Shown here: in pieces, positions 1 to 64,000 of the stretch
How positions within the stretch are numbered: position 1 is the first letter of the stretch
Layout of the letters: each line of letters starts with the position of its first letter
NCBI RefSeq assembly: GCF_902652985.1
Contig: NC_047023.1
Span: 32,488,001-32,552,000, forward strand
Reading direction: 5' to 3'
DNA: 64,000 bases
Origin: Pecten maximus
Lineage: Eukaryota
Program-made: the position numbers and the translations under genes
The notes under the pieces: model-generated
What the model saw: the letters and a program-made list of their open reading frames with translations, nothing else
Told to the model about the DNA's origin: nothing
Databases searched by the model: none

Positions 1-639
1 CAATTTCTGTATTATTTTACATCGGATATATCCAACATTTTGATTTTCTCGAGATCGTAGCCAATTTTGGCACAATGTACAGTATTATAGTGAGTTTTGT
101 GTTATATGGATGCATCAAGCATGGAGAAAGACTCGATTGATAGGCGATTGTGACTGTAGATAATACATGTAGATAAATTCATCCTTATTTGCAAACAAAC
201 CCAGGATCGCCTGATAACCATCAAACCCCAGCCTAATGTATCTGATCCTCGGTCTCTGTAAGCGTATTTGTTTCATGGCCTCCTTGATACCTACACAGTA
301 CCAAAGTTTCCAAAGACGAAATACTGGCTACAACTTACAGATAACTGGCTGAAGATAAGGACACGGGTTTAGGTTTTATTGACTTTCTAAGCATAGCTCG
401 GCTTACTGTACAACCAAGTCGTAACACCTCCTCCTTATCATCCCTATAACTATTAAATCAGGCTTACACTCGTATAGTTATACTGTTTATCCGGAAATGA
501 TCATGTTGAATGTGGTTTTAAGAACTCCACAGAAATTTTTCATCAGTAGTGAAAATACGCTGCTGAAAAAATATAATTGAAAATTTCATTTCCACACTGT
601 GACCTTCTTTTCTCTATTTCTTGAAGAACAATACTTATG

Positions 640-1206
640 TCAATTTGAAATGATCAGGTTTTTAGTTCATTATGTTGAGTTTGGTGTCACATCTTTCGGA
701 ACAGTCGATGTCCCTTTCCTGGCTGACATGTTCCATGACGGGTAGCAAAATAACTCGCCAGGTACATTGTACTTCGATTTCACTTTCAGATACATTTTGT
801 ATATTAATGATGTGCTTTCATAAGATAACAAGACAATTATTGATCATGCATCGGATATGCCCTCAGGAACTTGAAATCAAGCACTCTGCATACAGACTGT
901 TAACATCAGCCGCCAACATCGATCTTTACTTGTAACCAACAGGGACGTTTAACTACTGTGTAATAAATGTAAAGAGTTCATGATTCCTCAATGTCTGGTT
1001 CGCCTCTAAACACATCCTAGCTTGACTTGTTCACTAGTGCACGACTTAATAAAAGCTAACCCTGTTCTTAAGTTGAGAGCGTGGCATTACTTACGTTTTA
1101 CCAAGGTTTACATGGTGGGGCCGTCGCTTATTCAAAAGACGCTTACCGATACGGTACATACAATTTCAAACCATTGAAAATCGACATCTACAATATTGAT
1201 GTCGTT

Positions 1207-1238
<32 letters not shown>

Positions 1239-1800
1239 TTACATCTATCGTTACTCACTGCATGTGATAGAAATGTGGAAACCTTTGGAAATGAGTGTTG
1301 GAAAGTTGCATTCTTGACGCCTGCTGTTTGAGAACAGGAAAGGGATGTACAGTATATAAACCAAATCTGCACAATTGAAACATCCGGGATCTACATATTA
1401 TTTCTACATGCTCCCTACCTCTTCCTTCGTAATACCCATGTCCACGGACATGATATTGATTACTCGATATGCAGGTTGATGAGGATCATGGGAAGTTCAA
1501 TTATCTTATTTTTAGATATTCCTTGTGCGATATCAAGTCAGATGTGTTTGGTGTTTGTCGAAGTTGGTAGTGGTTCCGTTGTCACCACATAACTTCAAGT
1601 CCTCCTTTTGAGAATGTAACTTGACCTAGATTTGACCTAGATTTGTATGGTGAGTCGCGCCTCTGAAGCAGAAGACGCTATGCACTATCGACACCTGGTC
1701 TTATTCCCTTCGGAAGTCTCCATACAAATCTATACTATTGTTCATATTTTGCCTTCGCTTTATTGATTTTGAGCTAGAATTACGGTTTCGTTATTGTATC
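640..1800 (+). mobile_element. Degraded Penelope-like retroelement fragments (RT core and downstream region)
   Basis: ORF 672-935 ends in HRICPQELEIKHS..TSAANIDLYL, resembling the Penelope RT motif IYPxELEIKxT...SASYLDL. A broken FRYI..DDVLS motif precedes it (~784-820). Many stops and frameshifts; boundaries approximate. Confidence 0.5.
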
Positions 1801-3504
1801 GGTATTCTCGTTTCAGAATTACCAAGCTCGTAAGATAGGCAAAATGTTGAAAACGCGATATTATACATGGCGAAGAGATAAACTGATCTTCACGGTGAGT
1901 TGATGAAGATTAATTGTACAAAAACGATGTTTGAAATATGTATCAGATATAGGCCATATTGTATGTTTCGTACGCATGCCTCAATATCGAATTTGTTACA
2001 TTTGTATATTTTTTTTTATATTTCCTGGTTGAGATTAACTAATCGTGTTTTGTTTATAGTGATAAATTACTTATCTTTCAGGAGAATTAATCAGTGTCAT
2101 TTAGAGTTTACTTAACCATAAATCATATTTCCGACTTGTTTTGTCATTACTTTATTTCCAAGGGCTATGCGTCTGTTTTCGGAAGCTGGGATATATATAG
2201 GCCTAGATGATGGATGCAGTATGATGGATGATGGCTGTCCAGTAAACTCCACCCAACAATAAATCCGCTGGCCAGCTCCACAAGGATCAAGCCCGTTATT
2301 GCCTCCTCCATGTCAGAATATCGACTGACCAATCTAAAATAAATGATTGATTTACGGGGCACGACTTCCGGTAGTCACATCCAAGATGTTGCCTAGCCAC
2401 TCAATATTATAATCACTTAATCTATTGTATATGCTACAATGAACATTTCTAAACACGAGTGCTTCTTATGTCATAACTTCAAAAAAAACTTTCCTCACTG
2501 AATTATATATTTTCGGGATATTACCAAAAATGAGCCGGTAGATGAAATACAGACCAATAAGAATCCCTTGTAACCCATTTCTTATAAGAGTTAAAATTGT
2601 GTAAAACTTTAATGTTCGTAGCGAAAGAGTTATATAAGTACGTGTGCAATTCAATATACATGTTCAAAATGCATAGCGCCATCTGCTGTCCGTTATCTTT
2701 TACAGTGTGATCTCATTTCTTTTCTTTTTCTGCACTGTTTAAGATACTTAAGTAGAGTTATTAAATGCTGACTAGCATTAGGTCATTGCCGAGTTTTGCA
2801 CATGTATAATTGTATCAGGAAAAGGACATTGATAATTTGTGATAACTTGCATCCAGTCCTTTTGTGTATTGTTTATGCAATAAAATTGATATAATTACAT
2901 TTGTCTGGCATTGTCACTATATAGTCTGTTTGAGAGCTCTGGCGTTGATGTACTTTTAAATGCCACCCATCACGCGCTACATTTATCAGCGTATTAATAC
3001 AACACAAACCGAAACTACAATATCCAGGATGATTAAGTTTAACAACTAATTATTTTGTCTACATTATTTATGAAAAATATGCCATTTGCGCATTACGTTG
3101 ATAATAAAATGATTAACAAAATTGAGGTTTTTAAAAAAAAAATTAATTTCCATGTTCTATTTTGTTTGCCAAAAAACACGCGACCATGTTCCGGCTGTTC
3201 CAACGACTGACAAAAAATCTTCTAACTGTCGATAAGGCGGGAATTATGAATTTTAGATATGAATTATAGCATTTAAAAATCAAAAAAAGTAAAATGAATG
3301 TAAATATAAGCGTTGAACTACAGTTCAATGCTTAAATAAATTCAATTTAAAAAAAAAAAAGATTTTAAAGAGGCGAATCAATTTGGGAGCTTATGTTGTT
3401 TTTTTTTCTGTTTTTTTTTCTGCTTTTTTTTTTTTTTCGTTTTTTGGGTTTTTTGGGGGTTTTTTCACAACCTTATCTTCATAATGTATCCATTAACACT
3501 GCCT

Positions 3505-3825
3505 CACTTTTGGCCTTTGGGTTCGCTCCTGTGAGGGAGGTTCTGGGTTTTGTCCCCTGGACATTATATACCAGAGTTAACAAAAAACCATAGTTGCTAT
3601 TCCTGCTTATAGTTCAGCACATAGGGATTGGGACCACCCCGTTGTCAGTATTATGTAGGCGCCTGCTTCGTCAGTGTGCATTAGTTAGGTAACACGACAA
3701 AGTCGACACCAGTTCCGCATCATCACAAGGAGGCAAAAAACAATATTACACTTAATTCGCAGGGAGGCCATCCTTAAACGATCATTAATTGCTGTTGATA
3801 AGACGTTTAACATATTAAAAACACA
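3505..3825 (+). mobile_element. tRNA-derived SINE, Meta-domain-like
   Basis: Degenerate Pol III head, central tagttgctattcctgcttatagttcagcac block, and a gctgttgataagacgtttaac + A-rich tail. Resembles molluscan Meta-SINEs; recognised from memory, not searched. Confidence 0.5.
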
Positions 3826-4398
3826 AATTTCTAAAATAAATTGTATCTAAATATCAAAGTTCAATGTTTAACATTATGCTCCACACCACTCTGACCTCTG
3901 CTGTGTTGGAAATTCAAAGTACGTTTATTACAAAGCTTTCGTGTAGTCACTTATATCGTGCCGATTTAACATAATTACGCTGTTCTGCTTGGAGACATAC
4001 AGGAATATAATGGAATACGCCAATTCTATAATGTCAGTAAGGCTGCTGCCACTGTAGGCAATCAGTCCCTTTGTAAACGTTGATTAGATGCATCAGCTGT
4101 TCTTGGCTGGTGGCGTCTTGTAATTCGAAATTGGCTTAAACCTGAATTCAATCAATATTGCTTTAAAAGCTAAATAATGTTTTATACTAAATTTTGATTC
4201 CCAATGAAATATATCAAATTGTTCAGATTTAATTCGTCAGTAGAATTAGTCTGCCTGTCGGAGGTAGAAATGGCCTCTTTGCATGTCTAAAACGGCACGT
4301 GATGCAGTGGAGCTGTTTTTAAGCTTCCCGTATGAGAAGGGAGACAACCTCAACATATCGTTCTACTTGATTCAGTACGACTTAAAGGATTATATATA

Positions 4399-4868
4399 TG
4401 TAACAGAGCGCATGATCAATTAAATTTAAATCACTGCCTCCGCTAGGGATCGAACCCGGGACCTCTGGCTTACTAGTCCTACGCTCAACCGATCGAGCTA
4501 AAGAGAAGATCTCTCTAGCCGAGCGGTATATTGCGGCTAGTATTTACCAGGGTTACATACTCCCCCTCCAGGAAAGAACTCGTCCTCGAGTTTCCAGGGG
4601 TAACAGCGATGCTTTCACAAGCAGCGATGAGTATCATTCCCGAGTCCCTACATGGGCGCCAATGTAACAGAGCACATGATCAATTAAATTTAAATCACTG
4701 CCTCCGCTAGGGATCGAACCCAGGGACCTCTGGCTTACTAGTCTTACGCTCAACCGATCGAGCTAAAGAGAAGATCTCTCTAGCCGAGCGGTATATTGCG
4801 GCTAGTATTTACCTGGGTTACATACTCCCCCTCCAGGAAAGAACTCGTCCTCGAGTTTCCAGGAGTAA
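4399..4868 (-). mobile_element. Tandem TRIM (mini LTR retrotransposon) with tRNA-containing LTRs, Helenus-type
   Basis: Two near-identical 159/160-bp LTRs (4399-4557, 4663-4822) bounded by TGTAAC...GTTACA. The 105-bp internal region has a minus-strand PBS TGGCGCCCATGTAGGGACTCG (4641-4661, tRNA-Lys-like) and PPT GGAGGGGGAGTA (4558-4569). A second PPT plus partial internal region lies at 4823-4868. Each LTR holds a tRNA-like segment with A box TAGCTCGATCGG and B box GGTTCGATCC. Confidence 0.88.
4435..4507 (-). pseudogene. tRNA-Thr-derived sequence inside the TRIM LTR (also ~4699-4772 on - and 8508-8580 on +)
   Basis: TCTCTTTAGCTCGATCGGTTGAGCGTAGGACTAGTAAGCCAGAGGTCCCGGGTTCGATCCCTAGCGGAGGCA. A/B boxes intact and AGT in the anticodon position, but the acceptor and anticodon stems mispair. 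Confidence 0.75.
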
Positions 4869-4869
4869 A

Positions 4870-7800
4870 CTATATTTACAGGAGAGGGGGAACGTAGTGA
4901 TACCACCAAACCGACAGGTTGACATTAGCTGCCGTGTTGATAAGGAGATGCCTTATCCTGAGGTGTGTGCAGTGATACACGCCGCACCCAACTCAGTCCT
5001 TACAGATGATTTGGATATCTCTCCAGGGGTATTCACATACAAGTACAGGAGAAATGGAGTCGTTAACGTCAGCATTATTATCCAATATCACGACCCGGAC
5101 AGTCGTTGTGCCACCGCGCGCATTAGTTTGCCAGCTGCAACCTGTTACCGTGTGCAGTTTGTTGACCCCAAAGGACGCGGATAGAGAAGGGAGCCAAACA
5201 CCAGATGTACTGGAGCAATTTACTTTCTCTCCGATCCTGGATGACGCTTACCTACGCCAATGCAAGGAGGTAATCGGGGAATACCTAGATGTTTCTCTCA
5301 AGGAGAATTGGACTTGGGGCACACCAAGGCATTTAAACACCGTATAGAGTTAGACGATGACCGCCCTTTCAAACAGCGCCATCGAAGGATACCACCTGGG
5401 ATGGTACAGGAGGTTAGGGACCACCTCTAACAGCTTTTAGCTTGCGGGGTTATCAGAAAGTCGTACTCCCCTTGGGCGTCCGGAGTGGTGTTGGCACGCA
5501 AGAAGGATGGGAAGCTGCGGATGTGCATTGATTACCGGCAATTGAACAATAGGACTATTAAGGACTCGTACGCCCTACCACGGATTGAGGAAATCCTGGA
5601 CTCCTTGTCCGGTGCCAGGTACTTCTCCGTGCTCGATATGAAGAGCGGGTACCATCAAGTTGAAGTCGAGGAAGAACACAAAGAGAGAACCGCCTTTACC
5701 GTTGGACCCCTAGGGTTATACGAGTACAATAGGTTGCCGTTGGGGTTAGCCAACGCACCCGCAACGTATCAACGGTTAATGGAACAGTGTCTGGGGGAAC
5801 TTCATATGGTCGACTGCTTCATATATTTAGATGACGTAATAATTTTTGCGAAGACTTTTGAAGAACACATGGAGAAGCTGACCAGAGTGTTGGATAGGCT
5901 ACGTCTTCACGGGATTAAGCTATCACCGAAGAAATGCAACTTCTTCCAGCAGCGGGTGAAATATCTCGGTTTTATTGTGAGCGAGAAGGGGATAGAGGCT
6001 GACCCTGAGAAAATTTCTAAGGTGACATCGTGGAAAACACCAACCTGTCCGGAGGATGTACGCCGCTTTTTAGGGTTCGCAGGGTAATATCGAAAATTCA
6101 TCAAGGATTTCGCGAAGATCGCCAGACCTCTTACTGACCTTATGCCCGCCCCAAAGAAAGCTAAAAAGGGGGCCGATAAGAAGACTTGGGACTGGGGAGA
6201 GAAACAGGAGATTGCTTTTACCCTGCTTAAAGACGCCCTTTCTTCACCACCAGTACTGGCTTATCCTGATTATAGGAAACCTTTTGAGCTTCGTACCGAC
6301 ACAAGTCAACAGGGGCTTGGTGCCGTTTTGTATCAACAACATGAAGATGGACACAAGGTCCTTGCCTACGCCAGCAGGGGTTTGTCTCACTCAGAGAGGA
6401 ATTATCCAGCCCATAAACTGGAGTTCCTGGCACTGAAGTGGGCGGTAACGGAGAAATTTCGTGATTACTTGTATCAACATAAGTTCACGGTACTTACAGA
6501 CAACAATCCCTTGACCTACGTACTAACCAGTGCTACATTGGATGCCACCGGACATAGATGGTTGGCAGCCCTGTCGGCGTACGATTTCACCATCAGGTAC
6601 AGGCCTGGGAAGTCCAACATCGATGCCGATATCCTGTCAAGGCTACCCACAAAGGAGGAATTTTAGCGGTTATCTGTACCGAGGGAGTCCGTGGTAGCTG
6701 TATGCCAGATGACGCAGGCACAGCCCCACGCCAACAGTTTGCAGCTGAACGCTACTACTCCGGCGCCTGTCACGCCCGATCTGGATGACATAATTCAACA
6801 AGATTTGAAGACTGCCCAGGAAAGGGATCCAGTATTGGGACCATGTCTGGAGGTCATATCCAGTGGCCGTAAGCCCACGAAGGAGACCATGCCTTTTGCA
6901 GCTTGGGACCCGCAACTATACCGTCAGTATAGTTAGTTGAAAGTCGAGCAGGGAATCTTGTACAGAGAGGTTAAAAGTGACGAGGGACAGAAGAAACAAC
7001 TGGTTCTACCACGTGAGTTAGTCAACTTCGTCCTCCACAGCTTGCACAACCAGATGGGACATCTTGGGATTAGCCGTACCACCTCGCTATGCAGAGATAG
7101 ATTCTACTGGCCGTCCATGAGGGTTGATATCGAGCAATGGGTCGCCAGGTTGTCCAAGATGTCTTCGAAGGAAAACTCCTACCAACGAGCGAGCCCCTAT
7201 GGTATCCATATCAACTACCCAACCTTTGGAACTAGTCAGTATGGATTTCCTGACATTGGAACCATCAAAAGGGAATTACCAGCACATCTTAGTGATGACA
7301 GACCACTTCACCAGGTATGCTGTAGCGGTGCCGACTAAGAATCAAACATCCAAAACCACAGCCGATGCCTTCTTCAATCACTTTATTGTCCATTATGGGA
7401 TGCTGCAAAGGATACACTCCGATCAGGGTGCTACCTTCCAGAGTAACCTCATGCAGGAATTGTACAAGCTTGCTGGGATCGACCAATCGAGGACCACCCC
7501 GTACCACCCTCAAGGGAATGGCCAATGCGAGCGATTTAATAGAACTCTGTTGAGCATGCTCGGTACCCCGGAGAAGGATCAGAAGAAAGACTGGAAGGCG
7601 TACGTCGCATCACTAGTGCATGCCTACAATGCCACCAGGAACGACGTCACAGGGTTTTCACCCTTCTACCTGATGTTCGGGAGGGAGCCCCGCCTACCCA
7701 TAGATCTGTCCTTTAACATCGGGAGGGATATCGGAGAATCAGTCTCCTCCACCAAGTATGTTGAAGATCTGAGGAAGAGGCTCCATTCATCGTACGATAT

Positions 7801-8442
7801 AGCCATATCCAACATCACTCCAGCGCAACAACGTCAGAAGGGTGGTTATGACCGCCGGGTGCGTGGAGCGTGTCTCAGCATTGGAGATCGCGTCTTCGTG
7901 AAAATTGTAGCTTTTGAGGGCAAGCACAAGCTAGCCGATAAATGGGAGGAGGAGGTGTATACTGTGCTCGAACAGCCAAATGCGGATATGCCAGTCTATG
8001 TGGTGAGGAAGGAGAATGGGGAAGGCAGGAAAAGGACACTTCACCGGAACCTCCTTTTACCCGTGGGATTCCTTGACAGCTCTTCTAAGCCCGACAACGT
8101 GACACAACCGAAACCGAAGCCAAGACCGGTACCCAAACCCCGTCTCAGGCGCCAGCTTCCACCGCCACAGAGCCCATCTGTGGATGACCGGACTGAGAGC
8201 GAGGCCAGTGATAGCGACGGAGAAGGTGGTTACTGGGTGACGGTACCTCCAATGATACAGGATCAACCCGACACTCCTGAGAGTGTTGATGAAGGGGATG
8301 CTGAGGATACCGACCGCGAGTCGACAACGGTCGGAACCAATGTAGGATCTGAAGCCGACGAAATTGGAGTCGAGGCTGAAGAATCTGAAGCCAGTGGAGG
8401 GGAGGTGGACGACCATCGGACCGCAGTTCAAGATGACCAGTC
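4870..8442 (+). mobile_element. Decayed Ty3/Gypsy pol fragment (PR-RT linker, RT, RNase H, integrase)
   Basis: RT motifs LRMCIDYRQLN and YLDD (5824-5835). RNase H TDTS...LEFLALKWAV...TDNNPL. Integrase H-H-C-C zinc finger and MDF...HSDQG...CERFNRTL. In-frame stops at 5428, 6085, 6664 and 6934; frameshifts near 5075, 5300 and 7145. gag/protease and the 3' LTR are missing. Confidence 0.95.
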
Positions 8443-8468
8443 AAGGAACCCGATAAAACCCTCATACC

Positions 8469-8616
8469 TAAATACTAGCCGCAATATACCGCTCGGCTAG
8501 AGAGATCTTCTCTTTAGCTCGATCGGTTGAACGTAAGACTAGTAAGCCAGAGGTCCCGGGTTCGATCCCTAGCGGAGGCAGTGATTTAAATTTAATTTAT
8601 CATGCGCTCTGTTACA
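8469..8616 (+). mobile_element. Third TRIM LTR copy, inverted relative to 4399-4868 and slightly 5'-truncated
   Basis: Reverse complement of the 4399-4557 LTR with only a few substitutions. It ends in GTTACA at 8616 and lacks the first ~11 nt. Confidence 0.9.
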
Positions 8617-9437
8617 TGGGCGCCAATGTGAAGGTATGAGGGTTTTATCGGGTTCCTTCCGTCATCCAAATTGCCAAGACCCAACACATTGTCAGAGTTT
8701 CAATACTTTATTTGGTATTGTGGAGTTTCTGGGGTAGAATAAATCCCCTGTAATAAGACATGGATAAAACTAATAAAACATTATACAAACGAATGCACCA
8801 CACATCTTAGCAGCAAGAACTAACAACAACACGTTCTGACCCGGGACGGAAATAAAGATAATTAGACTGGATAATATAAATTAGATATGATACTCCAATA
8901 ATTTATAGGATATAAGCAATAATCATAAAGCTAAAACTATTCACTCATCCTGCATGTGGTGCTGGGGGACCCAGTATAAAATATATAGTAATTATGTATC
9001 ATGTACCTGTCAGATGTGGTTCGCTCCACGGCCAGCTGAGAAGTGCCGGGAGAGAGCAGAAAGGAAAGAAAGAAGGAAAGAGCGCGGGAAAACAAAGCGA
9101 GTCCCACGAGCTGTCCGTGGTCAGTCATGATTAGTCGAGTACAGTCAACACATGATGGACAAACACAATACACCACGTCACACACGTATACAAAGGTAAA
9201 AACGAAGGTACATCAGGTGATCACAAATACACCGAAACGGATCACGGATTGGTTTACGGATCGGATCGCGGATTCACGGAATACGTATATGCTACATACC
9301 GGGGGGGTATACACATAACAAGCTTAGATAAAACTGGCAACAATTTAATATCAGAAACAATAAAACGAGGAATATATATATGATACAAAAAATCTACATG
9401 GATATCATCGAAACATTATAATACACATGTGTCCGTC
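8617..9437 (-). mobile_element. Gypsy-type 5' LTR followed by PBS (distal boundary uncertain)
   Basis: The minus strand reads AATAAA ...~80 nt... CCTTCACA|TTGGCGCCCA, i.e. an LTR end (CA, 8627) abutting a tRNA-Lys PBS (8617-8626). The TG start of the LTR could not be fixed. Confidence 0.65.
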
Positions 9438-9795
9438 AAGAGTCGACATAGTTTAAACATATTTTTATTGAAAAATTCAATAGGAATTGGACACAAGTTA
9501 TTCAACTTATATATCGTCCTTTTCCATATACAAGTATGAGATGATATATACAATGGCAGCAATTACATATGTATAATGAATGATGATAACATGTATACGT
9601 ATATATAAAAGAAACACAACATTAATTATTATAGGTGACAAGAAATAATACACTTGACATACCAGTACCCATAATTTATATAGAAAGTAAGCTTTCCATT
9701 ACATGGCGTTTTGTATACATATTATTAGATATATACTATAATTATATAGCTGAAGATATAAATACACTGTACTATAAGTCATGAAAATTAAACCA

Positions 9796-12700
9796 CTACA
9801 GAAAACGTTCAGTATTTTTTATGTATTCTTGGACTATTAAACGTATATTTTCTTTTTCTTTTTCGCTTAGGTCATCAGATCCATTAAGTATCAACTTCAA
9901 ATCAATGTTAACATTGTGTACTGATAATTTTCTCAAAAGAATTGCACGGTGGTTATTAAATTGATTACACTCGAAAAAGTAATGAAATGCGTTTTCAACA
10001 GGAAAGGAACAATTGCAAAATTGATACAGAATTATATTAACTTTATAGAGGTCACCATTTAATGCACTACAACCATGTCGGAGTCTTGTATGTATAACAT
10101 CAAGTTTTCTGTTTCCTATGGTCAGTCTAGTTACAGGTTTTTTCGGTTTAATGTTTTGTTTAAATTTTGACACAGTTTCTGAAGACCGTATTGAAATGTC
10201 TAAAGGATTCCAAAATTTCACAGTACTAGGAAGGAATGATTTTTCAAATAATGTAAGGCGACATCTAGGTGGTATATAATTTTGATTATTTCTTAAGTTA
10301 TAATTAATATTTTCGTTAACTCTGTTTGGCAAAATGTCATTTAAGTAAGACGGAGTCAAATTATGGTGCATTTTACAAAATAATAACAATTTCTTTTGTT
10401 TCCGTCTTTCAGATAGTGGTTCCCACCCAGTTTCTAAGTATAGAGATTGCCGACTTGCTAAAGAAGTTAAACCTGTAACTATTCTTGCCGCTTCTAATTG
10501 AATTTTCTCTATTTTTTCCGAATCTGTATTGTTACATCCATCCCATACTTCACTCGCATATTCCAAAAAAGGTCTGATGAATACAATATATAATTTCGAT
10601 AATGTTTCCTTATTTAAAGTAAATTTCAATTTGCGTAGAACCGATAGATGTCGCGAAGCCGAAATAGTGATATTTGAAATATGTTTCTCCCATTTTCCGT
10701 TTTCATTCAATGTTACTCCCAAATGTTTATGGGTGCTACTGGTGGTCAAAACTGTGTTATCAAATTGTAAATTAACATCAATTTGGTCAAGAGAACCATT
10801 AAACATTACAACATCTGTTTTTCTTGGATTAAAATTAACTTTCCACAGCCTTGACCACTCTTCAATAACCAATAAATCGTGAGTTATGTGATGTTCTATT
10901 TCTATTTGATTATTTGCTGAATATGCGAGGGAGGTATCGTCAGCAAACATTCTCGATAAAGATAGCAAATTATCAGAAATATCGTTAATAAATATCAAAA
11001 ATAAAAATGGTCCAAGGACAGAGCCTTGTGGAACACCAGCTTTCAGATAACCCATATAAGAATTACTGTCACCTAAAACAACAAATTGATTTCTATCAGT
11101 TATGTAATCCTGTATCCATTTATAGATTTTGCCCTTGAAGCCATATGAGTTAAGTTTTTTTAGAAGACCTTGATGCCATACTCTATCAAATGCTTTGGAT
11201 ATATCGAAAAATACCATACATGTTTGTAATTTATTTTCTAATGAGAGACAAATATTATGGTAAATCTCAATCAGTTGAGACACAGTAGAATGACAAGGAA
11301 GAAAACCAGACTGATATTTATAAAAAAAAGATTGTTTTCAGTTACAAAATTATGTAAGTGTTTATACACCACTCTTTCGAAAACTTTACTAACAGTACTA
11401 AGAAGAGAGATCGGTCTATAGTTAGAGCATAGGAAACGTTCACCCTTTTTAAATAAGGGTATTACCATGGCAGTTTTCCATTGACTAGGAAACTTACACT
11501 GACTTAATGATAAATTAAAAAGTAATTGTAAAGGAACACAAACAGTTTCAGCAGTATTTTTTAACATTTCGTGACTAATAGTGTCTTTACCAGTTGCTTT
11601 GTTAAGTTTAAGAGTTAAAAGTATATCCTTTACTGCGTTAATAGATAGAGCGATAGTCTCAATAGTATTAGGACATCTCGGTGTAAATTCAGGAGTATTA
11701 AGTGGTTCATCAGTAATTTCAGATATTGAACAGAAAAATGAATTAAGCAAATCAGCTTTTTGTTTGTTATCATAAAGTAATTCACCTTTTATACCATCAT
11801 ATAAAGAAGGAATGGATTCTGATTTAACGGGTTTTCCAATGAGACGATGCATAAATTTCCAATAAGATTTTGAATCATGTTCACCGAGATTGTCGATAAT
11901 ACCATTTATATTTTCGAAAAACGATAACTTAGCAACCTTTTTCATGTTATTAACCCGATTTCGTTGATGTTTAAAACTTATCAAATCACCTGAACGATTA
12001 GATCGACGGGCTTTTTTTTTATGTAATCTATCCCTTTTTCTGATTTCTTTACGTAATTCTGAATTAAACCATGGCTTGTCATTTTTTCTAATTGTTACTG
12101 TTTTCTTCGGTATACAAATATTCGCGAATTCTAGAAAAGTGTTAGTAAAAAGTTCACATGCCTCGTCTATGGGACAATTTTCCAGGCGTTCTTGCCACGG
12201 AAAGTCTCTAATAAATTTATTAAACTTTGCATAGTCTGCATCTTTATACATCCATACATCACGCTTATAGGTGTTAGTATTTTTCCGTGGTAGTTTGATA
12301 ACAACATGTGTAGCCGAATGGTCGCTTATTTCATTTTCTACAGGAATAACAGAAGTTTCAATAACATTTATAGTATCACTTACAAGGATAGGGTCAATGA
12401 GTGTGCTAGAACGGGCAGTTACACGAGTAGGTTCTTGTATTACGTTTGATAAATTAAAAGGAAGAATTATTTCATTAAATCTATGATTTCGAACTCTGAG
12501 CAAGTCAATATTAATGTCGCCAAATATAATAATATTAGAACTAATACTTAAAGCATTCTCTATAGAAGATTGAAAATTATCCCAAAAGGGAACATGGGAT
12601 CCTTCAGGACGATAAACAGTACAAATGAGGTAAGAACTGTTAGCAAAATTTAATTCAACCCAAATTACTTCACCACCATCAAATTCCAATTCACGCCTAC

Positions 12701-13220
12701 GTTTGTAATGAATATCATCGGATATGTAAGCCATGACACCACCCCCAAAACAGTTTCGATCAAGTCGGAGTGGTTCAGAATAACTCTCAATCATTAGCTC
12801 AGAATTTAAAACCGTTTCGTCCAAATGAGTTTCAGTTAGTAATATGACTGTATATTCATGTGCCAATATTTCAATATCTGGAATTTTATTACGTACACTC
12901 CTTGTGTTAAGATGGAAAAATGACCATTCACTATGTTCATGATCGGGTCCGGGATTGGTTTCAATGTCGTTACATAGAAGTAGTATTAACAAAATTGTTA
13001 AAGATAAATTATGATTTGCTAAAAGTAACTTATAATGATAAGTAGTATATATCATTCCCTTCCTTAGTATGCTACTTGATTTGAAAAGAATGTTTAACAA
13101 TATAAAAAGTATTGATACATCTATTGAAAGAACACCAAAATGTATTGAAGTAAAAACGCCATGTGTTTTCGCATAGTGTGTCCCAATCGCCGCTCTGTAT
13201 AACACTATATCAATAGTCAT
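9796..13220 (-). CDS. LINE APE endonuclease-reverse transcriptase, split by one frameshift at ~11325
   Basis: APE motifs HLNTRS, LTETHL, GGGVMAY, VYRP, GDIN, IDPIL, SDH. RT motifs NYRPISLL, DISKAFD, GVPQGSVLGP, FADD. C-terminal CxC...HYFFEC. The frameshift sits in the homopolymer at 11322-11329 (expected LYKYQSGF). Confidence 0.92.
12945..12968 (-). other. 2A-like (StopGo) peptide DIETNPGP upstream of the APE domain
   Basis: ILLLCNDIETNPGP matches D(V/I)ExNPGP. Confidence 0.8.
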
Positions 13221-13989
13221 TTACATATCTGAGTAGAGCAAAACAAAATAGAAAAATAGAGGCTTTGGGACACGCATGTTGAAATAACAAACATTTTGGT
13301 ACTGGTATGAAACAAACGATCAAGTATAAACAAAAAGCAAATACAAAACATAAGAAAGAAGCAGTTGAACACAATGAGATATCAAACATATTTACAAACA
13401 TTTGTGTTTACGATTCCTTCGTGAAGGAAGGATAGACAGCAAGAACATTTTTTAAATAACATTTAATAACCGTGTATCATATATTGTTTACACTAATATA
13501 CTGGAATCACTGTGAAAAATTAGTAAAATAGAAACATTTCATATTTAGTTTAACTATAAGAGTCGACATCTGTCAGAGAAGATGTGATAGAGTGTAAACC
13601 TCGTGGGTTGAGGAAGCAGTTATGTTGCTATCTAGAAAAGGAAAATCCACAATGTGGAAATGAAATCATCAAACGGTTGGGTGTAAGGTGTGTGGAAAGG
13701 TGGATAAAACATAGTGGTAACTGGTCCAATAAAGAGAGGTCAGTTAGCAGTAAATGTCATCATAAAATAAAATTATTATTATATCTTATCAATCAAAGAG
13801 TGTATTTCTACTTGACATCAGCTTTTATTTGACATCAGCAATATTGTCCGGAGACACCAGGAATAAGTTATGGTGTACCGATTCATAATTCGCTGAAACG
13901 AGGGATTATTTTTTAGATGGGACCGAAACTATAGTTTTTGTCATGTGTATATATGGCAAGGCAAGTTATCATTTATTCATGGAGCAATG

Positions 13990-14469
13990 TAGCCCGAGTT
14001 TCCTCTGGCCCTGTCACCATGTCTGGTGTATATATCTTATACATGTATAATCATATAGGATATCTTATATACTTTTAGCCCGAGTTTCCTCTGGCCCTGT
14101 CACTCACCATGTCTGGTGTAGGAGCCTACACCAGACATGGTGACAGGGCCAGAGGAAAGTCGGGCTAACATGTAAAAAAAAATTGGTTGATTACCGGCAT
14201 TAGCAAAAAAAAATGCACCTTTGTTGTTGTTGTTGTTGTTTTTTTTTTTTTTTTTTTTTTGCTTTTTGTATTTTGACTTCTTTTGTTGCTGTTCACCAAG
14301 AAACCAGTCGTCATATAACCCTATTTGTTGCGAGGGGATTAATTAAATGTTACAAACTTGTTTCATGGATGTAGAATAATAGAACAAGCGCGACAACTCA
14401 AGTAAGAAAACGTGGTAACGTGGTCTGGTGTACCAGACATGGTGTCAGGGCCAGAGCTAACTCGGGCTA
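13990..14469. mobile_element. Nested palindromic MITEs with TAGCCCGAG termini (Academ-like ends)
   Basis: A ~92-bp near-perfect hairpin at 14076-14167, plus an extra left arm (13990-14030) and right arm (~14430-14469). Confidence 0.7.
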
Positions 14470-15519
14470 GTATCTGAGGAGGAACATCCTGATAATATCT
14501 AAAAATTATTCATTTTATTGTTGATTTCATACAGTGAAATCACCACATACACTATCACTAAACTTGACATCTTAGAGATCGTTTTAATACATGTATGTTT
14601 AAGTTTAATCAGCTTTGAATTTTGTTTTTAAATCATAAACAGCATAACAACATTCGAAGTATTTAAAAACAATAAAACTTCCATCAATAGCATACACTGT
14701 TATTTCAACCAGTTTTGTATTTCCAACTGAAAATGAAAAATACCAAACGTATGTGTGTTTTATGGGGTTTTTTGGGGTTTGTTTTTTTTTTTTTTTTGTT
14801 TTTTTTTTGTTGTTGTTGTTTTTTTCCCTGTAGCAACAACAGTAATTTCATACCAACCTCCCAGAAAAAAACATAAAGTATAGCCGTAATGGAATTCTAC
14901 GTTTTCATGCCCGAAATGATCAGAGTATTTCACCCCGGCCAGCATATCTGGGTCTTATAATTGTATGCTCTTACTAATAATTCCAACAAAGGTTGAACAA
15001 ATATACCACAATGTACGGAAATTATAAATTATGATAGTGTGAAGCTCGAGGGTTAATGCAGTTATCAATTTTGATAATCAGTGTGAAACTCAGGATTAAA
15101 ATTCGAATTAAGTTAAATTGTTCCCAGTCAGAAATTAACAAAATATACCTAAGGTTTTGGTCCCTCTCGATCGCCAGGTCCTTGTGGTCAACCGGTGTTT
15201 ATATGTGCATACCATCAAACGGCGATTCTATATAGTATTTCCTTGTATGTATTTTAAATAGTTTGTTTCCTTTTCCCCTGTAATTTGTTTATGTAGATCA
15301 CTTAGCCAAGCCAGATACCTATATAGGTTGTGTATGGCTGTAATTTTTATACAATTACATATATATATATATACTCTCGTTATAATTGTTTATTTATATA
15401 CTTTAAATTTGAACATGTGAATAAGTTGCTTTATAGTTGATTAAGAGTGGTATCAATCTTGGTGGTTAATGAAGATTGTGAAAATGGAATCTGTAGAGCT
15501 AGTCTAACAGGTCTAAGCT

Positions 15520-16000
15520 TATATTACGGAAATAGCCGGAATGTGTCGCGTCCATTGAATCGGAAATGTCGGAAATAACCGAGCGTCAGATCCGGAGTAT
15601 TGTATGCAAATTTAAGAATCAATAATTTATATATATTTATACAATTTGATCCAACTTCATTTTCAAAATGTAGCAAAACAGCTGTGTGCAGAAATTTAAT
15701 ATTTTCATTATAGTCTAGGCCGAGCTCTCGCTTAATTTATGGTCTTCTAATGACGTCATTGCGTTGAACAAACGACCTTGCCCTTGTGTTTTACCGGACG
15801 CAAAGAGGCGAAGATATACCCAAAATAAAGATCGATTTACCGAGAAAATAAGAAAGAAGAGATATCGGTGAGTTGTTCATAGCAAATTCGTAATACATCG
15901 CATCTGCATGCATTCTTCTGGCGCGATTTAATTAACGGATATTGTTAAATGCACAGATCATAAAATCTATTATTTTGTGATGAACAAAGATGGCGTTTCG
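15520..16000 (+). promoter_or_regulatory. ZFR: ZFR promoter and non-coding exon 1 (donor G|GTGAGT after 15867)
   Basis: Local CpG enrichment, four CGGAA (ETS-like) cores at ~15527-15575, octamer ATGCAAAT 15604-15611, CRE palindrome AATGACGTCATT 15749-15760, and YY1-like AAGATGGCG 15987-15995. The strong donor at 15868 pairs with the acceptor at 17715. Confidence 0.65.
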
Positions 16001-17729
16001 TTCGCGAAACACGTGCTGGATATATTTGATATTATCTGCGGTGGTTACTTGCACAAATGCCTAGTTAGAACATTATATCAATATCAACACAACTGAACAT
16101 TCTGATACACGTCAAATTCTTTGTCAAAGGCGCATCATTAACATAATAGTTTCATGGAATCCCGCCTTGTCATCTCGCCCCATAACTGTTTAGTCTGTTA
16201 TGATAAAATTTGCCAGAAATACGTATGCCTACTTGTTTGATTTGTATTTTATGGTTTCTCTATGGTGCTTATGCATATACATTGATGTTTATGCAGATAC
16301 ATCTGAAATAAACAATCGTATCAATGATTCATGGAACGAACTAGACAAACATGAAACCGAGAACTTTCTTATAAATTACTGAGCTGTAATCGCTGAACTG
16401 TCAAACTGGATTTGCATTTTGTATGTATGTTTTGAGTCCGATACTGTATAAGTCCTGAACAGGGAATACACTTTTTTCATATATATAACTATCAAATGAT
16501 ATATTTTATTTATACGAAAACATTCCCCTTTTTAGTCCTTGACTCCCTGATCAATGTTCTTCATCAGGCATCTATTTAAAATTTTCTCTGTGGTTTAATG
16601 GCGAGTGAAAACATTTTGCGTCGCTTAAGTTTTTGGTGGTTTTAGGAAGGAGTTATAATAAACATCCTGCCCGGGTTTCGAACTAGTGTTGACCGAATCA
16701 TTATTGTGCTGGTGACTGGTCAGGATGTGTATGATTTAATGAATGATCGATTGGAATCATGGAAGAATCCTTTCAGGGTCATTGGTGTGAAAGATTTATA
16801 ATATAATTATAACTGTTATAGTATTGTAAGGTATCATTGTTTCATTATATTATTGACACTTGCGGTTATCTTCTTCTGTTTGTATAACGCGGGTTAGATG
16901 TTCATTTCCCGACCTTTCACTGAACTCTTTTTGCATTGAGGTTGTTAAATTGGCTGCTAGTTCTGTCTTGCATGGGCATGGGTATAAAATGCATTACATG
17001 CACGGATACTGTGCACACGGAAACAACATATGTATAGACAAATATGGGTCTGTGGGGTAGCGACCAGTTAAAACTTATAGCAGGTTGGCTGGTGATGTCG
17101 TTGCATATTCAGTTAGACTTGTCATGAGTGTGTAACATTTAGCACAAGTACAATTATTAGGGTGTCACATGTACAGTTTATATGAGAATGCCTGTGTTTG
17201 TCACCATGTGTAGTGTGATGGAAACTCCTTCTCTATCTATGATAAAAAATAGCTATATATAGCCTGTCATATAACCAATAACATGCTTTATTTGTATTTG
17301 ACTAGAGAGGTGGAACCCCAGAGTATATAGAACCTAGATTTGTTGCGAAATATTACTCAGTTGCTCTTCATTCCTTCTAAACTAGCTATATATATATATA
17401 TAGCAACCCCTCGTTCTCTGAGCTGCATCCTACCACTAGGCTAATTCCTGAAATAGGTAATAAGGTGATAATACTCTCAAATTTTACAACACCTACCTAC
17501 ATCTTTCAAATCGCTGTTTCCATTACAGTACCACACATTTCCTTTTTTCTATATGTGTATATAGAGATTGGGAATTGCAATACTGTACTGCCAATAGAAT
17601 AAATTATCTAAGTTTAGTACAATACGCTGAATAGAAAGTCCAAACAAACAGTTTTAGTTTTAATGCACAAATGAACAACAAGACATGATGTCTTATGATA
17701 TTCTATATCTTGCAGGTGAGCGGTCCACT

Positions 17730-35761
<18,032 letters not shown>

Positions 35762-37029
35762 AATATTTGTGATGAATGAGGAGTGAGAATCTGACTTAAA
35801 ATTCATACAAGAACAGCATTTGATAAGGACTTCGTGTTTATCGGTTCTCCATTCTCAATGTTGTCTGGACTGGTCGTTCTGAACACTAGATAATATTTTG
35901 AGTTTCTGAGAGAATGGGGAAAACCCTATGTTTAAAGGCATTCTTTAAGTAGGTTATTTCTAATGTGTTGCATATTTTGTCCATGTTACAAAAGGAGACT
36001 TGAAAATACTTTAGTAGTTTGGTGAAAATGTGTTCATATTTGCTTTTTCTTCAGAGGTTCCTGAATATGATATTCTACCTTATCAACACGATATGTCTCT
36101 TTGATGTTGTGATATATTTTTTTTTAATTTACAATTTCTGTTAACGTTGTTTGTGTTACAATTTTATCTGATCATGTTTAAATCTTTCAACGGTCACTAT
36201 CATTTTATTACAGTATCATATTTACTATTTGTTAATACGAGTATTCTGCAGATCATAATATGTGGCTTCAATGTGTTTCATTATTAAACTTTTTAACATA
36301 TGATCATTATATCTTTTGGTTCAATATATCATGATTTCTTACTAAAAGTGATTTCACAAACTTAATTTTTTCTACTATTTTGTTTGATTCCTTTCTCCTG
36401 GGTTATGTTGAATTTCTAATCATATAGATATTTTAAAATATGACCATTTATGGGAATTGGTGTTCAATTGCCACATTTAATAATTTTTGTAATTTGTCTG
36501 ACTTCAATACAGCTGCTAGTCTTTGTGTTATGCTTTTGAAGTGTGTAAAAAGGTCAAGGTTACTCTGGCAAATCTGTATACATAGTCGGTCTACTTCAAA
36601 ATATGGTTGTAGACATTGAGGTTTAGTTGTATACTAGATGCAGGTGTGTTCTTTCGTCAGTATTTAGATGTATAAAGTTGTGTCTGTACGACTGTATATT
36701 GCAGTCAGTGTGTTCGGACAGTCCCCCTAGAAGTATGATAACTGGTATACAACATATTATTTCTGTACATGTACTTGTATCAGGTACATATACAGACTTC
36801 TACCATTTATTATTGATTTTTATATACTGATATATAATTGTTGTGTTGTGTCCAGAAATTATGTTTTATGAGAAGTGCACACACATCTATATATTCCCAC
36901 TATTATGCTGTATAGCACTGGTAGCAGACTAGATGTGGTCGTGAGCATAAGGTGTACGAGTGTAGTCTACCAATTGTAAGATAATATTGCAGACTCATTA
37001 TGCTGATAATGTTTATTGGTTAATGGATC

Positions 37030-37035
37030 AATAAA
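37030..37035 (+). terminator. Probable ZFR polyadenylation signal (3' UTR ~1.3 kb)
   Basis: AATAAA followed by a GT/T-rich downstream tract. Confidence 0.6.
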
Positions 37036-37407
37036 TATCTTTATATGTGTATCTACCATCTCTTGTGTTATTTCTTGCTTTAAAAAATTTTTTAAATCCA
37101 GATTCAAGGATAAAAATGATTTAAACTTCAACTTACTGCGTTAATACATTGCCATACTTGGGTTTCCAAAAGACATCCTTTTCTGTCAATATGCCAATGC
37201 TAATGTCTGATTGAGCCTTGTTGATGCTGCATGGATCTGTACTGTGGACAGATTGTTCATTTGTTCTCAACATCAGGGAAGATGTTGCATTGAAGTTTCT
37301 GTGAGTTGATCTGAGTCCAGACGATATTCCGAGTAGAGCATTTTTTCTTGAGAACACTCTTTCAAACAGTATGGATGGATAAAGCAATACCAATTAAGAT
37401 AATTTTT

Positions 37408-37495
37408 CATTCAAACATATTTTATTGAATATCTTTCAAAGGGATTGGGCACAAGTTATATAACAACTTACTAGGCTCTCTCCAATTCAATGATA
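37408..37495 (-). mobile_element. Short CR1-type LINE 3'-tail remnant
   Basis: aaacatattttattgaa..ggattgggcacaagttat..caactta aligns by eye with the LINE tail at 9455-9510. Confidence 0.6.
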
Positions 37496-39215
37496 TACCT
37501 GTTACTATATTGATGTGTTGAAAAAACAAGAAAATGTGCACATTTATTCATTGTATGGCACATTCGTTCATTGTTAATCGTTGATGAAAGTTTTCAGTAA
37601 CAATATTGACACTTCCATAGTTGATTTTATTAATCCGACACTTTCATCCATGAAATCTTTCACATAAATAATTTCCTTAAATAGACAATAAAGTTATACA
37701 TCATCAAAAGTAAGGTTCTCATGAAATGTAAATTACATGTATGTTGTGATGAATTTGGCATATAGAGTTAAAAGATCATAATGCGTGTCGGAAAGGGGAG
37801 ATAACTGGTTCATGACTATAGATTTTTGTGGAGTAGTCCTAGTCCCTACAAATGTAACTGACAGAAGTACGTCGGTACAAAATCAACAGTCAACGAATTC
37901 ATGGAAGACTATCAGAATCCATTGTTACACAGCCTAACATTTAATGACTAGGCTGAAATTAATTGAGACTGTCCGTTTATACTAAACGATTCATGAACTA
38001 ATAATGGATGTCTTTTGTTACAAAGCCAGTTTAAGTCCGATATTGAATTCTAGAGTGTATTAACCAGTTAATGGACGACTCAATTAATAATATGGTGTAA
38101 GTATGACTATCAATAGATAGATGTTTTATATCGTCACGTGGCAAATAATAATGAACAGATTAAAATCAGATGTTAAACTGAAATGACATGCAATGTCCCA
38201 GTAATGAATTGTACATACAAGACTGTACTTATACAATGTAACCATGACTGTAACCCTGGATATCAATGACTTAATGGAAATCACCAGAAGATTTAATGAA
38301 TTTGAATTGGACGTTAACCCGACTGCCAAGTAAAACATGATTACATTTAATGTTATATACATGTGTTTGACCATTGTCCAGATCATAGATTCCAAATCGG
38401 GCGCTGATCATGTATACCGACGAAGAGCTATTTCTTTCTGTGGAAGAACGTGTATCAACAATACATTTTTAATTGAGGTTCCACAAACCTCCTAAACAAT
38501 GCTGAAAATTCTGGCAATGCTCCGAAATGATTGCCAGAAATCTCCCACATATGTTGCGCTCAACTTGTCAGTGAGAATTGTATAATGTCTAGGCTATGGT
38601 AAGACCTTAATTGAAAAGTAATAGTATTTCAATAAATTAAACTTGTACTTCAGCCAGACACACAAAATAATTAAATTCCTGCGATAAGAATATTATATCC
38701 TCAATATGTATTTAAATTATGATCTTATTTAGGTTAATAGAATAATGTGGTGTTGAAATTAAAGTGAGCTCACCGAATGTCAACACCATTTTCAAAACAG
38801 CACGTCGTGTGTGTATGCATTAATGATAGACTATTAAAGTAGCACTAGCACCCAGCTAGGGGCAGTAATCATGCACCGCCCAGTTATCAAGACAACACAA
38901 TTGAAAACATGTATGAACTTAATATGTTGGAAACGAAATTCAACTCATGCCGTCCTGAACGAAGCCCGCTAGGTTCTGGACGAAACAAGCCGATAAGGTT
39001 GCCTGTCGGTGACAAAAACATACAAGAAATTTTGATCGTATCGGTCAGTACCAAATACGAGTTGAGGACACACATTAACAAAACATATTAAGAGAAATAA
39101 ATTAAAAGTTATATTAATACACACAATAATTTAATTAAACTTATCACAGGTTTTAGACACTCTGTACAGTAGTGTCTTTGAATGTTCCACGTAATCCACT
39201 TAGCTACATGTCAAT

Positions 39216-42200
39216 TTAATTAAATATCTTAAAACTTTTGTTGAAAAGTTTGAAACTAGAACTGTTTTTCTTGGTAGGTCCCTTTTCGTCCTTTTTGTCC
39301 GGTCCGGCCCGAGGTGATTTGGGGCGCCTTTGAGCGGCATGGAATTTTTCTTCAGAAATGAACAGAGGTTGAAAGTTCACGTGACGATCTCCTTTCTCAC
39401 GCTGTATCTCGTGAATGATCCCATGGAACACATCTTCAACGTACTCAAACTCCTCAGCTGCCGTTGTCTCGAAAAATAAACTTTCAAACTCTTGTGCTAG
39501 CGTGTTTCCTTCTACTTTACTAATTTGCCTAAAATCAAGGGAAAAGATATGAAGAATATAAGAAAAAATGAGATATTGATAATTGGTTACAGTCCAGGTA
39601 CAATATGTACCCCACAGGGGCTCAACACTAATTAAACTCTTATGGTAATAAATATCAAATAAATACAGTATTATAACAGTATATCACAAAGGAAGGGGAG
39701 GCTTAATTCGTTAAAAACTCGAAATAAACGTCACTGCATGAGGACGTCATTTGACCCATTTGGTCCTTGTAATGTATTGCATTCGAAAAAAAAATAAAGA
39801 AATGCACCGCTGTAGATGGATGGGAAATACTAGATGGATACAATGTAGGGGGGTAGACATTAGTCTTTGCACAACTTTCCAACCGAACATATACGACTAT
39901 AGAATCAAAAATTTGTGCCTCGGATCGTCACTATGGAAATACATAATTTTTTACTCTTGTACCAGACCGCCGGAACTTTGCTATTCCAAACAATCGGAAA
40001 TAAAACGTGTTTTATCAATAAATCTATAAGTACATGTGTGGGGTAGTTTGGGCGTGGCCGACCTACCACAGATAGATCAGACATCTGTTTCAGAACATTC
40101 AAACACATCCTCCACTACAGAGACGTTCGTCAGCAATCAAGTGGGGATAGATAGATATAAACAAATACACTACAACTTAACGGTAACTATCACAGGGACT
40201 TGTCACAAATCCCCAGTTCAACATCCCGTATTAAAGGGGCATGCCTTCGTCCGGACTTCATAAACATGTACAGTTTCTATTGATGAAATCTATGTCCGAA
40301 CGATGATTATATGACTGTCTGTGCCTATATGTAATGCAATTAACGCCGAACTGTACAGGGAAAAGGTGTAGTGTATATATACCGTATGTCTTTGCGGTAA
40401 TTAGTGATACTTCGGGTTGAATTACGAATTTTCAGGACTTAATACTCGAAGAACTTTTGTTCATCTTGAGAGTAAAACTGCCATATTAATGTAAAGATTA
40501 TAACATTTACTACTTGGAAAAAATACGTAGTTTCCAGTAAGTTTAATTTTGTCGACCTAAACTTTATTCAAACGAAGGAATGCCCCTTTAAGTGTATCAT
40601 AATTTAATACGTGTACACATTTTGATGCCGAATTCCTATGACAAACTCCACAGCTAGGACGACATTTTCGCTTGCTACTATAGCTGGATGCGGCCTAAAA
40701 GTGTTTGGTAAATATTTAAGTAAAATGTCTAAATTTAGCCAGATCATTCATTTTTGCGGTGTTCATTTAGAGCCTAAATATTAAACTATTTCACAGAATC
40801 AAAATTACTATAAAGTAGGACGATATATACAAAAAGCTTACACCAGACAACACTATCCTCGATATTCCAAGGGTTACTTCACGTTCGACCTTTGCACGAG
40901 ATAACTAAATGAATTTGTAGCCCTTGGATTAGAAGATGGGGAGGGATAGGACATTATACAGGTTCGGTTGGTATTTGATGTAGCATTCGAGAAGGAGAAA
41001 GGAAACATGGCCGAGTAGCCCATTTCCGTATCATTAACTACACAATCGAGACTATTAATGTGTAACTATTCAATACATGTACATATGTATAACTGTTTTA
41101 TAAATGAACAATTAAAAATAACGATGCAAAAACTTGAACATTCTGACCGAAATAATTGCCGTTATCACTACTATTTCGTCAATGTTCCGAACACTGCATA
41201 CATTTTAATTTACAGGGCTCGATTTTCCGAATTTTGAGTAATGTACGACATCAGTTAATAACAACAACACTAAATATTCAGTCATCATACAATAAAAACT
41301 TGTAAATATCGGCCGGGATATCGATGTATAAAAAGCGATACCTCCGATTTTAGTTTAATTTTTAGAATGTGCATAATTACTGGATTTTTAGTGTTATGGT
41401 TATTTACTAATGTTATACATTACTCAGCATCCTCAAACCGACACCTTCTGCGTATTTGTGTTCTGATAAAAATTGTCGATAAACGTCGATCAGCTGTCAT
41501 GCTGTAGCGTGTATGAAATCGTATGTCAGGTTGCTCTGTTGTCACCAATCCGGTTCTCATTTTGAGAACGTGACATTTACTAGATTTGACTCAAATTTAC
41601 GTCACGGGTGCTGCCGTAATGCAGAAGACGCTCGCCCAACACTGGTCTTATCATCTTTATACCTTTTCAACCATATTCATGTTAATCTATGTTTTTATAA
41701 CCATCTTCATGTTAATCTATGTTTCCTTAATATGTTTTGCTCTCGTTTTCTCGATTTTATGTCAGTACTCACTGTGTTTTTATATCGTTTACATTAAAAA
41801 GATAAAAGTATCAGTCAGGTCACATTCGTCATATTTCAAACTTTACAACTTTCGTCATACATACCGATATCGTTCGAGATCTATTTTATTTCCAACCAGG
41901 GCCACAGGCGAATCTTTGGAGTTGGCTTTGAGGTATTGTGTGACACTCTCTAAATATTCCCGCGCTTTATCAAAACTCTGTCGGCTTGTGATCCCGTACA
42001 CCACCATGAAGCCGTCTGCCCATCGTAGATACCGCAAGGGGTCGCTGTCTTCCTGGCGGCAAAACAAACAACCAAATCGTTCATGAGGTACCATTCATGA
42101 GGAGATATTGATTTTACTCCAAATGTTTACGCCATCATTCCAATAATGAATATGGCTGAGATACCATAACGTATTTTTCCAAAATTAAGTTTCTTAAGTA

Positions 42201-44347
42201 TATACATTGTATGTGGTTTTACAAGTTATTAACGATTCTCATGTACGAGTATACTGCGAAATTGTTATCATATATATATAGTGTCCTTTTATTTTCGCTG
42301 TCAGTGCCCGTGTTTTAATCTGAGAGCTTGGCATCAGCTGTTTTTGACGAATATTTACATTAAGAGTGGAATGAATGGAACAGAAGGCACTTTCCATCTT
42401 AGAACACACGGTCTTATAATATGTATACGTTGTTAGGCTGTCCTGCAGGTAAGTGATCTTTAGAGGCGACTAAATTTAAGACCTTTATCTTCGTTCACGC
42501 CCCATTGATTCTGCCTCACTTTTGTTATATAGTTAAATTAAACTTAATCAAAACTAATTAAAAACTAATGCATGACACATTCTAGCAACACATCCAATAC
42601 ACGTCACTTATCCATTGTTCACAAACACATTCCTTAAATCCTTCATCGGGTCACTTCTGAACTTTATAGGTTTCTTATTCATATGCCATGCATAATAGGT
42701 TTATTATAAACTGTAAACGATGTACAATATATGAACCAATCACAATATCAATATCAACAAATTGTAGAATTTAAGAATGACCTAGGTAGGATTGAAAAAC
42801 AACAACATATAGATGTACTTGTTCACACGATTGTTGGTTTTCTTAGAAACGGTCACTTAGGCGAATAAAAAATTGAACTGTTTTAAAAACAAACGCACTG
42901 TCATCTTTAGATAATTCATTATTTCCACACAATATCAAGTTTAGGCGTACAGGCTGATGGTGTAACAGCTGATCAAACATTTCACGTTTAATATTTATGT
43001 AATTTGGACATTAGACAAAGTATTGACAAGACGTTTTACTCACTTTATCGTAGGTATCCATGACGTGAATACACATTTCTGTTCCGTCTATGTCTTCATG
43101 CTTTGTATAGGTGTCCTCTGTAACAACAACGGTGCCATAGGTTCAAACGATTATTATGGTGGCTATCAACACATTTTTTACTTGTTTGTTTGTTTTTGTT
43201 TTTGTTTTTTTGTTTATTGGTTTTTTTTTTCGTTTTTCCATCCGAGGAAGCGAATTTGTGCCATCACAAGACGAAAAGAAATCTCCTTTCTTAGCCATAA
43301 TCTAGCGAGTTATTCATGATATTTTTATATGCATTAGGCGTTTAATTATTTCGATAAAGCATTGTGTAATTTAACTTGGTGCTGTGTGAAATGCACGACA
43401 TTATTTTCGTAGTGACAAAGCACAAAAAGGCACCACGAAAGTTGACTTGAATATATATATACATATATATCTGAATGACGTCTAGCTAACATATAACATG
43501 TGCACCATGATAATTTTTCGATTGTTCATTACAATGTTTAGTTTATAAGCTTTTATAAAGTCCTTGCTGAAGAAGAGTTTCAATGGAAATAGAGGAAATA
43601 ATAAGTTGATATACTTACCAATGTTGGGGTCATACTCCATGATGGACCGTTGTGTTCTGTACTTACCGATGTTGGGGTCATACTCCATGATGAACCGTCG
43701 TGTTCTGTACTTACCGATGTTGGGGTCATACTCCATGATGAACCGTCGTGTTCTGTACTTACCGATGTTGGGGTCATACTCCATGATGAACCGTCGTGTT
43801 CTGTACTTACCAATGTTGGGGTCATACTCCATGATGGACCGTCGTGTTCTGTACTTACCAATGTTGGGATCATACTCCATGATGGACCGTCGTGTTCTGT
43901 ACTTACCAATGTTGGGGTCATACTCCACGATGAACCGTCGTGTTCTGTACTTACCGATGTTGGGGTCATACTCCATGATGAACCGTCGTGTTCTGTACTT
44001 ACCGATGTTGGGGTCATACTCCATGATGAACCGTCGTGTTCTGTACTTACCAATATTGGGGTCATACTCCATGATGAACCGTCGTGTTCTGTACTTACCA
44101 ATGTTGGGGTCATACTCCATGATGAACCGTCGTGTTCTGTACTTACCAATGTTGGAGTCATACTCCACGATGAACCTTCGTGTTCTGTACTTACCAATGT
44201 TGGGGTCATACTCCATGATGAACCGTCGTGTTCTGTACTTACCAATGTTGGGGTCATACTCCATGATGAACCGTCGTGTTCTGTACTTACCAATGTTGGG
44301 GTCATACTCCATGATGAACCGCCGTGTTATGTACTTCACTGTTAGAG
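39216..44347 (-). CDS. RASL12: Ras-like protein family member 12-like small GTPase (5'-partial; G1/P-loop exon not found)
   Basis: Phase-consistent exons: 44347-44291 (ALTVKYITRRFIMEYDPNI), 43117-43044 (EDTYTKHEDIDGTEMCIHVMDTYDK), 42052-41865 (...YLRWADGFMVVY...LVGNKIDLERYR) and 39528-39216 (...FFETTAAEEFEYV...PLFISEE...FKIFN*). EYDPN-EDTY, the DTxD-type G3, PLFISEE and terminal FKIF with no CAAX all match RASL12 as I recall it. Confidence 0.9.
40235..40587. mobile_element. Non-autonomous Kolobok-type DNA transposon
   Basis: 16-bp TIR AGGGGCAT(G/T)CCTTCGT with a TTAA target duplication at 40231-40234 and 40588-40591. Confidence 0.85.
43611..44338 (-). repeat. 48-bp minisatellite (15 copies) made of the RASL12 exon 3' end plus its 5' splice site
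   Basis: Sense unit GTAAGTACAGAACACGACGGTTCATCATGGAGTATGACCCCAACATTG; possible exon ends at 44291 - 48n, down to 43619. Confidence 0.97.
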
Positions 44348-45592
44348 CTACAAAGGAGAGAAACAAGAGTCAAGAAACTGTCAAACGAGACAAAATACCA
44401 CAACAGGGTAGATGTTTAAATACAGGATGGCATGGAAACACAAAGCCAGAACCGTCAACTCCCTGTTTGGCCAGTACAAGACAAAGTGCATTGATAAGGT
44501 CACTGAACAGCGTCATTTTGACCTTTCTTCCCTCGCTTCATTCAACGAGGAATCAACTTAGGACGCAAACATTACGATATCCCAGAAATGTCAGTTGACA
44601 TTGGCGATATAGACATACATGTTACAGTCTAGGTGGTCATATCGTAGTGTGTTTAGTTAGCCCCATTGTAATACAGATATTTTAGACGGGCTACATCAAT
44701 ATTCGACAAAAAGGAAAACCCTCTCTTGGAGCTATACGGGTTTTATTTTTACCGAATGTTCATATAACCCCCTAAATATGTCTCAGAATAATCTAAACAC
44801 ACTAAGATAGTCCAAATAACATTGGCAAACACATTTTTAAGCCTCTGAAAGAAACTGTTTACCATTTCTGACATGGTAATAGTACACATAACAAAGCCCG
44901 AAAGGTAAATATGCTTTGATCGTACATTCCGATAACATTATATCTAATACCTTCAATTATTTGGAAAAATATACATGTATATATGTCCCAAGAAACCTTT
45001 GTCAATTTGAAAGTTGTGAAAATATTTAAAAAGAAAAAAAACAATCTGAACCGTATCGAACGGTTAACGTCAAATTATATTTATCATCAATATGACTGTA
45101 ATTGAGAGATATACAGGGAGCTGTAACTGTACAGCTATGTAATAGGCTCAACTGCTATCCCTTACATGCTTCCTACACGCACGTATGCGATAACATCATA
45201 TTCGAAGGAATGGCACAGACACTTTCTTGTTTTTCATTATGTTTGTGAACGAATGTTTCTTTGTCCTTGTAGGTATGTTTGGCATAGACTTTAAGTTACG
45301 TAAGTAATATCTCAAAACTATCTCTAGAGAAGCGTTACGGCTGCAAAGGTTGCCAGCACTCCGGTATCACCGACCTTGGATGCTTTTTACGTATGTAGCT
45401 GTGTGTTACACGTACAGTTTTCATGTTACACATGAACAAAATAAGCTGGGCTATTTACTCGTGTAAACGTGTGTTACATGTACAGAGCTGTATGTTACAT
45501 ATGCTGATATGAGTTACACGTGTAAATGTCTGTTCCACATGTGTACTTAATGTTTTATTGTAAAAAAATACAGATGTATTATTAATAATGAG

Positions 45593-45985
45593 TAACACGT
45601 ATGACAATGCTTTCCACCTGTATACTTTGTTGTATGGATAACACGAATGACAATGATTTACACCTGTATACTTTGTTGTATGGATAATACGTATGACAAT
45701 GATTTACACCTGTATACTTTGTTCTATAGTTACACGTATGACAATGATTTACACCTGTATACTTTGTTGTATGGATAACACGTATGGCAATGCTTCAATC
45801 TTGTATTGCAGTGTATCGTAGAGGAACGGAAATAACAAGTCTAATTTTAATTAGATTGGACAATGGTTCACACCTGTATACTGATAGTAGTTGTATGCGT
45901 TACACGTATGACAATGCTTTACACCTGTATATTTTGTTGTATAGTTACACGTATGACAATGTTTTCCACCTGTATAATCAGTTGT
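45593..45985. repeat. 46-bp tandem repeat interrupted by a MITE fragment (45796-45858)
   Basis: acacgtatgacaatg.tttacacctgtatactttgttgtatggata, ~7 copies. Confidence 0.85.
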
Positions 45986-46321
45986 GTTAATAGTTGTAAC
46001 CGTGTGATTACACTAATTAATGATCGAGTATGCATATTATAGGTTTCATGTTTTAGAGAATGGAAGCAGTGCTGTTCCACTTTGCTATCCTTTGTTTGCT
46101 CTCTTAGATGGGTTTTCCTAATAGACATACCTCTTTACCATTTTTCACACTTAATAATTGAACAATTTTGAATACAGGTGGCTTTTTCCTGAGCTACTGA
46201 AATTTAAAACAAATCATAGAAATGAAATGCGTCCTTTTCTTCAGATGGGGAGTTACACTGTTTACAATATCTACGTACATAATGCACTCTATATTATTAT
46301 AATTTCCTGATTCTATTGCCA

Positions 46322-49300
46322 TTTGTAATACTGTTTTTACTTCCTTTGTTATACTGTTTTTACTTCCTTTGTAATACTGTTTTTATCTTCTTTGTAATAC
46401 TGTTTTTATTTCCTTTGTAATACTGTTTTATCCCCTTTGTAATACTGGTTTTATTTCCTTTGTAATACTGTTTTTACCTCCTTTGTAATACTGTTTTTAG
46501 CTCCTTTATAATACTGTTTTTATCCCCTTTGTAATACTGTTTTTATCCCCTTTGTAATACTGTTTTTATTTCCTTTGTGATAATGTTTTTACCTCCTTTG
46601 TAATACTGTTTTTATCCCCTTTGTAATACTGTTTTTACCCCCTTTGTAATACTGGTTTTATTTCCTTTGTTATACTGTTTTTATCTTCTTTGTAATACTG
46701 TTTTCACTTCCTTTGTAATAATGTTTTTACCTCCTTTGTAATACTGTTCTTACCCCATTTGTAATACTGGTTTTATTTCCTTTGTAATACTGTTTTACCT
46801 CCTTTGTAATACTGTTTTTATCTTCTTTGTAATACTGGTTTTATTTCTTTTGTAATACTGTTTTTATTTCCTTTGTAATACTGTTTTTATCCCCTTTGTA
46901 ATACTGGTTTTATTTCCTTTGTAATACTGTTTTTATTTCCTTTGTAATACTGTTTTTATCCCCTTTGTAATACTGTTTTTATCCCCTTTGTAATACTGTT
47001 TTCACTTCCTTTGTAATAATGTTTTTATCCCCTTTGTAATACTGTTTTTATCCCCTTTGTAATACTGTTTTACCTCCTTTGTAATACTGTTTTTATCCCC
47101 TTTGTGATACTGTTTTTATCCCCTTTGTAATACTGTTTTTATCCCCTTTGTAATACTGTTTTTATCCCCTTTGTAATACTGTTTTTATCCCCTTTGTAAT
47201 ACTGTTTTTATTTCCTTTGTAATACTGTTTTTATCTTCTTTGTAATACTGTTTTTACCCCCTTTGTAATACTGTTTTTACCTCCTTTGTAATACTGTTTT
47301 TATCCCCTTTGTAATACTGTTTTTACCTCCTTTGTAATACTGTTTTTACCCTTTGTAATACTGTTTTTACTTCCTTTGTAATACTGTTTTATTCCCTTTG
47401 TAATACTGTTTTTACTTCCTTTGTAATACTGTTTTTATCCCCTTTGTAATGTTTTAACCTCCTTTGTAATACTGTTTTTATCCTTTAATATGTTTATCTC
47501 TTTGTAATACTGTTTTAGCCCCCTTTGTAATACTGTTTTTTACCTCCTTTGTAATACTGTTTTTACCTCCTTTGTAATACTGTTTTACTTCCTTTGTAAT
47601 ACTGTTTTTACCTCCTTTGTAATACTGTTTTACTTCCTTTGTAATACTGTTTTTACCTCCTTTGTAATACTGTTTTTACTTCCTTTGTAATACCGTTTTT
47701 ACCCCTTTGTAATACTGTTTTTACATCCTTTGTAATACTGTTTTTACTTCCTTTGTAATACTGTTTTTACCCCATTTGTAATACTGTTTTTATCCCCTTT
47801 GTAATACTGTTTTTATCCCCTTTGTAATACTGGTTTTATTTCCTTTGTAATACTGTTTTTATCCCCTTTGTAATACTGTTTTTATCCCCTTTGTAATACT
47901 GTTTTTATCCCCTTTGTAATACTGGTTTTATTTCCTTTGTAATACTGTTTTTATCCCCTTTGAAATACTGTTTTTATCCCCTTTGAAATACTGTTTTTAT
48001 CCCCTTTGTAATACTGTTTTTATCCCCTTTGAAATACTGTTTTTATCCCCTTTGTAATACTGTTTTTATCCCCTTTGTAATACTGTTTTTATCCCCTTTG
48101 TAATACTGTTTTTATCCCCTTTGTAATACTGTTTTTATCTTCTTTGTAATACTGTTTTTATCTTCTTTGTAATACTGTTTTTATCCCCTTTGTAATACTG
48201 GTTTTATTTCCTTTGTAATACTGTTTTTATCCCCTTTGTAATACTGTTTTTTATCCCCTTTGTAATACTGTTTTTTATCCCCTTTGTAATACTGTTTTTA
48301 TCCCCTTTGTAATACTGTTTTACCTCTTTGTAATACTGGTTTTATTTCCTTTGTAATACTGTTTTTATCCCCTTTGTAATACTGTTTTACCTCTTTGTAA
48401 TACTGGTTTTATTTCCTTTGTAATACTGTTTTTACCTCCTTTTTAATACTGTTTTTATCCCCTTTGTAATACTGTTTTTATCCCCTTTGTAATACTGGTT
48501 TTATCCCCTTTATAATACTGTTTTTATCCCCTTTGTAATACTGTTTTTATCCCCTTTGTAATACTGGTTTTATTTCCTTTGTAATACTGTTTTATCCCCT
48601 TTGTAATACTGGTTTTATCCCCTTTGTAATACTGTTTTTATCTTCTTTGTAATACTGGTTTTATTTCCTTTGTAATACTGTTTTTATTTCCTTTGTAATA
48701 CTGTTTTTAACCCCTTTATAATACTGTTTTGATCCCCTTTGTAATACTGGTTTTATTTCCTTTGTAATACTGGTTTTATTTCCTTTATAATACTGGTTTT
48801 ATTTCCTTTGTAATACTGTTTTTATCCCCTTTGTAATACTGGTTTTATTTCCTTTGTAATACTGGTTTTATTTCCTTTGTAATACTGGTTTTATTTCCTT
48901 TGTAATACTGTTTTTATCCCCTTTGTGATACTGTTTTTATCCCCTTTGTAATACTGTTTTCATCCCCTTTGTAATACTGGTTTTATTTCCTTTGTAATAC
49001 TGTTTTTATCCCCTTTATAATACTGTTTTTATCCCCTTTGTGATACTGTTTTTATCCCCTTTGTAATACTGTTTTTATCCCCTTTGTAATACTGGTTTTA
49101 TTTCCTTTGTAATACTGGTTTTATTTCCTTTGTAATACTGGTTTTATTTCCTTTGTAATACTGTTTTTATCCCCTTTGTAATACTGTTTTTATCCCCTTT
49201 GTAATACTGGTTTTATTTCCTTTGTAATACTGTTTTTACTTCCTTAGTAATACTGGTTTTATTTCCTGTGTAATACTTTATTTAACAGGTATGTCCTTTG

Positions 49301-49330
49301 TAAATACTGTCTTTATTTCCGTTGCGATAC
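46322..49330. repeat. ~3-kb 23-bp minisatellite (~130 copies)
   Basis: Unit GTAATACTGTTTTTATCCCCTTT, with recurring variants such as GTAATACTGGTTTTATTTCCTTT. Confidence 0.98.
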
Positions 49331-49739
49331 TGATTTTTATCATTGCGTAATCTTTCACATTTGAAAGAAACAACGACTACAACTCTAGGGTTTATTCAGC
49401 ATCTACAGTTCAATACTTTTATTATTTATCAAGGATACCTTGGAGGCCTTCAGTAGTTTGAGAAATTAGTACTAAATCATCACCATATAGCAATACAATC
49501 ATGACTACCCTTGCAGTTCTGTATGAAATATTATTCAAAATCATTTATATACAGAGAAAAATATCGGTGGCAAAATTTCACCCTGTAATAATCCAACTTA
49601 TATTAAGGGGATAAATCAGATCATTATCCTAGATTTAACGTGAGAATATATGAGCTTTACAACGTCTATGATCTTCGTCTTTTTCAAGGTTTGATAGCAT
49701 AAACCATAATTTTGTTCTATTAATCTTATTAAAGGTTTT

Positions 49740-50400
49740 GCGAAAATTCACAAAGCAGCAATACAATTCGTTTTCACTTTAATCCAAATGCTGATTACAC
49801 AATTCTAATTACATAAGTAATATGATGATATACAAAAATACATAACGGTTCAACAATAGTAGGGTATCAGATTATACTGTCACTCCTCTCAGTCCTAATG
49901 ACTGTTTTACGAATAGACAAGTTCTTTGTTTGACCCCACAGTTAAAACATGACAAAATGGTAACAAAATTTTCATCTTCTGACACATCTAATTTCATTTT
50001 ATCCAGACACATTTCTCTAATTTGATCATATAAAGGATATTTACATAAAAGAGTGGATTTCGTTTTCAATAACATTACAAACTTTACAGTCTTAAGTGCG
50101 AAATTCCTGTTTCATTGTCTTATACATAGTTTATTATCTTCATTAAGAGATATAATTTTATCAGTAAATAACTATGCGTGTCTTAGGACTGAATCCTTAA
50201 TTACTTTCTTAGTTTTACTTTTTATTGTGCTATAAGGACATACAAGCCTTTTTGAAATCATTTATTTGATAAGTTCGTGTAGCATCACTTATGAAGGTAT
50301 ACCAGCAATAATTGGTATCATGCAAATGTTTATTTAAAGATAGTGCTTCTTTAACCAGCGGATTTATTGGCAAAATACTTTGAGATATTCTAGACAAGTA
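49740..50400 (-). mobile_element. Old 5'-truncated LINE fragment (RT C-terminus and 3' UTR)
   Basis: The minus strand encodes a broken H-x-L-x-x-(C)PLYDQIR C-terminal zinc-knuckle region followed by ..CLFVKQSLGLR*, typical of non-LTR ORF2 ends. Confidence 0.5.
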
Positions 50401-50538
50401 ATAACAATAAAATGATTAGATGTGGTAGAATATAAACAAGAATATTAACCTCAGTCACTTCCTTTATACGAGATAGTCTAGATATTCCAGCTTCGGGCTA
50501 GATCCTGCATTTAACATTGCATCTGTTTAGTTGCGCAG

Positions 50539-50642
50539 CATTCTAATTAAAATCAAATCTTGATCTGCGATCCCGTTTTGTAAACAACAATCCGCTACGT
50601 CGAAACGGGAGCTTAGATCAAAATTTAATTTTGATGAGATTG
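50539..50642. mobile_element. Palindromic MITE with CAATCT-type termini and ~9-bp TSD
   Basis: cattctaattaaaatcaaatcttgatct...agatcaaaatttaattttgatgagattg; flanks GTTGCGCAG / GTTGCACAA. Confidence 0.6.
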
Positions 50643-53600
50643 GTTGCACAATGCTTTTTAATATTTTGTTTTCAAAAAGGGGTTTGTCATATAATCAGGA
50701 AACTCTTCTCGTATCTGTAAAAGTAATAAACTGATATAACGAGACTAGCAAGCAATGCCGACTAGATTTGTGTTTATGTTACAAGTTCCGGTATAACAAC
50801 GGAATGCCACGTTCTCTTCCCTATCTTTCACTATCGCTAAAGTTTCCCGTGTATTCCTGGACAGAAATGTGCCGGAATCTCTCTCCACACTGCAAGATTA
50901 ATGTTTCTGAAAATGGGAGAACATAAATCGAGACTATTTTAGCTGAAGGTCTCTCCTAAAAGACGACGGGGGTCCTCGGCCTTTATCATAATGTATCAGA
51001 TACGAGAACCAGTTGTAGACTTCCGAAAGGGTTGATATGATCTCTGTGTAAATACGAGAGATAAGGGTGAACTATTAACTGGTCCGTATTTTGATACATT
51101 AGCATGTATTTCATCCATGACTCAATGCGAATTTGAAATTGAAAATTTACTGTATAATGAACGTTCTATATATCAATTTTAATTAATAATTAGAATCTGG
51201 TTTGAATAAGAAACCTAACGGCGAATAATCGTATACAATCAAGTTGTCGTCACACTTACCGTCCTCTTACCTGCTGTGATTTCTTTTGTTTGGCGTCTCA
51301 TAGATTTTTTGTACGCATATGTTATTCCGAATAATTGCTATATGGATGATTTTTCAAGGTCATGGTGTTTTTTTTCTCTCTCTCTCTCTAAAGCAAGAGG
51401 CATACAGCTAGAGACATACATCATTTAGACGAATTACGTGTACAACAGAAGAATTACATTAAGTAGTTGGGATTCTAAGCAAGTTAAATGAACTGGTTAT
51501 AACCTTTGTCAGGGATTCAACTTTAATTATGCCAATGTAGTTTAAGGTTGACCGGTCATATTTTCCTAAGTTATTTTATACGTGCAGTGCAACTTGTCAC
51601 AACCGGTCGTTCTCAAAACCAATCACCTCTTGATACCGATCGAAATGGCGATGTACCTAAATGACCTTTCTTATTATAGTAATAAACAACTTTCAGACGC
51701 CGATCCCTCTGAATTCCGATTACCGAACGGATTTTGTGTCCGGAATGGTTAGAATTTGAAATGTATGTACGATTGCATTATATAGTATGATATGATTCAG
51801 GTTAAACTGAATAGTAGGTGCACCCGTTCCCCTCCCTACGAACCCCCTTGAATAATAGATTTATAATGAAGATTTACTGGTATGATTAACACATTCTTTG
51901 TTTAAAATATGCACTATTCTATTTTGGTTTTATTTTGTACATTCATCATGACAAATTGATACTCTTCACCTGCGGGTATCACTAGATAAACCGTGATATC
52001 ATTTACGGCTGATAAATATTATGGGATAGATAACTAACACGTTATTCACCTCTTTAAAGATATTGGGTTAAACATCTCAGGCTGGCCGTGAGTTTTACTA
52101 CGTTTGTCAGCCGCTAACTAATGTGTTTCCTAAAATAAGATTGAAAAACAGTGTAAATGTGTCATTTCTTTTAAAATATATCTACTGGCAAAACACATCC
52201 GAGGAGTGGTTTAAGAACCTACAAGTTGTATCTGGGATCCTCGATATTCGTCGCGACATTCTGTGGTTACGTTCAATTTCGTTCTCTCCACCCCTGGTAT
52301 TTGTCATGATATAATCGAAGGCACATAACTTTTTGTTTAATTGGTATCAAGGGAAACCCTGACTAATTGATCACAGAGGAGCATCAACTGGGGTTATTAA
52401 TGCCTCTTAATATAACGGTATAGCGACAATGTCGTTTTCTTCAAACCAATTTGTATCCGCAATATGGCACTTACTTCAATTTTGCCATGCTAGCTGAGTA
52501 GACTGGCCCATGTCGCTAGAATATTAAAATTATAAATATGTTTCAGCTTTACTATTTTGATATCTAGGGTATGTCTAACTCTGATTTTATATTTCAAACC
52601 AGGGGAAGATAATCTAGTATTATAATTTAGCCGTGTAATTCTTTACAAAAATGTAGCAGCGGGTGGCCAGTCTAATTCCTGGAGTGTAGAGAGCGATGGT
52701 GAACGTAACCTCTGGAGCACCGAGGATGTGTATCGCTAAATCACTATGAAATTCCCTCTATAGGTCGCTATTTTTTTCATTCTGTAAAGATCACGTACAG
52801 ACGAACTTATAATCGAACTTATGAATTATAGTCAAACTTATGATTTATTACCGTGAAATATGTACACGTATTCCTATTCTCTTTTTAGGTTTAGGTATTC
52901 TAATTGTTAGCATGGAAATGACTAGACTTATATCAAGTGATACTCACTTTTCCCCTAAATCACAGGGCAAGAAAGTTTAGATTCACAGATACATGGAGTA
53001 ATTTTCAATATTATCAGCATCCTCGTTAAAATGCCAACGTGAAAATAGGTGCCATTATAGCAAATATGATCATGATTAGATTGTGCATGTATTGCAGGGT
53101 ATAGTAGAGAATCGTAGACGATTGGACTTTTTGGTTCTGTATTGTTAACGTCTCATCAACAGCTATGGCCATTTTAGGTCCGTAGAATTTGGGAAATTAG
53201 AAGACTATTTTTTATAAGATTGACACTGTAACGAGGGTAGCTGTTGTATTACTTGAAAGTGCAAATGATTTAATTTGGCAATTTACGTGTCGCGGGTTTC
53301 CAAATGAGGTTTACAAGGGGTGATGATCAGATATATATTGCTTTCTCGGCATTTCGAAAATGTTGCCGATGGGGGTTACAAGGGGTGATGTTCAGATGTA
53401 TAGCTTTCTCGGTATTTCAATAGTGTTGCTATATGTTCAGATTTAATGACGTGATATAAATCTCAAAAGACATGACCCAGCCAGATAATTTAATTAAAAA
53501 TTACCCCCAGCCAGTTGATGTTTCAGTAATTATGAAATGTTCCCTTCAAATTCGAACTCTTGGCTGTCAGTGTTAATGAAAAAATAAAAATGTCTTCCGA

Positions 53601-54479
53601 TATTACATAAGCTTTTAATGGACGTTATCAAGTGCTCCGACTATGTTTCATTTCAAAGCAGGCGCATTCGGTAACGAAGAAGCCTTAGGAACACACCTCC
53701 GTTATAATTTGCTTTAACATTGGTGCATTCTTCATAGAAAGTACGGCTATATGTTTATATATGAGATGCAAATCTTTAAATATTGGCCCGAGGAAGATAT
53801 GCGGAAAGACGTCATTGCAAATTAAATTTGATATTGAACTAGCAAATTAAATAATTATATAAATCCCGTGTTAAGACAATGCGCGTGAGTTTCGTTTCAG
53901 TTAAGTGCAGACGACATCATTCCACTGAATGTTTATGTTTCAACACATTTATTGGTGTTTAAAGTAATTATGTTGAAATTAGCATAGGTGATGTCTGGTT
54001 ATATTGACCCAAATTGCCATTTCATAGTTATAATAATTCCTACATTTACATTTGTTCTTTCTTGCACAATTTTCAGTCATGTAATATAAAAAAGGGCGGT
54101 ATTTTTTTTGTTGTTGTTCAGTTTTCAAAATTGACTGAAATGGTACAGCAATGTAAGTATAAGTATTAAACAGTGGTTTGATGTTGTTATTGTCGATATG
54201 GCAGCAATATGTATAGTAAGGGGGGGGGGGGGAGCAAATGCCATGGGAATCATAACGGGTAACGGGTTCTCATGGCATTTGCTCAACATACATCTTGCAG
54301 TCATAACGACTATGACAAGATTAAAAACCACTGTCCATTGCTTAGATATATATTCAACATATGCTATAGCACAGACAGAATAGCGTGATCGATTGACCAC
54401 TGGTCAAAGACACTTTGTTTGGGCGGTAGTTGATCAGAAATAGGGTTGGGAATTTGAGTTTATAATTATATATATATCT

Positions 54480-54595
54480 TGTTATGGGATTGAACCGGAG
54501 TACCCGGAGAAATCTCATGTGGTCGGGCATGTGACCCCATACTTTTCCACGTTCATTCGGAGAATTGCATGGTGAAAGGTGTGGCTACCACTTCA
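54480..54595 (-). mobile_element. V-domain-like SINE fragment
   Basis: The minus strand contains TTTCTCCGGGTACTCCGGTT, the conserved V-SINE core. Confidence 0.55.
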
Positions 54596-54919
54596 ATCAA
54601 TAATCAGGACGTTCAATTTTAATTTACTCCTTTAAAATGAACATTACTGGCTCTTTGTTTCCAATAAGAAGATTGGTATTGCTTCACCATCAATGGTGGG
54701 CGGTCTTTTAAATACGTATATTTAAATGTGACTGATAGAATTCGCGGTATTTTCATTATTTGGAAATTTTAACAGGTTGCTTTCATGAAATGGAGAGATA
54801 TAAAACATGACGATTGATTTTGAAACTTAAACTTTTGTTTATAAAAGGGAGGTTGGCATCATATTATTTGGAAACATGTATTATCTTTTGAACTTGAAAA
54901 AGACAGTAACATTTCAGTT

Positions 54920-55055
54920 CAATCTAATTAAAATTTAGACTTGTAATTTCCACTCATCTACAATACTCTTCGATACACTTCAATACAAGTATTGCAGTGT
55001 ATCGTAGAGTATCGTAGATGAATGGAAATTACAAGTCTAAATTTTAATTAGATTG
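54920..55055. mobile_element. 136-bp fold-back MITE with 9-10-bp TSD (Mutator-like)
   Basis: Arms CAATCTAATTAAAATTTAGACTTGTAATTTCCA... pair nearly to the centre; flanks CATTTCAGTT / TATTTCAGTT. Confidence 0.85.
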
Positions 55056-57349
55056 TATTTCAGTTTTGTCTTTCTTTGTGAGCTTAGAGGGAATGGTTTA
55101 TTCAGTTCATCATACACAATGGCTTATACTGTTTACCAAGTATGAATGATACTGAATACATATACTAGTACATAGACAGCTTACATGATAAACTTTGTAT
55201 GTACTAGACCGTGGGGTGGGGATCTGGAACACGCCTCTATGATATAACCCAGCTATCCTCACTAATGCCACACACGCTAAAGGACCCGTGGAACTGATAT
55301 ATCACTATTTATCTTCCATTACAGTAACCCTACCCACTGTATCCATGGAATCCCAGCCACATTTTCCTGTCAGCAACACAAGGGCGTGTGGCGCTCTAAT
55401 TCAGAAATTGACACTATCTATCGAGGAAGATAATGATTCCTCTGCTTGTCACTTCGTTAACGGAGAAAGTCCTGAAGGGAGATTGTAAATGAAAGTTTAG
55501 GGCGCGCCATTTGTTAACGTTACAACACATGAACTTCACGTGTAGATTAGACAAAGGCAGACGCGGATCCGTATGTTTATGATGCATTAAAACACTTTTA
55601 CTTTTCCAAATTAATGTACGTAATCATGCACTACTGTTCTTTCTCTGTATCTAGAAGCATAGGGACTTGGTACGATTTCCCAACACAAGGTTATAATTAA
55701 TCGGTAGGCTTCTGATGTTTCTTATTAAACCTTTTAAAATATGAGTTTGGCCGACAAGATGTTGCTCATGCAATATCATGTATTTTAATAGATATCGGAT
55801 AGGGTCCTTACATATAGGTTTATTATTTATACCAGGCCCCTGTGTATGGAAGGTAGATGTTCAAGGACGTGTGTTAAGTAGCAAGATAAAACATCAACAA
55901 AATGGCGCATGTTTTGCGTTCTCGAAAGGATAACAAGTGATATCCTCTGAACCCTTTTTACAAGTGATGAGCTTAGCTGACTAATATTTAGACGCCATTG
56001 AGCGTGCGGTGAATTGTGTATATCGTATTCGCCCACTTTTGTTCAGATTAGGAAGCGTGTTGCTTATCAAGACGGATTGTTTCTAGGGTAGTGACCGTTT
56101 GTTTTTCGTATCCAAATGAAACATTTAGACAAGTTCTATTGACACCGAACTAGCGCCAATTATACCGTCCTGATAGACACTCTGCCTTCTAACTCGTACA
56201 ACGGGTTTATTTTCCGATATGCTTATTGCCAAAATGGTGGCTATTTCTCAACTATCACAGATAAAGCAGTTGCATTTGCTATCGGATTACTATCGGAAGA
56301 CACGATGGTTTTTGCTGTAATGCATACCAGGAAGTCTGAAAACACATTTTCTAGACGATAAAATTCTGCGATATAATTATAGAATAGTTACTTGGGGTAG
56401 ATGGTATACAGTTCTGTTCCATCTCTGCTTACAATCGGGTCTCTTGAGAGTAAATCGGAAACAACCTTATTTTAATGCCACAAAGAAATTAAAATTGCAC
56501 TATTTGGTTTTTCCTCTAACATAATAAGGTATCTATAAAGATACTTTTTCCGATAATCTTTAAGAACGGATTTATGGAAATATCAAACTTGATTCATTTG
56601 CATGAAATGGATTACTCAAAGCGTTAATAAAACCCTGTAAACCTCGAATGTCTGGATGATACAGCTTATCTCTGCTACACTTCAACTTGTGCTTCCTGAC
56701 ATTTAACTCTTCCTCTTCCTCGCCTATCTCCGTAGTAAACAGAGACAGAGACAGACAGATACAATTATGACGTTATCTTCAATTGGTGTTTTATTTATGA
56801 GTTATCTCGATCATCTAGCTGGCCTTTACATACCTCCACTGCTAAAGAGTTACAGCTAGCATGTATGCAGAATATAGTGTCTGCATGGTGTAGTGCAGGT
56901 AGGCCGAAGAAATAAAGGTGATGCTGACTTGTAAACGCTATTTATTTTATATAATAACATATTGATATTCAATCGTCATACTATGATACTCGTATATGAA
57001 TGACTATATTGTAAATTGGTAAAATTGTCGATCTAATGGAATGTTTTTTTTTTATATGATTGTGACTATTGAGGACTACAGGGTAAACACATATTGGTAA
57101 AAGGAAATGTACACAAGGTAAGTCTGGTTGGAATTAAATCTTTCGGGAACTGATAATGTTATATTGATTTTTATAATTTTGGCATTGGTTGTACAAATCG
57201 CCGTCTGGCTCTATGTTGTGCTAATGCTTGAATTTTGCGAATTTTAACCGTTTGACATAGATCTTGAAACAATCACTAAACTGTCCTGAGCATTTACCTA
57301 AAATATTGAACTATGATTAAACATTGGTAAACACCAATACTACATCCCG

Positions 57350-57725
57350 TACATCAACCCTACATTCCTCTACACCAACCCTACATTCATGTACACCAAC
57401 CCTACATTCATGTACACCAACCCTGCATTCATGTACACCAACCCTGCATTCCTGTACACCAACCCTACATTCATGTACACCAACCCTACATTCATGTACA
57501 CCAACCCTGCATTCCTGTACACCAACCCTGCATTCCTGTACACCAACCTGCATTCCTTTACACCAATACTGCATTCCTGTACACCAACCCTGCATTCCTG
57601 TACACCAACACCGCATTCCTGTACACTAACCCTGCATTCCTGTACACCAACCCTGCATTCCTGTACACCAACACTGCATAACTGTACACGAACCCTGCAT
57701 TCCTGTGCATTAATACTGAATTCCT
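57350..57725. repeat. 21-bp minisatellite (~17 copies)
   Basis: Unit CCAACCCTGCATTCCTGTACA. Confidence 0.95.
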
Positions 57726-57883
57726 GATCGGGCTACAATGGTTTTAACTGATTCATCCTTCGTAAGTACAATACATAGCGTATAACAGAATTCAAAACAG
57801 TGTGTTTACAATGGGAGCAAATTGGTTAACAAAACGCTGGCAGTGGAGCTATGTTAGAGATAACAGAGGTGCCAACTTATCAC

Positions 57884-58685
57884 AGGGAACAATACAAATG
57901 GTGCCTTACCATTATACCATTATACCGCCAGGGGAGTCTTACTGAGGGAACAATACAAATGGTGCCTTACCATTATACCATTATACCTTACCATTATATC
58001 ATTATACCTTACCATTATACTATTATACCATTATACCTTACCATTATACCATTATACTATTATACCATTATACCTTACCATTATACCATTATACCATTAT
58101 ACCTTACCATTATACCATTATACCTTACCATTATACCATTATACCTTACCATTATACCATTATACCTTACCATTATACTATTATACCATTATACCTTACC
58201 ATTATACCATTATACCTTACCATTATACCATTATACCTTACCATTATACCATTATACCTTACCATTATACCATTATACCATTATACCTTACCATTATACC
58301 ATTATACCTTACCATTATACCATTATACCTTACCATTATACCATTATACCTTACCATTATACCATTATACCTTACCATTATACCATTATACCTTACCATT
58401 ATACTATTATACCGCCAGGGGAGTCTTACAACGGGAACAATACAAATGGTGCCTTACCATTATACCATTATACCATTATACCCGCCTGGGGAGTTTTACT
58501 GCGGGAACAATACAAATGGTGCCTTAACACTATACCATTATATCATACCATTATACAATTATACCATACTATTATACCATACCATTATACCATTATACCA
58601 TACCATTATACCATTATACACCATTATACCATTATACCATTATACCATACCATTATACCATTATACACCATTATACCATCTGGGG
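57884..58685. repeat. Compound repeat: CCATTATA / CCATTATACCTTA runs punctuated by a ~40-bp cassette
   Basis: GGGAACAATACAAATGGTGCCTTA occurs 4 times (~57884, 57946, 58433, 58503), separated by variable-length 8/13-bp runs. Confidence 0.93.
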
Positions 58686-58873
58686 AGTATTACTACACGA
58701 TATTCTATCAAACAAACAACGGAATTGTTCTGTTTTCGTTGTTATGTAGTTCTGTACCAGTTCTAGAAATATTCAAGAGACAAAGAAGTATAACATGTCC
58801 GACCATGTAGCAGCATCGACGATTTTAATTTTATAACGGGTAAGACAAAGTATGAAGCTTGTGTATTATACGG

Positions 58874-59327
58874 GTATTAAAAACACAGGAGGGAAACCCG
58901 ATATAAAAACACAGGAGGGAAAACCGATATAAAAACACAGGAGGGAAAACCGATATAAAAACACAGGAGGGAAAACCGATATAAAAACACAGGAGGGAAA
59001 ACCGATATAAAATCACAGGAGGCAAAACCGATATTAAAACACAGGAGGGAAAACCGATATAAAATCACAGGAAGGAAACCGATATTAAAACACAGCAGGG
59101 AAAACCGATATTAAAACACAGGAGGGAAACCCGATATAAAAACACAGGAGGGAAAACCGATATTAAAACACAGCAGGGAAACCCGATATAAAAACACAGG
59201 AGGGAAAACCGATATTAAAACACAGGAGGGAAAACCGATATAAAAACACAGGAGGGAAAACCGATATTAAAACACAGGAGGCAAAACCGATATTAAAATC
59301 ACAGGAGGCAAAACCGATATTAAAACA
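58874..59327. repeat. 26-bp minisatellite (~17 copies)
   Basis: Unit AAAAACACAGGAGGGAAAACCGATAT. Confidence 0.95.
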
Positions 59328-59883
59328 GCGAAGGTCGAATATAAATATATCCACACGGTGTTTCCAATGTAAACGAACAGTGTTAAATTCTGCATGAAGA
59401 TCCATGAAAATGTACAGGAAGAATTAAGACCATGTGTTCCGAGAGGTTAAGTGTCCTCTGCTTCACTAACGACACTCACTTTGCTGCTCACGTCACTACA
59501 ATGTATTATAATCATTATCTGTTTTGATATTACTTCCTTAATCATTTAGTTAAGCTACTTTATCTAGATTCAAAAATATATACATATACATTCAATATTG
59601 GCATACCATCAAACTTCAAATTGTGCTTTAAAAGTTTACCCCCTCCCCGGGAAAACGTGACATTCCAGAGTCATAGAATTCACGGTTTTCGAAAGCGCCT
59701 TCACTCGATTCCATCTATAAAATGTGTTTGATACATCAGAAATATAGTTCGTTAGTATGTTGGTATTTTCTGCTGTTTTGTGACCAGTAATCATCGATTA
59801 TAAGGTATTAGGAGGTGTGATGTGTTTAATGTAATGTTTCATCGTATGTGGGGGAGTATGGCAGGATTTATCCTGGATTTGCT

Positions 59884-61320
59884 TTTGGCCCCGGATATGA
59901 CGCGACAGGTGGCGTTACTGGTCAAGATGAAGTATGTGATTGGTCAATGTAGCGGTCAATGCAAAATGCAGATATGCAGTTAAAAACGAAACAAAGTTAA
60001 GATTGAATGCAAGCTGATTAAGTGGATGTATCTTTTCAAATGACACATATGCAGTCGTAGTATCACCAAAAATGATTCAAATTATAATTTTGTTATCACA
60101 TGTTAACGCATTAGTTGGTTAATTCATTTCGCCAGCAGTTTTACATTAAAACCAGCAGCATTAAAACTATGCCGTTTATCTTTTTTAAAGATATTCCTTT
60201 TTTGTATTGTTGTTTTTTGTTGTTTTGTTGTTGTTGTTTTTGTTTTACTTTTTTTATTTTGTTTTTGTTTAAACCTTTGAGAGTGGTGATAGTGTAAAGT
60301 ATTCATACCTTTTATGATATATAACATACATTTGTATATAACAACCTAATCTTGCTTACAATCGGTCATAATTAGTCTTGCCGGCCATGTAGTGTCTTAA
60401 AGTACCTGTATATTAGCCACAATCCCCTGGTAATATGATATCTAACACAGGAAGTTGTAGGAGATATGTCTCGCCTGGCAAACTACATTAATATCTATCA
60501 CTGTATACACCACTCTGAGCCTTTCTAAGTACATCAGAGTGAGGATGCTTCAAAACATACAGAGATGGGCTCAAGTTTCACCAGTCAAAATGACTTTGTG
60601 ATTGTCCAATACCATACAACTCTGAGTGGCAGTATTGCGTTTACAGGAAGTGTAATATATCATATATGAACCAATCAAATTTGATATTTAGCTATCATTC
60701 GTACTTTTATATAGCCTTGTGGTATAGCATCGGAAATGCTGCCCGTTCTGGCAAGCTAACATATTTTTACAGCTGCATCTACTGGGTATATTTATCATTT
60801 ACATGGTAAACAATTTTTGTTCTATATATACTGTAATGAAATATTTGCTGCTAATTACAATTCTACATTACAACTTCGTCACGTGACCGTGCTATAAAAT
60901 ATTCTATGGTACTGTCACGAGACCGCGTCATCACTTGACGTATTTTTCGGCATAGCCGTATAATATTCATTTGGCCCCGGATATGACGCGACAGGTGGCG
61001 TTACTGGTCAAGATGAAGTATGTGATTGGTCAATGTAGCGGTAGATGCAAAATGCAGATATGCAGTTAAAAACGAAACAAAGTTAAGATTGAATGCAAGC
61101 TGAATACGTGGATGTATCTTTCCAAATGACACATTCATAAAATTATATTCCTGATTCAAATGCAGTCTTATTATCACCAAAAATTAATTATTCAAACTGA
61201 TATAATTTTGTTATCCGTGCTGAAACGCATTAGTTCGTTAATTTATTTCACCAGCACTTTGCAGTATAACCACCATAATTAAAAACTATGCCGTTTATCT
61301 TTTTTTTAAGATATTTCTTG
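59884..61320 (+). repeat. ~320-bp local duplication (59884-~60205 and 60970-~61320)
   Basis: tttggccccggatatgacgcgacaggtggcg...gcagttaaaaacgaaac... repeated 1086 bp apart; the first ~130 bp are nearly identical. Confidence 0.9.
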
Positions 61321-64000
61321 TTTTGTTTACCTGTCATTTGTATGGCTCTCAAATTGAGAGATGAATTTCTCTTGCTATTGTTCTTGTGAAATTGGAAACA
61401 GCAAATATTACTATAAAGCGCTCGATCAGGAGTTTTGAGTCGTATGTTAACAGCCCAAGTCACAGGAAATTGCGATGAAATTAATCTTTTATTAAATCTT
61501 TGCTTGACATCCAACTATGTGATAAAAATTAATTCAATGCATTCCCTTGGTTTAATAATAAAACCTATTTGTTGGTATGTAATGTGGTTCACTATATTGC
61601 ACGAGACCGAATAAAACATGGACACAATATTTCTCCTCGAATCAAATTTTATTATTTTATCACTAGAAATATTGTACAAGACACAAGATGTTAACATCCT
61701 TAAAAAGGATTAGATACGGAAGAGCCCAAATGAATTAAACTGGACAATACAGTTTGTCCTAGGTATCGTCAGTGATGATATGGGAAGCGACCAAAACACG
61801 AAACAAGAAAGAAGAAATGCCAAATCCTGGATGGGAAGATACAAAAGACTCGTAATTCAATAAATTTTATAATTTACAATATTGGATTTGCATAATTTAC
61901 AGTATTGGATTTCAAAAGAATTGTAAGTACGTGTGTATATTCTGAACCGTGGAACTATTCAAATGAATTAAAACGTGACAAGCAGGCTATGAGCTGAAAA
62001 GTCCACCAGTCGTGTCTACCATTTACAATCTCAAAGGAGTGTGCAGAAGACACACGGGATATTAGCACCTTTCAAAATAACTCCAGGGTTAGATACAGTA
62101 GGGCCAAAATACTCATACTGCACCATACAGCCAGCTGTCTTACTCGTCAGTAATGCCAATGACCTAAAATTTTGATTATAGGAGGCGACCAAAACACGAA
62201 GGTGATGAATACCTGCATAGTATCAGAAAATGTTCGTGTTTTTATAAATTATTTTGCTTCGTTTAGGATCTACAAGGTACGCTTTATTAAGATGTAATGC
62301 CAAAATATGTCATTTTCTGGTCATTGGAAGAATATTTTTGACGATTCTAGGTTAAATTGGACCAGATTTGTCTTGGGGTGTGACAGAGAAATCCTCCTCA
62401 GATATTCTTGAACTAATCGTTCAATAGTGAAAAATTGTCTTCGAGGGAGGTGATGCCCCAGTCCTTCCCTAAAGTTGAGGAATCATACTTTGCCCCTTTT
62501 CCCGAATAACCAGACGTCATCGCCCACGTAATAAAATATCGGGAAAATATAATTTCACAAATACATTAATGTAAGTACATTTTGTCTCCAGATGTCAATT
62601 CCTTCTTTCCTTGACTGTATTTGACAGCCTCGTGTCCAGGTTGACTTATAAAATACTTTCTATAGATAGACCCAGCTAAATGCTACATTTGAGCAGTGAT
62701 GCAGTACTATCGAAAGGGAGACCACAGTGTATCATTGGTTTTGGCGAAATTGTAAGCCGATCCCAGTATCCGGACTGCCATTTGACAGAAAGTTTGATAT
62801 CCATTCATTAAACCCTATTGAGATCAAAACAAAACAAAACCACAACATTAAGTTAAAAAAAAAATACTATGACGGGACAGGATATATCGTTGAAAAAAGT
62901 AGACTTCCACTCATACCTATGTACGGTAGCAAGTAGGGTGCAGGATTTCCGTTTTTGTTTGATGTTCGTTTTTTTATTTATGACATTTCTATCATATGAT
63001 ACAGTCTTTGTCATATTCTTTTTCATCTTTTTTTTCTTTTTTTATCAAGCACGTTTTCGTTTGGCCAGTCTTATTTACAGCAGAACATCAACTTTCACAC
63101 TGTATAATGGGACTGGGGAGCCTTATATGGGAGCCTAATTTGCATGTTATCTCGTCCTCTCGACGATTAGATTGCTCAAGGATTTCTATCGATATTTATG
63201 TAACTACACATTTTTCGGAACCCAGCGTTACGTGAATTTTTATTAGGGGTACAGACAATCATAAATATGCACTTTGTTCCGTTTAATCGAAAAATTGTAA
63301 TTTGTTTCTGCGGTGAGAATAAGAACCGGTTGTAGTGTGAAAACTAACGAGTATTCCTCTTCCCACCTTTTTGACCCGACGGTGATCGTATCTTAAACAA
63401 CAAACACGTATATTTATATCTTTTGTCTTCTCACATTTATACAATAGCCTGCGACGTTTAAGTGGCTTGTTTACGTTTGGCACACTTCTGGTAAAATACA
63501 CACTAATATCCTGTGCACGCGGTCATCAACACAAACAAAGGCAGACATTACCATTCCCTGAACGGAAGAGTGGACACATTTATCAAGCTTGAGTGTAGGA
63601 CAGACATTTTCTACCAAGGAAGAAGTTTCTGCCTATATCCCTCCTCGAGTTTTTTGTTTTAATTTCTACAGGCCTGATATTAGTGATCGAGGAATATTTC
63701 AATACCTGCCAGAAGTGTTAAATTCTTTGCAGAAAATATTCAGCTGGCTGATTCACACTTTTAGGTCTATTTACAGCTTTGAGTTTTTTTCAGCTCATCA
63801 ACACCTTGTTTTGGTATTACATGTTTTGTGATTTTGAAATACTGTATAGGGTGTTAGTTTTAAGGGTTAATATGAAATGTATAATAATTTCCTTTGTCAA
63901 GACAGTTCTTATTTAAAATGTCAAATCGGGTTATATAGGGTATGTTTTAAGATATAACAGTAAAAATGATCGTAATATGAATATAACAATGTTACAATCT

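What the first reader, a model, noticed from the sequence alone, without database searches (positions are those of the whole stretch)
4399..9437. Chimeric TRIM/Gypsy element joined at a shared tRNA-Lys primer-binding site: candidate autonomous helper of a Pol III-driven mini-retrotransposon
Seen: read on the minus strand, the locus is Gypsy-type LTR end - PBS - [inverted block: Gypsy pol, 27 bp of that same LTR end, TRIM LTR] - TRIM internal - PPT - LTR - PBS - internal - PPT - LTR. The long LTR and the TRIM are followed by the same PBS start, TTGGCGCCCATGTA. The right junction falls exactly in this quasi-palindromic ACAT(T/G)GGCGCC(C/A)ATGT site. Established: TRIMs are non-autonomous, and tRNA-LTR TRIMs (Helenus) have been described and are presumed to borrow an autonomous LTR element's enzymes. 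Inference: this is one mosaic cDNA made by template switching between co-packaged TRIM and Gypsy RNAs, physically linking the parasite to its helper family.
Basis: partly seen in the sequence, partly recalled or inferred. Interest (0 to 1): 0.82.

Follow-up and report, generated by a model that had tools for sequence, protein, structure and literature searches.

The report
Scallop mini-retrotransposon fused to Gypsy helper
This locus is a decayed patchwork of a tiny non-coding retrotransposon (a Helenus-type TRIM) and one Ty3/Gypsy family, and six more such fusions elsewhere in the genome, five of them inserted as single units, point to that Gypsy family as the TRIM's likely helper.

Summary
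The Gypsy LTR is 670 bp (8627-9296), not 811 bp. The shared primer-binding stretch is 13 nt. A 12-nt filler lies at 4869-4880.

The TRIM is 423 bp with a tRNA-Thr-like LTR and at least 2,000 copies. The 8.1-kb Gypsy family has LTR pairs 99.6-100% identical. Both use tRNA-Lys(UUU), make 4-bp target duplications and have similar LTR tips. The window's pol and LTR belong to this one Gypsy family.

Of 12 Gypsy LTR ends in a 5'-LTR-like context genome-wide, 5 are canonical and 7 are joined to the TRIM. Five of those 7 have perfect 4-bp target duplications around the whole composite, so they integrated as mosaic cDNAs.

The window's right junction recurs at two such loci. It is a head-to-head join in the 16-nt quasi-palindrome formed by the LTR end plus the primer-binding site. 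The Gypsy part there is exactly one LTR, as plus-strand strong-stop DNA would be.

The window copy itself has no target duplication (TATA versus TACC). It is about 2% decayed, and its three inner junctions could not be checked with reads. The helper link is therefore supported mainly by other loci. "One mosaic cDNA" here is unproven, and Pol III drive is untested.

The parts
4395..4398 (.). Left host flank TATA. The left flank sequence is single-copy.
4399..4562 (-). TRIM LTR, the 3'-most copy, 164 nt. It contains a degenerate tRNA-Thr(AGT)-like stretch at 4435-4507.
4563..4662 (-). TRIM internal region. It runs from the primer-binding site (21 nt complementary to tRNA-Lys-UUU) to the polypurine tract.
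4663..4822 (-). TRIM LTR, middle copy, about 97% identical to the first.
4823..4868 (-). Last 44-46 nt of another TRIM internal region, including the polypurine tract. It is of the second TRIM subfamily type.
4869..4880 (.). 12-nt filler that matches neither element.
4881..8442 (+). Gypsy pol fragment, positions 3579-7134 of an 8.1-kb natural copy. It carries RT, RNase H, the integrase zinc domain and the integrase core. It is broken by several stops and frameshifts and has 68 private differences in 3518 columns.
8443..8468 (+). 26-27 nt from the U5 end of the Gypsy LTR, lacking the last 6 nt. It is the exact inverted copy of 8633-8658.
8469..8616 (+). TRIM LTR from nt 12 to its end, inverted relative to the tandem TRIM on the left.
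8614..8629 (.). 16-nt quasi-palindrome (14/16 self-complementary). It consists of the TRIM LTR end, the 12-nt tRNA-Lys primer-binding site read on the minus strand (8614-8625), a spacer, and the Gypsy LTR end. This is the head-to-head junction.
8627..9296 (-). One complete Gypsy LTR, 670 bp, 98-98.7% identical to most other copies. Its outer tip is flush with host DNA.
9297..9300 (.). Right host flank TACC. It does not match the left flank.

Best explanation
The locus is an old, decayed mosaic of two retroelements that replicate together. One is a 423-bp Helenus-type TRIM. The other is a young Ty3/Gypsy family that most likely supplies its particles, reverse transcriptase and integrase.

Shown:
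- Both elements prime on tRNA-Lys(UUU).
- Both make 4-bp target duplications.
- They are fused at seven loci, five of which were integrated as single composite cDNAs.

Inferred mechanism for the right junction (8614-8629):
- Plus-strand strong-stop DNA of the Gypsy element is one LTR plus a copy of the primer-binding site.
- Its 3' end annealed, through the quasi-palindromic LTR-end and primer-site 16-mer, to the same site on a TRIM plus strand.
- It was then extended, giving a head-to-head join.

The other junctions are at 4868/4881, 8442/8443 and 8468/8469. They are either further microhomology template switches in the same reverse-transcription event or later DNA rearrangement.
For: Same Gypsy family: intact copies carry both the window's LTR and its pol, with 318 bp between the pol match and the 3' LTR.

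Shared replication features:
- Shared 13-nt site and 4-bp duplications in four intact Gypsy copies.
- 4-bp duplications in 11 of 15 canonical TRIMs.
- The primer is tRNA-Lys(TTT), with 17 genes carrying the matching 3' end.

Census of Gypsy LTR ends (plus L022): 5 canonical, 3 joined to the TRIM internal region, 3 joined head-to-head to a TRIM LTR, 1 joined end-to-start, and 10 next to host DNA.

Composite target duplications:
- TGAA in L017.
- TATC in L018 and CTAC in L020.
- ACTG in L027 and CATG in L028.

Head-to-head joints:
- The Gypsy part is exactly one LTR in L018, L027 and the window.
- Both versions of the two mismatched palindrome bases occur.
- A TRIM-TRIM head-to-head joint of the same build exists at L054.
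- Searched from the TRIM side, the only head-to-head partners found are this Gypsy family and the TRIM itself. At least two other Gypsy families use the same primer site.

Patchwork: L028 shows four short pieces joined at 3-7 nt microhomologies inside one target duplication.

Timing: the young TRIM subfamily (many copies 99-100% alike) and the Gypsy LTR pairs (99.6-100% identical) point to activity at the same time.
Against: - The window composite has no target duplication (TATA versus TACC).
- Its three inner junctions are unique in the assembly, and no listed contig from four public runs bridges them.
- The head-to-head joins could also form between free cDNAs in the nucleus by annealing of single-stranded primer-site tails. 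That would need joint activity but not co-packaging (Li et al. 2022, PMC11042837).
- A copy of 18 nt of the tRNA would leave a 6-nt unpaired 3' flap in the proposed pairing. Why only 12-13 nt are kept is not explained.
- Only one TRIM-TRIM joint was found, although the TRIM is far more abundant than the Gypsy family.
Confidence: 0.6

Rival explanations
1. One reading: the whole of 4399-9296 is one mosaic cDNA made in one particle and inserted once by integrase.
For: - Both outer ends are exact LTR tips: the Gypsy U3 start at 9296 and the TRIM U5 end at 4399.
- Five other composites were demonstrably inserted as units.
- L028 shows that multi-switch patchworks are made.
Against: The flanks are TATA and TACC, only 2 of 4 alike, while all five other complete composites have perfect 4-bp duplications. 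Two changes in a 4-bp repeat are unlikely at about 2% decay.
Confidence: 0.2
2. Post-integration DNA rearrangement. A Gypsy copy and TRIM copies inserted separately or as a simpler composite. Later inversion and deletions between inverted TRIM LTRs or the palindromic primer sites produced the present order.
For: - No target duplication.
- Inverted TRIM LTR arms of 149 nt flank the pol block.
- The copy is older than the family's recent burst (68 private differences), which gives time for rearrangement.
Against: - A single inversion does not restore a normal element. Extra deletions at 4868/4881, 8442/8443 and 8468/8469 are still needed.
- No internal TRIM target duplications are present.
- The right junction is base-for-base the one seen in L018, where a composite target duplication shows it formed before integration.
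Confidence: 0.25
3. Integrase-independent capture. TRIM cDNA with a single-stranded primer-site tail annealed to the primer site of a resident genomic Gypsy copy and was joined by host repair, as shown for Tf1 in fission yeast. No co-packaging would be needed.
For: - That pathway targets primer-site homology and pre-existing related elements, makes tandem elements and leaves no target duplication (PMC11042837).
- This locus has no duplication and contains a tandem TRIM.
Against: - It does not explain the inverted pol block or the 26-nt U5 piece.
- It does not explain why the Gypsy part right of the joint is exactly one LTR ending flush with host DNA.
- It cannot explain the five composites that carry outer target duplications.
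Confidence: 0.1
4. Assembly artefact: repeats of two abundant families were mis-joined by the assembler.
For: - The inner junctions are unique in the assembly and were not bridged by listed short-read contigs.
- TRIM copies are very abundant.
Against: - Window-specific pol variants are present in an independent run at single-copy depth (X1 record 5).
- Both outer junctions are reached by contigs from the flanks.
- The right junction type exists at two other loci.
Confidence: 0.05

Closest known systems
Helenus (TRIMp3) non-autonomous LTR retrotransposons of pteriomorph bivalves (Kojima 2024, PMC10886601)
   Same: Short LTR-internal-LTR element with a tRNA-like stretch and A and B boxes in the LTR, a tRNA-Lys primer site, a polypurine tract and 4-bp target duplications. 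The paper reports Helenus from Pectinida and notes that bivalve Helenus LTRs often look like tRNA-Thr.
   Different: That paper proposes Gypsy partners only from primer-site similarity and states that how the dependence is maintained is unknown. Here a specific Gypsy family is physically fused to the TRIM at seven loci. At least two other Gypsy families with the same primer site were not found as partners in the head-to-head joints, the only junction type that could be searched for any partner.
Dasheng/RIRE2 chimeric elements of rice (Jiang et al. 2002, as summarised in PMC5473765)
   Same: [quoted passage not shown]
   Different: Dasheng and RIRE2 share LTR sequence. Here the LTRs are unrelated apart from their tips, and the joins sit at the primer site, including inverted head-to-head joins.
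Complex LTR elements made by template switching (Sabot and Schulman 2007, PMC1950507)
   Same: Two parent sequences are fused during reverse transcription and inserted as one daughter element.
   Different: Those are large plant elements sharing an LTR in direct orientation. Here the partners are a 423-bp parasite and an 8.1-kb Gypsy element, and one class is inverted through a palindromic primer site.
Integrase-independent insertion of Tf1 at primer-site homology (Li et al. 2022, PMC11042837)
   Same: Single-stranded primer-site tails of cDNA act as recombination handles. Tandem elements arise.
   Different: That pathway joins cDNA to genomic copies without target duplications. Five composites here have outer 4-bp duplications, so the joining came before integrase action.

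Membership tests
Helenus / TRIMp3 | Two short LTRs around a non-coding internal region, with the whole element under 1 kb | tested here: met
   Canonical copies are 423-424 bp, with LTRs of about 160-164 nt and an internal region of 100 nt.
Helenus / TRIMp3 | Primer-binding site complementary to a tRNA 3' end next to the 5' LTR, and a polypurine tract before the 3' LTR | tested here: met
   21 nt are complementary to tRNA-Lys(TTT) plus CCA. A purine run sits 2 nt before the LTR.
Helenus / TRIMp3 | tRNA-derived sequence with Pol III A and B boxes inside the LTR | tested here: inconclusive
   The Rfam tRNA model aligns end to end at 16.4 bits, below the gathering score of 29. ARAGORN calls no tRNA. 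The A-box-like and B-box motifs are present 45 nt apart, and no T4 run occurs in the element.
Helenus / TRIMp3 | 4-bp target duplication (animal Helenus) | tested here: met
   11 of 15 canonical copies are perfect, and two more differ by one base.
Helenus / TRIMp3 | Transcription by RNA polymerase III | not testable with these tools
   No RNA data were laid.
Ty3/Gypsy LTR retrotransposon | Pol domain order of RT, RNase H, then integrase | tested here: met
   RVT_1, RT_RNaseH, Integrase_H2C2 and rve occur in that order along 5431-8440.
Ty3/Gypsy LTR retrotransposon | TG..CA LTRs, primer site, polypurine tract and a target duplication in full copies | tested here: met
   Four full copies of 7.7-8.7 kb have 4-bp duplications and LTR pairs 99.6-100% identical.
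Mosaic cDNA integrated as one unit (template-switch chimera) | One target duplication around the whole composite and none around its parts | tested here: not met
   In the window the flanks are TATA and TACC. The feature is met at five other loci: L017, L018, L020, L027 and L028.
Mosaic cDNA integrated as one unit (template-switch chimera) | Junctions at shared or microhomologous sequence between the two parents | tested here: met
   The right junction lies in the shared 13-nt site within the 16-nt quasi-palindrome. The other junctions share 0-1 nt.

The most novel reading that the evidence does not exclude
The LTR end plus the tRNA-Lys primer site forms a 16-nt quasi-palindrome. This lets plus-strand strong-stop DNA of one element prime on the plus strand of another in the same particle. 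The product is an inverted-LTR chimera that integrase can insert. Such head-to-head joints would be a previously undescribed by-product of reverse transcription. They would also be a genomic fingerprint that assigns a specific autonomous helper to a Helenus-type parasite.
Probability: 0.4. Interest if true: 0.7.

Novelty: new variant of a known kind. Interest (0 to 1): 0.6.

Why it matters
Helper elements of TRIMs, and of the tRNA-promoter Helenus group in particular, have so far been guessed from primer-site similarity. That similarity is not specific: at least three Gypsy families in this genome use the same tRNA-Lys site.

Composite insertions with a single target duplication are a record of two elements' replication intermediates meeting before integration. 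They single out one young Gypsy family as the partner.

The recurrent inverted joints suggest a simple sequence reason, a palindromic primer site, for a class of aberrant but integrable cDNAs. The same signature could be searched for in any genome to pair parasites with helpers.

Tried and rejected
- Rfam over 4300-9400 at E up to 1 found nothing. Only a search restricted to one LTR showed the weak tRNA match. ARAGORN found no tRNA in the window.
- Read support was inconclusive. Only short-read contigs were available. They stop at repeat borders or come from other Gypsy copies. None of the listed ones bridges 4868/4881, 8442/8443 or 8468/8469. This says nothing for or against these junctions.
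- The empty site could not be found. The left flank is single-copy and the right flank is single-copy up to 9448, so no paralogous uninterrupted site exists in the assembly.
- A target duplication was looked for at the corrected borders and not found.
- A single-inversion model between the inverted TRIM LTRs or the two primer sites was considered and rejected as sufficient, because three further deletions are still needed.
- Nested TRIM insertion into the Gypsy primer site was rejected, because no TRIM-sized target duplication flanks any inner TRIM piece.
- The idea that the window's right half is a duplicate of L018 was tested. The LTR tree is a star with no supported pairing, so common descent is not shown.
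- Earlier notes of the scan had nothing for this place.
Full report
**Anatomy of the window locus**

Window 4399-9296 consists of pieces of only two repeat families plus 12 unassigned bases. I call the two families T (the TRIM) and G (the Gypsy element). From left to right on the plus strand:

| Coordinates | Piece |
|---|---|
| 4399-4562 | T LTR, antisense |
| 4563-4662 | T internal region, antisense |
| 4663-4822 | T LTR, antisense |
| 4823-4868 | Last 44-46 nt of another T internal region, antisense |
| 4869-4880 | 12-nt filler |
| 4881-8442 | G pol in sense, positions 3579-7134 of a natural 8.1-kb copy |
| 8443-8468 | 26-27 nt of the U5 end of the G LTR, in sense |
| 8469-8616 | T LTR from nt 12 to its end, in sense |
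| 8617-8626 | Ten bases of primer-binding site |
| 8627-9296 | One complete G LTR, antisense |

Window 9297-9448 is single-copy, and a different repeat starts at 9449. I used a natural copy (L014) only as a ruler. I built no consensus and no repaired frame.

**The two families**

- T is 423 bp in canonical copies, with a 4-bp target duplication in 11 of 15 checked.
- T gave at least 2,080 candidate matches. A younger subfamily gave at least 634, many of them 99-100% alike over the internal region.
- The T LTR holds a degenerate tRNA-like stretch with an AGT (Thr) anticodon, a conserved B box and an A-box-like motif.
- That stretch scores 16.4 bits against the Rfam tRNA model, below the gathering score of 29. 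ARAGORN does not call it. T has no T4 run.
- These features fit Helenus as described for pteriomorph bivalves, Pectinida included (PMC10886601).
- G is a Ty3/Gypsy family. The window fragment carries RVT_1, RNase H, the integrase zinc domain and the integrase core in that order. It is broken by several stops and frameshifts.
- Four full G copies are 7.7-8.7 kb, have 4-bp target duplications and have LTR pairs 99.6-100% identical. Some keep long uninterrupted gag-like and pol-like frames.
- The window's LTR and pol both belong to G. In full copies the pol match is followed by 318 bp and then this LTR.

**The primer**

Seventeen genes in the genome end with the sequence expected from the T primer site. 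They are tRNA-Lys(TTT). With CCA added, T is complementary over 21 nt and G over 12 nt. The two elements share 13 nt including the spacer. With the last three bases of either LTR, the site forms a 16-mer that is 14/16 self-complementary. At least two other Gypsy families use the same tRNA-Lys site (L055 and L057). Primer-site sharing alone therefore does not name a helper.

**Census of chimeras**

I listed every exact G LTR 3' end in the assembly together with what follows it. One variant end was added.

| What follows the G LTR end | Count | Loci |
|---|---|---|
| Host DNA | 10 | |
| Canonical G primer site and leader | 5 | |
| Class A: primer site, then T internal region | 3 | L017, L028, L022 |
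| Class B: primer site, then antisense T LTR | 3 | window, L018, L027 |
| Class C: two bases, then a sense T LTR | 1 | L020 |

Five composites have intact outer tips. All five have a perfect 4-bp duplication around the whole composite and none around the parts:

| Locus | Duplication |
|---|---|
| L017 | TGAA |
| L018 | TATC |
| L020 | CTAC |
| L027 | ACTG |
| L028 | CATG |

- L028 is a patchwork. It has 8 nt of T LTR, 38 nt of G pol, then the G polypurine tract, LTR and primer site, then the T internal region and T LTR. The pieces are joined at 3-7 nt microhomologies.
- In every class B case, the window included, the G part is exactly one LTR plus the primer site.
- The two mismatched positions of the palindrome appear in the G version in L018 and the window. 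They appear in the T version in L027.
- A T-T joint of the same build exists once (L054), with a 3-of-4 duplication in an older copy.
- Searching from the T side for any head-to-head partner returned only G and T.

**Mechanism**

Two points are established knowledge. Plus-strand strong-stop DNA is an LTR followed by a copy of the primer's 3' end, and it makes the second strand transfer by pairing at the primer site. Retroviral recombinants require both templates in one particle. The rest of this section is inference.

- Class A is what an inter-element second transfer gives. G strong-stop DNA lands on T minus-strand DNA.
- Class B follows if the 3' end of G strong-stop DNA pairs, through the quasi-palindrome, with the same site at the end of a T plus strand, and each primes on the other.
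- That pairing predicts an inverted part of exactly one LTR, two integrase-competent U3 tips, and a two-base heteroduplex that can resolve either way. All three are observed.
- Class C looks like an end-to-end join that keeps the two bases before the T LTR.
- Together with the microhomology patchworks (L017, L028), this supports T and G intermediates meeting before integration, most simply in G particles.
- Caveat: class B and C joins could also form between free cDNAs in the nucleus by annealing of single-stranded primer-site tails (PMC11042837). That would need joint activity but not co-packaging.

**The window copy itself**

- Its right junction is base-for-base the L018 junction.
- The composite has flanks TATA and TACC, so it has no target duplication.
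- Its pol carries 68 private differences in 3518 columns where three full copies agree. Full copies differ from one another by 0.7-0.8%.
- Its T LTRs differ by 3-4%, and its two T internal pieces are of different subfamilies.
- It is therefore older than the recent burst and has had time to be rearranged.
- Reads: contigs from four public runs reach 28-29 nt into the repeats from both flanks. They carry window-specific pol variants at single-copy depth. None of the listed contigs bridges the three inner junctions.
- Whether all of 4399-9296 was made in one reverse-transcription event, or a simpler composite was rearranged later, cannot be decided here.

**Comparison with what is known**

- Chimeras between a non-autonomous LTR element and its partner are known for Dasheng and RIRE2 (summarised in PMC5473765).
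- Template-switch composites are known in Triticeae (PMC1950507).
- Primer-site-guided, integrase-independent insertion is known in Tf1 (PMC11042837).
- New here are a concrete partner family for a Helenus element and the inverted head-to-head class with outer target duplications. I found no description of that class in the searches made.
- From memory, the assembly size and contig count resemble the king scallop genome. This was not checked.

**Limits**

- Counts come from one assembly and from exact-pattern searches, so they are lower bounds.
- Class A joints with other Gypsy families were not searched.
- Pol III transcription and co-packaging are untested.

Noticed in passing
window 9449-9700 and beyond: An unrelated interspersed repeat starts here. 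It gave at least 366 candidate copies at about 93-96% identity.
   Followed up: partly
L054:1084-1670 (G000 C18, about 19.583 Mb): A TRIM-TRIM head-to-head composite: a full TRIM, then the palindromic primer site, then one inverted TRIM LTR. The flanks are TATT and TATG. It is the only such joint found by exact pattern.
   Followed up: partly
L016, L027, L028, L029, L030 (Gypsy LTRs): A Gypsy LTR variant lacking about 200 bp (positions about 350-549) is shared by a full copy and by several chimeras, so a deleted-LTR lineage was also active.
   Followed up: no
L034-L037 (G000 C9, 9.90-9.92 Mb); also contigs C400, C401, C615: Clusters of tRNA genes (Lys-TTT, Gln-CTG, Arg-TCT). On the small contigs the Lys-TTT gene recurs about every 1.22 kb, which suggests tandem tRNA arrays.
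   Followed up: no
L055:about 4845 (minus strand) and L057:about 8890 (minus strand): Two other Gypsy families (65% and about 75% pol identity to the family studied) carry the same tRNA-Lys primer site. One has the identical 16-mer.
   Followed up: partly
G000 C1, 18.26-18.29 Mb (L023-L025): Three Gypsy LTRs of this family lie within 30 kb, with repeated flanking TRIM pieces. This looks like a local duplication or a complex nested array.
   Followed up: no
window 4823-4868 versus 4563-4662: The two TRIM internal pieces of the tandem belong to different subfamilies, so the tandem is itself a recombinant.
   Followed up: partly

What the first reader, a model, noticed from the sequence alone, without database searches (positions are those of the whole stretch)
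43611..44347. Splice-donor repeat that could multiply the GTPase switch-I loop in frame up to 15 times
Seen: 15 equivalent G|GTAAGT donors spaced 48 nt (16 codons) apart, with no stop in the coding frame. Every donor splices in phase to the 43117 exon and adds 0-14 copies of GKYRTRRFIMEYDPNI. The array seems seeded by microhomology between exonic GTGAAGTACA and intronic GTAAGTATA. The units share changes absent from the original exon (ATA>AGA, CGG>CGA), so they expanded from one duplicate. Established: EYDP-x-I-EDT is the G2/switch-I effector region of Ras-family proteins. Inference: a ladder of NMD-immune isoforms, and a length-polymorphic tuner of RASL12 activity. The donor nearest the downstream acceptor would give the longest protein.
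Basis: partly seen in the sequence, partly recalled or inferred. Interest (0 to 1): 0.8.

Follow-up and report, generated by a model that had tools for sequence, protein, structure and literature searches.

The report
Donor-carrying minisatellite in scallop RASL12
In the scallop Pecten maximus, the last 42 bases of exon 2 of a Ras-like GTPase gene plus its splice donor have been copied 14 times into the following intron; this is a known kind of minisatellite in which normally only the first donor is used, and nothing here shows that the predicted protein ladder is made.

Summary
On the minus strand, 43619-44338 is a 48-nt x 15 tandem array at 96% identity. Unit 0 is the end of exon 2 of Pecten maximus RASL12. 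All 15 units end in G|GTAAGT, and the coding frame stays open.

- NCBI's protein XP_033750024.1 matches my five exons exactly and uses the first donor, 44291.
- Transcript contigs from two studies join the exon 3 acceptor to a 30-nt tail found only in units 0, 1, 2 and 4. The donor nearest the acceptor is therefore not the main one.
- All three RNA studies hold array units. One contig runs from the last unit into intron 2 across a non-canonical joint, so at least part of this signal is unspliced RNA.
- Short-read contigs cannot distinguish donor 0 from donors 1, 2 and 4. A minor +16/+32-residue ladder is neither shown nor excluded.
- Three other scallop genera lack the array.
- Six of the 14 units carry replacements at residues that are constant in orthologues.

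Minisatellites whose first unit spans an exon-intron boundary are already described in human F7, IFI6, CBS, LMNB2 and PDGF. This is a new, in-frame, invertebrate member of that kind. Interest is modest.

The parts
44291..44347 (-). RASL12 exon 2 (57 nt; codes (A)LTVKYITRRFIMEYDPNI plus the first base of Glu). Its last 48 nt (44338-44291) are unit 0 of the array.
   Evidence: Acceptor ..ttgtag| at 44348-44349 and donor G|GTAAGT at 44291|44290. The translation is found at position 30 of P0001.
43619..44290 (-). Units 1-14 of the 48-nt array. Each is GTAAGT plus 42 nt copied from exon 2, and each ends in a pseudo-donor G|GTAAGT (cut sites at 44243, 44195 ... 43619).
   Evidence: There are 13 substitutions in 672 nt. 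Variants shared by neighbouring units (6-7, 9-10, 11-13) indicate expansion in blocks.
44289..44290 (-). GT of the authentic, most upstream donor, used by the annotated mRNA.
   Evidence: The exon-by-exon match to XP_033750024.1 requires the cut at 44291. The RNA contig joint 43117/44291 in X6 agrees but is ambiguous among units 0, 1, 2 and 4.
43617..43618 (-). GT of the last pseudo-donor, the one nearest the acceptor. It would give the 15-unit protein.
   Evidence: It is not the main donor. The 30-nt tail of unit 14 (with the TCC variant) differs from the tail seen in the junction contigs.
43118..43618 (-). Original, non-repeated part of intron 2 (501 nt). Its first bases, GTAAGTATA, match the start of the Mizuhopecten intron. 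About 43311-43614 is missing in one RNA-run contig (deletion allele), and the DNA run X5 has a hole here.
43044..43117 (-). Exon 3 (74 nt; codes (E)DTYTKHEDIDGTEMCIHVMDTYDK), the single acceptor for all 15 donors.
   Evidence: Joints 42051/43043 occur in three RNA runs. Joints at 43117 occur in X6 and X12.
41865..42052 (-). Exon 4 (188 nt; carries the NKID G4 motif).
   Evidence: Pfam Ras E 4e-12. Joints are present in three RNA runs.
39219..39528 (-). Coding part of exon 5, ending ..FKIFN and stop TAA. The 3' UTR runs on below 39219.
   Evidence: Pfam Ras. RNA contigs extend to 39000 and beyond.

Best explanation
This is a young minisatellite, specific to the Pecten lineage, whose first unit spans the exon 2 / intron 2 boundary of RASL12. 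Slippage or unequal exchange between the AAGTA in exonic GTGAAGTA and the AAGTA in intronic GTAAGTA, 48 nt apart, duplicated the exon tail together with the donor. One duplicate carrying ATA>AGA then expanded to 14 copies. The productive mRNA is made from the most upstream, authentic donor at 44291. This fits the 5'-to-3' 'first donor after the exon' rule shown for the human F7 intron 7 minisatellite, and exon definition across the 57-nt exon 2, which follows a 41-kb intron. The 14 downstream donors are intronic pseudo-sites. They are seen in RNA mainly as unspliced intron 2. The open frame is a by-product of a unit length divisible by three and of the array's youth, not of selection. At most the first one or two pseudo-donors are used at a low level. 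Shown here: the anatomy, the gene identity, absence of the array in other genera, the annotated use of donor 1, and that the last donor is not the main one. Inferred: the origin mechanism, the rule that selects the donor, and that the RNA signal comes from intron 2.
For: The anatomy is. All five exons (exon 1 lies outside the window, L005 1283-1196 minus strand, about 40.8 kb upstream) translate into consecutive blocks of XP_033750024.1 only if the cut is at 44291. In RNA contigs, exon 3 is joined to a 30-nt tail identical to units 0, 1, 2 and 4 only. Contigs carrying exon 1 plus exon 2 stop at 44291/44292, where the 31-mer graph branches. In X6, a contig runs from a TCC-type last unit through GGTAA straight into 43310 and onwards. 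The joint is GT..TA, so it is an allele with a deletion and not a splice. RNA in that run therefore reads through the array into intron 2. The array is absent from the orthologous intron in Mizuhopecten, Argopecten and Ylistrum. Units carry F>S (3 units), M>V (2), P>S and R>Q at residues that are constant in molluscan and brachiopod orthologues, except Phe, which is Tyr in Lingula. The window holds about ten other minisatellites, so such arrays are common in this genome. For precedent, PMC1557585 reports that only the most upstream of 5-9 identical donors is used in F7, only the authentic one in LMNB2 and PDGF, and the authentic one plus the first two pseudo-sites in IFI6 and CBS.
Against: No 31-mer links a unit-0-specific base to the junction. 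The contigs therefore cannot separate donor 0 from donors 1, 2 and 4. Array contigs in RNA have depths of 4.7, 6.0 and 4.8, against 5.2, about 2 (inferred from bin depth, no contig listed) and 2.65 for the exon 1-2 contigs, while the unique parts of introns 3 and 4 show no contigs in X6 and X12. Consensus words occur on average 6.5 times in the reference array. The per-copy level of 0.7-0.9 that this implies should have produced several twice-covered islands in 3.1 kb of other intron (P < 0.001). The array is thus over-represented relative to introns 3 and 4. Either intron 2 is removed slowly, or the arrays are longer in those animals, or some units sit in mature mRNA. The tool itself warns that contig depths are not a sound measure. 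The F7 rule was established in mammalian cells, not in molluscs. Classical work on duplicated strong donors (recalled from memory, not checked here) often favours the acceptor-proximal site.
Confidence: 0.6

Rival explanations
1. A short ladder is made. Besides the authentic donor, the first one to four pseudo-donors are used at an appreciable level, as in human IFI6 and CBS. This gives in-frame RASL12 isoforms with +16, +32 ... residues that repeat the end of helix alpha-1 and switch I.
For: All donors are identical in the nine bases around the cut, and the extended forms have no premature stop. The tail of the junction contig fits units 1, 2 and 4 as well as unit 0, and the aligner placed it at 44099 (unit 4) in X12. 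Array words in RNA are about as deep as the exon 1-2 contigs and exceed what introns 3 and 4 predict. IFI6 and CBS use two pseudo-sites constitutively (PMC1557585; PMC4526556).
Against: NCBI's models give only the 239-residue form and a 198-residue form that starts at Met42. No protein with two or more units was found, although de Bruijn contigs could not assemble one. The X6 read-through contig shows that unspliced RNA contributes to the array signal. Placement at unit 4 is arbitrary among four identical tails. Unit replacements hit conserved residues.
Confidence: 0.27
2. A full ladder, or mainly the longest form, is made. The donor nearest the acceptor, or all 15 donors, are used, and array length tunes RASL12 activity.
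For: The donors are equal and in frame. A proximity rule for doubly occupied strong donors is known from in vitro work (recalled from memory, not checked here).
Against: The tails of units 5-14 differ from the tail in the junction contigs of X6 and X12. Consensus array words would then be at least 6.5 times deeper than exons, but they are 0.25 to 1.8 times as deep. The annotation uses donor 1. No sign of purifying selection is detectable in the units: 4 synonymous against 4 replacement variant types, p = 0.06 over all sites and p = 0.69 among transitions.
Confidence: 0.03
3. Splicing brake. The 14 strong U1-binding pseudo-donors slow removal of intron 2 or cause its retention, so array length lowers RASL12 output without changing the protein.
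For: Array RNA is over-represented relative to introns 3 and 4. In X6 the read-through contig from the array into the intron has a depth of 4.07, close to the 5.2 of the exon 1-2 contig.
Against: This rests on contig depths, which the tool says cannot rank parts of a gene. The arrays in those animals are of unknown length. No retained-intron contig was laid at the acceptor side (43118-43172).
Confidence: 0.1

Closest known systems
Human F7 intron 7 37-bp VNTR (Borensztajn et al. 2006, PMC1557585)
   Same: The first monomer spans the exon-intron boundary, so the authentic donor is followed by identical pseudo-donors facing one acceptor. The array is length-polymorphic and the most upstream donor is used.
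   Different: F7 has a 37-nt unit (not a multiple of three) with only 4 exonic bases, 5-9 copies and a weak donor, TGG/GTGGGT. Here the unit is 48 nt with 42 exonic bases, there are 15 copies, the donor core GTAAGT is perfect, every extended form is in frame, and the host is a mollusc. Donor choice was measured in F7 and has not been measured here.
Human IFI6 (6-16) intron 2 minisatellite and CBS intron 13 minisatellite (cited in PMC1557585; IFI6 also in PMC4526556)
   Same: The minisatellite provides many identical donors after the authentic one. The first two pseudo-sites are used constitutively and give alternative mRNAs. This is the model for the 'short ladder' rival.
   Different: Those isoforms were shown by transcript analysis. 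Here they are only possible. The primary IFI6 paper (Turri 1995) was not held in the library, so unit length and frame were not checked.
Human LMNB2 (100-bp unit) and PDGF intron 4 (81-bp unit) minisatellites (cited in PMC1557585)
   Same: They have 10-18 boundary-spanning units, and only the authentic donor is used.
   Different: They are mammalian genes with longer units, and the details were not examined here.
Human RASL12 (PDB 3c5c)
   Same: It is the best solved relative (E 2e-48, residues 15-180). It shares KSALTVK..RFI.EYDPN.EDTY, including Asn where Ras has Thr35, and a non-canonical G3 motif without the catalytic Gln.
   Different: No such array is known to me in the human gene (from memory). 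The scallop protein ends in FKIFN, as all its invertebrate orthologues do.

Membership tests
RASL12 (Ras-like family 12) small GTPase | Ras-fold GTPase domain | tested here: met
   Pfam PF00071 on exon 4 (E 4e-12) and exon 5 (E 5e-5). PF00071 and PF08477 are precomputed on P0001.
RASL12 (Ras-like family 12) small GTPase | Closest relatives are RASL12 proteins rather than other Ras branches | tested here: met
   The best PDB hit is human RASL12 3c5c at 168 bits, against 136 for Rit1 and 110-116 for M-Ras and K-Ras. Database relatives are named RASL12 in nine or more molluscs, Lingula and a nemertean. No phylogeny was made to separate RASL12 from RASL11.
RASL12 (Ras-like family 12) small GTPase | G1 P-loop GxxxxGKS, G4 NKxD, G5 region; Asn in place of switch-I Thr35; G3 without Gln61 | tested here: met
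   GELGVGKS, GNKID, ETTAAE, EYDPNIED and MDTYDK can be read in P0001 and are aligned to 3c5c. The functional meaning is inferred from general Ras knowledge.
Minisatellite whose first monomer spans an exon-intron boundary (F7 / IFI6 / CBS / LMNB2 / PDGF type) | Head-to-tail array whose first unit contains the end of the exon and the authentic donor | tested here: met
Minisatellite whose first monomer spans an exon-intron boundary (F7 / IFI6 / CBS / LMNB2 / PDGF type) | The donor sequence is reiterated identically in the intron | tested here: met
   All 15 sites read G|GTAAGTA. The bases at -3 to -1 are TTG (10 units) or TCG (5 units).
Minisatellite whose first monomer spans an exon-intron boundary (F7 / IFI6 / CBS / LMNB2 / PDGF type) | Splicing uses the most upstream donor, at most with the next one or two | tested here: inconclusive
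   The annotation uses donor 1. The junction tail limits the main donor to units 0, 1, 2 or 4. Short-read contigs cannot go further.
Minisatellite whose first monomer spans an exon-intron boundary (F7 / IFI6 / CBS / LMNB2 / PDGF type) | Copy number varies between individuals | tested here: inconclusive
   The independent DNA run X5 has array-type contigs. From their summed depth I estimate roughly 15-26 units, but this depends on unknown contig lengths. X6 carries a different allele downstream of the array. Neither gives a count.

The most novel reading that the evidence does not exclude
Pecten maximus really makes RASL12 proteins with one to a few extra in-frame copies of the alpha-1/switch-I segment. 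The insertion would sit at the same topological point where G-alpha proteins carry their helical domain. Alternatively, the 14 decoy donors act as a copy-number-dependent brake on intron 2 removal. Either way, a length-polymorphic minisatellite would modulate a Ras-family GTPase within a wild population.
Probability: 0.25. Interest if true: 0.55.

Novelty: new member of a known kind. Interest (0 to 1): 0.3.

Why it matters
Arrays of identical donors facing one acceptor are natural experiments on how the spliceosome picks a 5' splice site. The known cases are all mammalian, and in F7 most extended products are out of frame. This array has 15 strong donors, 48 nt apart and all in frame, so extended mRNAs would escape nonsense-mediated decay and donor choice could be read directly from cDNA. 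It would also test whether the 'most upstream donor wins' rule holds in a mollusc. For RASL12 biology the likely consequence is small: an intronic, probably neutral, recent expansion.

Tried and rejected
1. I searched the 242-residue array reading frame against the 5.8-billion-protein collection. No hit reached E <= 0.001 among 8000 word-sharing candidates, so no predicted protein of 133-423 residues carries several units. This is weak evidence, because 31-mer contigs cannot assemble a 48-nt repeat.

2. I looked for P. maximus transcript contigs through the look-up of encoding contigs. The Logan contigs returned belong to other scallops. L009 matches Argopecten exon 2. All have a single unit. 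Records of the window's own species seem to be withheld there.

3. I searched for exon 1 inside the window by P-loop patterns and found none. It lies 40.8 kb upstream, in L005.

4. I considered the short ORF just upstream of exon 2 (44537-44373, ..LVLAKQGVDG..) as a possible first exon. I rejected it because it has no GKS and a poor donor, and the real exon 1 was found elsewhere.

5. I tested the units for selection: 4 synonymous against 4 replacement variant types, p = 0.06 over all sites and p = 0.69 among transitions only. There is no usable signal either way.

6. I considered the X6 joint 43310/43807 as a splice and rejected it. Its ends are GT..TA, and it fits a roughly 304-nt deletion directly after a TCC-type last unit.

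7. Assembly artefact: rejected for the existence of the array, because unit-to-unit contigs occur in four independent runs. The copy number remains open.

8. Earlier scan notes yielded nothing.

9. The joined, spliced +1 to +14 protein models were not built, searched or folded. Exons were handled one at a time by reference. There is therefore no structure prediction for the extended forms.

Full report
**1. What is in the sequence**

Read on the minus strand, the region holds a short exon. It runs from the acceptor ..ttgtag| at 44347 to G|GTAAGT at 44291.

The exon is followed by 14 further copies of a 48-nt unit, down to 43619. The ordinary intron then resumes with GTAAGTATATC.. and runs to the acceptor ..ttacag| before 43117.

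Tandem Repeats Finder gives one array at 43612-44336, with period 48, 15.1 copies, 96% matches and no indels.

In register, each unit is GTAAGT plus 42 nt of exon 2. Every unit ends in G|GTAAGTA. Ten units have TTG before the cut and five have TCG.

The 14 extra units carry 13 substitutions in total. Variants are shared by neighbouring units (6-7, 9-10, 11-13), which points to expansion in blocks.

The frame that continues exon 2 stays open for 295 codons.

Three caveats apply:
- Only 8 of the 14 units encode the stated peptide exactly.
- A second sense frame and an antisense frame are also open.
- A unit made of 42 coding bases plus GTAAGT needs only a length divisible by three to stay in frame, which is about a 1 in 3 coincidence.

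**2. The gene**

The exons on the minus strand are 44347-44291, 43117-43044, 42052-41865 and 39528-39219. Exons 4 and 5 hit Pfam Ras.

No P-loop exon exists in the window. It lies 40.8 kb upstream, in L005 at 1283-1196 on the minus strand. It encodes MSGKRV..GELGVGKS plus one base, followed by GTAATG.

A word search with exon 5 returned P0001, which is XP_033750024.1, 'ras-like protein family member 12 isoform X1 [Pecten maximus]'. It has 239 residues and sits on a 45,552,881-base contig, the length of the window's own contig.

Each of my five exons translates into a consecutive block of P0001, at positions 0, 30, 49, 73 and 136. NCBI's model therefore uses the first donor, 44291.

The best solved relative is human RASL12, 3c5c, at E 2e-48.

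By the P-loop register, the repeated 16 residues correspond to H-Ras 21-36. That is the C-terminal half of helix alpha-1 plus switch I up to the residue before Glu37. Asn stands at the Thr35 position, as in human RASL12. This mapping rests on the alignment and on general Ras knowledge.

**3. Origin and age**

The orthologous genes of Mizuhopecten yessoensis, Argopecten irradians and Ylistrum balloti were fetched as L013-L015. Each has a single exon 2 and an intron 2 of about 0.67, 0.74 and 1.9 kb, with no array.

Without the array, the P. maximus intron is 501 nt. Its first bases, GTAAGTATA, match the start of the Mizuhopecten intron, GTGAGTATA. The array therefore arose in the Pecten lineage, between the exon and its original intron.

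The unit boundary lies in the AAGTA common to exonic GTGAAGTA and intronic GTAAGTA.

The outgroups settle the polarity of the two 'unit-specific' changes. ATA>AGA is derived and shared by all units, which supports expansion from one duplicate. CGA is ancestral, and the exon's CGG arose after the duplication.

Among the unit variants there are 4 synonymous and 4 replacement types. This does not differ from neutral expectation (p = 0.06 over all sites, p = 0.69 among transitions).

The replacements are F>S in three units, M>V in two, P>S and R>Q. They fall in ..RRFIMEYDP.., which is constant in the molluscan and brachiopod orthologues apart from a Tyr for Phe in Lingula.

The window holds about ten other minisatellites, including a 23-nt x 130 array in intron 1. 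Arrays of this kind are common in this genome.

**4. RNA evidence and its limits**

All runs offered were Logan contigs, not reads. I laid three RNA runs from three studies (X6, X8, X12) and one independent DNA run (X5) on 39000-44600.

(a) Spliced joints:
- Exon 5/4 and exon 4/3 joints are present in all three RNA runs.
- The exon 3 acceptor is joined to an array-type tail in X6 and X12.
- The tail is exactly 30 nt long and was placed at 44291 in X6 and at 44099 in X12.
- Thirty is k-1, so the contig stops where the 31-mer graph branches between TTG|A (spliced) and TTG|G (unit or intron).
- That 30-nt tail occurs only in units 0, 1, 2 and 4.
- Donors 5-14, including the acceptor-proximal one, are therefore not the main donor.
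- No 31-mer links the unit-0-specific bases to the junction, so contigs cannot decide among units 0, 1, 2 and 4.

(b) Contigs with exon 1 plus exon 2 end at 44291 or 44292, as expected at that branch.

(c) Array contigs:
- X8 and X12 hold 77-78-nt contigs that are closed cycles of one consensus unit. X6 holds a 66-nt contig that also spans a unit-to-unit junction.
- Their depths are 4.73 (X6), 6.01 (X8) and 4.84 (X12). The exon 1-2 contigs have 5.2 and 2.65, and the exon 3-5 contigs have 20.2, 9.3 and 5.8.
- If the last donor dominated, these words should be at least 6.5 times deeper than exons, because 6.5 is their mean multiplicity in the reference array. They are not.
- Taken as an upper bound, mature mRNAs could carry on average no more than about one to two extra units.

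(d) In X6, a 114-nt contig runs from a TCC-type unit through GGTAA directly into 43310-43279.
- The skipped stretch has GT..TA ends, so this is not a splice.
- It is an allele that lacks about 304 nt after the array. The DNA run X5 has a hole in the same place.
- The contig shows RNA reading from the last unit into intron 2, that is, unspliced intron 2.

(e) An unresolved point:
- If the array signal were ordinary pre-mRNA, the implied per-copy level would be 0.7-0.9.
- That level should leave several twice-covered islands in the 3.1 kb of unique intron considered (mostly introns 3 and 4). X6 and X12 show none (P < 0.001). X8 shows one or two.
- The array, or intron 2 as a whole, is thus over-represented.
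- Possible causes are slower removal of intron 2, longer arrays in those animals, or some use of pseudo-donors.
- The tool warns that contig depths cannot rank parts of a gene, so I treat this as a lead only.

**5. Comparison with what is known**

A literature search led to Borensztajn et al. 2006 (PMC1557585). [quoted passage not shown]

| Human gene | Array | Donor use |
|---|---|---|
| F7 intron 7 | 37-bp unit, 5-9 copies | Only the most upstream donor. Pseudo-sites are functional but lose to a 5'-to-3' scanning preference. |
| LMNB2 | 100-bp unit, 10-15 copies | Only the authentic donor. |
| PDGF intron 4 | 81-bp unit, 16-18 copies | Only the authentic donor. |
| IFI6 (6-16) | 25 pseudo-sites | The authentic donor plus the first two pseudo-sites, constitutively (also PMC4526556). 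|
| CBS intron 13 | 15-20 repeats | The authentic donor plus the first two pseudo-sites. |

The scallop array meets the structural criteria of this class. The behavioural criterion, that the upstream donor is preferred, is compatible with the data here but not proven.

The array differs from the known cases in four ways. It is in a mollusc. It is in frame with a 16-codon unit. It carries 42 exonic bases per unit. It sits in the effector loop of a Ras-family GTPase.

**6. Verdict**

The best explanation (confidence about 0.6) is a recent, probably neutral, boundary-spanning minisatellite. Its first donor makes the annotated 239-residue protein. Its other donors are intronic pseudo-sites, seen in RNA largely as unspliced intron 2.

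A short in-frame ladder from the first few pseudo-donors remains a live rival (about 0.27). A decoy-donor splicing brake is an overlapping possibility (about 0.1).

The joined +n protein models were not built, searched or folded.

Novelty: a new member of a known kind. Interest: about 0.3. Its main value would be as a natural, NMD-independent reporter of 5' splice-site choice outside mammals.

Noticed in passing
window 43311-43614 (intron 2, just after the array): RNA run X6 holds a contig that joins the last array unit (..GGTAA) directly to 43310. The independent DNA run X5 has no contig laid over 43173-43674. Together these suggest a common allele lacking about 304 nt, or a strongly divergent haplotype.
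   Followed up: partly
window 40122-40682 (intron 4): A dispersed repeat with very high summed depth, in the thousands for DNA run X5 and in the hundreds to thousands for RNA runs, with many loose ends at 40274-40593. It is probably an abundant, transcribed mobile element. A second high-copy stretch lies at about 42553-42926.
   Followed up: no
window 46322-49284 (intron 1): A 23-nt x 130 minisatellite at 89% identity. Further arrays lie at 45593-45985, 57331-57706, 57965-58679 and 58878-59327. This stretch of genome is very rich in minisatellites.
   Followed up: no
window about 49425-49778, minus strand (intron 1): Open-frame fragments with a reverse-transcriptase-like YGDD motif (..LLYGDDLVLIS..) and an upstream block. 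This is probably a decayed retroelement.
   Followed up: no
L005 1196-1283 minus strand (G000:C9:32573196-32573283): RASL12 exon 1 (start codon and P-loop) lies 40.8 kb upstream of exon 2, outside the window. Intron 1 is therefore about 41 kb, against 0.5-2.3 kb for the other introns.
   Followed up: yes
P0031 (XP_033750025.1) and exon 2, window 44291-44347: NCBI isoform X2 of P. maximus RASL12 has 198 residues and starts at Met42 (MEYDPNI..), so it lacks the P-loop. Argopecten also has an X2 form, of 221 residues. The alternative 5' exon was not located.
   Followed up: no
exon 3, window 43044-43062: The G3 motif reads MDTYDK instead of DTAGQ, with no catalytic Gln. Most bivalve orthologues have DTCDK, and human RASL12 has DTADLD. 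As in RASL12 generally, intrinsic GTP hydrolysis is probably atypical.
   Followed up: no
window 39477: T>C (TTA>TTG on the coding strand, Leu, silent) appears in RNA runs X6 and X12 and in DNA run X5, but not in X8. It is a common polymorphism.
   Followed up: partly
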